From Promethearchaeota archaeon (lineage in GTDB: Archaea > Asgardarchaeota > Hermodarchaeia > Hermodarchaeales > Hermodarchaeaceae), in NCBI GenBank assembly GCA_048938385.1, contig JBHLMG010000006.1, forward strand, positions 41,870 through 105,869: a stretch of 64,000 nt of DNA. The letters are read 5' to 3'. Under the pieces are notes generated by a model. The model was not told where the DNA came from. It did no database searches and was given only the letters and a program-made list of their open reading frames with translations. Position numbers and translations under genes: made by a program. Positions 1-64,000 of this stretch are shown piece after piece (positions within the stretch are counted from its first letter, which is position 1; the number at the start of each line of letters is the position of its first letter).

Positions 1-760
1 GCCCCATCCGTTCAGGGTGAAGTGTAAGCTCTGTAAATTGTTTTGTGAGGAGACCGTAGCGGAGGGCTTCGGTAGTTGGGAGGAGTTGTTTGGCTCGTAG
101 GGCTGTTTGAACTTCCGTGGCAGCCTGTTCGATGTGGTGGAGAGAGTGAGGACTAGGAGCTGTAAGGAATTGCCGAATAAGACGGGCATAGTCGAGGTAA
201 GGAAAGGCATCCGGTAGGAGTAATCGTGCTGCAGAAATAAATTGTCCTGCGGCTCGAAATTCAGCAATGAGGGCTACCGCCTCTCGGTATTTATCTAATG
301 AGAATTTCTTTCCAAGCAATGCTTGGAGATGGTAGCTGAGATTTTGAAGTTCTTGGGCAAGGAAGGTGGCAGCTGTTTGGTCTCGAGCTACTGGATAGGT
401 TATTCTCAACACCATATCTTCAGGAAATCGAGCTCTCCAGATATCTCCAAGATTTTGTAAGGAATCACAGGTTCCGCCTGGAAACGCAATAGCAGCAAGA
501 TGTGGAAAGCGTTCCTTCGCTCGTTGGCTAAAAAGGTTACGAGAATAAGCACAACAAAAGGTTTGCAGGCTCGCTTCATAGGCACCGGTGACTTCGGGAT
601 CTGCCCATAAAAGGATTGGAATCAGTTCGTGGGCGAAGAATAACTCAAGGGGGGCATGCGGGTAAATATATCCTACAAGTGATCGGTTGTTGTTAACTAG
701 GGAATGAAGGAGTTGAAGCCGGCTTGAAACGAGTTGATCGAAGCTAAGCGTAGTGCTCAT
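1..760 (-). CDS. 2-hydroxyacyl-CoA dehydratase / benzoyl-CoA reductase subunit family protein (HgdB/FldC-like), 3'-partial
   Basis: Missing from the ORF track because it runs off the window edge. Hand translation from ATG at 760 gives MSTTLSFDQ...VGYIYPHAPLELFFAHELIP...QTFCCAYSR...PGGTCDSLQNLGDIW..., matching the G-Y-x(3)-P-x-E-L and C-x(n)-TCD Fe-S ligand pattern of this family. The frame stays open to position 2. Confidence 0.75.
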   Translation of the reverse strand, partial: MSTTLSFDQLVSSRLQLLHSLVNNNRSLVGYIYPHAPLELFFAHELIPILLWADPEVTGAYEASLQTFCCAYSRNLFSQRAKERFPHLAAIAFPGGTCDSLQNLGDIWRARFPEDMVLRITYPVARDQTAATFLAQELQNLSYHLQALLGKKFSLDKYREAVALIAEFRAAGQFISAARLLLPDAFPYLDYARLIRQFLTAPSPHSLHHIEQAATEVQTALRAKQLLPTTEALRYGLLTKQFTELTLHPERMG

Positions 761-836
761 GAGAACGCACCAAAACTTTGATTAATCTGCAGGCTTGTGC
801 CTTAAGTCTTCGTACTCGCCTATGAATGAAGACCCA

Positions 837-3824
837 CTAAAGGTTGCGGAGAATACGATTTACTTCAACCTTTCCCGCTCGTCGGGCGGGAAGATACGCA
901 CCGGTAACCAATCCGAGGACAACAAGCCCGAGGACTGCGGCAAGAAGGCTTATGGGGTATATCGTAATTGAAGGAAGTATGTAAGGTTGCGGAAAGAGCT
1001 GTAGGATAGTTGGTAGAAGTATCTGCGAGAAGACAGAGCCCATTATTAAACTGAAGAGGAAAGCCGCCATGATAAGACCGACGAACTCACCTAATACAAT
1101 GGCAGTCACTTGACTACGAGTACCTCCGAGTGCTCGCATGATGGCATATTCAATTTTCCGTTCTTGGACAATAGTGTTAACAAAAACCGTAAGTGCGACA
1201 ACGCTTATTGCTAGTGATGCTAGGAACCCCACGGAGAGAAGGCTAACGATTCCTTGATAGAAGATATATCCATCAGCGTATTCAGTCTTCAAGTCAAAGG
1301 TTATTGGCGACCAGACCCGCTGTGCAAAATCAACAGATTGGACTGCAGTGAGTGCATTTAAGACCGAGGTACCCTCACGCGGTTTTGCTAAGAATAGTTG
1401 TGTTCGATCATATTGATAGGGGGAAGGCTCTCTGGCAGGTAGTTCGACTAACATGAGATGTTCGTGGCAGAAAGCGAAGGGTTGACCTTTTTGAAAACCA
1501 AATCCTGGTCTTGCACTAACGGAAGCAGCTGGATCAGAAGGATTGCTGTAACCAAATCCTGGCGCCGTTCGACAAAGACCTACAATATTTAGAGTTTTGA
1601 ATTCGTGCTTTTGTAATAGTTGATCCCAAGCCCGTATTCTGACCGTGTCCCCTACAGTTTTTCCTAAGAGTTCAGCAAGATGAGCGGGAAAGATAGTGCC
1701 ATTTACATCGTTCGCTAAGCGGTTTAGTACAACTTGCCAGTTATCTCCAATCATACTACTACTATCCCAGTTACCTGCAATGGCATAAGCAGCGGGATCA
1801 ATACCAAGTAAACGAAATTCATAATCCGTATTATAAACATCTGCTCGAAGCTCAATGAATCCTGTAGCCGTTTCAATTTGGGGCAGAGTAATAATATCAT
1901 CAATTCGGGAAACAGGGACGGCTCCACTGTAGATTCGGATATCGCCCCCGATGTAATATTCTATTTGGCGGTTCACATGACCTTGGTAAGTTTGAGCTTG
2001 GACCGCTGAGAAGATAGTTACTGAAAAGGTTAAGAGCAGAATGATAAGGAGTGGAACAATCCGTGTCCGTCGAACACGAACGCTCGTTGCGAACAGGTGG
2101 CTTTTTTGCCCAAAGACTGGATGAAATATTTTTGAAAATCCAGCTATTCCGGGCTTGATGATTCGTGCTATTGCATCCGAGAGAAGCACCCAAAACCCGA
2201 TAGCAAGGATGAAGGCGAATAATGCGATATCTGTGGAGAGGGGAAGAGAAACTAATACGGTAAGAAGTGGCCAGAATATCAAGACGACGACGATTATGTA
2301 TAAAACCTCAATCCAAGGAGATACCTTCCATCGACTGCCGTTCCCTCTGATAGCTGCATAAAGTTCGGTTTGGAGAAATGAGCGGGTAACGAATAGCGTA
2401 TATATACCAGCTGGGAGGATTGCTGCTAATCCCGCTATTACCCAAGCTAAGGGCTCAAGTTTAGCTAAACTCAGGTAGTGCAAAAAGATAGTCGTATCGA
2501 AAATGAGAAACGAGGACGCAGAAGGAAGTAGACAGCCAATCAAGAGCCCAAGAAACCCCCCTAGAACGAGTCCTGAAATCGATAAGACTACGAATTCAAA
2601 CAGGAGAGTTGCATAAAGCTGTCGGTAGCTAGCACCGCGAGAACGCAGAATCGCTATTTCAGGCCGTCGCCCTGAGATGAATAGCGTGGTGGTAAAGGTC
2701 GTTGAAAGAAAAGAGAGGATTACCATGGGTAATACTAGCACTCCCATGGTTCGCCGTTCATGATAAGAATTGATGTAATCGGTCAAACGCATAAGAGTAT
2801 CACGACCGCCCAAAAAGATATCAAAGGCCTCTTCTACCCGGGTAAATACGCGGTCAAGTAAGAGGACTGTTTGGTCGATTCCCACAGCGTAGAAGGGTAT
2901 GGGATCGACTTTTACGAGTAATCTTGGGTACATTACCCATTGGCTAATGAGAATCAAGTCATTAGGCTGTAATTCAGAAGCTGACATAATCATGCTGTCA
3001 GTCCAGCCAAAGATGACCTCCTGGCCACCAACAGGTCCCCAGTTTACACGGCTTTGAGAAGGAAAGGCTTCAATGAGGGGATCCAGAGTAAGGATCACCT
3101 CGTAAATTCCTGCGACTCGTAATCCGTTAAGATATGTTGGATTAATCTCACCAATTTGATCAGCGTAATGATAATTGCGGGCAATAGCAACATCAATGAT
3201 GCTGCCAACTCCAACTTGTAATCCCATGACGGCTTCGAGATCCTCCACAACTCGTCGACTCAGAAGGATATTTCCAGGCGCTAAACGAAATACACCTTCA
3301 AGAATTGTAAAGCTTCGTTCAATACGAGCTAGAAACTCATTATCCGTGAGAAATGTTTGACAATCTTTTATCCCGCGCCCATAAGGCCAAGGCAGATAGT
3401 AATCATTAGGTCGTAGGTCCCCTATTTCAAAGAGCGCAATTGAACTATGCACGATGAAGGTTTCCTTTGTCGTATCCAATCGGTTAACATAATCCCGTAC
3501 TGGATAAATTGCATTGGGATCATCGTTAGGGAAATGGGGGTTTTGGATGCAATAGTAGTGAAATGGTGTGTTGGAGAAATAGTCGTCAATAGCGACACGG
3601 CCACCAGTGTCGGTCCACACAAAAATTGAGGTAACTAAGGTTGCACCAATCATGATTCCAATCAGGAGGCTGATGGATCTGCGTTTGTTCCGACGAATGG
3701 CATGAAAAACATAGCCAGCCACATAGAGCGCACGACTAACTACTCCTTTTTCCGCAGCACTCTGTGAAGTGGGGACGGGGGGTTCTTCGAATTCATCAAA
3801 ATTCTCCGTCGGTTCTGAAGCCAA
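837..3824 (-). CDS. FtsX/MacB/LolE-type ABC transporter permease (two-repeat, ~1000 aa)
   Basis: Two FtsX-type TM blocks with RRPEIAILRSRGAS and ERKIEYAIMRALGG, large extracytoplasmic loops, C-terminal PARRA motif; paralogue of 7199..10111. Confidence 0.85.
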   Translation of the reverse strand: MASEPTENFDEFEEPPVPTSQSAAEKGVVSRALYVAGYVFHAIRRNKRRSISLLIGIMIGATLVTSIFVWTDTGGRVAIDDYFSNTPFHYYCIQNPHFPNDDPNAIYPVRDYVNRLDTTKETFIVHSSIALFEIGDLRPNDYYLPWPYGRGIKDCQTFLTDNEFLARIERSFTILEGVFRLAPGNILLSRRVVEDLEAVMGLQVGVGSIIDVAIARNYHYADQIGEINPTYLNGLRVAGIYEVILTLDPLIEAFPSQSRVNWGPVGGQEVIFGWTDSMIMSASELQPNDLILISQWVMYPRLLVKVDPIPFYAVGIDQTVLLLDRVFTRVEEAFDIFLGGRDTLMRLTDYINSYHERRTMGVLVLPMVILSFLSTTFTTTLFISGRRPEIAILRSRGASYRQLYATLLFEFVVLSISGLVLGGFLGLLIGCLLPSASSFLIFDTTIFLHYLSLAKLEPLAWVIAGLAAILPAGIYTLFVTRSFLQTELYAAIRGNGSRWKVSPWIEVLYIIVVVLIFWPLLTVLVSLPLSTDIALFAFILAIGFWVLLSDAIARIIKPGIAGFSKIFHPVFGQKSHLFATSVRVRRTRIVPLLIILLLTFSVTIFSAVQAQTYQGHVNRQIEYYIGGDIRIYSGAVPVSRIDDIITLPQIETATGFIELRADVYNTDYEFRLLGIDPAAYAIAGNWDSSSMIGDNWQVVLNRLANDVNGTIFPAHLAELLGKTVGDTVRIRAWDQLLQKHEFKTLNIVGLCRTAPGFGYSNPSDPAASVSARPGFGFQKGQPFAFCHEHLMLVELPAREPSPYQYDRTQLFLAKPREGTSVLNALTAVQSVDFAQRVWSPITFDLKTEYADGYIFYQGIVSLLSVGFLASLAISVVALTVFVNTIVQERKIEYAIMRALGGTRSQVTAIVLGEFVGLIMAAFLFSLIMGSVFSQILLPTILQLFPQPYILPSITIYPISLLAAVLGLVVLGLVTGAYLPARRAGKVEVNRILRNL

Positions 3825-4003
3825 TTTCTACGCCTTGCCGTCGATTTTAATTATTGAGCCGCTAGCTGATTGGTTGCGTAACTCATTTTTGAAGCGGATG
3901 GAACGGGGTAATGACCGCGTGAGAGAATTGTGAGCCCAAAAAACTTTTGGAAGGGACAATAATATTATCCCACACAAGCTTTTGACCTCAATGAAAAGGC
4001 ATA

Positions 4004-4987
4004 TTGCCTACTAGATATGAGCAGGAACAGAAACGGGGGTTTGCCTTGACAACAGCTATCAGCATCTCAGAGTTGTCCAAGTTCTTTGGAAAAACCAAAG
4101 CCGTCAATGGAATATCTTTAGATGTTATGCGTGGTGAGGTATTTGGTTTCCTTGGACCAAACGCTGCAGGAAAATCCACAACAGTAAAAGTTGCGGCCAC
4201 TTTACTCAGTCCGACTAAGGGCACCATCGAGGTTGACGGTCACGATGTCCGAACCGAGTCGGTGGATGTCAGAGCAAATATTGGTTTACTTCCGGAGGAC
4301 GGAGCAACAACTCATTATGACCGCCTATCTGCATATCAGAATCTTGAGTATTTTGGACGTCTTTATGATGTACCGGAAGAAAAACTACAGGACCGAATTC
4401 CACAGCTTTTAGAATTCCTTGAACTCTCAGACCGAACAAATGACTCGCCCGCTACTTTCTCAACTGGCCTCAAACAGAAATTGTCCTTAGCGCGCTCTAT
4501 GATTCATGACCCAAGTGTCGTCTTCTTGGACGAACCTACTTCGAATCTAGATCCTATTATGTCGCACAAGATCCGGGAGTTCATTGACCAACAAGCAGGC
4601 TTGAGAAAACAAACATTCTTTCTTTGTACGCATCTTCTCTCAGAGGTCGAAAAGCTTTGCGACCGGGTTGGCTTTATTTCAAAGGGCATTTTGGTTGAAG
4701 TTGGACGGCCAACGGAATTACGTCGTAAGTTTTGGAAGGTTCGAACCTACGAACTTCACCTCAGCGAGGTAGACCCCTCAAAAGCTCAAGCAATTATTCA
4801 GTCCACAGGATTAACTGCAGATATACGAACAGAGGAGAAAGTAGTGATTTTCGATATAGAAAAAGCAGAGCAGAGGAACCCCCAAATCTTGAAGGCCTTG
4901 ATTGAATCGAAGATTAAGGTAGTCGAATTACGCGAGCGTGTTCCAGACCTAGAAGCTGTCTATTATAAGGTAATTGGAGGAGCGTAG
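4004..4987 (+). CDS. ABC-2 type transporter ATP-binding protein
   Basis: Walker A GPNAAGKST, signature FSTGLKQK, Walker B VFLDEPT, H-loop CTH. True start may be TTG at 4046. Confidence 0.9.
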   Translation: MPTRYEQEQKRGFALTTAISISELSKFFGKTKAVNGISLDVMRGEVFGFLGPNAAGKSTTVKVAATLLSPTKGTIEVDGHDVRTESVDVRANIGLLPEDGATTHYDRLSAYQNLEYFGRLYDVPEEKLQDRIPQLLEFLELSDRTNDSPATFSTGLKQKLSLARSMIHDPSVVFLDEPTSNLDPIMSHKIREFIDQQAGLRKQTFFLCTHLLSEVEKLCDRVGFISKGILVEVGRPTELRRKFWKVRTYELHLSEVDPSKAQAIIQSTGLTADIRTEEKVVIFDIEKAEQRNPQILKALIESKIKVVELRERVPDLEAVYYKVIGGA

Positions 4988-4988
4988 T

Positions 4989-5729
4989 ATGTGGAAAAAG
5001 CCTTGGTTAATTGCACGAACTGAAATTCCCATGGTGTTCAAAAGCCGATATGTGCGTATGATTCCTGTCATCTTGGTATTGATGTCTGTTGGTTTTGGTG
5101 GTGTGATGACCTTCCTTGTCTTGAGTTGGGGAATGACGGATCCAGTGGTTTTCAGCTTAATAATGGCAAGTGGAATGGGAATGGTCATCGTTATGTTACC
5201 AGTAATGTTGCCCGTGATGATAGCGGCGGACTCCATTGTGGGCGAAAAGGAACGACATACCTTGGTGCCCCTGTTGAGTACACCTTTAACTGATGGAGAA
5301 TTGCTTCGTGGCAAGATACTCACAGCCCTGATTCCCGGTCTGCTAGTCGCCTATGGTAACCTAGTTTTAGCAGTTGCCATTGTTAACGGAATTGTCTTCT
5401 TTATGGCTCCACACCTGTTATGGGTGTGGCCGACATTCCTTCCCCTAGTCCAAGCGATAGTGATGCCTTTTCTCTTTTCGTTCCTTGCAGTAGCAATCAT
5501 GGTCATTCTTTCTGGTCGAGCCAACACCGTTTATGATGCTTACCAAACTGGCGGGGTTCTCATTCTTCCTGCCATGATTTTCGGCTACTCGTCGTTTCTA
5601 GAGGGAACTGGGTTTGATTGGACAATCTTCGTCATTGGTTCAATCATAATGCTCATTTTAAACCTGATATTGTATCGTGTCGCCATTCGTCTGTTCAGTC
5701 GAGATGAACTAATTACCCGAACCGGGTAG
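4989..5729 (+). CDS. ABC-2 type transporter permease
   Basis: About 6 TM helices and the DSIVGEKERHTLVPLLSTP...GK motif. ATG at 4989 directly follows the ATPase stop. Confidence 0.85.
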   Translation: MWKKPWLIARTEIPMVFKSRYVRMIPVILVLMSVGFGGVMTFLVLSWGMTDPVVFSLIMASGMGMVIVMLPVMLPVMIAADSIVGEKERHTLVPLLSTPLTDGELLRGKILTALIPGLLVAYGNLVLAVAIVNGIVFFMAPHLLWVWPTFLPLVQAIVMPFLFSFLAVAIMVILSGRANTVYDAYQTGGVLILPAMIFGYSSFLEGTGFDWTIFVIGSIIMLILNLILYRVAIRLFSRDELITRTG

Positions 5730-5769
5730 CAGAAAATAGAATCTATCGAATTACGGAGGATTTCACAAA

Positions 5770-6072
5770 ATGACCAAAATCTATCGAATAATTGCACGGG
5801 TTCATGAACTGCGTCAACAACCTGGTAAGAGTCCTTGTCGGCTTTACAAAGTTGGTGAAGAGTTTGATCTCTCCAAGCTGGATGAAAGGGCCAAGATCTG
5901 TCGCTGGGCGTTTAATTCCCTCTTCCCCTTTCTCACAGTCTTAGAGTTTGGAGGAGCCTTACCTTGGGAGCCTGATCCTGACCGCGCATATGTAGCCTGT
6001 CCAGATCCCCATAACATCGTGGTATTTGAACTCCGTCGAGTTGGTGAACTAGAAGACCGCGCGCCCACCTAA
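5770..6072 (+). CDS. TIGR04076-like small Cys-containing protein
   Basis: Pattern C-x(4)-VGEEF...ICRWAFNSLFP...ACPDP-x(3)-VVFELRR typical of this family. Confidence 0.75.
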   Translation: MTKIYRIIARVHELRQQPGKSPCRLYKVGEEFDLSKLDERAKICRWAFNSLFPFLTVLEFGGALPWEPDPDRAYVACPDPHNIVVFELRRVGELEDRAPT

Positions 6073-6170
6073 CTTATCAAATGTTTACTGATCAGGGGTG
6101 TTTCAGGCGCTTTTCCACTAGGCTGTACAAGTAGCCAGAAGTAATTTCGACCAGAGAATTTGGATCGGAG

Positions 6171-7184
6171 CTAGAGGGCTGTTCCACAATTCGGACAGGT
6201 AACGCGATTAGAAGCCACTAATTTACCGCAGATTCTACAGGTAACAAGGCGGACTTGTACTGCCACTGCATCTTCGATGGCGGATGGAGTGAGGAGTATT
6301 CGTCCTTCATTGACCTCGATTTGGAATCGTCGGGGATGTCCAAGTTCGCGTAAAATGTTTTCAGGGAGAGGAAGGCGATCTTGGTTATCTAATTCGAGGA
6401 CCCGAGTGCGTTCAAGCGATTTGAGGTGGACACCTGCGTCATGAGTACCACTGATAATTCCATCTCGGAGTTCAAGGGTACGCCGGGCTTTGGAGGCTAT
6501 GAGTTGGCTATGGGTAACGATGAGGAAAGCGGTTCCAAAGTCTTTATTGAGGTCCTTGAATAGGTCAAGGATTTCCTCCGCATTAATTAGGTCTAAATCA
6601 CCGGTGGGTTCGTCTGCGAGTACCAACGCAGGATTGTTCATGAGCGCCGAGGCAATTGCTACGCGTTGGCGTTCGCCACCGGATAGCTTTCCAGGAATGT
6701 GATCCATTCGGTTTCCTAGGCCTACTGCCTTTAGAAGTTCTTCGGATCGATCTCGTCGCCAAGCTTTTGAAAACCCAGCAATACGTGCACTAAGCTCCAC
6801 ATTTTGTCTGGCTGTCATATGATGCAGGAGGTTATCGACTTGAAAGACGAACCCGATAAACCCTCGTCGTGCAGCAGTAATTGTTAGATCATCGAGTTTC
6901 GAGATGTCCTGTTTGATATTAGACCAATAGACTTGACCAGCACTAGGGCGAAGGGTGCCACCAAGAATGTTTACTAGGGTGGTTTTTCCACTTCCCGAGG
7001 GACCGACTATTGCGACGATTTCGCCTTGGAAGATTTGAAAGGAAACACCCCGAAGAGCAACAGTTTCAATTTCCCCAGTTTGGTATATCTTGTAACAATC
7101 GTTTGCCATTAAGACTAGGTCTTCAGGTACTTCGGCGAATTCTTCTTCTTTGACCAAACCTGTGATAAGTTCTTGTGATGTCAT
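6171..7184 (-). CDS. LolD/MacB-type ABC ATP-binding protein with C-terminal AbrB-like segment and zinc ribbon
   Basis: GPSGSGKTT, LSGGERQRV, LADEPTGDLD; tail LELDNQDRLPLP...CRICG...CPNCG. Start moved to ATG 7184, which has AGGAG upstream and does not overlap the permease. Confidence 0.88.
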   Translation of the reverse strand: MTSQELITGLVKEEEFAEVPEDLVLMANDCYKIYQTGEIETVALRGVSFQIFQGEIVAIVGPSGSGKTTLVNILGGTLRPSAGQVYWSNIKQDISKLDDLTITAARRGFIGFVFQVDNLLHHMTARQNVELSARIAGFSKAWRRDRSEELLKAVGLGNRMDHIPGKLSGGERQRVAIASALMNNPALVLADEPTGDLDLINAEEILDLFKDLNKDFGTAFLIVTHSQLIASKARRTLELRDGIISGTHDAGVHLKSLERTRVLELDNQDRLPLPENILRELGHPRRFQIEVNEGRILLTPSAIEDAVAVQVRLVTCRICGKLVASNRVTCPNCGTAL

Positions 7185-7198
7185 TTTTTTTCTCCTTT

Positions 7199-10111
7199 TT
7201 AGAGGTTGCGGAGGACCCGCCCAACATTCGTGCGTCCTGCACGACGTGCAGGGATGTAAGTTCCAATGCTCATTCCGACTAAGACAATAGCGAGTACGAA
7301 GATGAGTAACAAGAATGGGATGCCCAACTGAAAGGGTACAACGAAGGGAAAGGGAAAGAGGCTTAACAGGACATTCATCAACAGCCAAGAGAAGATGAAA
7401 CCAAGAAACATGGCAACGAGGAAGGAGACCAGGATGAGCCCAATGAATTCTCCGACAACAATGCTGATAATCTGGCGTCGAGTGCTGCCCACCGCTCGCA
7501 TAATAGCATATTCTGTCTGTCGTTCTGTTACGATCACGCCTACAAAGAGTGTGAGCGCAATTATACTAATGACCAGGCAGGCCAAGAAGCCAATTGAAAG
7601 AATGCTTATCACTCCACGGTTGAAGAGGTATCCATCGGGATAGGCCTCTTCAAGCGAAAAGGTTGAAGGCGAATGAACCTTTGTGGGGAATCCCAGAGCT
7701 AGAACATTAGTTTGAACTTCTTCTATAGTTGCATGGTCATTAATACTGGCAAGAATCAATTGCATGTTAGTCATATTCAGACCAGTTAAATAACTCAAGT
7801 TGACGAGGGCATATGGTTGTGATTCTTGGAACTGAAAGCCATTAGTGGTATCTATTGGTCGGGAGGGATCCTCTGGATCAAAATACCCTAGCCCAGGTGT
7901 ACTAAAGCCTAAACCCACAATTCTGAAGGGGAATTCTTCGGCGATTCCACCACCTTGTTCATAGACAATCACAGGGAGGCCTTCACCGACACCTCTACCC
8001 AATCGTTCAGCAAGTGTGTGTGGAAAGATAATCCCTGTGGGATCGTTTTGCAAGTTTTGAAGTACTGTGTAAGGATCGGCTCCTATTATGCTACTGGGAT
8101 CCCATTTCCCTATTTCAATAAGAGCATCAACATCGATTCCATAAATTGCAAAGGAGATGGTTCCAATTAATCCCCAGGTCCGAATTAGTGGAGTAGCTTT
8201 TTCGATGCCGGGAATTGCGAGGACTTCAGCGATACGGTTGCTGGGAACAATGTCGCTTTGGATTCGAAGGTCTGCTCCAATGAAGTATTCGATTTGACGA
8301 TTAGCATTTATTTGTACAGTTTGAGCTTCAACCACGGCGAAGATGGTAACTGAGAAAGTGAGAGTGAGAATCAGGAGGAGAGGTACGATACGCTCTCGTC
8401 GTGTTCGCATGCTTTTCTCAAAGATAAACGCTCTTTCTCCAAAGATCGGTCGAAAGCCCCGTGTAATTCCTGCTACACCACGGCGAACGATTCGGGATCC
8501 TGAGTCACTAAGTAGCGTCCAAATAACCACGGCATAGATGAACTGTAGGATGGCAACCATTGGAGTTGCGGGAATCCAGATAATTGCTACATAGAAGAAT
8601 CCAAGTAATGCGAGACAGCCAATGAAATAGAGAATAGTGACGACGAGGTCTGATTCTCCTGGTGGATTGATACCTACCATTGCTCGATAGATTTCTGTCC
8701 GTAGGAAAGATCGGACATATATCATTGTAAAGACCAAGGGGGGAACTAAGCAAGAGATTGTTGCTATTATCCATGTGAGGGGTTCGAGTCTTACAACAGA
8801 GAAAAAGCGGTTGAATATTGTTAAATCAAATTGAAGAAAGCCTATAGAGGCGGGAATGAGGGAACCCACAAAGAGGCTAATCACCATACCTAAACATAAA
8901 GCTACAATTCCAATGGTTATAAACTCAAGAATGAAGGCCGCATAAAGCTGATAAAAACTAGCACCCCTTGCACGAAGAATAGCTACTTCAGCCCGGCGCC
9001 CACTGAGGAATATATTAGTTGCAAAAGTTGTGAGAAAGATGGAAAGGATGATTACTGGGGCGACGAGTACAGCCATGGTTTGACGCGAGCGATATGCCGC
9101 GATATATTCTTCAAGGAATAGAAGTTGGCGTTCACCAAACACGGATATGGCGTTCTGAAATTCAACTTCTGCTTGTTCTTTAAGGGCTCTAATGATTTGA
9201 GGAACGCGGTCTAACCCGTAGGTTAGGAGTTCTGCGGAATCTAGTCGAACTAAAAGTCGAGGGTAGACTGTATTGACCGTCAAGGTGTCGCGTGTGCCAT
9301 CATCTATTTGGTTGTAATGGAAAATGATGCCATCATTCCAACCAAAAACCTGCTCTAGCCCTGACCCCACATAGTTTGTTCGACCCATTCCATCAAAGGC
9401 ACTGTATAACACCGTATCTTCAGGTGGGAGAGAATAAATCCCAATGACCTGGACTTGTGTGATATTGAATCGGTTTATATCACCGATATCGGATGGTTCA
9501 CTTGTTTCTACATTGATTGAGGCAACTGCAATATCGATTATGCTACCAATGGTTATGGTTTGATTGAGAACTGCTTCAGCATCTGCGACTGCTCGAGCGC
9601 TAATTAGACAAGTTCCAGGAGTTACTGCATAGGTACCAGTTATGTTTAATTTTGAGTGAAAAATTTCTAGGAAGCTATCTTGGACGAAGAATGTTTGGAG
9701 GTCCTTGATTCCGTTCGCATAAGGATATGGATAATAGAGCGTGCTTTCACTTAATTCAGTTCCGTTAAGAATTCCAACTGAATGGTATACTACATGTGAG
9801 TCTTTGTATATTGATTGAGATCTGAACCAATCTTGGACATCAAAAACTAATCGGGGCTGTCCAGAAACACGCTGGAAGACATTATATTGATAGATATTGC
9901 CTTCGAAATAGTCATCAATGGCAACTCGTGTTCCAGTGTCTGTCCAGACGAATACAGAGGATACGAGGGCAATCCCAATAACCATACCTAATAAAAGACT
10001 TAATGAACGGGCTTTGTGTTTGCGGATACTATTCCCCACATAACTGGCAATATACCAGCGACTGCCGGTTAAATTCGATGCAGAAACGGGCGAGCCAGAG
10101 TTTCTGCTCAT
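7199..10111 (-). CDS. FtsX/MacB/LolE-type ABC transporter permease (two-repeat, 970 aa)
   Basis: RRAEVAILRARGAS, ERQTEYAIMRAVGS, PARRA; shares FVWTDTGxRVAIDDYF and terminal LRNL with 837..3824. Confidence 0.85.
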   Translation of the reverse strand: MSRNSGSPVSASNLTGSRWYIASYVGNSIRKHKARSLSLLLGMVIGIALVSSVFVWTDTGTRVAIDDYFEGNIYQYNVFQRVSGQPRLVFDVQDWFRSQSIYKDSHVVYHSVGILNGTELSESTLYYPYPYANGIKDLQTFFVQDSFLEIFHSKLNITGTYAVTPGTCLISARAVADAEAVLNQTITIGSIIDIAVASINVETSEPSDIGDINRFNITQVQVIGIYSLPPEDTVLYSAFDGMGRTNYVGSGLEQVFGWNDGIIFHYNQIDDGTRDTLTVNTVYPRLLVRLDSAELLTYGLDRVPQIIRALKEQAEVEFQNAISVFGERQLLFLEEYIAAYRSRQTMAVLVAPVIILSIFLTTFATNIFLSGRRAEVAILRARGASFYQLYAAFILEFITIGIVALCLGMVISLFVGSLIPASIGFLQFDLTIFNRFFSVVRLEPLTWIIATISCLVPPLVFTMIYVRSFLRTEIYRAMVGINPPGESDLVVTILYFIGCLALLGFFYVAIIWIPATPMVAILQFIYAVVIWTLLSDSGSRIVRRGVAGITRGFRPIFGERAFIFEKSMRTRRERIVPLLLILTLTFSVTIFAVVEAQTVQINANRQIEYFIGADLRIQSDIVPSNRIAEVLAIPGIEKATPLIRTWGLIGTISFAIYGIDVDALIEIGKWDPSSIIGADPYTVLQNLQNDPTGIIFPHTLAERLGRGVGEGLPVIVYEQGGGIAEEFPFRIVGLGFSTPGLGYFDPEDPSRPIDTTNGFQFQESQPYALVNLSYLTGLNMTNMQLILASINDHATIEEVQTNVLALGFPTKVHSPSTFSLEEAYPDGYLFNRGVISILSIGFLACLVISIIALTLFVGVIVTERQTEYAIMRAVGSTRRQIISIVVGEFIGLILVSFLVAMFLGFIFSWLLMNVLLSLFPFPFVVPFQLGIPFLLLIFVLAIVLVGMSIGTYIPARRAGRTNVGRVLRNL

Positions 10112-10848
10112 GATTGCTCCTCCTCTTGGCCAAGATCAGTCCCGTAAACTGAAGTGTCGGTATGAAGTTTTCCATATTGGAGGACAAGAATGCGGTCTGC
10201 AGCACTAGCAACTTCAGGATCATGAGTAGCAACTACAAGCGCCTTGTTATGATTGTGAGCGAGTTCTTGGAATAACCGAATAATTTCCACTCCAGTCGTC
10301 GTATCTAAGTTACCAGTGGGTTCATCTGCAAGGAGAATAACAGGCTCATTGGCTAATGCGCGTGCAAGAGCGACCCGTTGCATCTGTCCCCCAGACATTT
10401 CGTTGGGATATTGTTCTGCTGAGTCTCGCATCCCAACCATGTCAAGAAGATCGAGGGCATGTTGAATACGCTCCTCCTTCGAGATATTGGCAAAAATCAT
10501 CGGTACTTCAACATTTTCTCGAGCGTTCATAATATCTAGAAGATAAAATCCTTGAAACACGATGCCGATTTTATCTCGACGAAGAAGCGAAAGCTCAGTG
10601 TCGCTAAGCCCATTTAGGGATGTATTGTCGATTGATATTTCGCCTTCTGAAGGCTTATCAAGCAAGGCAAGGAGATTGATGAGAGTAGTTTTCCCACTCC
10701 CACTAGCTCCCACAATCGCTACAAACTCACCTTGCCTAACTGTGAAATCAAGCCCTTTTAGCACCTCGACTCTTAGTTCGCCCTCCTCATAGGTTTTGAA
10801 TACATTTTTGCAATCAATAACAATGCGGTTGGAAGACAATCTCTGCAC
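10108..10848 (-). CDS. LolD/MacB-type ABC ATP-binding protein
   Basis: GASGSGKTT, MSGGQMQRV, LADEPTGNLD, ATHD; ATGA overlap with the downstream permease. Confidence 0.92.
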   Translation of the reverse strand: MQRLSSNRIVIDCKNVFKTYEEGELRVEVLKGLDFTVRQGEFVAIVGASGSGKTTLINLLALLDKPSEGEISIDNTSLNGLSDTELSLLRRDKIGIVFQGFYLLDIMNARENVEVPMIFANISKEERIQHALDLLDMVGMRDSAEQYPNEMSGGQMQRVALARALANEPVILLADEPTGNLDTTTGVEIIRLFQELAHNHNKALVVATHDPEVASAADRILVLQYGKLHTDTSVYGTDLGQEEEQS

Positions 10849-11046
10849 CTTGGTCTACATGATCGGCGGAACCTGTGGATAGCTGAAGCTGCATCTTTAA
10901 TCTCAGCTTTAAGTGGCTGGCATGTACAAAATTCTACTTTAGAAGTTATCGGTTCTGGCAGCAATTATTTTTGTAAGCGGTAACCATGTCCTCAGATTTT
11001 AAAATGAAAGGGTCATGTTATGTGCAAGGATGCAAGCATGGTACAA

Positions 11047-11987
11047 CTAAAGTTTTGGGAGCACTTTTTTGCCAAGAATTTGCATCTGCTCAACTTCTTT
11101 GTTGTGCGGGAACATGAAAATCACATCAGAGACGCCAAGATTTTGGAATTGCCGAAGCCGTCTAAGCATCTGAGCCGTTGTCCCCCAAAGCGCTTGATCA
11201 ACTCGAGCACGATATTCTTCAGGTGCGATTTTCCGTTCTTTTGCACCTTCGATTATTGCAGTCTCCCTTTCTTGTTTTGATTTAAAGTGATTGGTCCACA
11301 AGCCCACTGAGATTCGGACATCATTCACATCCCGTCCATATTTTGTACAAAGGTCTGATAGGCGTTGTAATCTGGGCTGTAATGTCTCAGGTGTACTCAT
11401 CCAAGCAATGTTGATTCCATTTCCATATTGTGCCGTTACGCGCAGCATCAGTTCTTTGCCCTGTTGTGCCCCAATCCAAATAGGCATGGACGCTGCAATG
11501 GTTTGGGATAGGAAATAACATCATTAACTTGGTAGTATTTTCCTTGGTAGGTGAATCGCTCGTTGGCCCAAATGCCCCGAATTATTTGCACCGCATCTGC
11601 TAACTGGTTAATCCGTGTTTTAGCATCGGGAAACGGATAACCGTAGGCATTGTATTCAATTTCTTTCCATCCAGCACCAATCCCAAATTCCAAACGCCCT
11701 TTTGATAACACATCTAAGGTTGCAGCCATTTTTGCAGTTAATGCAGGATTTCGATAACTCTGACAAAATACCATACTACCGACACGAATAGTAGGATTCT
11801 GTTGAGTTAATGCCACCATTAGCAACCAAGGATCTAAAAGAACCCGATCTGTGGCGTTCTTATCCAGCATAAAATGATCGCTAAACCAAAGAGTTGAATA
11901 CCCATATTTTAAAGCCATGTCAGCGATGTAGGTGATGTCTTCAAAATTATAACCAAATTGAGGTTCTATTTGAACACCAAAATTCAT
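11047..11987 (-). pseudogene. LLM-class (luciferase-like, probably F420-dependent) oxidoreductase split by a 1-nt frameshift
   Basis: N-terminal half (WFSDHF, DPW, YRNPALTAKMAATLDVLSKGRLEFGIGAGW) reads to ...PKPLQR. The expected continuation MPIWIG... is in another frame at CAG CGT CC ATG CCT (~11488). Could be a sequencing error. Confidence 0.8.
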
Positions 11988-12101
11988 TCTTACTCACCAT
12001 CCTCGTGGAGCGTCCAACTAGTCTCTCATTGGGGGGAGCTTAAATAACATTAACTCGCTAACCCAGCGAGTAGAGATAAAGGACATGGAGTTACAAAAAT
12101 C

Positions 12102-13148
12102 ATGCCCGTCAAACTAGCGGAGATCGTTTCAGAGGTTAAAGATTATTGGGGATTACGTCGAAAACAGCCAATCGGCAACCTAGTCAAGGTGTTACGAAGA
12201 GAGGGATTCAAGTGCCCCCATGTTTTATCTTCAATTGGTGAGGATTCCGCAGCAATTGATCTGGGCGGGGACAATCTCATTCTCTTGTCAACAGACGCTG
12301 TCATTCCCGAGCTAGCGCAAGCTAAACCCTATATCGCTGGTTACGCAGCTATTTTGGTCAATGTCAACGACATTTATGCTGCTGGTGGTCGTCCGATTGT
12401 AGCTATGGTCAATATTGCCTTTACAGACCTTGAAGTGGGAGTTCAGATGATGGAGGGAATTTGCGAAGCGGGCCAGAAGTTTCGTGTTGAGGTAGTGCGG
12501 GGACATACCACACCAAACGCACCAATGAATAGCGTGAGCGCCTCGATTTGCGGGACGGTACCCCGTGATAATTATGTCAGCGCAGGCGGTGCTCGAGAAG
12601 GAGATCACCTAGTTCTTGCCATTGATCTGCAGGGCCGTGTATCACCCAACTATGAGTATGGATGGGATACCACAGCCCTCAAACAATCTGCAGAGATACT
12701 GACACGGTATGAAGCCATGCGCGTTCTATCAGACAAGAATCTTCTGAACGCGTCTAAGGATTTGAGTAATGGTGGTATCATTGGAACGATTCTCCTAATG
12801 CTAGAGTATGCTCAAAAGGGTGCAGAGATTGATCTCGAAGCAATCCCGATTCCTAAAGGGTTGGATCTCCGCACATGGTTGAAGATGTACATTTCTACAG
12901 GATTCGTCATAGCTACGTCACAGGAGCGAGTCAACCAAGTGATTTCGATTTTTGCTGAACATAAGCTCCATGCTGCAAAAATCGGAAATGTGAATGACAG
13001 TCAGAAACTAGTTTTAACTTTTGACAAGGATTCGATGACCATCTTTGATTTTCGTAAAGAAACCATTGTTGCACCCCCTCCTCCACCTCAGCTCAATCGA
13101 GTCTCCGCACTTGAGGAAGATCAACCCACGAGGAAAAAGAGAGCCTAG
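12102..13148 (+). CDS. AIR-synthase-related (PurM/ThiL/HypE fold) protein
   Basis: GEDSAAI, VNVNDIYAAGGRP, GHT, SKDLSNGGIIG motifs. Confidence 0.8.
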   Translation: MPVKLAEIVSEVKDYWGLRRKQPIGNLVKVLRREGFKCPHVLSSIGEDSAAIDLGGDNLILLSTDAVIPELAQAKPYIAGYAAILVNVNDIYAAGGRPIVAMVNIAFTDLEVGVQMMEGICEAGQKFRVEVVRGHTTPNAPMNSVSASICGTVPRDNYVSAGGAREGDHLVLAIDLQGRVSPNYEYGWDTTALKQSAEILTRYEAMRVLSDKNLLNASKDLSNGGIIGTILLMLEYAQKGAEIDLEAIPIPKGLDLRTWLKMYISTGFVIATSQERVNQVISIFAEHKLHAAKIGNVNDSQKLVLTFDKDSMTIFDFRKETIVAPPPPPQLNRVSALEEDQPTRKKRA

Positions 13149-13204
13149 CCATAAATAGGAGTATGTGGTAAACATTTGTATGAACACACCTTCTGGTGAT
13201 TAAG

Positions 13205-13798
13205 ATGGCAAATGAGGAAAAAGACTGGAATGCTGAAGCTTCGAAAGTAACCAAGACCGTTCAAGATTTTGTAGAAGAGCTCGCAACGGCTGTTATGGAA
13301 GAGAGGCAACTTAGAGAGACTGCAGAAGCGCGGATAGAGGAACTCATGAAGGAGTTAGAGAGCAATAAATCCAAAGCCGAGCGGTTGCAGCGGACCGTCA
13401 ATGAATTGAAAGTCTCTGCTGACGAGGGATCTAAACTCCAGACCGAAAATGAAGCCCTCCAATCTGAACTTAATGCCATCAAGACTCAGCTCGAGAAGAT
13501 GTCGACTACTTACAAAGAATTAATTGCTGAACAAGAAGCTACTATCCCTGTACAAGAGCTTCTGGCGTTATACATTGCTTTGCTCGAAGAAGTGTTCTTT
13601 GCTCAACCTCATGCCAAGACGCTCTTTCTGTTGCATGGCCGAAAGAAGCAAATGACCCGTGATGAAATTATTAAGACCGCAGGTCACGAAGCCACGGCAA
13701 TTCGTAAAGCCTTAGGAGATTTATCCCGAGCTAACCTCATCGATTATGATGTTGAAAAGGGAAACGCTCAATTGAAGAAGCGCCTCTATCCAACCTAG
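13205..13798 (+). CDS. Coiled-coil protein with C-terminal winged helix-turn-helix
   Basis: About 110 aa of heptad-rich E/K/L/Q helix, then PHAKTLFLLH...MTRDEIIKTAG...IRKALGDLSRANLIDYD. GGTGAT ribosome-binding site before ATG 13205. Confidence 0.7.
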   Translation: MANEEKDWNAEASKVTKTVQDFVEELATAVMEERQLRETAEARIEELMKELESNKSKAERLQRTVNELKVSADEGSKLQTENEALQSELNAIKTQLEKMSTTYKELIAEQEATIPVQELLALYIALLEEVFFAQPHAKTLFLLHGRKKQMTRDEIIKTAGHEATAIRKALGDLSRANLIDYDVEKGNAQLKKRLYPT

Positions 13799-14805
13799 AC
13801 TTTCAAATCGGTTAGCAATTGATTGAAGCGTGGAAGAGAATGAAGATTAGCGGTTAACGAGCACAAATACCGGCTGAGCTCAGCATTAATTATTCGTTCC
13901 AAATCAGAAAGGGTTTTACTGTCAGCTGCACGGTCAACTAGTTCACTAGCGCTACGATAGATTACTCCGACTACACGTTTTTCAATAGTAGGCGGTCCCC
14001 AATCAAAGGATCGCAGAATCCGTTTAGCCTCGTTAAGACTCAATTTCACGGAATTCGCTCTGATGGCGTTAGCAAGTTGTTCGTAAAATTCCCCTGAAAT
14101 GGTGACGATTTTAGTGCTTTCACGACTAGTCAGTTCTGTCCCCATTGTTCCTCTTCGGAGGAGTTCTTGCATCAGTCCAGCACAAGGCGCCTCAGCGAGG
14201 AAGCGACGGATTAAATCAAAGAATACCTGACTGGCAATCTGAGTGACCTTTGCGATGACTTCACTGGGTTCACTGTACCGGAAGAGTTCACGACACGCTT
14301 CAAACCAGTAGTTTGGAAGAAGGATGTGGCTTCGACTAGAATATTTATCCAGCAGTTGCTGGATAGGAGGCAGGAGCTTATTGGGATCGTTGATGGAAAG
14401 GCGTCGCTGAAATGGTTTGCCGGTTAGTTCAGCAAGGTCTTGAGTCGCCTCGATCACTAATCGCTGTGCCGCAGCGATGGGTTCTCTAACATCAGTTGTT
14501 GATACTTTGGCTTTTCGCGAGGTTGCGAGCGAATCCAAGGCAGTTTCAATTCGACCAAGGTGAGTGAGAATAACTTTGATGGTATCATCCACGAAGGATG
14601 AGCCTGAGGTTGTGTTATCGTTTCTGGTATTTCCCAGTGCTTGTTTCACTGAATCATGAACAGCGCGAACACCGTTAGCGAGTTGATTAATTTGTCTAGG
14701 GCTTAAGTCACCTTCAGCCTCTAAGGTTATCAGGGCGTGAATGAGCGTGGAGTTTACTGTGGTAAGAATGAGAATGCGTTCCAGTAATTCTTCAGCTGTT
14801 ATCAT
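13795..14805 (-). CDS. Uncharacterised alpha-helical protein, third gene of the tubulin-like operon
   Basis: 336-aa ORF starting 26 nt after the tubulin-like gene; amphipathic helices, no TM segment, no recognisable catalytic motif. Confidence 0.7.
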   Translation of the reverse strand: MITAEELLERILILTTVNSTLIHALITLEAEGDLSPRQINQLANGVRAVHDSVKQALGNTRNDNTTSGSSFVDDTIKVILTHLGRIETALDSLATSRKAKVSTTDVREPIAAAQRLVIEATQDLAELTGKPFQRRLSINDPNKLLPPIQQLLDKYSSRSHILLPNYWFEACRELFRYSEPSEVIAKVTQIASQVFFDLIRRFLAEAPCAGLMQELLRRGTMGTELTSRESTKIVTISGEFYEQLANAIRANSVKLSLNEAKRILRSFDWGPPTIEKRVVGVIYRSASELVDRAADSKTLSDLERIINAELSRYLCSLTANLHSLPRFNQLLTDLKV

Positions 14806-14831
14806 CCTATCTCCGCTCCACGCATTTGGAG

Positions 14832-16181
14832 CTACTTAAGTTCGAGATTGAAAAGCTCAGCTACATCACGAATAGCAGCCCGTAAGACTTCTTCAGTGAC
14901 ACCTTTTGATTTCTTGAACCACCCGCGACGAAGAGGCGAGGGGCCTGCGTGTAAATCGACAAGTTCAGTAGCAGAGTTAATTAGGTCTTCAATTTCAGGG
15001 AGTTGGGGTAGACCAAGGAGTAATAGCAAATCAGAGGGGTGTGATTCATCCTCGAAGGAGACAAAGCAGGGAGTGATCGCGGCACCCTTTGCAGTGTATT
15101 TTCTTAGGGCTTCTTTGATATGCGGGTCGTATTCTGCTCGGGCAAATTCACGATTTCCAGAGAAGTTATAATAGGTAGAAGAGGCGTTTGGTTCGTTTCC
15201 GATTTCAGCGAAGCTACAGTGCTCAACGGCGTATTTGACCATTGTTTTAAGCTGGGTAGGGATGTTTCCAGCTGAGGGAATAATACTGACATCGGTGTAT
15301 AGACAGGGAACGACGATAGGGTCAAGTTTACGAGCATAGTCGGCGATGTCGGTGGTGGGAAATACTTCCTTGCCTGGTTCATTGACACCTGGACTGAGCA
15401 TGTGTTCGACAAACCGCAGAGCAAGAGGATTAACGAGTTCAACGAAAGCCGATTCTTGTGCTCTAGAAACCTCATTGGCCCCATCAACGGTGGAGGGAAC
15501 CATTCCTTCGATATCTGTGACTTTCGCCACATCGATCGAGAGTTGTCGTTGGAGGAAGTCAGCAACTTCGCCCTCACGCCATGCGAGGATTCGGCGCAAC
15601 ATAGCCCGGTTGCTCAAAAGGCAGACCAGATCTGCACCGCGGTCTTCAAGTTGGCCACGGAGAAGCTTGGATAAGGACCACATAGTGTTGAGAGCTTCAG
15701 AGGTTTGGTCTTTGAAAGGCAACACGGTAAAAACATAGACGAAGATTCGGCGACCTTCTTCTTCTTGGAACCGTTCTTTGAGAATCTCAATAAGGGCAGG
15801 TGAACCACCACATCCTGTTCCACCACCTGATGAGGTGAAGATGACAAATCCAGAGACGCCTTCAAAACCAAGTTGAGTAAGTTGGCCCATTATGACATCT
15901 TTAAAGTCGTGAACATAGTTGTACCCGTCAGTGAAGTTGCCTCCACAGCCAATGTCTGAGGCACCATAAAGTAGGGTATTTTCTTTGGGAATGTCATATT
16001 TTTGACGGAGTTTCTGGATGTCCGAACGGTCGGTATTCATACAGAGGTATCCTCGGATGCGTGGGGGTAACATGCGTTCCCGTGCCTGTTTTAAGTAAGC
16101 GCCCACAAGATTACTTCCGCATTCCCCAATGCCGATTGCGAAGACTTCCGCGACTCGTGGTGCTTCATCGGATGTTTCCAT
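14832..16181 (-). CDS. Divergent tubulin/FtsZ-superfamily GTPase
   Basis: T1 GIGECGSN, T2 MNTD, T3 GCGGNFTDGY, T4 signature SSGGGTGCGG, T5 VLPF, EALNT, T6 LLSN, T7-like TTDIAD. Confidence 0.9.
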   Translation of the reverse strand: METSDEAPRVAEVFAIGIGECGSNLVGAYLKQARERMLPPRIRGYLCMNTDRSDIQKLRQKYDIPKENTLLYGASDIGCGGNFTDGYNYVHDFKDVIMGQLTQLGFEGVSGFVIFTSSGGGTGCGGSPALIEILKERFQEEEGRRIFVYVFTVLPFKDQTSEALNTMWSLSKLLRGQLEDRGADLVCLLSNRAMLRRILAWREGEVADFLQRQLSIDVAKVTDIEGMVPSTVDGANEVSRAQESAFVELVNPLALRFVEHMLSPGVNEPGKEVFPTTDIADYARKLDPIVVPCLYTDVSIIPSAGNIPTQLKTMVKYAVEHCSFAEIGNEPNASSTYYNFSGNREFARAEYDPHIKEALRKYTAKGAAITPCFVSFEDESHPSDLLLLLGLPQLPEIEDLINSATELVDLHAGPSPLRRGWFKKSKGVTEEVLRAAIRDVAELFNLELK

Positions 16182-16210
16182 GGTTTCTCATTCCTTTTTT
16201 TCATTGGCTC

Positions 16211-18940
16211 CTATTTTTTCTTAGTCGTTTTTTTGGCTGTTTGCTGGGTTGTTTGTTCTCCTTTCTTATCAGCCATTACAGCGGCTAATTCACGAGCAGC
16301 CCATGAAAGATAGCTGGCAGTATCCTCACTGGTATAGGTTTCACGAATGCGTTTCTCAATTTCATTAAGTTGTCGATTTCGTTCAGCTTTTGGTGCTGCG
16401 GGGTTGTAATCTGCAAGGAAAATTCGTAAAGCTTTATGCCATTCATCTAGCTGCTTGATCCGATCCAGCCATTGATCCTCAAGGCTCCGAATGGTGGTGA
16501 AGATGTCTATCGCTTCTGGAAGGGAGTCTATGCTTTCTAGTTTCTCACGCATGTTCTGCAGAGTCTCTAGGGGGAATATCATTTGGCTGAATTCACGGGG
16601 TCGAGCATCATAGACCCGTTTAATAGTCGAGTAATATTCGGTGGTGTTTTCTAGTAATTGTTCAAATGCTGAGGCCGTCTTTGCCTCCATGTTGCGAAGA
16701 ATGTCCAAAACGCTGTTTTGTGCTTCAATTAAAGCCATGCTTATTTCCAAGACTTCTGTGACTTGTTCTGCAGCTAACGCATCTTGAACTCGGGCTAGAA
16801 GTGTCTTTAGTTTAACAACAATTTCTGCTTGACCATGTCGTTCGAGGAGATCGGTAACAGAGTTGAGGTTGCCCCAAACCTCGTTGGCTTTCATTCGGAT
16901 ATCCTTGAGTAACTTCGGTTCGGTAAGTAACTCCCGTAATTCATCAAACCGGTCAGGGAGCTCTTCGATATTTGCAGGGAGTTTCTCTTGGAGCTTGACT
17001 GATTTTTTCACATAACTATCAGTTTTGATACCCAGGGTGGTAGAGACATTGGTCAGTTCAGAATATGCCTTGATTTGTTCATTGAGAGTTTGGTTGAAGT
17101 ATCCAACAATCCGTTTTTCGAAGAGCTCGACAATATGATGCGCCTTACGGATGGCTTCCTCGTATGTTTCGCTTGCAGGGACAACGCCTGTTAGCTCCTG
17201 AATAGCGGCTTGCACTTCTGAGGGGATAGTTAAGTTCATGCCTAATAATTTGGAGACAGCAAGGCGGAGTTTCAAATCTAACCGGTATTTGAGGTTCTCA
17301 ATGGCATCTTGGGCTTTATAGAGGGCATCACCTTGGGCTTCTCGCGCAACCGCTTCGATTTCTTCAAAACTCGTACTGTTTCGGATTTGACCAATTGCAC
17401 TTTCCAAGAACTCTTCCATGGTTTTGAAGGATTCCCGATAAGTGGGTTTAATGACTTGAATCTCAGCTAATAGGGCATTAAGTTCGCGTTCCCAAGCTTT
17501 TCGGAAGAGATCAATGCGGTTTTCAGCGTGTTTTTGAAGTCGTGCATAAGCTTCGACGAGTTCAGGAAAGGCGATATCAGTACTTCGAACGGGGGCAGGT
17601 GCGGCGCCCATGGTTGTTTTATCTAATATTGTGGTAGCTGTTTCTGAGATGCGGGTAAGGAGAGCTTCCTGCTCGCGAATTTCAGCTAATAACTTACCGT
17701 GTTCATCAATAATCTGAGCAGCCACTTCAGAATATATTTTCACAAGGCTATTGAGGTCGGCTTTTTGGAGTTTTTTAGAGCTTCGTGCTACAAAGCCATC
17801 AAGTTCGTCAGTGTTTGGAAGAACCTTGCGTTTTACTGCTCGTGTTAACTCATCGATAATTCGCATAGTTTCACTACGAATTGCAGTTTCCACATTGGTG
17901 TTGTAGGCTTGTAAGCGTTCATAACTTGCAATGAGGGTTGCTAAATCAGCATCTTTAGGAACTTCTGGTGGAGGTGGCGGCAAAAAACTGGCTTCTTTCG
18001 AGATATTGGCGGTTGCTAGGGTACGGTTGAGCGTGTGAGCGAATTCGAGTAATTGGCGTCGTACCTCACTTGAGGCTTTTAGGATTTGACCGTCATATTG
18101 CTGGACTAAGCCAAGTAACGTCGTTAGGTTGGCTTCGTCTTCCAGTTGTTTAAAGATAGCATCTAACGAGGTGGAAATTGCCATTGGTACATTCAGATTG
18201 AGGCCGCGTGCTGTTTCTAAAAGGGCAAGTGAGGATTCGATACTGCTTTGGAGTTTTGCTCGAAGCGTGTCGACAACTTCGCCTCGTCGACTGGTCAGAT
18301 ATTCATGTTCCTTACGGAGTGTTTTACGAATTTCGAAAAGGTCCGGAATTGTATTAAAATCTACAACATCGCGTTCAGCACTAATTGACACATCACTAGT
18401 GTCAATACCCACGAAGCGATCATATGTTTTGATTAACGCTTTATTACGCTCAAGCATGTCATTGGCTTGCTTAAGGAGCGCTTCACGAAGTTGTTTAGAA
18501 ATTCCTTCGAGGTTTGATACAAACCGGGATATTACCGGTAAAACTACAGTAAATCCGCCTTGGGTTGAAGGGAAGGATAGCCGGTTTAAATCGCGACCTA
18601 GCTTGAGGTCAAAGGTCATGATAGTTCCCTTCAAGTCTTCAAGTTCTGTCATGTAAGTGCGCAATAGTTCGATGTGAAGACGCAAGGCTCGTTGTAAATT
18701 ATCTTGAATTTTAGGGATCCCAACTTCAATTTGTTTGGCTAGTCGTCGCTTCTTCAGGCCTAACGAAAAACTGGTTTTAGCGTCCCGATCAAACCCTTCT
18801 AGTGCTAAAAGTTCCCGTCCTACATCTTCCATAGCCGTTTCTGCTTCCGAAGGCAAAACGCCCATGATAGTTCGACATTTTACGCTAATATCTTTGAGTG
18901 TTGAATAGGATTTACGCAGCTCTGCTATCGATGTAGTCAC
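16211..18940 (-). CDS. Large alpha-helical repeat / coiled-coil rod protein, first gene of the tubulin-like operon
   Basis: 909 aa, L/E/A/K/R-rich, Pro-rich linkers (FLPPPPPEVP, GAAPAP), no Walker motifs or TM helix; ends 29 nt before the tubulin-like start. Confidence 0.75.
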   Translation of the reverse strand: MTTSIAELRKSYSTLKDISVKCRTIMGVLPSEAETAMEDVGRELLALEGFDRDAKTSFSLGLKKRRLAKQIEVGIPKIQDNLQRALRLHIELLRTYMTELEDLKGTIMTFDLKLGRDLNRLSFPSTQGGFTVVLPVISRFVSNLEGISKQLREALLKQANDMLERNKALIKTYDRFVGIDTSDVSISAERDVVDFNTIPDLFEIRKTLRKEHEYLTSRRGEVVDTLRAKLQSSIESSLALLETARGLNLNVPMAISTSLDAIFKQLEDEANLTTLLGLVQQYDGQILKASSEVRRQLLEFAHTLNRTLATANISKEASFLPPPPPEVPKDADLATLIASYERLQAYNTNVETAIRSETMRIIDELTRAVKRKVLPNTDELDGFVARSSKKLQKADLNSLVKIYSEVAAQIIDEHGKLLAEIREQEALLTRISETATTILDKTTMGAAPAPVRSTDIAFPELVEAYARLQKHAENRIDLFRKAWERELNALLAEIQVIKPTYRESFKTMEEFLESAIGQIRNSTSFEEIEAVAREAQGDALYKAQDAIENLKYRLDLKLRLAVSKLLGMNLTIPSEVQAAIQELTGVVPASETYEEAIRKAHHIVELFEKRIVGYFNQTLNEQIKAYSELTNVSTTLGIKTDSYVKKSVKLQEKLPANIEELPDRFDELRELLTEPKLLKDIRMKANEVWGNLNSVTDLLERHGQAEIVVKLKTLLARVQDALAAEQVTEVLEISMALIEAQNSVLDILRNMEAKTASAFEQLLENTTEYYSTIKRVYDARPREFSQMIFPLETLQNMREKLESIDSLPEAIDIFTTIRSLEDQWLDRIKQLDEWHKALRIFLADYNPAAPKAERNRQLNEIEKRIRETYTSEDTASYLSWAARELAAVMADKKGEQTTQQTAKKTTKKK

Positions 18941-19109
18941 TTTTCAGCCCCCAGGGTAAGTGGCTTACACTCACTTCTTTAACCATTGGGAAGTGTATTC
19001 TTAACTCTTTTGAGCGGACACAGATTTCTATTACAAGAACTAAATTAAAGTCAAAGCCCCTATTTCTCAACCTTCACCAATAATACCAAATAAAGATGGG
19101 ACAACGGTT

Positions 19110-20060
19110 ATGTCTAAGCCAGATCAGAGGCAGAAGAGTTATGAGAAATTACTTCGGGCAGGATACATCGCTGCTGAAGCCCTGAGGTATACCTGTAACC
19201 TGGTAAACGCAGGTGAATTGCTATACACCATTGCTGAAAAAGGCGAGGAGTATATCCGCAAACTTGGTGGTCAACCTGCATTTCCCATTAACCTCTCAAT
19301 TGATCATCATGCAGCTCACTATACTCCTCCACTTACCGACCCAACCGTTGTTCCTAAAAAGGCTTTAGTCAAAGTGGATTTAGGAGCTCATGTGGATGGG
19401 CACATTGCTGATAACGCCCGTACGGTCTTAGTAGGAGATGATGACGCCCTTCACAGATTAATTACAGCCGCTGAAACCGGTGTACAGGCTGCAATCCAGA
19501 CCATTCGAGCAGGAATTCGAGTCTGGACAGTTTCGAAATCAATCTCTAACGCTATCCGGAAGCTTCATGCCAGTCCAATTGAAAACCTGACAGGCCATAG
19601 CATTGAACCCTTTAATCTTCATGCGGGAGTTTCCGTTCCAGCGATTACCCGTTCTCATGAACGATACACCTCACCCCGATTACAAGAGCATATGGTAATA
19701 GCCATTGAGCCCTTTACTACCTATAGCCGAAACCCCATTGTTGATAACCTCGAAGCCGGACATATTTTTGGCTTTACTCAAACCCGGAACCCTCAGAGTT
19801 CTAAACTCCGGTCTTTATTCAGTCAAATGAAAGTAAAATTTGGTCAACTCCCCTTTGCTTCGCGATGGATGCGCGAGTTGGTCGAACCTAAAAAAATTCC
19901 ATCCATTTTAAATCGCTTACAAAACGAGGGGTGTATTCATAATTATCCAATTTTAGGTCTACGAGATAAGAAGCCTATTGCCCAGGCGGAGCACACTGTA
20001 ATTGTGCAACCAACTGGGTGCATTGTTACCACTTTGCAAACCCAAATGGGAGGAAGTTGA
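19110..20060 (+). CDS. map: Methionine aminopeptidase, type II
   Basis: AFPINLS, AAHYTP, KVDLGAHVDGHIAD, LTGH, IEPF, QAEHTVIV, with the type II helical insert. Confidence 0.93.
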   Translation: MSKPDQRQKSYEKLLRAGYIAAEALRYTCNLVNAGELLYTIAEKGEEYIRKLGGQPAFPINLSIDHHAAHYTPPLTDPTVVPKKALVKVDLGAHVDGHIADNARTVLVGDDDALHRLITAAETGVQAAIQTIRAGIRVWTVSKSISNAIRKLHASPIENLTGHSIEPFNLHAGVSVPAITRSHERYTSPRLQEHMVIAIEPFTTYSRNPIVDNLEAGHIFGFTQTRNPQSSKLRSLFSQMKVKFGQLPFASRWMRELVEPKKIPSILNRLQNEGCIHNYPILGLRDKKPIAQAEHTVIVQPTGCIVTTLQTQMGGS

Positions 20061-21380
20061 ATGGATCATCAAGAGCTACTACGCCAACTCATAGCATTCC
20101 CCACTGTTAATAATCCCGCTGAGAATTTACGCCCAACCCGCGAGTGCCCTGAGTTCTTAGAGAACCAATTACGAGAAGCGGGAGTAGATGCAAAAATATT
20201 GGAACAGCAAGGATACTTCTCAGTTTTAGGAACTATAGGTACTGGACGCCCTGTGACGCTTCTGCTGGCACATTTCGATGTGGTACCAATTGGCCCAGGA
20301 TGGGATACAGATCCCTTTGAATTGACCATCAGAGGAAACAAGGCATATGGACGAGGAACCGCTGATGACAAAGGAAATGTCACTGCCTTGCTGCTCGCAG
20401 CGGAGGAGATTTGCACCCTCGAATTGCCGGGAACTGTTATTGTTGCGATGACTGGTGATGAAGAAATTGGAGGGAATAATGGCGCACCAGTTGTTCGTTC
20501 AACCTTAGAGCTAAAGGGTTTATTCCCAGATTATCTGATCACTGCTGATGGCGTTGGTATGCAAATCGTGACACGTCGTCGAAACACATGTGGTGTTACA
20601 ATATCAGTTCCAGAAAATCCTGTAAAGCTTCATGGAAGCTCTGAAACGCATCGCTTTCTCACTGAATTCGTCGGCCGACAATCACGCCATTCTGCCTATT
20701 TTCTCCCCGGAGTGGATCGCCATGCCTTGCTAGCTGCATCCAACTTCCTTCTCCAACACCCTCAAGTGCAAGTCGGGCACATTACTGGAAGCTTTCTCAA
20801 AAGTAATGTTGTTCCCGATTGGTTTGAACTAGAAGCGATTACCCCTTCGCTGAATAAGTCTAACTTCGCTTGTGACAGTAATCTCACTCGTCTTTTACAG
20901 ACTCTCTTACCCCTATCCCGAGTGCAGTTCCCAGTAAAGCGCAGTGATTACGGAGTAACCTTTTGTCCCAATCTGTTACAAAAAAAGGGAAACCGATGGG
21001 AAGTCTACCTGGATGGTCGCGCCATGACTACTGATTCAGAACCCGTAGAGGCTGCAATGCATGCCATCTTGGCTGAGAAACTCCAACAAATTGACTATCA
21101 GCTAGTCGTTCATATGGGGAAGGCCTACATGAACACACCCACCGAATCAAAGCTGGTGAAAACGGCTCAACGAATCGCAGAAAAATTTAGTTTCAACACT
21201 CAACCCATTGAGCTAGGAGGCGCCAGTGATACTCGCCACTTCTCAGACCGCCCTATTGAAGCCATCGATTTTGGTCCAATCGGCTTTGGTGTCCATGGAT
21301 CTAACGAGTATGTATTACTCGATTCGCTTCCCCGGACTGCCTCCTTCTATTCTAAACTAATCCAAGAATTACACGGCTAA
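20061..21380 (+). CDS. M20/M25/M40 family metallo-hydrolase
   Basis: AHFDVVP, YGRGTADDKG, GDEEIGG, GGASD, HGSNE; starts immediately after the map stop codon. Confidence 0.9.
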   Translation: MDHQELLRQLIAFPTVNNPAENLRPTRECPEFLENQLREAGVDAKILEQQGYFSVLGTIGTGRPVTLLLAHFDVVPIGPGWDTDPFELTIRGNKAYGRGTADDKGNVTALLLAAEEICTLELPGTVIVAMTGDEEIGGNNGAPVVRSTLELKGLFPDYLITADGVGMQIVTRRRNTCGVTISVPENPVKLHGSSETHRFLTEFVGRQSRHSAYFLPGVDRHALLAASNFLLQHPQVQVGHITGSFLKSNVVPDWFELEAITPSLNKSNFACDSNLTRLLQTLLPLSRVQFPVKRSDYGVTFCPNLLQKKGNRWEVYLDGRAMTTDSEPVEAAMHAILAEKLQQIDYQLVVHMGKAYMNTPTESKLVKTAQRIAEKFSFNTQPIELGGASDTRHFSDRPIEAIDFGPIGFGVHGSNEYVLLDSLPRTASFYSKLIQELHG

Positions 21381-21388
21381 TTGGGCAT

Positions 21389-22663
21389 TTAGGCTGCACG
21401 AGCAGGTCCAGGCACTTGAGGAACAGGAGCTGCAGGGCTTTTCACGAGCGTTTCGTTCACTTTTAGGTAACCCATCGATGTAATGATCCGAATGATGGCG
21501 ATGGTGAACATCATCCAAATTACTGCTATGCCATAGGGGAGGATCAGTCTGAGAAAATCTAAGATGACTCCTGAAACCATGGCTGCAAGAAAACTACTTG
21601 CTCCTGTGCAGAAGTTGAAGAGAGCAACAACACTTCCTCGATGTTTTAGTGGCGAAGAATCAAGTAACCAAGCGGTACTACTTACGATAAATAACCCTGT
21701 AAGACCCCCACCGAAGATGTTGCTGGGGATAAGGAACCAGATGTTCCCTGTAATAGCACCCAAGGAATGAAAAACAGGAGCAAGGAAAATCAAGGAACGA
21801 CTTACAAAAAGCACGGGTTTGCGCCCATAATGGTCGGTGAGCCAACCACCAGAAAGCTGGGCAACCCCAGAGCTAATGTTGAAGATAGCGGTAAACACGC
21901 CAATAAAAAACAGGTTCACACCAAGTATACCTCTTACAATAATTGGAAACAAGGGCCAGGCTCCACCCATTGATGCAAAAAATAGGGTGTTGATGACGAG
22001 GAAAGGGATGAACTGAGGCGTACTCTTCACTGCCTTTCGGATCTGAAAAACACGACGTTTAGAAGGTTTAACGGTTTCTGTGAGCACTAACACAACTATC
22101 AACGACACTGTTAATGAAACCGCGGCAACATACATTGGTACCAAGTACTCCGCGATACCAATCAATCCTAGTGATGTTGCTAAGAATCCGATAATTATCA
22201 AGGCTATAGCAGATGCGACGGTTCCGATTGCAGTGATTATCCCAACGAATCGGCCTCGCCCCTTTAGGCTCGTTATATCTCCGAGTAACCCATTCCAAGC
22301 CGGAATGGCAGAACTTCCAACCACTGTAGGAACTAGGAGGAGAAGAATCAGCTGCCAAGCAGTCTGGGCAAACGGAATTAATGCCGCAGTAATTCCAACT
22401 GCTATAAGCCCAAGAAACAGGAAAGGGCGTCGACCGAACCGGTCAGAGAGGCTTCCCCAAGCCCATTGCAAAGAAGCGTTACCGATAGTTTGAACCGCAG
22501 TTACTGCACTTTGTTGCACACCCGTGGCACCGAGATCCACTGCGAGTGGTCCAGTGTAGGCCCACAATAGATTAGCCCCAATCTGCCAAGACGCCCAAAG
22601 GCTAGAGACTCGAATCGGTTGTTGGTTGTTAGGTTGTTCTGGAGATGGCTGGTCATCAGGCAT
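21389..22663 (-). CDS. MFS transporter
   Basis: About 12 TM helices; motif A GSLSDRFGRRP and GWLTDHYGRKP. Confidence 0.92.
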   Translation of the reverse strand: MPDDQPSPEQPNNQQPIRVSSLWASWQIGANLLWAYTGPLAVDLGATGVQQSAVTAVQTIGNASLQWAWGSLSDRFGRRPFLFLGLIAVGITAALIPFAQTAWQLILLLLVPTVVGSSAIPAWNGLLGDITSLKGRGRFVGIITAIGTVASAIALIIIGFLATSLGLIGIAEYLVPMYVAAVSLTVSLIVVLVLTETVKPSKRRVFQIRKAVKSTPQFIPFLVINTLFFASMGGAWPLFPIIVRGILGVNLFFIGVFTAIFNISSGVAQLSGGWLTDHYGRKPVLFVSRSLIFLAPVFHSLGAITGNIWFLIPSNIFGGGLTGLFIVSSTAWLLDSSPLKHRGSVVALFNFCTGASSFLAAMVSGVILDFLRLILPYGIAVIWMMFTIAIIRIITSMGYLKVNETLVKSPAAPVPQVPGPARAA

Positions 22664-22783
22664 AGGTCGTGCCTTCTTTACGGGCGAGTGGGAGCCTTCA
22701 GGAATAAGAGTAGAAAAAGCTTGTTAAACAGCATACATTCTAATGGTATTACTGATAAAAATCTTGGATTGGATGTGATAAGT

Positions 22784-23971
22784 TTGGGTAGGGAATTTGC
22801 GCAAAAAATCCAGAAGGCTACTAAGGCACATGAGGAGTGGCGGCAGCAATGCTTGAACCTCATTCCCTCCGAAAACATTACTAGTCCACAGGTTCGGGAA
22901 ATGCTAGCCTCTGATTTTGGACATCGCTATGCGTGGGATGAGCCGTGGTATGGGGGACAAAAATACACCATTCAAATTGAAGACCTAGCGATCCAAGCCG
23001 CGAAGAGACTATTTAATGCCCGTTATGCGAATGTGCGACCACTTTCAGGTCATATGTCGTTAATGTCTGTGATTATGGGACTGTGCAAACCGAAGGACAC
23101 CATTTTGATTTCGCACAACGATAATGGTGGCTATCCCTTGAACCTCCAGGCCAGATTTCCACTTAATGTTCAATATTTTCCCTACCTAAATGACCAATAC
23201 TCGATGGATGTACAGGGAGCAATTGAACTCATCGACCGTTCTCGACCAAGACTTGTCATCTTAGGGGCAAGCATATTCATGCAACCACACCCTGTTCGAG
23301 ATTTAGTTAAGATATCGCAAGAAACCGGGGCGATCCTCGTGTATGACGGATCACATGTTTTAGGCCTCATAGCAGGGGCACAATTTCAAGACCCATTTCG
23401 TGAGGGAGCACAGATCCTGCTGGGAAGTACACACAAGACCTTTTTTGGCCCCCAGGGAGGAATTATCCTGGTCAAAGATGATTTGCACCTTGCTGAGCAA
23501 ATTGATGTAACCCTTCGACCAAATCCCGTGCTCGTCGATAACTATCATCACCATCGCGTTGCAGCCTTGGCTATTGCTCTATCAGAACTTCTAGCCTTTG
23601 GAAAAGCCTATGCCAAACAAGTTGTCGAGAATGCACAGGAACTAGCTCACGCTTTAGATGAACATAATATCCCTGTTGTCGGAAAGTCTTGGGGATTCAC
23701 TTCTTCACACCAAGTTCTGCTTCAAACAACTAGCTTCGAACATGGACGCCAAATACGGGATCAGCTTGAAGCAGCAGACATTATTGCCGATATAGGAGTT
23801 CGACTGGGCTCACAAGAGATTACTCGTAGAGGCATGAAACAAGCTCATATACGAAAAGTGGCATCTTTAATCGCACGCCGCCTCAGGGGAGAGAGTGTTC
23901 CAGCCATTAAGAACGAAGTGCATTTACTTGTAGACCAGTTTCGAAAAGTTGAATTCTGTTTTACTGATTGA
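22784..23971 (+). CDS. glyA: Serine hydroxymethyltransferase (archaeal type)
   Basis: LIPSEN, HRYA, NVRPLSG, YDGSHVLGLIAG, STHKTFFGPQGG (PLP lysine). Start reassigned to TTG 22784 after a GTGAT ribosome-binding site; GTG 22775 is also possible. Confidence 0.92.
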   Translation: MGREFAQKIQKATKAHEEWRQQCLNLIPSENITSPQVREMLASDFGHRYAWDEPWYGGQKYTIQIEDLAIQAAKRLFNARYANVRPLSGHMSLMSVIMGLCKPKDTILISHNDNGGYPLNLQARFPLNVQYFPYLNDQYSMDVQGAIELIDRSRPRLVILGASIFMQPHPVRDLVKISQETGAILVYDGSHVLGLIAGAQFQDPFREGAQILLGSTHKTFFGPQGGIILVKDDLHLAEQIDVTLRPNPVLVDNYHHHRVAALAIALSELLAFGKAYAKQVVENAQELAHALDEHNIPVVGKSWGFTSSHQVLLQTTSFEHGRQIRDQLEAADIIADIGVRLGSQEITRRGMKQAHIRKVASLIARRLRGESVPAIKNEVHLLVDQFRKVEFCFTD

Positions 23972-24089
23972 GCGGATAAAACAATGAAGAATTATGTGAT
24001 ACGAAGAAAAAATCGCTCCGACTGGTACTCGCCATAAAGTTTTTTGCACCTTTGCTTCGATAGTTTAGTATACAAATGGGGATTTTTGT

Positions 24090-25058
24090 ATGCCTACTGA
24101 GCTACCTGAGGATATATGGGAAGAAGCAGGAAAGAAATGGCGATACCGCAAGTCATTGGCAGAGAAAGGCGAAGCCCCCAGTGAGCCGCCAGAAGAGCCG
24201 TTTATCGACAACAGAAATGACTCACTAGAAGATGACACAGAGGCTGAAGATCCGGAACCTGAAGTGTCGATGGTTTCAGCGGAAACAGAGGTTGAAAAAC
24301 AGGAGCTTGAAACATCAATGGTGTCGGTGGAAACTGAGTTAGAGCAGATGAAAGAGGAGAATATCAGGTTATCTGAGCAGGTTGGTGAACTCATCAACCA
24401 GGTTGAGGAAATTGAAACCCTAACCCAACGGTTAGATCAAGCCAATACGGACAATACGAAATTCCGAGAACAACTTAAAGAGAGTAAAGAAGCAATCAAA
24501 CAAAAGACAATTGAACTAGAGAAGATGGAGAGCCAGTTTACAGAAGCTGAGGGGAAAGTGGAGAACCTCAATGAGCTATTGAAGAAGCAAGAAAAAAATG
24601 CTAAAGACCGTGAAGACCAACTGCTTTTGCAGCTGGATTCCATGGCGGAGCAAATTGGAAAATTACGGGGAGTCATTAGAAAACGCGATGAAGAGCTGGT
24701 TAAATTACAGAAGGACATTCTGACCAAAAAGGAGCAAGCTGATGGCGCGTTGGAAGAAGCTGATAAGCTCCGAACCGTTGGAATCGTCCAGCGTGAAGCC
24801 GTTCAGGATACTACTGTTCTTCGTCGACGGGTAAACGACTTAGAGGTTGAACTTGACCAGTTATACCGAACTTTAGAAAAAGACCCTAAATACCGTATTT
24901 ACTTGTTAATTCGTGAAACTGGAACACGCACCCTTGAGGAGCTTAGTAAAGTGCTCGGTGTCGGTGTCTTCGAAACTCGCCGGCGAGTTCAGGAATTGGT
25001 GCGCGCTGGATTACTTGACCTGCAAAATGATAAAGTCAAGATTTCGCGGCGTAAATAA
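24090..25058 (+). CDS. Long coiled-coil protein with C-terminal winged helix-turn-helix
   Basis: Acidic/Pro-rich N-terminus, ~200-aa coiled coil, then DPKYRIYLLIRE...TLEELSKVLG...TRRRVQELVRAGLLDL. Confidence 0.75.
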   Translation: MPTELPEDIWEEAGKKWRYRKSLAEKGEAPSEPPEEPFIDNRNDSLEDDTEAEDPEPEVSMVSAETEVEKQELETSMVSVETELEQMKEENIRLSEQVGELINQVEEIETLTQRLDQANTDNTKFREQLKESKEAIKQKTIELEKMESQFTEAEGKVENLNELLKKQEKNAKDREDQLLLQLDSMAEQIGKLRGVIRKRDEELVKLQKDILTKKEQADGALEEADKLRTVGIVQREAVQDTTVLRRRVNDLEVELDQLYRTLEKDPKYRIYLLIRETGTRTLEELSKVLGVGVFETRRRVQELVRAGLLDLQNDKVKISRRK

Positions 25059-25125
25059 CGATTAGCCACAATGTCCGACTTGTTTAAAAATGGAATCTCA
25101 CACATAGACGAATTAATCCTCGGGA

Positions 25126-26163
25126 GTGGCTAAGAGGAGAACACAACCTATGATACAAGTATCTTATGTTCGAAACGGGGAATTTCGCAAACTCACCAGT
25201 AAGGAAGATTTCCGAAAATTATGGCGTGATCTGGATTTCATTTGGGTAAATATCGCGCAACCAAACAAGGAAGAACAGGAACTTTTAGAGCTATATCTCT
25301 CTGTTGATGCGAAAAGCCTAGTTCGCGTCGTCGAAGAATCAAGCCTTGGGCGATATCACCGATTCTTCGAATATTCAGCTTTTCATGTCCCTACAATGAA
25401 AGCTGAACCCCTACTTCATGTAGAGCCAGCCGTGATTCTTCTTGGTGAAAAAATCGTGGCCACCATTAGCTCAAATATTCCAGTTGATGCAATCGCTGAG
25501 GTAGAAGAAACGATTAGAAATCTGATTGCTACAGATCAGGATGTGACCCCGTCCATCGTAGTCGTTCGTATCATCCAAGAAATCATTGAAAGAAATGTTG
25601 TCATAATTAATCGAATTGCTATGTCTACGATTCAGTTAGAGGAACAGTTTACCGATATTAGTGTGAAAGATTTACTCAGCAATATTCAGCGTATTCGCCA
25701 CTATCAAAACGAATTCTATCAGCACCTGACAATTCAACGACACATTGTTGATTTAATGCTTCAACATGTTCCCCGTTACCTTCATCTTACCGAAGAACTC
25801 CGGACGCTTCTGGGCACAACAACTTCTGAAATCGAACGCCAACAGCAGACGCTCGAAATTAATGCTAGGAGCCTTACAGATTTAGTTTCTTTGAACTCGA
25901 TTTTTTTGGCAAACCGATTAAACCGAATTATCGTCATCCTCACAGCCATCACCGTAACAGTTGCTGTGCCTTCATTAGTCGCCAATATGCTTGGAATGTA
26001 TAACATCTTCAACCCGAACCCTCTATTCTATCTAGGGGGTGGAATCCCAATCTTCACATGGCAGCTGCAACTGTTAATCATGATACCAGCAATTATTATC
26101 CCCTTGATTTGGGTAATTCGCAAGGGATGGGCGCGACCTTTTCCAACCGAAGGAAAGCAATAG
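25126..26163 (+). CDS. CorA-family divalent cation transporter
   Basis: Large soluble N-terminal domain, stalk helix ending NRLNRIIVILT, two C-terminal TM helices; signature reads LGMYN rather than YGMN. Confidence 0.8.
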   Translation: MAKRRTQPMIQVSYVRNGEFRKLTSKEDFRKLWRDLDFIWVNIAQPNKEEQELLELYLSVDAKSLVRVVEESSLGRYHRFFEYSAFHVPTMKAEPLLHVEPAVILLGEKIVATISSNIPVDAIAEVEETIRNLIATDQDVTPSIVVVRIIQEIIERNVVIINRIAMSTIQLEEQFTDISVKDLLSNIQRIRHYQNEFYQHLTIQRHIVDLMLQHVPRYLHLTEELRTLLGTTTSEIERQQQTLEINARSLTDLVSLNSIFLANRLNRIIVILTAITVTVAVPSLVANMLGMYNIFNPNPLFYLGGGIPIFTWQLQLLIMIPAIIIPLIWVIRKGWARPFPTEGKQ

Positions 26164-26221
26164 CTTAAACCTCACAAGCTCTTTTCATATGAGCACATTC
26201 CGTTGTGAGGTTGAGTGAGCA

Positions 26222-27115
26222 GTGAACTCAGTTAGCAAAATACAGTCCTTGACAAAAATGATTCAGGAGTTCATCCCGAATGGAACGCACTTGTACATTG
26301 AAGGAATTTTGGTCAACCGATTACCAATCGCAGCCGTCCATGAGATTATTCGAGCACAACGCCGAGAACTTCGTATTGTGAGTGCCCCCAATGGGCTCGC
26401 TGTGGACCAATTGATTGGTGCTGGTACAGTAGCTGAAGTAGAATTCTACTTCTTAGGATTCATGACAAAAAATGGGTTTGCCACCATGCGACGATTTCGG
26501 TCCGCTGCTGAAGCAGGCTCCATTCGAGTGAAAGAAAGTATGGGGTATGCAATCTGTATGGCGCTGCGAGCCGGAGCCTATGGTATTCCTTACATTCCAC
26601 TTCCCGATTTTCGTGGTTCAGATTTAATCAAGGACCGGGCAGATTACAAGGTGATAACTTCTCCGTACAATGATGAAGAAACGGTGATCACTGTCCCAGC
26701 TTTACGGCCAGATGTGCTTCTCCTCCATGCACATACGGCCGACGAAAAGGGGAATGTTAGGTTAGACGAACCCTGGCCTTACTTCACTCTGACCACCGCT
26801 CAAGCTTGTCGCCATGTTATTGTCACCATCGAGGAAATAGTCAAAACCCTTCCTGCGCAGCATACTACGCTTCCCCATTTCTTGGTTGATGCTATCGCAC
26901 ATGTCCCATATGGTGCCGCTCCAACGGCGTTAAATCACCGCTACGAGGTCAATGCAACGCACATCGCGTTATACCAGGAAGCTGCGACAACAGCGGCTGG
27001 ATTTGATCAATACCTCCAAGACTACATCATTGGTTGTTCCAACCATGAAGCCTTCCTGAAAAAAGCCGGTTACCCTCTTGCCTGGATTCAGGTATCAAAT
27101 AAACAACCTTCATAA
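26222..27115 (+). CDS. CoA-transferase family I alpha subunit (GctA-like)
   Basis: NRLPIAAVHEIIR, DQLIGAG, LRAGAYGIPY, GSD, VPALRPDV, ADEKGN, TIEEIV. Confidence 0.88.
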   Translation: MNSVSKIQSLTKMIQEFIPNGTHLYIEGILVNRLPIAAVHEIIRAQRRELRIVSAPNGLAVDQLIGAGTVAEVEFYFLGFMTKNGFATMRRFRSAAEAGSIRVKESMGYAICMALRAGAYGIPYIPLPDFRGSDLIKDRADYKVITSPYNDEETVITVPALRPDVLLLHAHTADEKGNVRLDEPWPYFTLTTAQACRHVIVTIEEIVKTLPAQHTTLPHFLVDAIAHVPYGAAPTALNHRYEVNATHIALYQEAATTAAGFDQYLQDYIIGCSNHEAFLKKAGYPLAWIQVSNKQPS

Positions 27116-27128
27116 AGTGAGCCACATC

Positions 27129-27914
27129 ATGACAGAAGCCAGATATACCTACGATGAACTAATTCTTGTCACTCTTGCTCGACTTTTACAGGATGGAGAC
27201 CGCGTTTTCACAGGAGTGGCCAGCCCTGTACAAATGCTAGCAACCCTCCTTGCTAAAGCGACGCACGCGCCAAACCTTTTATACTTCACAATTCTGGGTT
27301 CGATCAACCCAAACCCACACAAACTTCCCTTTTCAACAGGTGATCCACACCTCTTCGATGACTGCGAAAACACCATTACCTTCCCGGAAATTTTCGACCT
27401 AGCTAATAACGGGCTAATGGATGTGGCCTTCCTGGGCGGCGTGCAAATTGATCAATTTGGCAGTATGAATATGAGCGTAATCGAAAACGCCTCAACACGC
27501 TCAGCAATCCGGTTACCAGGCGGAGCAGGAGGACCCATCATGATCCGAAGTTTTCGCCGCATTATCTCTTGGCGTCCCAATCATAGTAAACGGTGTCTTG
27601 TTGATACCGTACCCTTTGTCACTAGCCCAGGCTGGATACCGGCGGCAGAGGGAAAGCGGTATGGAGGACCGGATGTCATTGTAACCGATTTGTGTGTGTT
27701 TTACTTCGAACGAGATTCAAAAAGAATCACTCTACGATCAGTTCACCCAGGAGTTGAGCTAAGTTGGGTGATGAAGCAGACAGGGTTTGAATTCATCACT
27801 CCACAAGAGATTCCCCAAACACCGCCTCCAACGGCTTATGAAGTGAAAGTATTAACGACTCAGATTGACCCAGCGGGAACCCGGCACGCTCTACTTCAGC
27901 CACCACGATTGTAG
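27129..27914 (+). CDS. CoA-transferase family I beta subunit (GctB-like)
   Basis: HAPNL, FLGGVQIDQFGSMN, RLPGGAGG, FVTSPG, VTDLCVF, SVHPGV, TGF. Confidence 0.88.
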   Translation: MTEARYTYDELILVTLARLLQDGDRVFTGVASPVQMLATLLAKATHAPNLLYFTILGSINPNPHKLPFSTGDPHLFDDCENTITFPEIFDLANNGLMDVAFLGGVQIDQFGSMNMSVIENASTRSAIRLPGGAGGPIMIRSFRRIISWRPNHSKRCLVDTVPFVTSPGWIPAAEGKRYGGPDVIVTDLCVFYFERDSKRITLRSVHPGVELSWVMKQTGFEFITPQEIPQTPPPTAYEVKVLTTQIDPAGTRHALLQPPRL

Positions 27915-27930
27915 GTTGTAGAGCGAGATG

Positions 27931-27947
27931 ACACAAAGCTTTATAAG
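27931..27947 (+). promoter_or_regulatory. Probable BRE/TATA promoter of rpo5
   Basis: ACACAAAGC followed by TTTATAAG about 60 nt upstream of the rpo5 ORF. Confidence 0.4.
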
Positions 27948-28008
27948 CAATTTTTAGCACTGATGCGAAACGAGCCCGGGTAACGCTACAAGGTTTTTCA
28001 CCGTTAAT

Positions 28009-28578
28009 TTGTTGGTGAGCTTAGTGCTAACAGATAAACAATTTGACTTCGTTAAACGCCTCATTCAACGGCGTGGATTCACCATTACCAAACGAGTCGA
28101 AGGTGAAAAAGAGGGACTCGTTGATATTCACGCTAAATCCACCGATGCAAAGAAGAAGCTGACCCTTCTCGTTCGAATTGTACTGGATACACCCACCATA
28201 GGAGTCGAAATCCTTCGGAACACCATAAAAGAACGAGAAGCCGGTGAGTTTAGCAACGCCATTCTCATAGGGGGCGAACGATATACATACGCTGCCCGTC
28301 GTGAGGCGAAGGAGTTAGATGTTGAATTACTCCATCGTCGTTTCCTTTCAATCGACTTGTTTATGCACGAATTAGTTCCTACACATGAAATGCTCTCTGA
28401 GGAAGAAATCGTAGAGATTGAAAAGGAATACGGGATTGACCGAGAACAATTACCGAAAATGAAAGTTGGTGACCCTGCTGCAAAGGCTATCGGAGCACGC
28501 CCGGGAGATGTACTGCGCATTGTCCGAGAATCTGAAACAGCCGGTCACCACCTCATGTATCGCTATTGCATTAGTTAG
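28009..28578 (+). CDS. rpo5: DNA-directed RNA polymerase subunit Rpo5 (H) with extra N-terminal domain
   Basis: C-terminal HELVPTHEML...QLPKM..GDPAAKAIGARPGDVLRIVRESETAG...YR is the Rpo5/Rpb5 core; ~110-aa alpha/beta N-terminal extension. Confidence 0.93.
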   Translation: MLVSLVLTDKQFDFVKRLIQRRGFTITKRVEGEKEGLVDIHAKSTDAKKKLTLLVRIVLDTPTIGVEILRNTIKEREAGEFSNAILIGGERYTYAARREAKELDVELLHRRFLSIDLFMHELVPTHEMLSEEEIVEIEKEYGIDREQLPKMKVGDPAAKAIGARPGDVLRIVRESETAGHHLMYRYCIS

Positions 28579-29567
28579 CTTACCTTACCCGCAAATTTCT
28601 TCATGAACTTGGTAAGTTCATCTTGTGTCGGAAGCGCCGTCATGGCCCCGATTTTTGTGATAACTAGCGAAGCGACAGCCGTTCCTTGAGCAACTGCTTC
28701 ACGAAGACTTGTTCCCTTGGCTAATCCAACCAGCAAGCCGGCGTTGAATCCATCTCCCGCCCCAGTTGTATCTCGAACAGGAATATCGAAAGGAGATTGA
28801 GTAAATTGATCAAGTGTGCCATCGTTAGATTTGGTTGAGATTAAGCTCCCTTGGTTTCCTCTTTTAAGACAGATAGTATGGGGACCAAGTTCATGTGCTT
28901 GGATGAGCGCATGTTTCATGTTTTTCGTGGCAAACAAGGCCTCAAGTTCTTCTTCAGAAGGAAGGAAAATATCAACGGTCTTTAGGACCTGACGCAAAGT
29001 GCGTTGATAGCCTTCTAAGCCATCAACCCAAAGATCTAAACGAAGGTTTGGATCGAACGAAACGATTGCTCCGTGCGATTGTGCTAGTTCAATAGCGTGT
29101 ATAGTTGCTTGACGACTTGGCTCTCGAGTTAAACTGACCCCGCCGAAGTGCAAGTATTGTACCCCTTGTAACCAATCCTGTGGTAATTCGTCTTGGGTGA
29201 GAAGAGCATCAGCACACGGTTCACGATAAAAAAGGAAATCACGATCGCCAGCTTTTGATCGACTGACAAATGCTAACGCCGTGGGCGCCTTGTTCGTGCG
29301 GACGATGCCTTTGGTATCTACACCGTTTCGATTTAACTCCTCTACTAGAAACTCACCAAAGGCATCTAATCCCACCTTGCCGATAAAGCCAGTATGTACG
29401 CCTAGACGGGCGACGCCTACAGCCACATTTGCTGGGGCCCCACCAGGACATTTCAGAAAGGATGACACTTCGAAGAGACGCCCCTCTTCTTTGGCGATGA
29501 AATCGATGAGGACTTCACCGAGACAGCATACTGTAGGAATTGTTTCGGGTGAACGAGAGGAGATCAT
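28575..29567 (-). CDS. PfkB-family carbohydrate kinase (fructokinase-like)
   Basis: GGAPANVAVGVARLG, FDPNLR, DTTGAGDGF. Confidence 0.92.
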   Translation of the reverse strand: MISSRSPETIPTVCCLGEVLIDFIAKEEGRLFEVSSFLKCPGGAPANVAVGVARLGVHTGFIGKVGLDAFGEFLVEELNRNGVDTKGIVRTNKAPTALAFVSRSKAGDRDFLFYREPCADALLTQDELPQDWLQGVQYLHFGGVSLTREPSRQATIHAIELAQSHGAIVSFDPNLRLDLWVDGLEGYQRTLRQVLKTVDIFLPSEEELEALFATKNMKHALIQAHELGPHTICLKRGNQGSLISTKSNDGTLDQFTQSPFDIPVRDTTGAGDGFNAGLLVGLAKGTSLREAVAQGTAVASLVITKIGAMTALPTQDELTKFMKKFAGKVS

Positions 29568-29594
29568 AATTTAGCACCTCATCTATTTACTCAT

Positions 29595-30377
29595 TTAGAA
29601 AGTGAAATTGGAACCGTCTTTGGCAACATGGATTTTTCCCTTAAAATGCTGAGCAGCCCCTGCAATCAAGGTTTGTTGATTTAGTGCCCGTACGCGGCTG
29701 GTGTGTATGAGAATGAGCGATTCGACCTCTGCCTTAGTGGCATCCAGCCCAGCCCCTTCCGGACTTGAATGCCCCTTTGCAACGGCTAAGGTATGAACAC
29801 GGGTTGGAAAAGTACAATCATGGAAGAAACCTTGTGCGCCCTTTGCTAGAGCAAGGAGAGTTGAACAATTGGGAGCCGTGTCAGGTGCAAACACGATTTT
29901 TTTACTACCTTGAACCAAGGCGAAGGCAGCTGCCATCGTAGTATGACAAGTTGCTGCAGTCCAGATCTGGGTCTGCGTGTGTGACAAGGTGACAAGGTGT
30001 TTAGGGTTGCTTGGTGTGAAGGGTTGAAAACTAACAAAATTCGGGCTACCACTGGGAAGGTAAAACCGGATGAAGGTCTTAAGCTGATAGAAGGCATTCA
30101 CCGGGCAAAACACGGTGAGGGGAGTAGTACGATGATTCCGCTTCATTCTGCGTAAAAGTGCTCCAAGGAATATGATGTGATCAAGATGCCGATGAGTTAT
30201 GAAGATGTGGTTGACATTAAGTAAATCTCGACGAAACCCTAAGAGGCGTCTTGTTCCTGCGTCAATTAGAATGGTTTCATCATCTCCGAGTTCTACGAAA
30301 AAACTCGACCAACTACTCTTTAGAGTAGGAACAAAGGATGAGCTTCCGAGAACCTCGACACGCATGTCATTGTTCAC
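29595..30377 (-). CDS. RNase Z/BN-like MBL-fold hydrolase
   Basis: LGS..P, IDAG, ITHRHLDH, PDT, HDCTF, GHSS, LIH. Confidence 0.75.
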   Translation of the reverse strand: MNNDMRVEVLGSSSFVPTLKSSWSSFFVELGDDETILIDAGTRRLLGFRRDLLNVNHIFITHRHLDHIIFLGALLRRMKRNHRTTPLTVFCPVNAFYQLKTFIRFYLPSGSPNFVSFQPFTPSNPKHLVTLSHTQTQIWTAATCHTTMAAAFALVQGSKKIVFAPDTAPNCSTLLALAKGAQGFFHDCTFPTRVHTLAVAKGHSSPEGAGLDATKAEVESLILIHTSRVRALNQQTLIAGAAQHFKGKIHVAKDGSNFTF

Positions 30378-30439
30378 ATCCAGTCAAAAGCCGGAGGCAT
30401 GGTGTGTAGTGGGAGAAGGGCAAAACTCCTTCTAAAACC

Positions 30440-31045
30440 TTAAGGAACATCGACCTTGCTTGATTCTAACTCGTTTTCTGTTTTGTGGGGTTCAGGAGGA
30501 GGAGACCTAGTCGTAAGCGCTTCGATGCGCTCGACAACATAAAGAAGTATTGCTAGGAGCCATTTTTCAGGTTGATTTATTTTGCACTCGATGGCTATTC
30601 CAAAGGGTGAGGGGTGATCCTTGAACCGGATGCGCGCTACTCTGGATGTGGTGCTTCGCATCAAGGTGATTTCCGGTGTGATGGGAATGAATCTAGCTAG
30701 TATCCGCCGTTGAGGATCTTGAAGGAGAAGTTGGTTGGAGGATACTGAAGAACGGAGGGAGAAATGTTGTTTTTCAGCAGAATAGAGCGTGAACCTTTGG
30801 ATACCATCAAAGGATTTCACTCGAATTGTAAGGGCATTTGGTTCAGGAGACTGCATCGCGTGGATTTGGTAGCGCGGAGGTGCTGTAGGGTGCCGGGAAA
30901 CCTGGTAAAGGATATCGCCATCTGCGTTTGTTAAATCTAATTTCCATTTATGAGTATCGAGACGGGGAAGTATACGATATAGTTCACTCAGAGGTAGGGT
31001 GTCTGATGAAGACTGCTCCGGTGGTAGATTATTTCTGGGAACCAT
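30440..31045 (-). CDS. Hypothetical protein, possibly Tubby/LURP-one-like beta-barrel
   Basis: Successive beta-hairpin-like segments (LDLTNADGDILYQV; LLLQDPQRRILARF) followed by one hydrophobic helix WLLAILLYVV. Confidence 0.4.
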   Translation of the reverse strand: MVPRNNLPPEQSSSDTLPLSELYRILPRLDTHKWKLDLTNADGDILYQVSRHPTAPPRYQIHAMQSPEPNALTIRVKSFDGIQRFTLYSAEKQHFSLRSSVSSNQLLLQDPQRRILARFIPITPEITLMRSTTSRVARIRFKDHPSPFGIAIECKINQPEKWLLAILLYVVERIEALTTRSPPPEPHKTENELESSKVDVP

Positions 31046-31080
31046 GCTCAGATACTCCTAAAGAGAGCTAAGGATCAACT

Positions 31081-32691
31081 TCAAGGTAAGGGAGGGGTTA
31101 TAGTGCGACCTCGCGGATATTCTACTTGGAAGGAGTAAGTGATTTTAGCCTCTCCTTCGGGAGGAACTTCGAGTTCCCAAGTGAGTACTCCCAGTTCATC
31201 CTTCTGAGGTTCGGGGCGGAATTTTCGATCCTGAACTTTGATGACTTCGGAATCGCTGTGAGGCGTACGATCCATTACCTTAATGGGGCTCATTTTCTTC
31301 CGGTAGTTTTTAACCGTCAGAGCGTAGGTGTAATCACGAGCGATATTGCCCTTGATTAAGCCTTTCTTTTCCGTGCTTTTTTCTACTAGCTTCTTTTCAA
31401 CCTTCAAGTCGTAGGTGAATCGCATCCCTACATCGACTTTTTCATTTGGTGCAATGAGTTCTAGATGGGTTTCGCCAAGGTATTCATCTCCACTGTAAAC
31501 CCGTGCCTTTCCTGGAAGGAGGACTGTTACACCATTTTCAATTGTCGTGACTTCAACTGCTTCAGCAAAATCCACGGCATTCCAGAAGAACTTCCGGTCA
31601 GACTTCATTTTGGAATAACTGGTTCGGAATGCGTGAGGTTCACCATCAGAAGGCACTTTAACTTTATCCGGAAGGACAAACACAAAGACACCTCCTATCT
31701 CCACCGATGTCGCCACAACTGGTGGAGGAGCCATCTCAGGTAGAGGTTCTTCTAACAAGTCCAACTCTTCAGCTTCTGCATAATCTTCGTCTTTGGTCGC
31801 TCCGGCGGCGGCTGTCACACGTGCCATCTCTTTTCGCATGGTAGGAGCTGCAGGCCGTGGTGGTGGAGGAGCATAGACTTGTATGAGGTAGGGAGAGGGG
31901 TTAGTTATGGTCGCAGGGCGTCGTGACGCTGTGGAAACAGTGAGTTGCACATTTTCCCAATCCTCTTGAGTATTGTTGTGGACTACCGTATACATGGTCA
32001 TATCGGTAGTATCTTCAGAGAGGATGAAATCATAAGTTGGAGACCAAGCCGCCCGAGACACGAAGTAGGACAGCTTGAACTCGCATTTTCCAGGTTTATG
32101 GGCTTCAACATTGATGAAAACGCTGTGCGTGATTTCGTATTGCCTAACCTCACTGCGGAACTTGTCTATTTCTCGTGTGACAATCGCGATCTCTTTCTGA
32201 AGCTTTTCAAGGTCGTCGTGTAATTTCATCTGGGTTTTGTACAGCTGATCTAGTTGTTTAGTGACGAGGATTTCAAGTGAACTAAGCCGGTCTACTTCAC
32301 TTTCACCCGCAGGAATCCAACGAGAAAATTCCCCAGCTGACCCTTCTAAAACTTGCGAGTAGAACGCCATTCGTTTATTTATTCGTTCCAGTTCACTTTG
32401 GATTTGGCGTCGATTCTTCTCTAAATCCTCACGCTGTTTGAGTAATGTGTCAAGCTTATCGTAACCACTAACTTCCACAGTGGTATCTATCGTGTCAAAG
32501 CTTAGAATAGTGGCATTTCCTCGACCAGATACACGGACGCTTTCTGCATCGAGGTATCGGGTGAGGTTTGAAATCTGGAGTTTATGAAGCCCTGGTTGGA
32601 GTTCAAGGCTTCCTTTTCGTTCGATTTTTGCTCCATCACGATAAATAGTAACTGCATTAATTTTTGTCTTTAATTCAGGTAGTTTTGTCAT
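31081..32691 (-). CDS. DUF4140/DUF4139 (MuiA-like) protein
   Basis: INAVTIYRDGA, LDAESVRVSG, coiled coil, SYFV..AAWSPTYD, NNTQEDWENVQLTVST, LLPGKARVY, GVLTWEL. Confidence 0.88.
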   Translation of the reverse strand: MTKLPELKTKINAVTIYRDGAKIERKGSLELQPGLHKLQISNLTRYLDAESVRVSGRGNATILSFDTIDTTVEVSGYDKLDTLLKQREDLEKNRRQIQSELERINKRMAFYSQVLEGSAGEFSRWIPAGESEVDRLSSLEILVTKQLDQLYKTQMKLHDDLEKLQKEIAIVTREIDKFRSEVRQYEITHSVFINVEAHKPGKCEFKLSYFVSRAAWSPTYDFILSEDTTDMTMYTVVHNNTQEDWENVQLTVSTASRRPATITNPSPYLIQVYAPPPPRPAAPTMRKEMARVTAAAGATKDEDYAEAEELDLLEEPLPEMAPPPVVATSVEIGGVFVFVLPDKVKVPSDGEPHAFRTSYSKMKSDRKFFWNAVDFAEAVEVTTIENGVTVLLPGKARVYSGDEYLGETHLELIAPNEKVDVGMRFTYDLKVEKKLVEKSTEKKGLIKGNIARDYTYALTVKNYRKKMSPIKVMDRTPHSDSEVIKVQDRKFRPEPQKDELGVLTWELEVPPEGEAKITYSFQVEYPRGRTITPPLP

Positions 32692-32791
32692 AGCCTTCTA
32701 CCTCGATATCAACGAATATTGTTTTACTCAAGGTTTGAGGTCTGTATTCAAAAACCTTCTGGACCTTTTTTTCATTCAGGAAGAGGTGTTC

Positions 32792-33586
32792 TCATACATC
32801 ATCATTGTGCCTTCCCTGTTTCGTCTTGTAAAGAGGAGATCGTTGAGCTTCAAAGTCTGAAGTTGGAGGAACACCTAATCGGGGGAGTATTTGGAGGAGG
32901 CTGTATCCAAGAGTAACGGTGAACAGAGTTGCGATAGCGACTTTCGTGGGTGTAATGATGCCAGCCGTTAGCCACAAGAACTGCAAGAACTCTGGTGTCC
33001 ACCCATAGAACAACCAGTAGGCTTGACCGGGGATGAGAATGAAGACGCGAAGAAGTATATCAGCCTCAAGACCAATGACGACGGCGAAAAGGAGACCAAG
33101 CCATTGACTGCGTGTTGGGTTCGAAGGCCACCATTGGCGTGCTCGGAGTAATGAGAAGAGCAGGAGAATGAGATATCCAAGGAGGATATCCCAGATCCCA
33201 ATGAGTGGTAGAAGCCAGGAGACTGGAGAAAGAAAATACCCAATGAGGAGAAGCGTGTAGAACACAAGGACAGGCTTCCATCGTCGTTGATAGACTAGGG
33301 CAGTGCAAGCGGCGCCAAAGGCAGCTCCGAGCATGAAGAGGAATTCAAATGGATCACGATAATAGATGAAGTGTCCTAGAAGGCTTCCAAATCCGACAGA
33401 AATTGCCCCATAGATGGGACCGAGGAGTACTCCAATGAGTGGGTGAAACAAAAAAAGCCATGACGCCCAGATCCCACTGTAGAGTCCAGGGATGATAGGT
33501 ATCGCATCAAAGATGGCTGCAAGGGCAGTGAAAATGGCTATATAAGTGACAAAGCGACTGCGGTTCTGCTGGACTGCAAGGGCCAT
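32792..33586 (-). CDS. Integral membrane protein, ECF S-component-like
   Basis: IAIFTALAA (AxxxA) in TM1, PLIGVLLGPIYG, 7-8 hydrophobic segments. Confidence 0.55.
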   Translation of the reverse strand: MALAVQQNRSRFVTYIAIFTALAAIFDAIPIIPGLYSGIWASWLFLFHPLIGVLLGPIYGAISVGFGSLLGHFIYYRDPFEFLFMLGAAFGAACTALVYQRRWKPVLVFYTLLLIGYFLSPVSWLLPLIGIWDILLGYLILLLFSLLRARQWWPSNPTRSQWLGLLFAVVIGLEADILLRVFILIPGQAYWLFYGWTPEFLQFLWLTAGIITPTKVAIATLFTVTLGYSLLQILPRLGVPPTSDFEAQRSPLYKTKQGRHNDDV

Positions 33587-33643
33587 AATTTAAGGCTACC
33601 CCTTAACTTCGAATTTAAGCACTCACCTCATACCACTCCTGCT

Positions 33644-34351
33644 CTAATAGACCATCAGCTGCGCATTCTGTAACGAGAATTTAATTTCCTGCTGTCCGTT
33701 CTTTAGCGCAATTCCCATATGTCCAGGACATAGAATTTCAACAGGAAGCTTGCTGATCCGAGTAATGGACTGTTTTAATTGCTCCCCATTACCTGTAGGT
33801 AAATCGTATCTACCAAAGCTACCATGTCGAAACACTACATCTCCCGATATCAACAGCTTTTGCTGTGGCTCAAAGAAACACAAACTTCCTGCTGAATGAC
33901 CAGGAGTAAGTAATACTTGAAAGGTGAAGTCACCGACTTTAAAGGCGTCTCCATCCTGGAGCTTCCGTGCCACGGGAATGGGCGGTAATGGTGGTAGATC
34001 CAATAATTGTGGGTACACGATAGAGCTATCTCCCGCCTCTAGTAGATTTCCCTCCACTTCAGACACCCATACCTCTGCATCTTTCGCATCTTGGAGAAAC
34101 CGCGGGGTTGACATAGCATGATCGAGATGAGTGTGAGTGAGGATCAACCGGTCCAAGTTTTTTAGGTCAAAGCCCAACTCAGTAATTGCTTCACAGGTGT
34201 CTGAGTAAAAATTCTCCAACCCCGCATCAAACAAGACAAATTGATCCTCTCTATCTTGCACCAGGAAAATGTTCGAATCGGGAAGATAGCTCTGGCGCGC
34301 TTCAATCCAGTAGAATCCATCCAAGATCTTCCGCGCAGTTTTGGTCGTCAA
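33644..34351 (-). CDS. MBL-fold metallo-hydrolase (glyoxalase II-like)
   Basis: FDAG, THTHLDH, TPGHSAGS, SGD, PGH. Confidence 0.9.
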   Translation of the reverse strand: MTTKTARKILDGFYWIEARQSYLPDSNIFLVQDREDQFVLFDAGLENFYSDTCEAITELGFDLKNLDRLILTHTHLDHAMSTPRFLQDAKDAEVWVSEVEGNLLEAGDSSIVYPQLLDLPPLPPIPVARKLQDGDAFKVGDFTFQVLLTPGHSAGSLCFFEPQQKLLISGDVVFRHGSFGRYDLPTGNGEQLKQSITRISKLPVEILCPGHMGIALKNGQQEIKFSLQNAQLMVY

Positions 34352-34464
34352 GCTTGATTCAACCTCTTCACTGATTCGTTATTTCGCGGGTACATTGTAA
34401 TTAAGCCTAGTCATCGTTCTAGCTGTGACACCCTGTGGGTTTTCCACTTGCTGTGAAATCCCCA

Positions 34465-34480
34465 GAAAAAGTCTTTATAT
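34465..34480 (+). promoter_or_regulatory. Archaeal BRE/TATA promoter upstream of the candidate ncRNA
   Basis: GAAAAA-GTC-TTTATAT; no plus-strand ORF downstream. Confidence 0.5.
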
Positions 34481-34499
34481 CCTCCATATTACCGAGACC

Positions 34500-34638
34500 T
34501 AGTAGTGAGTAGTATCTAGACAATAGGAGGGGAATACCTAACCTTATACCCGCACAAGCATCAGTGGGAATGAGCTCTCCCAGTCTCTGACTCCCACAGC
34601 GGAGTCTTTGAGGCCCGCAAGGGCCTTTTTTCTTTTTT
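34500..34638 (+). ncRNA. Candidate structured small RNA (~130 nt), family not recognised
   Basis: Lies between a TATA box and a hairpin/U-tract; contains several stems (TAGG/CCTA, GTGGGA/TCCCAC or TGGGA/TCCCA, GACTCC/GGAGTC). Confidence 0.45.
34611..34638 (+). terminator. GC hairpin with GCAA tetraloop followed by U-tract
   Basis: AGGCCC-GCAA-GGGCCT then TTTTTTCTTTTTT. Confidence 0.75.
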
Positions 34639-34646
34639 AATTGGAG

Positions 34647-35219
34647 TTAGCGTGGAGCAAAGCGTTGATTTAGCCAAGGATCAGCGTCCTGGTGATACCC
34701 GCGTTTTTCCCAGAACCCGAGAACTACTTCCTCGAGGAAGGAAACGCGACGCACCCATTTGACGCCTTTATATGCATAAAGCCGGGGAATGACAACACGG
34801 AGAGGCCAGCCATCTTCCACTTTGAGGGGTTCATCGTTACGATTCCATGCAAAGATTACATCATCTTCTATTGCTACCTCTAAGGCGATACCAGAGGTGT
34901 ATCCGCCTTCAGAATGGAAGAGAACAAAATTCGCAGACGGTTTAGGCTTAACGCGTTTTGCAAGTTCTTTGAAGAGAACACCCTCCCATTTGTTATCAGG
35001 AACACTCCAAGATTCCACACAGTGAAAATCACTTATCTGCGTTGTGACAGGTAATGCATGAAATTCTTTAAAGGAGAACACGGTTGGATTTTCGACTTCT
35101 CCATCAACGGTGAGCGTCCATGTATTGGGATCGAAGGATTCAGGCATAGGTTCTGCGGAACGAACGGGGAATCCTGTGATCCAATGTTGCCCTGGTGGAA
35201 GGCGGGGTTTTTGTGGCAC
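34647..35219 (-). CDS. Sulfite-oxidase-like molybdopterin-dependent oxidoreductase (YuiH/MsrP-like)
   Basis: RLPPGQ, DFHCVESWS, WEGV, GWPLRVVIP.LYAYKGVKWV, GFWEKRGYH. Start placed at GTG 35219; the ORF extends to 35288. Confidence 0.9.
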   Translation of the reverse strand: MPQKPRLPPGQHWITGFPVRSAEPMPESFDPNTWTLTVDGEVENPTVFSFKEFHALPVTTQISDFHCVESWSVPDNKWEGVLFKELAKRVKPKPSANFVLFHSEGGYTSGIALEVAIEDDVIFAWNRNDEPLKVEDGWPLRVVIPRLYAYKGVKWVRRVSFLEEVVLGFWEKRGYHQDADPWLNQRFAPR

Positions 35220-35378
35220 GAGAGTTAACCTCGGTATGTGTTTCGCATCGTCGTTGTTCAAATAGCCTTCGAATTTTCCGTTCATCAAGCACAGATTCTT
35301 TGGGTACGAGGATGCCGCATTGAGTAGGGATAAATAGTTTGGATTCGGGATTTCCCTGATGCTAAAGGTGTACAGATT

Positions 35379-35609
35379 ATGCGAAGCTACCTAAAGATTT
35401 TCATAAGTAGTGAAGGTGCTGCACCTAGCGAGGTTGTGGAGCGACTCATGAGGATGGGTTTCCAACCAACCGCTGGTAACTATGATTTTGTGATTGAATG
35501 GGATGAGAACGGTTCGGTGCAGGATATGATTCAGGTAGCGAATCAAGTGCACGCGACCTTGAAGGGATGCAATGTCATCTTCAAGATGGAAACGGTGCGC
35601 TCAAAGTAG
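35379..35609 (+). CDS. Conserved small archaeal hypothetical protein
   Basis: 76 aa with SSEGAAPSEV..RL..MGF.P..GNYDF..EW; AGGTG ribosome-binding site upstream. Confidence 0.7.
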   Translation: MRSYLKIFISSEGAAPSEVVERLMRMGFQPTAGNYDFVIEWDENGSVQDMIQVANQVHATLKGCNVIFKMETVRSK

Positions 35610-35621
35610 GGTGTCACTGAG

Positions 35622-36734
35622 CTACTTTTCAATGACCTTCATTATGAACTTGCCATCTTTGTAGAAGAGTTCGTCGTCAGCAAAAATTTTGCCGCCTTTG
35701 GTCATATCTGCTAGAAGATCCCAGTGAATCGCTGATTCGTTTTTCCCCCCTGATTCCTCAAAACCATGACCGAGAGCACAGTGGATAGTTCCAGTGAGTT
35801 TCTCATCAAACAAGATGTTCTTCGTAAACTTTGTGATACCTGGATTCGTGCCAATCGCAATTTCACCTAGTCGTTTCGCACCCTCGTCAATCTCGAGAAT
35901 TTGATTCAGGAGGTCTTGGCCTTTTTCTGCGGTAGCTTTCGTTACCACACCTTTTTCAAATGTCATGGAGATATCTTCTACTTCCTTTCCCATGAAGATT
36001 CCAGGATAGGAGAAGCGAATAGTCCCTTCAACGCTGTCTTCGACGGGGGATGTAAAGATTTCTCCGTCTGGCATATTCAAGTGACCATCAGCATTAACCC
36101 ACTTGCGACCTGTGACCTTAGCGGTGAGATCGACATCATTGCTTTCAAACCGGACGCTGTTTTTCGTGTTGAGGTATTTGGTAATTTTTTCTTGTTTTTT
36201 ACTAATTTCGTTCCAGAGCTTAATTGGGTTAGGCTTGTCAACTAGGCAAGCACCATATACGAACTCTTCGTATTCTTCAGTGCCCATGTTGCCCTCTTGC
36301 GCTAGACTAGCGCTTGGGTAGGGCAAAAGGGCGTACCATCCTTTTTTGAGCCGGGCAGTGAAAGCCTTTTGGAGTTCTGTGTGAGCCTTTGCCGACCGAG
36401 CTTGTTTGGCGGGGTCGACATTGGTAAGGGCTTTGCGATTGTCGCTAGAGTGGACAACGATGTAGCTATCCACCTTGTTGATGATGTCAAGGTTCAAGGG
36501 GTTAACATAATCGAGATGGTGATCTTGGGCGTATTTGAAGAAGAGCTCTTGGGCGCGTGGAAAATAAGCTCTTGTGAATGGATGTCCGCCTGCTTTGAGA
36601 ATTTCTCGGGCAAGTTCAAGAACTAAAGGTTCAGCGAATGTAGGAGCGGAAATGCTCACGAGGTCGCCTTTTTTCACACCCAGTGAGTATTCAACGGTGA
36701 GTTGAGCTAGTTTGGAGATGCGCTCATCAACCAT
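35622..36734 (-). CDS. Aminopeptidase, M29 family (AmpS/AmpT-like)
   Basis: NMPDGEIFTSP, LGEIAIG, ILFDEK, HCALG, SAIHWD. Confidence 0.93.
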   Translation of the reverse strand: MVDERISKLAQLTVEYSLGVKKGDLVSISAPTFAEPLVLELAREILKAGGHPFTRAYFPRAQELFFKYAQDHHLDYVNPLNLDIINKVDSYIVVHSSDNRKALTNVDPAKQARSAKAHTELQKAFTARLKKGWYALLPYPSASLAQEGNMGTEEYEEFVYGACLVDKPNPIKLWNEISKKQEKITKYLNTKNSVRFESNDVDLTAKVTGRKWVNADGHLNMPDGEIFTSPVEDSVEGTIRFSYPGIFMGKEVEDISMTFEKGVVTKATAEKGQDLLNQILEIDEGAKRLGEIAIGTNPGITKFTKNILFDEKLTGTIHCALGHGFEESGGKNESAIHWDLLADMTKGGKIFADDELFYKDGKFIMKVIEK

Positions 36735-36806
36735 AGTATTCACCTGTTAATTGTGCTGCATGGAGGGAGAATGGGTGAAAAAAGCTTTGGATTTAGGAGA
36801 TGCTGG

Positions 36807-37991
36807 TCATGGTGAAGAAGGGTTATTGCCGAAGAGGCGGTTTCGGAGTCGAGATGCGCGAACTCGAACTCCGTTTGCCCTACTCCCTAATGCGCTGAAG
36901 ATACGGCTGAATTGCTTTTTCACGATAGCTCCGCTTAAAGGGCGTTCAAAGTCATCGATGCGGTCATAGATGGCTTTGGTCAGGATGGAAGGGTGGACTA
37001 TTGTTAAGTGAACAGGGACCTTGTAATTCTCATCGTGGGTTTGTGCTATGAAGTTTGCTAGGTCTTTTCGTCCTAGTCGGAGAGCCACTGATGCACGGTT
37101 GAGCTTCTTTAAGCGATGGGCATTCGTCTGCTGCTCAATGTGACCTTCGAGTGGATTGAGTAGCATGTGTTTGTTCAACTGGATGGCTTCCCAAGTGGTG
37201 GAAAAGCCTGCATGCATGATGATGCCTTTACTCGAAGCCATGTCGCGGAGAAAGGGCTTTCGTCCTGTGGGGCGTAAAGCGATGTTGTTATGCGTTTCTT
37301 CTCGATTATATCCGTAGACACGGAATTGTTCCTCAGGAAACTTTTGGAGGAGCTTTAGGACATATTCCTCTCCTAGGTAGGGCAAGTAGATGAGGAAGTG
37401 ATCTTCAATAGTCGCCGGATACTCACGCAGTTCTGCCTTCTCGATGAGAGGAAATAGCGTTCCGATCCCTAATCGTTTAGGTTCTTGGACATAATCGAGG
37501 GCAAAATAATGATGGCAAAGTGGAGTGCAGTAGAGGACAAGTCCCATTCCAATGATGAGGTCATGGAGAGGAACGGGAGGCCATACCTGTTTGAAATGAA
37601 TAATGGAATGTTGATGATCCACCGAGATAACGGGTTTTTGGAGTGCTAAGCCGGCTACGCAGGAAAAGCCTTCAAAGTCGGATATTACAGCATCATAGGC
37701 TTCTCTTCGAATGAATTTACGGACATTTTCAAAGATGCGGGGGAAGTGTCGAAAATGGATGAGGTTGTCCAAGAGTGTCCGGATTTGGTCCACACCTTGA
37801 CCACTGAATCGTATTTTATAGCCAGGGATATGCCACCACCGGTCTGTAAGACTTTGGGCATAGGAGGGAGGGGGAGGTCCGCTAAACAAGCTGTCAACCT
37901 GATGGCCATCATGAACTAGCTGGCGTATGACATCACGTGCCCGGTTGATGTGACCTTGCCCGTTGGTATTAATGCCATACAATATTTTCAT
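36807..37991 (-). CDS. GT-B glycosyltransferase (MJ1255/VC2487-like)
   Basis: MKILYGINTNGQGHINRA, ISDFE, SVDHQ, HAGFST..EA, EQQTNA. Confidence 0.85.
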   Translation of the reverse strand: MKILYGINTNGQGHINRARDVIRQLVHDGHQVDSLFSGPPPPSYAQSLTDRWWHIPGYKIRFSGQGVDQIRTLLDNLIHFRHFPRIFENVRKFIRREAYDAVISDFEGFSCVAGLALQKPVISVDHQHSIIHFKQVWPPVPLHDLIIGMGLVLYCTPLCHHYFALDYVQEPKRLGIGTLFPLIEKAELREYPATIEDHFLIYLPYLGEEYVLKLLQKFPEEQFRVYGYNREETHNNIALRPTGRKPFLRDMASSKGIIMHAGFSTTWEAIQLNKHMLLNPLEGHIEQQTNAHRLKKLNRASVALRLGRKDLANFIAQTHDENYKVPVHLTIVHPSILTKAIYDRIDDFERPLSGAIVKKQFSRIFSALGSRANGVRVRASRLRNRLFGNNPSSP

Positions 37992-38213
37992 CAAAATTCA
38001 CAGCGTGGCTCATAATTTCTGTTACCGCACCAAATAGTTGTGAAAATGCTCGTTGTTCTCATTCTCGATTTTCCCCACATCGAGTTTGATTCCGCAATGC
38101 ACTGCCCTACATAGGTGTATTTGGGGACCTTTAAGTTGGTACTTTTTAACTCCTTTATATTGATTTGCGTCAAAGATTCTATAAACGTCGCAATTTGATG
38201 AACCCTTTATAAG

Positions 38214-41075
38214 CTAGAAGGTTTTGCCGCTTCGGCGGTTTGCCCATTTGTACACTTCCATTCCAGCGAGGGCGGGAAGCGAAAGGGCAAAGACAATGAG
38301 CCAGTCAAGTCCGGTGAGAGGATAGTAGTCGAAATTGATGTTTAAGTACGAAAGAATCATTGTTGCTTGAGGAATATACATCAATCCAAGGTGCATGAGA
38401 AATACAAAGGCAAGCATGAAATAAATGAACCAGAAACTTTCGTAGCGCATCGACCGATAGACAGACTGATTGATACGGCGGATGCTCAGGATCATCAAGG
38501 ATTCTGTTAAAAGCAGGACAGAAATCGTCATCACTTGGGCTTTGCTATAAAGCTCGATTATTTCTATGGGTGTTCCTGGGAACAGGTATGTTAGGGTGCC
38601 GAAAAAGGCAATGATTGCACTAACCGCAATGAGAATAGCGTTGATGATCAAATAACTACCTAGGCGTGGGGTCAGGATAGCTTCAGTATCACGGGGTTGT
38701 TCTTTCATGACGAATTTGGGGTGGCTATCAAAAACCAGAGCTAGACCTGGCCAGGAATGGCTAGAGATCGCAAGGAAAATGTGCTGCCAAGGCGTTAGAA
38801 ACCGAAAGCCAAGGAAAAAAGTGAGGAAGAAGATGATGGATTCAGCGACATTGATGGTGATGTAAAATAGAATCATTGCTCGGATTTTGTTAAACAGACC
38901 TCGTCCTTGACGAATGCCCTCGACGATGGAGGTATAGCTGTCATCTGCAATTATCATATCGGCAGCTTCTTTGGCGACATCGGTACCTGTAATGCCCATT
39001 GCGATTCCTACATCACTCATGCTGAGGGCGAGCGCGTCGTTTACACCATCACCTGTCACAGCGACGACGCGGTTGGTCGCTTTGAACCGTTCAACGATAA
39101 TTTGCTTGTCATCAGGGTCAACACGGGCAAAGACGCTTACTTTCCCGAAATTTTCGTTGCTTATATTTTTGATGGCTTCACCTTCAATGACGACATCGTC
39201 ATCATGGACAATTGCTAATTGACGACCAATGGTTTCAGCAGTCGCTGCGGCATCACCGGTAATCATGACTGTTTTAATGCCGGCTTCTGCAACTTCTTGA
39301 ACAGCCTCTCGAACTCCTTCCCGAGGCGGATCTAAAATTCCTACGAATCCCACATAGGTTAAGTCTTGCTCTACAGCTTCACGGAGAGTCGATCCGCGTC
39401 CTTTAGGTAATTCATCGAAGCGTCGAACTGCAAAGGACAGAACTCGGTAACCACCTGATGCGAATCCATTGGCATACTGCTGAATGTATTTGCTTTGTTT
39501 CTTAGTCAGGCGACGGTTGGTTCGATCATCCCCAATTTGGGTTGACCGCTCTAAGAGGACATCCGTTGCCCCTTTGATAAAGGCTACATAATCTCCTTCA
39601 GGGTGACGGAAGATTCGCGTCATCCGTTTCAGAGCGGAATCAAAGGGAAAATCATGAACCATCGGGTACGCCGAACGGAGACTACTTTCAGATACTCCAC
39701 TCTTCTCGAGTAACACTAACAACGCGGCTTCAGTAGGGTCTCCCACAGCCTTCCAAGAAACTAGGTCGCGTTCAATCTCTTCTCGTTCTAAGTGGGCATC
39801 GTTGTTTAGCCCCCCAATCCGGATGAGCAAAGAGAGTTGTTGATAGTCTTCAACATCAATGGGCTCTTCGGTGATGGATGTACCATTAACTTTGTCCTTG
39901 TTGACCAGATGGACGGTGCCGCTTGGAGTATATCCTGCTCCGGAAACATGAAAGAGGTTGGTTCCATCCCAGATGAGGTCGACCATCATTTCGCTACGGG
40001 TAAGAGTTCCAGTTTTATCGGTGCAAACGACGCTGACGCGCCCTAGGCTTTCTACCGCTGAGAGGTCGCTGACAATTACCCCTAATCCTGCCATCGCTAG
40101 CACCCCCGTTAATAGGATGATGGTGGTTAACAAGGGGATATTGATGGGAGCCACCGTCATTGCATTAATGATGGCTTCCATCGCTAATTCAGGGAGGGTT
40201 GGAAAGACACCGTCTACCGGTCGCGGAAAGAGTAGGTAAGAGCCAAAACCAACTATACCAAAGATGAGAGCCGCCGTGCCAAGATACAAAGCGAGTCGAT
40301 TGACTTTTCGCCTTAGTGGGATTTCACCTGTGTTAAGCGTCTCGAGACCTTCGCTTATCCCCCCAATTTCCGTAGACTCCCCAGTATTGGAAACAAGAAT
40401 GCGTCCAGATCCTGTTGCCACATGCGTCCCACGATACACCATACTTGTACGCTCATGGATTGGCGTTTCTTCAAGGAGAGCCGTTGTGATCACACTTTTT
40501 TCTACAGGTGCACTTTCGCCTGTTAAGGATGATTCGACAACCGATAGTTGGTTAGCTTCTATGAGTCTTCCATCTGCTGGTATTCGATCGCCTTGGGCTA
40601 GAACCAGCAGGTCACCAGGCACAACTTCGGAGGCATCAATTTCTTGCTTGAGTCCATCACGAAATACCACGATGGTGTCTGCTGTTAGGGATTGGAGGGC
40701 GGCGAGTTTCTTTTGCGCCCGATATTGCTGGACTATGGCGAGTACAGCGTTAAACGCGATGACCACGACCCAGATAAGCGCTTGCTCGGCCCCTGCGGCT
40801 TGGAAAAAAATGACCAATAGTGCCATCAACGCGATGGCAACGAGATAGATAAGGATTAATCCATTGAAAATTGGAGCTAGATAGACTCGCCAAAAAGATC
40901 CGCGGATATGGGGCAATTCATTACGCCCATAGATTTCAAGGCGTCTGAGAGCTTCAGCACCGGTTATCCCATGCGTCGTATCTGCTTCGAGTTGGGTTTG
41001 AAGTTGGGCTAGAGTCGTCGCATGAGGATGCTGAATGGGCACTGGTGTGATTTCGTGTTCTCCGCTGGTCGTCAT
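38214..41075 (-). CDS. P-type ATPase with P2A-like scaffold and non-canonical transport site
   Basis: PAD, LTGES, DKTGT, GDPTE, KGA, DPPR, MITGD, TGDGVND, about 10 TM helices; TM4 reads APINIP. Confidence 0.93.
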   Translation of the reverse strand: MTTSGEHEITPVPIQHPHATTLAQLQTQLEADTTHGITGAEALRRLEIYGRNELPHIRGSFWRVYLAPIFNGLILIYLVAIALMALLVIFFQAAGAEQALIWVVVIAFNAVLAIVQQYRAQKKLAALQSLTADTIVVFRDGLKQEIDASEVVPGDLLVLAQGDRIPADGRLIEANQLSVVESSLTGESAPVEKSVITTALLEETPIHERTSMVYRGTHVATGSGRILVSNTGESTEIGGISEGLETLNTGEIPLRRKVNRLALYLGTAALIFGIVGFGSYLLFPRPVDGVFPTLPELAMEAIINAMTVAPINIPLLTTIILLTGVLAMAGLGVIVSDLSAVESLGRVSVVCTDKTGTLTRSEMMVDLIWDGTNLFHVSGAGYTPSGTVHLVNKDKVNGTSITEEPIDVEDYQQLSLLIRIGGLNNDAHLEREEIERDLVSWKAVGDPTEAALLVLLEKSGVSESSLRSAYPMVHDFPFDSALKRMTRIFRHPEGDYVAFIKGATDVLLERSTQIGDDRTNRRLTKKQSKYIQQYANGFASGGYRVLSFAVRRFDELPKGRGSTLREAVEQDLTYVGFVGILDPPREGVREAVQEVAEAGIKTVMITGDAAATAETIGRQLAIVHDDDVVIEGEAIKNISNENFGKVSVFARVDPDDKQIIVERFKATNRVVAVTGDGVNDALALSMSDVGIAMGITGTDVAKEAADMIIADDSYTSIVEGIRQGRGLFNKIRAMILFYITINVAESIIFFLTFFLGFRFLTPWQHIFLAISSHSWPGLALVFDSHPKFVMKEQPRDTEAILTPRLGSYLIINAILIAVSAIIAFFGTLTYLFPGTPIEIIELYSKAQVMTISVLLLTESLMILSIRRINQSVYRSMRYESFWFIYFMLAFVFLMHLGLMYIPQATMILSYLNINFDYYPLTGLDWLIVFALSLPALAGMEVYKWANRRSGKTF

Positions 41076-41134
41076 GCGAGTGTCCCATAGGGTTTTGCAA
41101 CAACTTAGCTTAAAAGTGAATTGCGCTCTGCCAT

Positions 41135-43531
41135 TTAGTTTGAGGGGCGGTTATGTTCTCGCATTATATTAGCCATTTCTTGAAGGCGTTGATTGACTCT
41201 GGCAAAGATAGTGCCCTCGGGGAAAGACCCGTCAGCTTGACGATTGCCAGCTGGTACACCAGTGAGGAGTTCAATGCCTTCTTGGATGGTGTCTATTGAA
41301 TAGAGGTGGAATTTTCCGGCTTCAACGGCTTCGATGACTTCATCTTTGAGCATGAGGTTTTGCACATTAGCTTGGGGGATGAGAACACCTTGTTCACCCG
41401 TTAACCCCATTTCTTTACAGACAGCGAAGTAGCCTTCGATTTTTTGGTTCACACCGCCTATAGCTTGGACTTGACCGTGCTGATTAACTGAACCAGTCAC
41501 AGCAAAGCGTTGCTGAACCGGAGCTTCCGACAGAGCCGATAACATTGCGTAAAGCTCTGTGCTACTGGCACTATCGCCATCTACACCGCCATAACTTTGT
41601 TCAAAGACTAAACGGGCAGACAAACTCAAGGGTTTTTCTTGACCAAAGGTTTCATGGAGAAAGCCGGTCAAAATTTGAACGCCTTTGATTTGGAGAGGCC
41701 CACTGAGTTGGGCTTCGCGTTCGATATCAATGACCTGACCTTCGCGACCTGGGGCCACGGTGGCAGTTATTCGGGAGGGTTGGCCAAAGGTGAAGTCGCC
41801 CGTGGATAGAACGGAGAGTCCGTTAATTTGTCCAACCGCTTCACCTTCGGTGTCGATAAGAATTACACCTTTCTTGATGTATTCTCGGATCTTTTCAGCG
41901 TACATGTTGGAACGATAGTATCGTTCGTCCAAAGCTTGTTTGATATGGGTGAGTTCAATTTGTGGTTTCTTTTCGTTTTTTGCATAGAAGTTGGCTTCCC
42001 TTATGACATCGGAGATGACATCGAACCGTGTGGAGAGTTTGGCTTGGTCATCAGCAAGTCGGGAGCTGAAATCGACCACTTCGGCAATGGCTTCGACGGT
42101 TAAGGGTAGTAGACCTTCTTTGTTAGTCAAGGTACAAACGAAATCTCCATAAATTTTCACCGCGTCTTGTGTGCGGTTCATAGAGGTATCAAAGTCGGCT
42201 TTTACCTTGAAGAGTTCACGGAAATCAGGATCGAACTGGTAGAGTTGTTGGTACCAGAGGGGTTCGCCGATCAGAACGACTTTAATTTTTAGGGGAATGG
42301 GTTCGGGATGAAGGGTTTTGACGGAGAGAAAACCTAAGGCTTCATGAGCTTCTTCAATGATGATATGATCATGTTGGAGTGCTCGTTTCAAGGCGGGATA
42401 GGACGCTGGAGTGGTCAGTAATTCGCGTACTGGAATAACGATATAACCTCCGTTAGCGCGATGAAGTTCACCGGCACGAATCATGGTCGTGTCCGTGACT
42501 AAGGCTCCGAACCTGGGTTCTTTCTCGATACGTCCAAAGAGATTGTTATATGCAGCGTTGGTCACCGTGATGGTTGGAGCTCCTTCTTGCTCAGAATTAT
42601 CTACAATGAGATTGACTTGATAGCGTTGAGCGAAATCTTCAGGAGACGGAATTCGAAGCGCGAGGGTGGGAGGGAGTCCTTCTGGTTGTCGACCAATGAA
42701 CTGGTTAAGATTCTTAATGATATCTTGAGCCGTCTCGTGAATCCAGTTCACAACGGCTTCGTTATGTTTGAACTCCTCCTCGAGCTCATTAATTAAGGGC
42801 TCGAGGGTGAACTGGACTGCTTTTTCTTCCTGATCTCGTAAAACCTCTCGGAGTTCTCGCTCGAGGTTTCGGAGCTTACGAAAAGTTGCCCTGAGCTCCA
42901 TTTCCAAAGCGTTTCGGCGTTCCTCGATCTCTTTCCGAGCTTTAGGTTGAAGCTGCGCGACGATGTCCGGTGTCACGGGTTTTCCTTCAATAATCGGTAC
43001 CATGAGAAGCCCGGTTTGCGTACCTTGTAATACGAAGCCTGCATGTTGTGCTCTGTTTCGCATCTGCTCTGTGAGTTGGTCGCGTTGATCTTCAAAGGTA
43101 CGAGTTAATTCTTCTCGCTGTTTAGCGTATTCTTCGCTTTCTAACATCCGTTGAATCGAAGTTCGCGCTCCTTCAATGAACCGATCAATTTTCGTGACGA
43201 AAACCTTGCCCTGTCCTGCGGGAAACTGTAAGGCTTTCGGTTTGAATTGGTTAGCGTAGTTCGAGACATAACACCAATCCAATGGCAGAGGATCGTCCGC
43301 GGCAATTTCTTTGAGGAATCGCTCGGTTGCCGTAGTGCGGCCTGTTCCAGACATACCCGCGACATAGATGTTAAATCCCTTATCTGGGATCTCTAACCCG
43401 AATTGTAAAGCCTTCAAAGCCCGAGGTTGCCCCACCACGCCTTCCAGAATTGACAATTCATCACTGCTTTTACAAGCAAATTCTTTGGCTTCACAGTGAG
43501 CGCGAAGCTGTTGCGTATTTAATTTTGGCAA
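41135..43531 (-). CDS. Lon-like protease, LonC/YcbZ (AAA_32) type
   Basis: GQPRA, degenerate Walker A GMSGTGRTT, coiled-coil insert, GELHRANGG, GQINGLSV, FEQSYGGVDGDSASS (catalytic Ser), GGVNQKIEG (catalytic Lys); no TM insert. Confidence 0.92.
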   Translation of the reverse strand: MPKLNTQQLRAHCEAKEFACKSSDELSILEGVVGQPRALKALQFGLEIPDKGFNIYVAGMSGTGRTTATERFLKEIAADDPLPLDWCYVSNYANQFKPKALQFPAGQGKVFVTKIDRFIEGARTSIQRMLESEEYAKQREELTRTFEDQRDQLTEQMRNRAQHAGFVLQGTQTGLLMVPIIEGKPVTPDIVAQLQPKARKEIEERRNALEMELRATFRKLRNLERELREVLRDQEEKAVQFTLEPLINELEEEFKHNEAVVNWIHETAQDIIKNLNQFIGRQPEGLPPTLALRIPSPEDFAQRYQVNLIVDNSEQEGAPTITVTNAAYNNLFGRIEKEPRFGALVTDTTMIRAGELHRANGGYIVIPVRELLTTPASYPALKRALQHDHIIIEEAHEALGFLSVKTLHPEPIPLKIKVVLIGEPLWYQQLYQFDPDFRELFKVKADFDTSMNRTQDAVKIYGDFVCTLTNKEGLLPLTVEAIAEVVDFSSRLADDQAKLSTRFDVISDVIREANFYAKNEKKPQIELTHIKQALDERYYRSNMYAEKIREYIKKGVILIDTEGEAVGQINGLSVLSTGDFTFGQPSRITATVAPGREGQVIDIEREAQLSGPLQIKGVQILTGFLHETFGQEKPLSLSARLVFEQSYGGVDGDSASSTELYAMLSALSEAPVQQRFAVTGSVNQHGQVQAIGGVNQKIEGYFAVCKEMGLTGEQGVLIPQANVQNLMLKDEVIEAVEAGKFHLYSIDTIQEGIELLTGVPAGNRQADGSFPEGTIFARVNQRLQEMANIMREHNRPSN

Positions 43532-43635
43532 TGTAGTGCCTCCCCATCAGTATGTATCTTCTCTGCAAACCTGACTATTAAATAGCTTTGAGGATTTACA
43601 AACCGCTCCATGGAAATAGTGCTCAGAATTTATTA

Positions 43636-43651
43636 ATGGATTTAAATCCAT
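43636..43651. promoter_or_regulatory. Perfect 16-bp palindrome, probable operator in the divergent lon/aminotransferase promoter region
   Basis: ATGGATTTAAATCCAT is its own reverse complement and contains a TTTAAA box about 50 nt upstream of the aminotransferase start. Confidence 0.55.
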
Positions 43652-43696
43652 CAGGTTAAGTAATATCTGCAATAAATGCGAATGAGGTTGCTCTCG

Positions 43697-45046
43697 ATGG
43701 GAAAAATAGCAAAAGGGTTGAAAGTAGTTCAGCGAGATAAACAAGCGCTTGGTCAGGCACTTCGCCTAGCCTATTACCCAGTAGTCGCTGTTCATGCTCA
43801 GGGCTCCAAGGTATGGGATAAAGATGGAAATGAATACATTGATTTTCTGGGTGGTGCCGCAGCGCTTCCTATTGGTCACCGACATCCTGCCATCGTTGAG
43901 GCAATTAAAACACAAGCAGACCAACTAATTCATTACCCGCCCCTTTACGGATATCATGAACTAGCAGTCGAGTTAGCAGAGAAACTGAATCAGCTGCCAT
44001 CAGGAGATTTCAAAAAGAAGACGATTTATCAGCTCGCTGGTGCAGCGGCCATGGACCTCACAGTTAAACTGGTTAGAGTGGGAACCAGACGAACAAAGAT
44101 AATTGCTTTTCTCAAAGGCTATTATGGGGCGCTTTATGGTGCCTTATCTCTGAGTGCATTTTCAACAGTTCAACGTCGATATCTCGGACCTTTTCTTCCA
44201 GAAATATACCATGTCCCCTTCGCTGATTGTTATAGGTGCACCTTCAAACAAGAGTACCCTGATTGCGGCTTACTTTGTTTAGATTATTTAAAGAATGTAT
44301 TAAGGCATCTCGTGCCTCCTGAAGAAGTCGCAGCAATTATTACTGAACCAGTTGCATCAGATGGAGGCTATATATTCCCACCTGTTGAATGGCTAAAAGG
44401 CCTTGAAGAAATTTGCCGGCACCATAACATGCTCTTTGCACTTGATGAGATTCAAACGGGGTGCGGACGCTGCGGTTCATGGTTTATCTCAGAGCAATAT
44501 AACCTCACACCTGACCTTGTTGCTTTTGGTAAAGGATTTTCCGCTGGCGTTCCCTTGAGCGGGGTAATCGGCCGTGCCTCAGTTATGGATGAACTAAACC
44601 CGCCCTCCGCAATAGGTACAGGGATTGGCAACCCAATTGCCTGTGCGGTAGCTTTGGCAGTAATCGAAGTAATTGAAAAACAAGATCTTATCTCACAATG
44701 TAGAAAAATGGGGACCTATTTGAAGAAACGGTTTGAAGAAATGAAAGAGGAACACCCATTAATTGGGGATATTCGTGGTAAGGGGCTATTGATTGGCATC
44801 GACTTAGTCAAGGATCAACAGACACGAGAACCCGCACGATTAGAAGCCGCAAAAGTGTGCTGGCGGTCAGGAGAGCTCGGCCTTATCCTCACAACCCTTG
44901 GGGAGTCTGTTCTCCGAGTTTGCCCAGCATTTAATCTCAGCCAGGCAGAGGCGGATCGCGCGCTCGAGATTATCGATACTGCACTAGGAGATGTTGAGAG
45001 AGGAAAAGTCTCAGATAAAGCCGTCAGCGATCTCACCCCCTGGTAG
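43697..45046 (+). CDS. Class III PLP aminotransferase (GABA/ornithine omega-aminotransferase-like)
   Basis: DKDGNEYIDF, GHRHP, ITEPV, DEIQTGCGRCG, FGKG, DIRGKGL. Start ATG 43697. Confidence 0.92.
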   Translation: MGKIAKGLKVVQRDKQALGQALRLAYYPVVAVHAQGSKVWDKDGNEYIDFLGGAAALPIGHRHPAIVEAIKTQADQLIHYPPLYGYHELAVELAEKLNQLPSGDFKKKTIYQLAGAAAMDLTVKLVRVGTRRTKIIAFLKGYYGALYGALSLSAFSTVQRRYLGPFLPEIYHVPFADCYRCTFKQEYPDCGLLCLDYLKNVLRHLVPPEEVAAIITEPVASDGGYIFPPVEWLKGLEEICRHHNMLFALDEIQTGCGRCGSWFISEQYNLTPDLVAFGKGFSAGVPLSGVIGRASVMDELNPPSAIGTGIGNPIACAVALAVIEVIEKQDLISQCRKMGTYLKKRFEEMKEEHPLIGDIRGKGLLIGIDLVKDQQTREPARLEAAKVCWRSGELGLILTTLGESVLRVCPAFNLSQAEADRALEIIDTALGDVERGKVSDKAVSDLTPW

Positions 45047-45190
45047 GCTAACTACCAACAATCATGTGCAGGCACAAATTCTGAAAACAATAGGGCACCT
45101 CTTCACCAATAGGAGAAGAAGTGTTTGGCTTATTCATTGAACAATCCATGTAAATGTAGGGGACATATTACCTAAGTAAGAACAGCCGCA

Positions 45191-46531
45191 CTAGTCATCA
45201 TCTGTGAGCGGGGGAGGAATGAACACTTTCTTCTTGCCCCCACGAATTCTTCCGATCATGGTGCCCATAACCGATCCAGCGTAAGGCCATAAAACGGTGA
45301 TAAAGAAGAGCAAGAAATACGCGATGAAGAGGTTGAGATTTTGAGTAAGGAGTGCTTCAAACCAGCCTAACGAGGAGAGTACAGCGAAGGTCGTTGGAAA
45401 CATTGGCCAAACAAAATAGAAAAGACCGAAAAAGAGTGGTATAGTTACGACGAGATTGATTCCGAACGCCACCTTTTTTGATTTACCCCGACTGATGATT
45501 CCAGCAACAGCTCCAACAATCATTCCCACTAATAAAAGAAAGAAGTATTGCCCAAATTCTACATGCATGTAGCTAAGAGAAAGTAAATTGACGAAGGGAA
45601 TTATGTGCCAGGGAATGAGGTTCATCCAACTAACGAACAATGCGTAAGGTGGGGTGGTTACCCAATTACGTACAAACCGCGCGGTAGCTTGGAAATCTGC
45701 TAACCCAAGTCCAAAGACTAATTGACCGCCAACAGCTAGCCCCCGAACAAATGCAGCAGTTAGGAGCAACCCGAGGAAGATGAATATAACCAGGTAGTCC
45801 CCTCCTTTCATTTTAATTTCATGAAGGTAGGTGCGAGCCCTCAAGTTATAACCAAATCCTCGAGACTCGATAGCAGTAGCAATATCACGGGTTCTCCGCA
45901 TCGAATTAGCAATAGATGGAACCAACATTTTTGTTAAAAGCGCGGAGAAGCGTTTTGCAGGATTACGGAATTCGTATTCCCAGCCTCGTGCCTGCTGGGC
46001 TTCCTTAATTCGCCGGTTCTCATCAATTAAGACAGGAAGATAGCCAAGACCAATGCTTACAGCGAGCGCAAATTCTGGAGGAACACGTAACTTCGTGAGC
46101 GCAAGGATTAGATCACGAATTGGTGTAAGCATTAGTACCGTTCTAATCATCACTAAAATAATTAGGAATCTAAAGAGGGCTCCAATCCCCCATACTACTG
46201 ATTCAACTGTTATCGGAAAAAGCGGAGGAAAGGTCCAGAATATTAAGTAAAACATCACTAAGGGATCTGGAACTCGAACGGGAGGAAGAATAAGGTTAAA
46301 GATGAAATACATGACTGCAACGGGAAAGATTGATCGGATAAAACTCGCAATTTTACTCAGCGGAATCCGGGCTAGTTTGAGAATCAGTAATTCGAAGAAA
46401 AAGAGTGAAATTAGCCAAATTGGATCATTAAACCAAACAGACATAACAACAATAGCCATAGCCATGAAGATTTTTGTCCGTGGATCACGTCGGTGGAAAA
46501 AATCGTCTCCTGGAATATACTCAAAAGCCAT
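45191..46531 (-). CDS. ECF transporter transmembrane component T with C-terminal membrane extension
   Basis: HRRDPRTK, AQQARG and AIESRGF coupling motifs; ~180 additional hydrophobic residues at the C-terminus. Confidence 0.85.
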   Translation of the reverse strand: MAFEYIPGDDFFHRRDPRTKIFMAMAIVVMSVWFNDPIWLISLFFFELLILKLARIPLSKIASFIRSIFPVAVMYFIFNLILPPVRVPDPLVMFYLIFWTFPPLFPITVESVVWGIGALFRFLIILVMIRTVLMLTPIRDLILALTKLRVPPEFALAVSIGLGYLPVLIDENRRIKEAQQARGWEYEFRNPAKRFSALLTKMLVPSIANSMRRTRDIATAIESRGFGYNLRARTYLHEIKMKGGDYLVIFIFLGLLLTAAFVRGLAVGGQLVFGLGLADFQATARFVRNWVTTPPYALFVSWMNLIPWHIIPFVNLLSLSYMHVEFGQYFFLLLVGMIVGAVAGIISRGKSKKVAFGINLVVTIPLFFGLFYFVWPMFPTTFAVLSSLGWFEALLTQNLNLFIAYFLLFFITVLWPYAGSVMGTMIGRIRGGKKKVFIPPPLTDDD

Positions 46532-46542
46532 TTTTATCGCCC

Positions 46543-48264
46543 TCACATAAGCTTGGAAACAAATTGGAACATTTCATCAACATTCAACGCGTTAATTGGT
46601 AGCCCATACTTGTCTAGGGCTTGGCCAAACCGCGTAATTTGCGGGGGATGAATAAAACTTCGAGCGAGAACCTCCGATTGCGAGTATACCTCACGAACAG
46701 GACCATCCAAGAGAATCCGCCCATTACGGAGAACAATAATTCGGTTGCAGTACTCAGCGGCTAGGTTCATGTCGTGAGTGATGATGATAACCGTCTTGCC
46801 CGCTTTGTTTAGGCTTCGATAAAACTCCATCATTTCATTTCCTGTTCTAAAATCTTGACCTGTTGTTGGTTCATCAACAATGAGAACTTCTGGGCGCATG
46901 GCAAGAACCGAGGCAACAGCAAGTTTTTGTCTTTCGCCTTTGCTTAACGAGAAAGGTTTTTCGTCAAGTCGTTGATCAAACCCAAAGAGTTTGGCTACTT
47001 CGTCTCGGCGGCGTTCGATTTCTTCTTTATTGAGTTTAAGATTCTTTGGACCAAACTCCATTTCCTCTTTTACGGACTGACAACAAATTTGGAAATCTGG
47101 GTTTTGGAAAACATATCCCACCTGAGTAGATAGTTGAGCAATCGTTCTATCCTTCGTGTTTTCGCCCATCACCCATACATCGCCATAACTTGGCAAAAGA
47201 AGGCGGTTAAAGTGTTTGACTAGAGTGGTTTTTCCTGACCCGTTTTGCCCGATTATCCCCACGAAATCCCCAGCTTTAATGGAGAGATCGATGCCCCGGA
47301 GCGCATGGACTTCGCCCTCCTCGTAAACATGCCAGAGTGATTGCGTTCGTAGGATTTCCTCACCTAGACTAACCTCCTTTTTTTCCTCAATTAATACTGG
47401 TGCTCCATCTTGTTTTCGCAGAAGCGATTTGAATGTAGTGATTGCTTCATCTAGGGTGAGTGGGAGTTCAGAGCCAATACGATCACTATTAATTTTTGAG
47501 GCTAGAAGTGCAACCTGGGGCGGCTTAAGGCCTATCTTTTCCATTAGCTGCACATTATGTAATAACTCTCGTGGTGTCCCTTCGAGAATGATTTTTCCTT
47601 CGTTGAGGATGATTAAACGGTCAATAATAGGTAATAATTCTTCCATCTTATGTTCGACAATTAGCATTGTTTTCTTTTCTTCACGAACTATCGTAGTGAT
47701 CAAATCTAGCACTCGATGGCTTCCAATTGGGTCCAAGTTTGATGTGGGTTCATCAAGAACATAGATGTCTGGATGCATTGCCATGACTGCAGCGATTGCG
47801 CAAGCCTGTTGTTCTCCTCCTGAAAGGCGGTGGGGACTTGTACTAGCATAGCGATCAAGACGCACTAATTTTCTGAATTTTTCGACCCGCTCAATGATTT
47901 TATCTCGTGGGATACCATAATTTTCAGCGCCAAATGCGATCTCATCGTTTACTGTAGGCGCGATCAATTGCGCTGCAGGATCTTGAAAAAGTAAACCTAC
48001 ACGCTGAGACAAATATGCGATTGTGTTTTTTCGTGTGTCATGACCGTGAATAGCAACATTCCCCGTCATATTGCCGCGGAAGAAATGTGGAACAAGACCA
48101 TTCAGCATTTGGCACAAAGTGGTTTTTCCTGCGCCTGCAGGACCTGAAAGCATAACAATCTCACCAGGCTCGATTCGGAGATTGATGTTTTGAAGTGCGG
48201 CTTGTTCAGATCCTTGATAGGTAAAAGAAACATCCTCGATTACAATGTCTGGGATGCTTTCCAT
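46543..48264 (-). CDS. ECF transporter fused double ATPase (A-A')
   Basis: Two ABC domains: GPAGAGKTT/LSGGEQQ/DEPT and GQNGSGKTT/LSKGERQ/DEPTTGQD. Confidence 0.92.
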   Translation of the reverse strand: MESIPDIVIEDVSFTYQGSEQAALQNINLRIEPGEIVMLSGPAGAGKTTLCQMLNGLVPHFFRGNMTGNVAIHGHDTRKNTIAYLSQRVGLLFQDPAAQLIAPTVNDEIAFGAENYGIPRDKIIERVEKFRKLVRLDRYASTSPHRLSGGEQQACAIAAVMAMHPDIYVLDEPTSNLDPIGSHRVLDLITTIVREEKKTMLIVEHKMEELLPIIDRLIILNEGKIILEGTPRELLHNVQLMEKIGLKPPQVALLASKINSDRIGSELPLTLDEAITTFKSLLRKQDGAPVLIEEKKEVSLGEEILRTQSLWHVYEEGEVHALRGIDLSIKAGDFVGIIGQNGSGKTTLVKHFNRLLLPSYGDVWVMGENTKDRTIAQLSTQVGYVFQNPDFQICCQSVKEEMEFGPKNLKLNKEEIERRRDEVAKLFGFDQRLDEKPFSLSKGERQKLAVASVLAMRPEVLIVDEPTTGQDFRTGNEMMEFYRSLNKAGKTVIIITHDMNLAAEYCNRIIVLRNGRILLDGPVREVYSQSEVLARSFIHPPQITRFGQALDKYGLPINALNVDEMFQFVSKLM

Positions 48265-48431
48265 AAGCACCACATTTTCCGAGTTGGTAGCGGTCCATTA
48301 TTCGTTGAGATATATAGCTTTTTCATAGCAACAGTTTTTTTCATTAAGTAACCGCTACTTAGGTTAAAACATTGTAAAAATTCGATTTTAAAAGTGAAAT
48401 AACCGGAAAAAAGGGTAGTTTGACAACAGGA

Positions 48432-48453
48432 ACGGTCCTTTTTAAATGACCGT
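48432..48453. promoter_or_regulatory. Inverted repeat flanking a TATA-like box in the divergent ECF promoter region
   Basis: ACGGTC-CTTTTTAAAT-GACCGT. Confidence 0.5.
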
Positions 48454-48493
48454 CAATGTATAAATAATACTACTCGCCTTAACTCCCCATTCG

Positions 48494-49072
48494 GTGATTA
48501 AAATCACTGAAAAAGAGTCATATCGTCGACCACTATTAACATCTCGACAGGTTGCCATGATCGCTGCTTTTGGTGGCCTTGGATTTGCCTGGCGCGCACT
48601 CGGATTAGTAATCCCATTATATCCACCTTATGTCCTTGACATTCGAGAGAGCATCAATGTTATAGCTGCCTTCGCAGGCGGACCTTGGGTTGCCGTTGGT
48701 GTCGGCATACTGATTGGTCTACCTTCGTCAGTACCATTTTGCGATGTGATATACTATCCACTAATCGGAATTCTTCTCTCAATATTCAGTAAACACATTT
48801 TTGCTAAGCGAGACGTAGTTTATGGAGTCTACTCACTTGTAATCATCGCAGTCGTCATAGCAATTGCAGAAGCAATAGCACTAACAATATTCAACTTCGA
48901 ACTAGCTCTCGTAGGACTTGTTTCCTTCGAAGCTGAAATGTGGGCATCGTTCGTCGGTGGCACATATCTAATCTATGTCTTGCAATCGATTATCCCACTC
49001 TGGATCATACTAAAGCTCTTCCCAGACTTCATGCGCCCAGTTTGGCTCTGGACGGGTGGCGAGGAGGAATAG
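48494..49072 (+). CDS. ECF transporter substrate-specific S component
   Basis: LTSRQVAMIAAFGGL, AFAGGP, about 6 TM helices, 192 aa, divergent from the ECF A/T genes. Confidence 0.7.
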   Translation: MIKITEKESYRRPLLTSRQVAMIAAFGGLGFAWRALGLVIPLYPPYVLDIRESINVIAAFAGGPWVAVGVGILIGLPSSVPFCDVIYYPLIGILLSIFSKHIFAKRDVVYGVYSLVIIAVVIAIAEAIALTIFNFELALVGLVSFEAEMWASFVGGTYLIYVLQSIIPLWIILKLFPDFMRPVWLWTGGEEE

Positions 49073-49075
49073 GCA

Positions 49076-49348
49076 ATGAGCGAATTCTTCAGAAAGAATT
49101 GGTGGGCGTGGTGCCTTATCCTCGTCATTGTCATCGTCATCCTGGCCATTTTAAGAATCATGGGAGGAAGCACATGGGCTGAATGGTGGGGTCTACAGCT
49201 CTTCAACTTAGGAGTGTTCTGGGGTCAACGCCCCTTACACTACGAAACCGTTGGACCGTTGATTTCCTTCGGATCCATGATTGCCCTAGTCATCATCCTC
49301 ATCATCATAATCTACTTCCTACGACGTACATTCTTCAAGAAGGGATAA
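49076..49348 (+). CDS. Small membrane protein (2 TM) co-transcribed with the S component
   Basis: Starts 3 nt after the upstream stop, GAGGAGG ribosome-binding site, two strongly hydrophobic helices. Confidence 0.65.
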   Translation: MSEFFRKNWWAWCLILVIVIVILAILRIMGGSTWAEWWGLQLFNLGVFWGQRPLHYETVGPLISFGSMIALVIILIIIIYFLRRTFFKKG

Positions 49349-49399
49349 ACAAAACATTGCACTGTTCCCTGAGTTTATCCCCTCCCCTTTCTTTTTTAA
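49342..49399 (+). terminator. Hairpin plus pyrimidine/U-tract terminator
   Basis: GGGATAAAC...GTTTATCCC followed by CTCCCCTTTCTTTTTT. Confidence 0.5.
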
Positions 49400-49513
49400 T
49401 TTAAATTCAAACCAATGTTGTTTCTCTGAGTTCGGGCTACCTCTAACTTTTTTGAGGAGCAATAAAATTAATGTAGTAAAAATCAGCCCGTTTCATTCGA
49501 AGGATGTGAGTTC

Positions 49514-50731
49514 TTGAACTTAAAAAGTATTGACTGGGAGCTTGAGTTGCTAAGAAAGTTAGTCGATTTGGATACTACCAATACTGGTACAACACGAAGT
49601 AACTATTCTGAATGTTCTTCCCTTATTAAAAGTGAAGCAGAGATGCTTGGACTCAAAACGCAAATTATTGATGGAAAGAGTGCAACAGACGATGGCGAGT
49701 CGCGCCCCAACGTGATAGTCGATTTCGACACAGGTTCTGATGTTACAATTCTGTTTGTATGCCACTATGATGTCGTTCCTGTCGAACGCGAAAAATGGAG
49801 TACTGATCCTTTCAGCCTCACAATAAAAGGGGATAAGGCCTTTGGACGTGGCGCCGCTGATGACAAATCAGGAATTGCCATCGTTTTAGGTGCAATGAAA
49901 AAGTTGCTGGATAAAAAGGTCAACATCAATTTACGGCTTTGTGCAGCTTGTGATGAAGAAACTGGTGGACCAGGAGGTATCAGTTACTTGTTCAACCAAG
50001 CTAAAATCAGAGGGAACGCAGGTATTGTCGTTGATGCGGGTCCTCAATACATAGGTATTGGAGCCAGTGGCTCTATCTGGGGAAAAGTCATCGTGAAAGG
50101 AAAGGGAGGACACAGTGGGAATCCTGATATCCTCGATAACCCGATCTATAAGGCAAGCCGCCTCATCCAGTCACTTGAAAGCTATCACGAAACGATCAAA
50201 GAAGGCGTCACCAGCAAACTTAGAGGAACACCCGCAGCAGTAAAACCTCACCTTTATGGACGCTTGTCTGTGAGCATGGTTAAAGCATGGCAAAAGGAAA
50301 ACGTTATCCCTGATGATTGTGAGTTTCGGTTCGATCGTAGACTCATCCCTGAAGAAGACCCCGATGAAGCTGCAAAGACTGTCAAAGCGTTCATAGAAAA
50401 TACAGCACAACAACAAGGCACTGAAGTCGCGATGGAAATTATCAATAAGGTACCCGGGTATTATACAAAGCCAGAACACCCATGGGTCCAGCTTTTCCAC
50501 CAAATCGCGGAAAAAACATTAAGACGCGAATTCTATCTTGGTGCAGATTTGGGCTTTGATGATGGAATGTACCTTGCTCAGGTCGACATTCCCGTTATCA
50601 CCTTTGGTGCGCTCCGCGATGGCACTCGTTACCATGGACACAACGAATTCGTCTGGTTAGAAGATCTCCGCGACTGTCGTGATGTGTTCGTAGCTCTAGG
50701 CCAGCTCTCAGATGACTACTTCACATTCTAA
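49514..50731 (+). CDS. M20 family amidohydrolase (ArgE/DapE-like)
   Basis: CHYDVVP, FGRGAADDK, CDEETGG, GKGGHS, NVIPD, DRRLIP, HGHNE. Confidence 0.9.
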   Translation: MNLKSIDWELELLRKLVDLDTTNTGTTRSNYSECSSLIKSEAEMLGLKTQIIDGKSATDDGESRPNVIVDFDTGSDVTILFVCHYDVVPVEREKWSTDPFSLTIKGDKAFGRGAADDKSGIAIVLGAMKKLLDKKVNINLRLCAACDEETGGPGGISYLFNQAKIRGNAGIVVDAGPQYIGIGASGSIWGKVIVKGKGGHSGNPDILDNPIYKASRLIQSLESYHETIKEGVTSKLRGTPAAVKPHLYGRLSVSMVKAWQKENVIPDDCEFRFDRRLIPEEDPDEAAKTVKAFIENTAQQQGTEVAMEIINKVPGYYTKPEHPWVQLFHQIAEKTLRREFYLGADLGFDDGMYLAQVDIPVITFGALRDGTRYHGHNEFVWLEDLRDCRDVFVALGQLSDDYFTF

Positions 50732-50758
50732 GACTAGGCAAGAATGCCTCTGAACAGT

Positions 50759-51223
50759 TTAGTTACTAAACACTCGATGAACAATCAATGCACTACCCAT
50801 AATCCACCCCAAAATTGCCACGATAATTTCTCCTAAGAGCAAAACAGATGACCAAGCGTAACTCACGGAGAAGACCAACCAGTGTGCTAAAGCACCAAAA
50901 AGGATGGTGCATATCCAACCCCAGAGGATGACAAAGAGTAACTGAAATCGCCATGCGCGATGTAGATATTGTTCGCTATCTTCCGTGGTCATAGCCGCCC
51001 TCCTTTGATGTAGCAGAAGCATCTGCTCACGAAACGCTACAATTCCGGGGAAACGCCACAGCCACCAGCTTAACAGAAACAATTCAAAGGACCCATAAGG
51101 AATCCCTGAACCTGTGAGAGCAATAGGATTTGTGAAAAATACAACAAGTAAGAGAACCGCTCCAATGAGGGCATGAAAGATACCTAACACCTTCAAGCCA
51201 TGACCTGATTTTAATGAAAACAT
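50759..51223 (-). CDS. Hypothetical membrane protein (4 TM)
   Basis: 154-aa ORF with four hydrophobic segments. Confidence 0.6.
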   Translation of the reverse strand: MFSLKSGHGLKVLGIFHALIGAVLLLVVFFTNPIALTGSGIPYGSFELFLLSWWLWRFPGIVAFREQMLLLHQRRAAMTTEDSEQYLHRAWRFQLLFVILWGWICTILFGALAHWLVFSVSYAWSSVLLLGEIIVAILGWIMGSALIVHRVFSN

Positions 51224-51288
51224 TGTATAGCTATCCCTGTACTTATTTGGTTTTGAATGATCGTTTTATTCAAGGAAAAAAGAGCCAA

Positions 51289-51504
51289 CTATTTTGGTGT
51301 ACGTCCTCTCCACCAAATAACCACACAAATTGCTAGAATGATGAGGTATGCTCCTACCCCGGCAATGATTGCATATACGGGTCCTAGGTATGTAAGAGTA
51401 ATCGCTGAAGCTATAAGGGGAACCACGAAAATCAACAAGGCAAAAATGCAAGGCACCATTTCTCTCATCCGATCCCATCTCGGAGAGGGCTTCTGTTTTG
51501 GCAT
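51289..51504 (-). CDS. Small hypothetical membrane protein (2 TM)
   Basis: Basic N-terminus, two hydrophobic helices, basic C-terminus. Confidence 0.55.
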   Translation of the reverse strand: MPKQKPSPRWDRMREMVPCIFALLIFVVPLIASAITLTYLGPVYAIIAGVGAYLIILAICVVIWWRGRTPK

Positions 51505-51721
51505 GAGCTAAGTGTGTGTTTTCATATTATATTACTAATATCCTCAAACGACGAACTTGCACTGAGCTGTATATCCTAAACAACTACATAGGATTAGTAC
51601 CTATGAGGTATGATGGAGTAAAACAATTCTGTGAATAAAATAAGGCAGTGTGGAATTCTTTAAATTAGAAAAACTGAGTGAGGAGAAAGCTTATTCTAAT
51701 GATGTGAAAGTGGTGGAGGAT

Positions 51722-52759
51722 ATGCCAGTGCCTTTTCGCGTTATACAAATTGGGTTTGGAACCTTAGGCAAGTGGATTGCCAAGGCGATTATCGAGCGAG
51801 AAAACTTGGATCTAGTTGCGGTGGTTGACATCGATCCTGCCCTTCAGGGCAAAGAGGTCGAAGAGCTGCTAAAGTTGGATCGAAAAACCTCAACGAAAAT
51901 CCGTGAAAGTTTATCCAAAACCTTGGATGAGTTACAGGGAAAACCTCCAGATGTCGCAGTGGTTGCTACTGCTTCACACCTACAGAAGATTAAATCGACC
52001 ATATCCACCTGTTTGCAACGGGGGATGGATGTGATTTCCCTTTGCGAAGAGCTTTCTTACCCCTATGTGCGCCACCCCGACTTATCGAAGGAATTGCATG
52101 ACCTCGCGTTAAGAGAGGATAAAACGCTTCTTGGGACCGGAATTAATCCTGGGTTTCTCATGGACCTTTTACCTATTCTTCTCACTGCCCCCTGTCAGCG
52201 CGTGAATAAAATTCATGTGACTCGGAACATGAACTCCAGCTCCCGGCGCGATGCCTTTCAGAAGAAGGTGGGTACAGGGATGACTGAAGAAGCCTTCAAA
52301 GAAGCCATTGCTACCAAAGCCATCACCGGGCATGTTGGCCTCGTTGAATCTATCCAGATGCTCGGCGCTGCCTTAGATTTGCAGTTAGATCATGTAGAGG
52401 AATTTCCCCCAGAACCTGTGATTGCTACGGAAAAAATTGTAACCACCTATACTACTGTCCAGCCCGGACAGGTTCGAGGTCTTAAGAGCCGGGGGGTCGG
52501 ACAAAAAGGCGGTGATACCATCATTACCCTCGACTTCAACGCATATGCAGATGCTTCACCAGCCTATGATGAGGTGCGTATTGAAGGATTACCTAATCTC
52601 CAACAACGTATCGATGGAGGAATGCCAGGTGATGAGGGGACCGTTGGGATGCTTATCAACCTCGTACCCCTTGTGATATCAGCACCTTCAGGCCTGTTAA
52701 CAATGAAAGATGTTCCTTGCCCACACAATACCGAACGCGTATGGAAAAAAACAACCTAA
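51722..52759 (+). CDS. 2,4-diaminopentanoate dehydrogenase-like NAD(P)-dependent amine dehydrogenase
   Basis: GFGTLG Rossmann motif, DVISLCEELSYP, LGTGINPGFLMD, GHVGLVESI, PSGLLTMKD. GGAGG ribosome-binding site before ATG 51722. Confidence 0.8.
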   Translation: MPVPFRVIQIGFGTLGKWIAKAIIERENLDLVAVVDIDPALQGKEVEELLKLDRKTSTKIRESLSKTLDELQGKPPDVAVVATASHLQKIKSTISTCLQRGMDVISLCEELSYPYVRHPDLSKELHDLALREDKTLLGTGINPGFLMDLLPILLTAPCQRVNKIHVTRNMNSSSRRDAFQKKVGTGMTEEAFKEAIATKAITGHVGLVESIQMLGAALDLQLDHVEEFPPEPVIATEKIVTTYTTVQPGQVRGLKSRGVGQKGGDTIITLDFNAYADASPAYDEVRIEGLPNLQQRIDGGMPGDEGTVGMLINLVPLVISAPSGLLTMKDVPCPHNTERVWKKTT

Positions 52760-52798
52760 CCTAAGAGGCGCAATCAAAAAGCGGGAAGCGAGTATCAA

Positions 52799-54109
52799 AT
52801 GTTCGAGCATTATAAAGCAACCACCCGAAAATCGAAGGCAAACTGGGATCGGGCCCTCCAATTATTTCCAGGTGGTGTCAGCCACAACATTCGAACCTTC
52901 GGTCTCAACAGAGTTCAGATCTACCCTCCCTTCATGCAACACGGTCAGGGAAGCCACATCTGGGATGTGGATGGTAATGAATACATTGATTACTGGATGA
53001 CACATTTTTCCCTTATTTTAGGCCACAACCATCCCGCCATTCGAAACGCCATCTTAAACGAAATGGAACATGGTGTGCACCTAGGCACGCTAAATGAGCC
53101 GCAGATCAATTTTGGCGAAACGCTACAAAAAGCGATTCCCTACATGAAACTGATGCGCTTCTGTACATCTGGTTCAGACGCCACGATGTATGCAATCCGC
53201 CTTTGCCGATTATTTACCGGCAAACGATTAGTAGGAAAAGTCAAAGGCGGCTGGCATGGAGGGAACGACTCGTTATGTTACCACCTCCATTACCCCTTCA
53301 AGGATTCGCCCTTTTTCGATGGCGTTTCTTTCGAATATAACAGCCGCGAAAGCCTTGATGCCCTCCTCAAAACTCATGGTAAGGAACTAGCAGCCATCAT
53401 TATTGAACCCGTCCTCGGAGCTGGTGGCGGACTAGCGCCTAAGCCTGATTTTCTGCCATATCTCCGAGAAGAAACGGCTAAGCGTGGTATCCTCTTGGTC
53501 TTTGACGAGATCATTACAGGATTCCGCCTTTGTTATGGAACCGCGGGCAGCCAAGTGTACGGCGTTGAGCCAGACCTCATCACTCTCGGTAAAATTGTCG
53601 CAGGAGGAATGCCTCTGGGTATTTATGGTGGTCGAGAAGACATTATGTCGTTAGCAGCGCCAGGAGCGATTGGAGGCAGGTGGGTTGGTGGTGGAACATT
53701 TTCTAGCCATCACCTTACCATGATTTCAGGGAAGGCAACGCTCGACATTCTTAGAACTAAAAAAGGCAAGTATTCTCAACTTAATCAGCAAGGGAACAAA
53801 TTCCGAACGAAAATAAACGCAATCTTCAACCAAGAACAAGTCCCTGCAATCGCCACCGGGGAAGGATCTATCGTATTCATCCATCTCCTCAACTCCCCTT
53901 TCAACGAGACATATACCACCGCCTCACAAATCGGTGAAATCTTTGACAAAGAACACACAGACCTTTTCCAAGCCACCCTCATTGAAGAAGGCATCTTTGG
54001 ATTTCATGGATTAGGCGCCCTCTCCTTCGCCCATTCCGACGCAGATCTTCTTCAAACGCAGGAAGTCATTAGTAAGATTGCACCTCGCTTCAAAACCAAC
54101 TCAACTTAG
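52799..54109 (+). CDS. Class III aminotransferase, glutamate-1-semialdehyde aminomutase-like
   Basis: PGGVSHNIR, DVDGNEYIDY, RFCTSGSDAT, WHG, FDEIITGFR, LGKIVAGGMP, GTFS. No haem genes nearby, so hemL is not assigned. Confidence 0.88.
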   Translation: MFEHYKATTRKSKANWDRALQLFPGGVSHNIRTFGLNRVQIYPPFMQHGQGSHIWDVDGNEYIDYWMTHFSLILGHNHPAIRNAILNEMEHGVHLGTLNEPQINFGETLQKAIPYMKLMRFCTSGSDATMYAIRLCRLFTGKRLVGKVKGGWHGGNDSLCYHLHYPFKDSPFFDGVSFEYNSRESLDALLKTHGKELAAIIIEPVLGAGGGLAPKPDFLPYLREETAKRGILLVFDEIITGFRLCYGTAGSQVYGVEPDLITLGKIVAGGMPLGIYGGREDIMSLAAPGAIGGRWVGGGTFSSHHLTMISGKATLDILRTKKGKYSQLNQQGNKFRTKINAIFNQEQVPAIATGEGSIVFIHLLNSPFNETYTTASQIGEIFDKEHTDLFQATLIEEGIFGFHGLGALSFAHSDADLLQTQEVISKIAPRFKTNST

Positions 54110-54413
54110 AAACTAAATTGCAATCAGATGCATAGAGCAGAAGGCAGTGATGAACAGAAAGATAGACATCTTGTTTCTCAATGCCACTTGGATGAAGATC
54201 TTCAATACCAGAAGGTATGAGACCTCGAATAGGGAACATAGTTTTTCTTGCCAGCAAGGTCCAACTCTTTGTCACCAACACCTATTTCTGGAAATGAGCT
54301 AAACTCGTCTGCACCTTGTTTCTGGAACAACAACACAATGCAATACTGGCAAATAGTGCATGATTGAGTTTATATACACGAGGTGAAGCAGAGAGTTTTG
54401 GGGATGAGTTTCC

Positions 54414-54806
54414 TTGAGAAAACCGTTTCTTAGCTTATGGGACTTACAATTTGCCTTAGCAATCATTCTTTGTTGTTTTGGTATCGGTTGTTTTATACTC
54501 ACTGGACCAATCTATGTTCACATCTTATATCTTGCACCTGACGAAGCACTCAATATCCCACTGCTTCAACGGAGTATCTTCTTGGGCGTTGCCGGCGTTA
54601 TTTCTTTGTGTTTTGGGATTTACCTATCTGCGCGAGTAAGAATGCTGACCGAAACCTTCGTTACAGGCGAAAAACCCAATTACTCTCACCTAAATCGAGT
54701 TTTACTCTTCCTGATCCTAATCACTGCGTTAGGAGTAATCTTGGTTGCTCTTGCCAACTACCAAATTTGGACAATAATACGACAATACATTCACACATTT
54801 CACTAG
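54414..54806 (+). CDS. Hypothetical membrane protein (3 TM)
   Basis: Three hydrophobic helices; TTTATATA box about 40 nt upstream. Confidence 0.6.
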   Translation: MRKPFLSLWDLQFALAIILCCFGIGCFILTGPIYVHILYLAPDEALNIPLLQRSIFLGVAGVISLCFGIYLSARVRMLTETFVTGEKPNYSHLNRVLLFLILITALGVILVALANYQIWTIIRQYIHTFH

Positions 54807-54854
54807 CTATGTGATACCCCATCTCACTGCGCTTCTAAATTCTATTTAGCCAGA

Positions 54855-55610
54855 TTATTTTGATTTTACAAGTTTTTCAATGAATTTGACTAATCGCTCC
54901 AAAACCACATCGACAATCAATTTCCCTTTTTCTTTTGTGGCTTTCCGTGCGTAGCCGACGACACCTGACTCGGTGATATCAGTCATCGAATACATCATGG
55001 AAACCTTTGGGGGTTTGGCGAACAAATCGGGCTCGATATAACCAGGGACAAGGCTCTTACCTGGCTCATCGACCCGCTTGTCCTCGAGCACCCGTTGCCC
55101 CAAATACCACGACACTGAAGTTTCCATATCACAGGCATGGTATACAGGGCGTGTAACGATTTCGAGAATCTTATCTGACGCCAGCGTCCACCAATCGATG
55201 TGGAAAATCTTCGCCGTCGTTTGCCCATGGAGTTGGTGCAACGCGTTGGCAATGGCTGTACTATTACCGCCATGCCCATTGAGAAGGAGGATGTTTCGAA
55301 ATCCATGAACATCCAAGGATTTGCATACATCGTAGATGATATCAGTGAGGGTGGTTTCCCTCAAGGTAATGGTTCCTTTGAAGCCCATATGGTGGGGAGA
55401 ATAGCCGAAGCAAATCGGAGGAGTCACGAGCACTTTAATCCTTTTCCATAACCGTTCAGCGGCCATCTTGGAGATCTGAATCGCTGTGAAGTGATCATTA
55501 TCTAAAGGAAGGGCAGGTCCATGTTGTTCGGTTGAACCCACAGGGACAAGGGCGATACTAAATTCACTAAGATGCTGCTTTACTTCGGGCCAAGTCATTT
55601 TTCCAAGCAT
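54855..55610 (-). CDS. Creatininase family amidohydrolase
   Basis: MTWPEV, PVGSTEQHGPALPLDND, GYSPHH, NGHGGN, HACDMETS. Confidence 0.92.
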   Translation of the reverse strand: MLGKMTWPEVKQHLSEFSIALVPVGSTEQHGPALPLDNDHFTAIQISKMAAERLWKRIKVLVTPPICFGYSPHHMGFKGTITLRETTLTDIIYDVCKSLDVHGFRNILLLNGHGGNSTAIANALHQLHGQTTAKIFHIDWWTLASDKILEIVTRPVYHACDMETSVSWYLGQRVLEDKRVDEPGKSLVPGYIEPDLFAKPPKVSMMYSMTDITESGVVGYARKATKEKGKLIVDVVLERLVKFIEKLVKSK

Positions 55611-56211
55611 AAAATCTTCTGACACACAATTCACCGAAACAAGGCGGAGTCTTGGGCGGCTTTATGTATCTTTGGAGATTTAAAATGACCTCATGTTAAA
55701 TTTCACAACAATAATGAGTTTCTTCGAGAAAAACGAGCCCCCCCCCGGGTCGCTAGCCCCTAGACCTTCTATTTGCAGCACACATTAATTTCAAAGTGTT
55801 TAATGGTGGTTGAACTCCACACTACCGTTATTTTTCAATGAGAAAATCGCCCTCTATGAAATTCACCTCTGACTACCTCGTTAATCAGGGTCCTCAAGGC
55901 GTCATAGGATAATGGTTAATCCTCGAGGACGAGGAGTTCGTCCATCGGTACAAAGCCGTCGTTGTGTTCGGATTCGCGAGGACGAACTGACCATCGAGTT
56001 CAGACTGGATGTGACGATAAATGTTCAAGTGGGGTGTGATTGGGTGCAAGCGTGACTCCCGAAAATCACAAATGCCACTTAAGGTGTGGCCCCTCTACTT
56101 CTTTATAGCGACCAGTGTATCCTGATGAAAGATTTCTCTTATAAAACGATTAACTATAAGTAGAGGGACACGGAAGGGACGGTTTCTAAATTCGTGAAGG
56201 AGTTTCGAATT

Positions 56212-56772
56212 ATGGAAACAAGCGAAGAACCGAAAGAAGAAGCACTGAGAAAGTTTCTACGACAACATCGGAAAATAGCCCTAATGATGATTGCAGTGAT
56301 CGCAGGAGCTACGATTGTAGCAGCCTTTACATTTCTCAAAGTTGTAGCTGATGCACAAGTGTTAGGACTAGTGCCCGTTGCGCTTGGACAATGGACAGTT
56401 GGTTATATCTTCACATTTATTTTGCAAGTGATTTTCTGGGAGCTTGTCTTTGTAGCAAGTTGGGCCATTCCGATATTGGTGGTAATTTTCGTTCTATGGT
56501 ACCGAAAACTACCAGAGGAAGAACGCCAAGAGTACGGTTTGTCTCCCAAACGTGGGGCTGATCCCCGACGAACAGAAGGCGGTGGGTTCATTTCCTTTTT
56601 AATCGGAGTAGTCTGGTTAATTATAGTGTGGTTCACTGGTCGATGGAACCTTGCCTTTCAAGCCTGGACCTTCAATGACTGGGTATATACCGGGCTAGCA
56701 GCCTGTTTGTGGGTTTTACTACCCTTAGTTATTGCCGGGACGATCTACCTAATCTGGGTAATGCTAAAATGA
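56212..56772 (+). CDS. Hypothetical archaeal membrane protein (4 TM)
   Basis: Four TM helices, WYRKLPEEE loop; AAGGAG ribosome-binding site. Confidence 0.7.
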   Translation: METSEEPKEEALRKFLRQHRKIALMMIAVIAGATIVAAFTFLKVVADAQVLGLVPVALGQWTVGYIFTFILQVIFWELVFVASWAIPILVVIFVLWYRKLPEEERQEYGLSPKRGADPRRTEGGGFISFLIGVVWLIIVWFTGRWNLAFQAWTFNDWVYTGLAACLWVLLPLVIAGTIYLIWVMLK

Positions 56773-56781
56773 ATGCTCAAT

Positions 56782-56832
56782 GAGAAGAAAAGAGAATCTG
56801 AAAATTCTCTTTTTTTCCTCTTCTCTTTTTTC
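56782..56832 (+). terminator. Purine/pyrimidine hairpin with U-tract
   Basis: GAGAAGAAAAGAGAAT-CTGAAA-ATTCTCTTTTTTTC..., followed by TCTTTTTT. Confidence 0.55.
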
Positions 56833-57042
56833 TAGGGTAACCGCTAGTTTTGCTTCACTGCCTTAATTTTAACACTACCAAATCGATCCTAATTGGCTCG
56901 GAGAGAGGCGGGGGTTGCTCCCAACCTTCTATGCGTTATACAAAATGATACTTGGTGTTGCCTTAAGGACAAACCATAAAACGAGTTGGAGCTAGATTTT
57001 CATAGCTTTCCCCACAGGAATTGGAGAACCGAGCCCGATGGA

Positions 57043-59061
57043 ATGGTTGTCATGTTGAGTGATCAAAAGTTACGCCGTCTCGCTTTAGTGATATTGATCT
57101 TTCTCCTAAGCAGTCTGATTTTCCCAATTTCCTTCGAATCAAGCTACATCGTACCTCAAGAAAAGCAAGGTGGGTCTGATGTATGGGATCCAACAGCCCC
57201 CTATGTTGATAGGGCAATTTTTCATGTGATCGAAGGGCAAGAACGGCAGATCGCGGCATTAGTAGCAGGAGAAATTGATCATCTAACAGACTACATAGAG
57301 CAGACCTACCTCGATGAATTGGAAGCAAACCCTGACATCGAGGTGACCTATACACAATCATTTCGATACTATTACATGTTTATCAACTGTGCACGCTACC
57401 CCTACTCGATTCCCGCGTTCCGCCGCGCGCTAGCCTACGCTGTCGACAAGGAAGAAATCGCTCAATCATGGTGGGAAGACCGCGGATTTGGCATTGACAA
57501 CCCCATCTTACAAGCTTGCGGGATTTGGCACAATAACGATACCCACCCAATTAGCTTTTTAGTATCCGATGTCATCGCTGCCCGAGCTGAGCTCACTGCA
57601 GCAGGATTCTTCGATTTAGATGGCGATGGTTTCGTTGAAGCCCCGAATGGCAGCTCCTTTGTCTTTCAACCCATGTACCCCATCGAGGTACCCCAATGGA
57701 GTGAGGTGATGGCTTCGATGAAATCCTACTGGGACCAAGCTGGAATTCTAACCAACCCAGAACCCAGAACATTTTCCACGATGATAGATACGGTGTATAC
57801 GATTCCGCGCAATTACGATGGTGCGTGTTTTTGGTCTAGTATCGAACCGAATCCTTTAGCTCTGCAACAGTGGACTACGGACCAAATACTCAATCCGGAA
57901 GGTAATGAAATGAACTGGTCCAACTCCACCTTCGATTATTGGGTTGACATCATGATGACCTCATCAGACTATGACTTTGTGCTCGACGCCGCACATAGAG
58001 CGCAACGCATCTTCGTTGAAGAGGTACCCATGCTCGTCTTGTGTAGTTACTGGGAAGCGAATGCCCATCGGAACGATCGATTCGAAGGATGGGTAGTCTC
58101 GCCCGGCTATGGGATTACCCTAAAGAACTACTGGACCCCACGAACCGTTCGCCTTTTACCCAGCCAACCGGAACGCGACCCCACCATTGGAACGGGGGGC
58201 ACCTTCCATTCCATGATCGCATCATCGATGGACTCCCAAAACCCCTTGACTTCCATAAGCCCGTATGGGCAATACCCTCTCTCGCAAATCTATGTAAGCC
58301 TCAAAGGTCTATCACATCCTCTCGATCACACTCCGACCTTTTATGGCGGTGGACTCGCTTACCATTGGGAGATCTACGATGAAGCTGAAGGACTTCGTTT
58401 GGACTTCACCTTATATGGTGCAGATTTTGAGCACCGCCAGGCTTACTGGCAAAGTGGAGAGTATGGAGGACATGTAACCGCTCATGATGTGAAGTTCACC
58501 TACGACTACATCATAAATCACAGCATTCCGAAATTTGCCCGACAAATCCCCTATGTGAATCGCACCGAGGTCCTCGATGAGTATCAGGTCCGCATCGTGA
58601 CTAACAGCAAAAGCTATTGGGTGTTTGATGCAATCGCTGATTGGCCAATTCTTCCGCGATACATGTGGTCTGGTATTGTTAGCCCGATAACCTTCACTAA
58701 CCCCCAACCCGTCGGGTGTGGCCCCTTTAAATGGTACCAACGGGTGGAAGGCGAATATACAGAGCTAGAATTCTGGGAGCGCTACCATGAGGCACCACCT
58801 AGTCACCAGAATGGCGAGTTTTTCCCCGATCATTTAAGACCACTTCTATTCGTAGGTTTCATGATAATCAGTATCACTCTGATAGCGTGCATCATCTATT
58901 TGTACGCTCCCACTTTCAAGAAGCGGCCAAAGGATGAACCACACCCTCTTGACACCAAAACACTCCTTGCACCAAAGAGTTACCCACACCCTTGTCCACG
59001 CTGTAACACAGAATTGTCCGGGGATGAACGCTTCTGCCCCAAATGCGGACACCCACAATAA
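57043..59061 (+). CDS. Oligopeptide-type (SBP_bac_5) substrate-binding protein, circularly permuted, with C-terminal TM and zinc ribbon
   Basis: Signal anchor; PYVDRA..., FRRALAYAVDK, DLDGDGFVEAP; later SQNPL, LAYHWE, VTAHDVKFTY, PVGCGPFK; then TM helix and CPRC...CPKCG. Start approximate (57043 or 57052). Confidence 0.85.
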   Translation: MVVMLSDQKLRRLALVILIFLLSSLIFPISFESSYIVPQEKQGGSDVWDPTAPYVDRAIFHVIEGQERQIAALVAGEIDHLTDYIEQTYLDELEANPDIEVTYTQSFRYYYMFINCARYPYSIPAFRRALAYAVDKEEIAQSWWEDRGFGIDNPILQACGIWHNNDTHPISFLVSDVIAARAELTAAGFFDLDGDGFVEAPNGSSFVFQPMYPIEVPQWSEVMASMKSYWDQAGILTNPEPRTFSTMIDTVYTIPRNYDGACFWSSIEPNPLALQQWTTDQILNPEGNEMNWSNSTFDYWVDIMMTSSDYDFVLDAAHRAQRIFVEEVPMLVLCSYWEANAHRNDRFEGWVVSPGYGITLKNYWTPRTVRLLPSQPERDPTIGTGGTFHSMIASSMDSQNPLTSISPYGQYPLSQIYVSLKGLSHPLDHTPTFYGGGLAYHWEIYDEAEGLRLDFTLYGADFEHRQAYWQSGEYGGHVTAHDVKFTYDYIINHSIPKFARQIPYVNRTEVLDEYQVRIVTNSKSYWVFDAIADWPILPRYMWSGIVSPITFTNPQPVGCGPFKWYQRVEGEYTELEFWERYHEAPPSHQNGEFFPDHLRPLLFVGFMIISITLIACIIYLYAPTFKKRPKDEPHPLDTKTLLAPKSYPHPCPRCNTELSGDERFCPKCGHPQ

Positions 59062-59101
59062 CACATTGAATTCAAAGACCGAGAACCCCATTCAAACACC
59101 C

Positions 59102-59125
59102 TGTTGACCCTGTTCAGGGTTGACA
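59102..59125. terminator. Hairpin downstream of the SBP gene
   Basis: TGTTGACCCTG-TT-CAGGGTTGACA (11-bp stem with G-U pairs). Confidence 0.35.
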
Positions 59126-59338
59126 AAACCAAAATCTCTTAAGGAAATTATTGGTCAAACCCGACTTCTTTTGTTAAAAATGACCAAACCATATGTAGTT
59201 TTGAAAAATGTAGCGAACGACACTCGGATTATCTTATGAAAACCTGTAAAAAAAGTTCAAATATGGCATTGGAAAACCTGAACCAACCGGTTTACGAAGG
59301 TATTTGAGTATCTTTCAATCGTTTTCCCTTGAAATGTT

Positions 59339-60151
59339 ATGCCACTTGAAACGACCAACTCTGAAACACCGATATCCTCAAGTGGATCTGATCTCTTGTG
59401 CTTCTTTGTTCTAACTTTTGTTCTTTTTATTGTGGCAATTGCTATTACGGCAATTATACCACTTCCTGTGCTCCAACTTCTTCCTCCCTGGGCACCAAGC
59501 ATTGCCGCGTTCATCGTGATATTATTAATTCTGAAAGATAGGGACGGAATCAGGAACTTAGTTAGAAAATGGGGGATATGGAAAGTCGGAATTGGTTGGT
59601 ATCTTGCAGCCCTTTCTCCCTTCGCGATTGCCCTCCTGGCAATAGGGCTCTACCTTGGTCTTGGCAATCCAATCCCCGGACCCCATATGCCCTTTGACTG
59701 GAGTTTTGGTTTGTTTTGGTTACTTGTTAGTGTGGTGGTGGGTGCCACTGGAGAAGAACTGGGCTGGCGGGGATTCGCATTACCACATCTGCAAGCACGG
59801 TTTAACGCCTTAGGTTCAAGCCTCATCCTTGGAGTATTCTGGGGATTCTGGCATTTACCCATTTATGTGCAACTTGGACTTGAGGAGGGGCAATTTGATT
59901 TCCTGAATTTTCTAAGTTACATCATGTTAACTGTGTTCTTATCCATCATTATCACATGGATCGTAAACAACACCAAGGGAAGCGTCTTGGGTGCCACTAT
60001 TTTCCACGCTTCGTTCAACTTCTCACTCGCCCTATTCGTTGAAATCTTAGGCCTCATTCAGCTACAATGGTACTTTCTAGCAATCATAATACTGTACTCC
60101 ATCTACGCCATCACCTTAGTCAGCATCTACGGCTACACACGCCTCTCCTGA
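59339..60151 (+). CDS. CPBP (CAAX protease / Abi / Rce1-like) intramembrane metalloprotease
   Basis: GEELGWRGF, WGFWHLP, FHASFN motifs. Confidence 0.92.
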   Translation: MPLETTNSETPISSSGSDLLCFFVLTFVLFIVAIAITAIIPLPVLQLLPPWAPSIAAFIVILLILKDRDGIRNLVRKWGIWKVGIGWYLAALSPFAIALLAIGLYLGLGNPIPGPHMPFDWSFGLFWLLVSVVVGATGEELGWRGFALPHLQARFNALGSSLILGVFWGFWHLPIYVQLGLEEGQFDFLNFLSYIMLTVFLSIIITWIVNNTKGSVLGATIFHASFNFSLALFVEILGLIQLQWYFLAIIILYSIYAITLVSIYGYTRLS

Positions 60152-60472
60152 ACCTGTACTGAAATTACTCGCATAGTTCCTTGATTTGTCCTCAAGGGGC
60201 GATATTTTCTACAAATTATTTACTATCGTTAATGTTATTCGATTTCTGATAAAAATCCCTGAATTCCCACACAGTTTTGCATTCTATGATGTTGAAGAGA
60301 TTCTTGCACCGTTTTTTGGTGTTTTGATTCATTGTTTTAGCAAAATTGAGAAAAAGATCATTCCCCTCTCTTTATAAAGAACGGTAGATAACCACTATGA
60401 TGCACTAAAAGCCTTTGTAAAACTGAATTCCTTCCCTAAAAGGAAAAATATGATGACCGGTGATTTTTAGTT

Positions 60473-61210
60473 ATGTCTGATACTTCAAAGATTTCCGTAA
60501 ACAAGTATGGTGTTAGCTCCATTATCCGTGAATTTGTCATCGTCGTCGTTATAGCAGTGCTCCTGTGGGTGTCTGCAGGATTCCAGCTCTGGCTCAATGC
60601 GTGGGTGTATGTCATTTTCTTGTTCCTATTCTCAGCCATATTCATGGTGGCAATGGCCCTGAGGAATCCGGGGGTGCTCAATCTTCGTGGGGCCCCCCGA
60701 AAAGCTATGCGGGAAAACCCGATGCGCCCATATGATAAAATCTTCCTGGCTATTTACACCTTATTGTTCTTTCTTATTCCCATCTTTGCTGGACTCGATT
60801 ATCAAAGGTTTTTTGGAAGTTGGCTACATCTCCTTATTGCTGTGCCCTTCTGGCTTGTCCCTTTTGGGTTTGGTCTCGTCCTAGTAGGTGAAGCCATATT
60901 CGGTTGGGCTAATGTCTCTAACCCCTTCTTCCATGGCATAATGGTCATTCAAAAAGAACGCGGACATAGCGTCGTCTCCAAAGGGCCATATCAGTGGGTC
61001 CGTCATCCGGGGTATCTGGGTCAACTCCTCTACTACCTGGGGACACCCTTACTCTTGGGCTCTTGGTGGGCTTTCTTCCTTGGAATCATCCTGGCGGTCG
61101 CTTTCATTTATCGGACCAGCAAAGAAGATCAAGTGCTTAAACAGGAACTTGACGGATATGACAAGTATGCCGCGCAAACTCGAAAACGACTATTCCCCGG
61201 AATATGGTGA
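60473..61210 (+). CDS. Isoprenylcysteine carboxyl methyltransferase / PEMT family membrane methyltransferase
   Basis: NPFF, VVSKGPYQWVRHPGY, RTSKEDQVL..EL.GY..YA, RLFPGIW. Confidence 0.9.
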   Translation: MSDTSKISVNKYGVSSIIREFVIVVVIAVLLWVSAGFQLWLNAWVYVIFLFLFSAIFMVAMALRNPGVLNLRGAPRKAMRENPMRPYDKIFLAIYTLLFFLIPIFAGLDYQRFFGSWLHLLIAVPFWLVPFGFGLVLVGEAIFGWANVSNPFFHGIMVIQKERGHSVVSKGPYQWVRHPGYLGQLLYYLGTPLLLGSWWAFFLGIILAVAFIYRTSKEDQVLKQELDGYDKYAAQTRKRLFPGIW

Positions 61211-61757
61211 GCAAGGAAACATCTGAATACTCTGATCGACATTCTCGAGCATCTTAATTTTGGCGAATCCGGTAGGAAACTCGCGTTGCCAAAGCGGATT
61301 GCTTCCGATTCTTTATCCAGATTAACTCGCATAAAAGGATGTATGGGGGGTTTTCATACCTTAGAGTACTTCTGAAACTGATTTCATTAGATCGAAAAAA
61401 AGGTTTTTGATATTTAAGTTCGGATAGGCTATACCAGCTGGGATGGATTTTGACTTTTTGTTAAAGTATTACTTTATTAATTATCGTTAATGAAGTGGAT
61501 TTCCATTTTTTGGTGGTTAACAGAATTAAGTTCGGCTATAGCTGGTAGCTACCACACTTTTTACTAAAAATTTAATTTTACATAAAAGGCGAAAAATGCA
61601 AAGCTAGCGCTCGGTTTTTAATCGTTTCAAAATACAATAGCTTCTGTTCACCAACCACAGCAGGTACGGGGTAATACCAGTCGATCCAAGCCTATAGGCT
61701 AAAATATAAGGTAAAGCAAAAATTTGAACTTAATAAACATGTATGAGGTGTTTTCTG

Positions 61758-62219
61758 ATGGAGCGAGTATATGAGAAGTATGGGTGGGTGGTGTTTCTAG
61801 CTTTGGGATTGCTGTGGTTGGTGGTTGGTCTTAACCAAATATTCCTTCCGAGTGGATTGGCTGAGACTGATGTTCAACATATCTTAGGCATGTCCTTGAG
61901 TGAGCTCGAGACTTTGAGTCCAGTGGTTATGGATTATGTCCGCTGGTTATACGGGACTATAGGCGTACTCAAGGTGAGTTGGACCTTCCTGATGTTAGCT
62001 ATTACCCTGACGGGTTACCGGAGGGGAGAAAAATGGGCTTGGTACGCCCTGTGGTTAGTGATCGGCACTTTAGTGGGGAGTGGACTCTTCAACACTTTAT
62101 TTTATAGTGATGTCCTCGAGTGGCTGCAGTGGATCATAATTGCCAGCATATCGCTGGTGGGGCTTCTCCTTCCCTACAGGAAGTTCTTCCCAAGAAAGCC
62201 ACAATCGGAGAGCGTGTAA
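61758..62219 (+). CDS. Hypothetical archaeal membrane protein (4 TM)
   Basis: GYRRGEKWAWY loop, LLLPYRKFFP end; GAGGTG ribosome-binding site before ATG 61758. Confidence 0.75.
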   Translation: MERVYEKYGWVVFLALGLLWLVVGLNQIFLPSGLAETDVQHILGMSLSELETLSPVVMDYVRWLYGTIGVLKVSWTFLMLAITLTGYRRGEKWAWYALWLVIGTLVGSGLFNTLFYSDVLEWLQWIIIASISLVGLLLPYRKFFPRKPQSESV

Positions 62220-62224
62220 ATAAT

Positions 62225-62617
62225 ATGGTTAAACTCAAAATAATATTAAGTTCAGTATTTGCGATTGTAGGTTATTTTTTAGGTATTGTTGCTGAAGCGA
62301 ATCATGGAACTGATTCACCAATTTACGTGGCTTCCTGTTTTTCTAAAATATTGTGTTATTTAATTGCTGTTCCACTTGCACACTTTGCTGGTAAGACTAT
62401 TAGAAAAGAATCGAACACTATTGGGATTCCGGGTTTAAGATTCGTAGGTTGGATTTTGTTTGGTGTAGCAATAATTCATTTTATGACATTTTTTATTTGG
62501 ACAGCCGATGGTAGCCAACTACCAGCTGGACAGATAACTATAGACTCTGCGATTTTTTTCATTGCATCGATGTTTATGATTGCAGAAGCGTGGAACTCAT
62601 ATAAAAGTAAAGTTTAA
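62225..62617 (+). CDS. Hypothetical low-GC membrane protein (4 TM)
   Basis: ATG 62225 lies 5 nt after the upstream stop; four hydrophobic segments; visibly AT-rich. Confidence 0.6.
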   Translation: MVKLKIILSSVFAIVGYFLGIVAEANHGTDSPIYVASCFSKILCYLIAVPLAHFAGKTIRKESNTIGIPGLRFVGWILFGVAIIHFMTFFIWTADGSQLPAGQITIDSAIFFIASMFMIAEAWNSYKSKV

Positions 62618-63062
62618 ACATCTATTAAATAAATGCACGCTAGCGTGAACCAGCCTTCCACTTTTCTAAGTTTCCGATAGAGAAAACAGGATGTGGTCTA
62701 AACAGACATACTTGTCTGGAAGAGTGTAGGAAAACCTCAGCCCCTTAGCTGATCGCAGATCGTGCTAGTTTCATCCAAGAAAAAGTGTCATAATCTCTTT
62801 AATCCAGAAAACCAAACAACTAATCTGTCAAATTTTGCACGACATGTAGCGTCTCGATTCAAAGAAATGCCAGACACCCACCCAAACACCCTCACAGAGA
62901 AATCTAACCTCAAAGCCCTGAATGAGTTCAGCCTCGTTGATGGGCTTCAAAACGCAGCTTTAGCATATAAAGCCCAGGTTCAACATAGTTTGATGGTTAA
63001 TTTCTTAAGGCAGAAGAGGGCATGAACCTACTACTCTGAAAGCTTTCAGGTAGTTGACCACC

Positions 63063-64000
63063 ATGGCCAAACAACCTCACACCATGACCATCCCCATCGG
63101 ACCCCAACACCCCGCATTGAAGGAGCCCGAAAACTTCACGATTACGCTAGACGGCGAACTCATCGTCGATGTCGATGCCCGGATCGGGTATGTCCACCGG
63201 GGCATCGAAAAAGCCTTCGAGAGCCGCACCTACAGCCAAAATGTCTACCTCGCTGAACGCATCTGCGGCATCTGCTCCCAATCCCACACCACCTGTTACG
63301 TCCAAGCCGTCGAAGAAATCCTCGACCTCGAGGTGCCCCCCCGCGGCCTCTACATCCGCGCGATCATGAACGAGCTCAACCGCATCCACAGCCACATCCT
63401 CTGGCTCGGCGTCGCCGGCCACGAAATCGGCTGGGACACCCTCTTCCACTACTCCTGGCGCGACCGCGAATACAGCATGGACATCATCGAAGAAATCTGC
63501 GGCAACCGGGTCAACTACGCCAACAACATCATCGGCGGCGTCCGCCACGACATCGAAAAGAGCACCATCCCCAGCATGGTCGACCGCCTCGACAAAATCC
63601 GCGACCGCATCAACGACTACATCAAACTCATCTTGAAAGACAAAACCACCCTCGACCGCGCCATCGGCGTCGGCATCCTCAAAACCGATGTCGGCAAAGC
63701 CCTCTGCGCCACCGGTCCCACCGCCCGCGCCTCCGACATCAAATGGGACGTCCGCAACACCCAACCCCGCACCCCTTACAAAGAGAGTGAAGGCACCCAC
63801 TGGGACATCCGCACCAGCGACATGTGCGACGTCGCCGGCCGCGTCGTCGTCCGCATGCTCGAAACCATCGACAGCTGCAACTGCTGCATCCACTGGCTCA
63901 CCACCCTCCCCAAAGGCGACATCAGCACCCGCGCCCCCCGCCGCGTCCCCCCCGGCCACGCCCTCAGCACCTTCGAAGCCCCCCGCGGCGAAGTCCTCCA
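63063..64000 (+). CDS. Group 4 (membrane-bound, complex I-related) [NiFe]-hydrogenase large subunit, 3'-partial
   Basis: Missing from the ORF track because there is no stop in the window. Hand translation: MAKQPHTMTIPIGPQHPALKEP...GYVHRGIEK...LAERICGICS (L1 motif)...ELNRIHSH...GNRVNY...GGVR...TGPTARAS...FEAPRGEV. Confidence 0.92.
   Translation, partial: MAKQPHTMTIPIGPQHPALKEPENFTITLDGELIVDVDARIGYVHRGIEKAFESRTYSQNVYLAERICGICSQSHTTCYVQAVEEILDLEVPPRGLYIRAIMNELNRIHSHILWLGVAGHEIGWDTLFHYSWRDREYSMDIIEEICGNRVNYANNIIGGVRHDIEKSTIPSMVDRLDKIRDRINDYIKLILKDKTTLDRAIGVGILKTDVGKALCATGPTARASDIKWDVRNTQPRTPYKESEGTHWDIRTSDMCDVAGRVVVRMLETIDSCNCCIHWLTTLPKGDISTRAPRRVPPGHALSTFEAPRGEVL

Follow-up and report, generated by a model that had tools for sequence, protein, structure and literature searches.

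The window analysed here is a stretch of 64,000 nucleotides from a Promethearchaeota genome (assembly GCA_048938385.1, contig JBHLMG010000006.1), and its reverse strand carries three adjacent genes, the middle one of which encodes a tubulin/FtsZ-superfamily protein. An earlier note, made from the sequence, had described this protein as a mosaic of tubulin-like and FtsZ-like nucleotide loops and as a GTPase-competent lineage between FtsZ/CetZ and tubulin. The features of the locus are given below in window coordinates.

18941..19109, reverse strand: divergent intergenic region upstream of gene 1, with A+T-rich stretches
16211..18940, reverse strand: gene 1, the rod, 909 aa, GTG start, with the kept C-terminal motif ETYxREDxxSYLSWA
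16182..16210, reverse strand: spacer between gene 1 and gene 2, 29 nt, purine-rich AAGGAATGAG before the ATG
14832..16181, reverse strand: gene 2, Asg.Tub-family tubulin/FtsZ-superfamily GTPase, 449 aa, ATG start, from open reading frame and homology
16110..16133, reverse strand: T1 loop codons, residues 17-24 GIGECGSN (GECGSN at 19-24), with G17, G19, E20, G22 and N24 invariant
15804..15827, reverse strand: T4 signature codons, residues 119-126 GGGTGCGG, with C124 in at least 90% of 53 family members
15453..15587, reverse strand: family-specific H6-H7 insert of about 45 aa (about residues 199-243), from model and alignment
15339..15359, reverse strand: T7 loop codons, residues 275-281 PTTDIAD (TTDIAD at 276-281), both acidic residues present
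14844..14924, reverse strand: tubulin-like H11'-H12 motif, residues 420-446, W-F-x-x-S-K-G...L..A..D...LF, from hhalign and superposition
14806..14831, reverse strand: spacer between gene 2 and gene 3, 26 nt, purine-rich GGAGCGGAGATAGG before the ATG
13795..14805, reverse strand: gene 3, small helical partner, 336 aa, with a conserved C-terminal domain (residues ~130-336) and a variable N-terminal part

Judged from the sequence, from which the two spacers were also read, the cassette genes would form an operon, and the divergent region 18941..19109 is its probable promoter region; a scan for sigma-70 promoters and terminators did no better than shuffles and is not applicable to archaea. The window flanks are of metabolic and housekeeping type (AIR synthase-related, M24 and M20 peptidases, MFS transporter, SHMT), and the genes that flank the cassette are common only within the window's own family. 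A 200-aa open reading frame with weak coiled-coil matches (13196-13798, forward strand) converges on the cassette and overlaps the 3' end of the small partner gene by 4 nt; since no family but the window's own (L003, L004) has this gene next to the cassette, it is placed outside the conserved unit. Another open reading frame, of 322 aa (24090-25058, forward strand), gives a weak HTH_20 match (E 4e-4).

The frame of gene 2 leaves just 2 codons between its ATG and the preceding stop. Its product matches Pfam PF00091 over residues 12-195 with 67.3 bits (E 2.9e-18; gathering cut-off 33 bits) and has 140 homologues, with E values from 1e-135 to 1e-282 among the 120 listed; these matches are far above chance, and membership of the tubulin/FtsZ superfamily, as claimed in the earlier note, is confirmed. 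Searched against Pfam, the protein has neither a Tubulin_C (PF03953; E up to 1) nor an FtsZ_C match, and the FtsZ equivalog model TIGR00065 gives it 25.6 bits against a cut-off of 295.2. All motifs quoted in the note are found in the 14832-16181 frame at the protein positions in question, and their conservation was gauged in a set of 53 Asg.Tub family members with identity down to 49%. Invariant in this set are N49 and T50 of the MNTD read as T2 (residues 48-51); G78, G80, G81, F83 and G86 of T3 (GCGGNFTDGY, residues 78-87); E162 and N165 of EALNTMWSLSKL (residues 162-173); and N191, F246 and N251. The T4 stretch GFVIFTSSGGGTGCG (residues 111-125) leads into the signature GGGTGCG, in which Cys124 takes the position of Ser/Thr in the superfamily pattern GGGTG(S/T)G, and the replacement that the note had pointed out is kept in at least 90% of members, with G119-G123, G125 and G126 around it invariant. 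In T7, P275, D278 and D281 are invariant and T276 and T277 are kept in at least 90% of members; this loop is not FtsZ-like in particular, since the D..D/E pattern suits CetZ and alpha-tubulin as well. The residues of T1-T6 and H7 that contact GTP in tubulin, FtsZ and CetZ are strongly conserved, as are the T7 residues that complete the active site of the neighbouring subunit in those proteins, and competence as a GTPase is plausible.

The lineage is not novel, as the family and its ambiguous position between CetZ and tubulin were already known. Santana-Molina, del Saz-Navarro and Devos (2023, Front Microbiol; PMC9871819) described 'Asg.Tub' phylogenetically as a CetZ-like Asgard group of four sequences (OLS26264.1, PWI48967.1, KXH77455.1, OLS30664.1), whose placement was likewise unstable, with tubulins in their Fig. 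4 and with CetZ/Halo.Tub (support 62) in another tree. The authors prefer a CetZ-like affiliation and dispute a tubulin affinity; they mention 'coiled-coil' neighbours, describe a gene context unrelated to that of CetZ, and report no H11'-H12 motif from their C-terminal HMM searches. At its C-terminus, the window's protein agrees motif by motif with supplementary file 35 of that paper, the block FVELVNPLAL..MLSPGV..PTTD(I/L)ADYARKLDP(I/V)VVP being common to both, and the homologue P0108 (50% identical to the query, E 9.5e-142) carries the C-terminal end of OLS26264.1, the defining LC-3 sequence. On the strength of this agreement, we identify the 449-aa protein as a member of the published Asg.Tub. 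[quoted passage not shown] In the literature searched, the name 'Asg.Tub' was not met outside PMC9871819, and no experimental work on the family was found.

Close homologues all come from Asgard archaea, with identities to the query of 60-65% in Thorarchaeota-labelled MAGs, about 50% in those labelled Hod, Heimdall or Hermod, and 43% in Baldrarchaeia; they are nearly always annotated as 'hypothetical', and one, from Heimdall LC_3, as 'Tubulin-like protein CetZ'. When the family profile was run against 1.84 billion representative proteins, two full-length representatives and some fragments came first, followed by P0127 at 5e-40, and the next matches began at about 1e-15; by this measure the family is sharply isolated. 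Among 151 Asgard genomes, rod, Asg.Tub and small partner are each present in 59-60, and all three occur in the same 8 of 27 families, which include Thor-, Hod/Heimdall-, Hermod- and Baldr-type lineages; the other 19 families gave no match, two well-sampled ones among the negatives (0/25 and 0/14 genomes). Asg.Tub is usually single-copy.

Asg.Tub supplements FtsZ and does not replace it. In the window's genome, which spans 2.48 Mb in 51 contigs and is 89.8% complete, there are two PF00091 genes, one FtsZ and Asg.Tub, and the same pair is found in the window's genus and in the Hod/Heimdall-type family; Thor-type genomes have three such genes (two FtsZ-type and Asg.Tub) and cassette-free genomes two. 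Just one FtsZ-type gene is seen in the window's genome (C23:53390-53869, L001) and in a 91%-complete congener, most sampled Asgards having two. The idea of Asg.Tub as a stand-in for a missing FtsZ2 was ruled out by the Thor-type genomes, where it occurs beside two FtsZ-type genes. A search of the window's genome for PF03953 (Tubulin_C) gave no match. Tubulins with this domain were seen in 8 of 400 Asgard genomes, in families f2, f13, f20 and f23, and in this sample none of these coincides with the Asg.Tub families f1, f5, f6, f8, f14, f15, f21 and f26; the separation may not be strict, because one Odin-like tubulin is labelled Hodarchaeota.

Linkage of the three cassette genes is conserved in at least eight Asgard families. 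Of 20 fetched loci, 16 have rod, Asg.Tub and small protein in contiguous same-strand order, a count that becomes 17 of 21 once the window is included, and a rod homologue lies directly upstream of Asg.Tub in all of the 20 except L022; stop and start codons often overlap at cassette loci, as those of the Asg.Tub/small-protein pair often do in other genomes. Departures from this order take three forms: a 377-nt gap (L008); a 1202-aa open reading frame (6355-9963, reverse strand), without a Pfam match and unlike the rod profile, between rod and Asg.Tub (L022); and second copies in two genomes of one Hod/Heimdall-type family (L017:3060-7831 and L018:3639-6742) that consist of rod and Asg.Tub only, the third gene not being detected and the next gene lying on the opposite strand. 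No rod gene accompanies P0127, a sister protein of 457 aa encoded on a metagenome contig (L035:8001-10149). Because of these second copies and of P0127, the partnership is understood as not obligatory in every lineage. At P0127, a 262-aa open reading frame of no known family overlaps the 3' end, and 3-7 kb upstream are genes for SMC and ScpA; considered as a homologue of the small partner, the 262-aa frame was rejected for want of a match to the partner profile.

Asg.Tub is 43-65% identical across families, the rod (870-1185 aa) 17-30% and the small protein (293-364 aa) 21-29%, and none of the three contains TM-like segments. For the rod, Pfam and NCBIfam gave nothing above cut-off, its profile met coiled-coil noise only among PDB sequences, and an Atlas feature search returned its own cluster only; composition together with the weak coiled-coil noise in Pfam suggests an all-helical protein. 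Its C-terminus (16211-16270) has a Lys-rich tail (..AKKTTKKK) in the window's own genus only, preceded by the cross-family motif ETYxREDxxSYLSWA. The C-terminal domain of the small partner (residues 130-336) is modelled as all-helical with pLDDT >90, and no fold match was found for it. Complex prediction for Asg.Tub with the small partner scored 0.64, 0.00 and 0.00 in separate runs and is counted neither for nor against an interaction.

The AlphaFold2 model of Asg.Tub, built on a 53-sequence alignment, reaches pLDDT 83.2 and pTM 0.85, with low confidence in residues 1-7 and roughly 200-250. The two-domain fold of the superfamily is present, including core helix H7 and the T7 loop with its acidic residues. 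In the Foldseek ranking, OdinTubulin, BtubA, CetZ2 and gamma-tubulin differ by less than an order of magnitude (1.6e-18 to 4e-18), and FtsZ is absent from the top 50; for the model, this is a structural tie between CetZ and tubulin. The superpositions end at different points: CetZ chains at residues 409-418, tubulin chains at 446-447, with the last two helices included. The model ends in helices at residues 395-411, 416-426 and 430-443, which agrees with the earlier observation that the protein has no long disordered linker of the FtsZ type, and the tubulin-like H11'-H12 region sought in the C-terminus is the part that superposes on tubulin chains to residue 447.

When 79 superfamily members are aligned with L-INS-i, the sequence is seen to combine features of both sides. 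At 9 residues, its H1-S2 loop is of the short CetZ and FtsZ type, tubulin rows carrying 25-30 extra residues, whereas T3 has the spacing of tubulin and is missing the three-residue insert of CetZ and FtsZ; at T5/H5, SEALN of Asg.Tub stands against VEPYN of tubulin, with a tubulin-like E..N motif. The H6-H7 insert, modelled as two short helices and a disordered stretch with pLDDT 48-58, does not occur in the rows of CetZ, FtsZ or tubulin, and P0127 lacks most of it. Profile-profile comparison of the whole protein gives 222 for an acidic archaeal group, 165 for FtsZ, 162 for CetZ, 155 for a second CetZ-like group and 95 for tubulins, and the N-domain profile scores 162 to CetZ against 88 to tubulin. 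The tail behaves differently from the N-domain: of the profiles compared with residues 384-449 by hhalign, that of tubulin alone matched (score 31.3, P 3e-4, columns 410-442), a score attained by none of 60 column-shuffled tails (best shuffle 23.7). The similarity is modest, the tail consensus WF.RSKG....L..A..D...LF facing HWY..EGM.E.EF.EAR..L..L..Y in tubulin; W421, F422, K426, G427 and L443 are invariant in the 53 members. 'Mosaic', the word of the earlier note, is a fair label because the GTPase-domain profile is CetZ/FtsZ-like and the tail tubulin-like, and the alignment, profile and shuffle comparisons together sustain it. The H11'-H12-like motif may be older than tubulin, since the acidic archaeal group seemingly has a C-terminal helix of similar pattern.

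That group (P0140-P0246, e.g. P0143) comprises acidic, probably haloarchaeal tubulin-superfamily proteins of 400-450 aa, with an N-terminus of the form ..YTRW.I..SGEGGGRIAS and GGGTGNG at T4; of the groups outside the family, it matches the Asg.Tub profile best. Its distance to CetZ1 (8e-10) is as great as that of Asg.Tub. An identification of the SGEGGGRIAS group with the published 'Halo.Tub' was rejected, as the Halo.Tub C-terminal motifs are absent and the lengths differ.

In the phylogeny (79 rows, 386 columns, LG+C20+F+G4 with PMSF, from a quick search that excluded artubulin, BtubA/B, TubZ and gamma-tubulin, and with SH-aLRT supports that are to be read cautiously), FtsZ (99), tubulins (100), CetZ plus CetZ-like proteins (99) and Asg.Tub (99) form clades, and the CetZ row labels are secured by full-length matches to PDB CetZ1 (5e-97 and 2e-40). 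P0127 and P0139 are sisters of Asg.Tub (92), the acidic archaeal group comes next (82), and the tree within Asg.Tub broadly follows lineage groupings. Asg.Tub is thus a supported clade separate from FtsZ, canonical CetZ and true tubulins; nesting within FtsZ or CetZ, which the note had named as the outcome that would speak against its proposal, is not what the phylogeny gives. The position 'between FtsZ/CetZ and tubulin' that the note had assigned fares less well. The quick tree leaves the backbone order of tubulins, CetZ and Asg.Tub open; constraining Asg.Tub and its sister proteins to join the tubulins raises lnL by 9.27 relative to the unconstrained quick tree (p-AU 0.73), joining all non-tubulin, non-FtsZ rows raises it by 9.05 (p-AU 0.72), and the AU tests do not tell apart two constraints 0.2 lnL from each other. 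By whole-protein profile, moreover, Asg.Tub is nearer to the CetZ/FtsZ-type groups (155-222) than to tubulins.

Two evolutionary readings have to be weighed against this result. That Asg.Tub could be a divergent true CetZ, controlling cell shape as in Haloferax, draws on its best PDB sequence match (H. volcanii CetZ1, 4b46, 2.7e-9), on the short H1-S2 loop and the N-domain profile, on published opinion tending to 'CetZ-like' or 'CetZ-related' (PMC9871819; bioRxiv 10.64898/2026.02.15.705738), and on the tree uniting Asg.Tub with all CetZ-like groups, which is not rejected. We regard it as unlikely: the CetZ1 match spans residues 15-141 only, real CetZs matching over their full length at 1e-40 to 1e-97, the bona fide CetZ plus CetZ-like clade leaves Asg.Tub out, the three-residue T3 insert is missing, the tail gives a match to tubulin but none to CetZ, the H6-H7 insert is peculiar to the family, and the gene context differs from that of CetZ (PMC9871819). 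The same tail, matching the tubulin profile only and at the correct position, invites the view of Asg.Tub as the closest prokaryotic sister of the tubulin clade (eukaryotic tubulins, Asgard AtubA/B/C, OdinTubulin, BtubA/B) with an early H11'-H12 surface, a view to which the superposition of tubulin chains through residue 447, the T3 spacing and T5 E..N, the constrained tree, and the grouping in Fig. 4 of PMC9871819 also lend weight. Here too we remain doubtful. The alternative constraint is equally good; the stems of Asg.Tub and of the tubulins (the latter 1.99 in our tree) are long, which makes long-branch attraction a real risk; the tubulin profile scores lowest of all groups; a Tubulin_C match and the long H1-S2 loop are missing; the acidic archaeal group seems to share the C-terminal helix pattern; and the authors of PMC9871819 argue otherwise.

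The interpretation that we favour as likely is one of function: a GTP-dependent filament former of the Asg.Tub branch that works with two cassette partners. Asg.Tub would bind GTP and polymerise head-to-tail into protofilaments, the T7 loop of one subunit entering the nucleotide pocket of the next, where D278 and D281 would complete the active site of the neighbour and elicit GTP hydrolysis. Triggering of hydrolysis by T7 insertion into the pocket is common to all studied members of the tubulin/FtsZ superfamily. The two soluble helical proteins would act on the filament, the rod perhaps as a long scaffold, bundler or tether and the small protein as an adaptor or regulator, and the H6-H7 insert and the tubulin-like surface helices H11'-H12 would be their likeliest docking sites, in an arrangement perhaps like that of BtubC and BtubAB or of the TubZ adaptor proteins. 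Candidate cellular roles are shape, internal organisation, and cargo or DNA positioning. Counter to the filament explanation stand two unusual features, the Cys in T4 and an insert of 45 aa in a region of the longitudinal interface, which could change canonical polymerisation or block it. A non-polymerising or regulatory, pseudo-cytoskeletal GTPase that has lost filament formation would account for precisely these two features; it is nonetheless hardly probable, given that both T7 acidic residues, relevant only to cross-interface hydrolysis, are invariant family-wide. Tubulin-like partition systems are known, and a compact three-gene cassette with flanks differing between families might suggest that Asg.Tub drives a module for DNA partition or of a mobile element, comparable to TubZ-TubR-tubC or to PhuZ of phages. 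We consider such a module very improbable here: the window flanks are housekeeping genes, Asg.Tub is usually single-copy, family-wide presence or absence and a tree that broadly matches lineage groupings fit vertical descent, and neither partner yielded a DNA-binding domain in Pfam or NCBIfam.

Asg.Tub has importance as one of very few lineages branching near the CetZ/tubulin split. What the current study adds is the strict three-gene cassette, its wide though patchy Asgard distribution, the CetZ-tubulin structural tie and the H11'-H12 motif, so that a phylogenetic footnote becomes a concrete experimental target, with a three-gene unit, a confident model and the residues D278, D281 and C124. 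The question is raised whether H12 is older than tubulin. Should Asg.Tub be both the nearest surviving sister of tubulin, with an early H11'-H12, and a filament system with two associated proteins of new fold, a combination that we think rather unlikely, it would represent a prokaryotic forerunner of the tubulin-plus-MAP arrangement.

Compared with known systems, Asg.Tub shares with archaeal FtsZ1 and FtsZ2 the PF00091 domain and the two acidic T7 residues, but it lacks their linker and C-terminal peptide, forms a separate clade and stays far below the FtsZ equivalog cut-off (25.6 against 295.2 bits in TIGR00065). From CetZ (H. volcanii CetZ1 and CetZ2, 4b46 and 4b45; Methanosaeta, 3zid) it is distinguished by its place outside the clade, by T3 without the 3-residue insert, by the H6-H7 insert, the T4 Cys, a longer C-terminus with an H12-like helix and another gene neighbourhood. 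Unlike the tubulins (OdinTubulin, 7evl; Asgard AtubA/B, 9f6t; BtubA/B), it has no Tubulin_C match, long H1-S2 loop or acidic C-terminal tail; it is encoded by one gene and not by an A/B pair, and in the genomes searched the two kinds of gene occupy different Asgard families. BtubC of Prosthecobacter is a TPR protein resembling kinesin light chain that is co-transcribed with BtubA/B and binds the filament. The BtubA-BtubB-BtubC operon and the present cassette are alike in combining a tubulin-type gene with a helical partner gene, and this is an analogy only, the Asg.Tub partners having no detectable similarity to BtubC. With the published Asg.Tub (PMC9871819), the family is the same and 'coiled-coil' neighbours occur in both; the window's protein is an additional member, whose lineage shares 60-65% identity with the Thorarchaeota sequences, and the four sequences known there are extended here to 59 of 151 Asgard genomes, together with the cassette, a structural model and the H11'-H12 motif.
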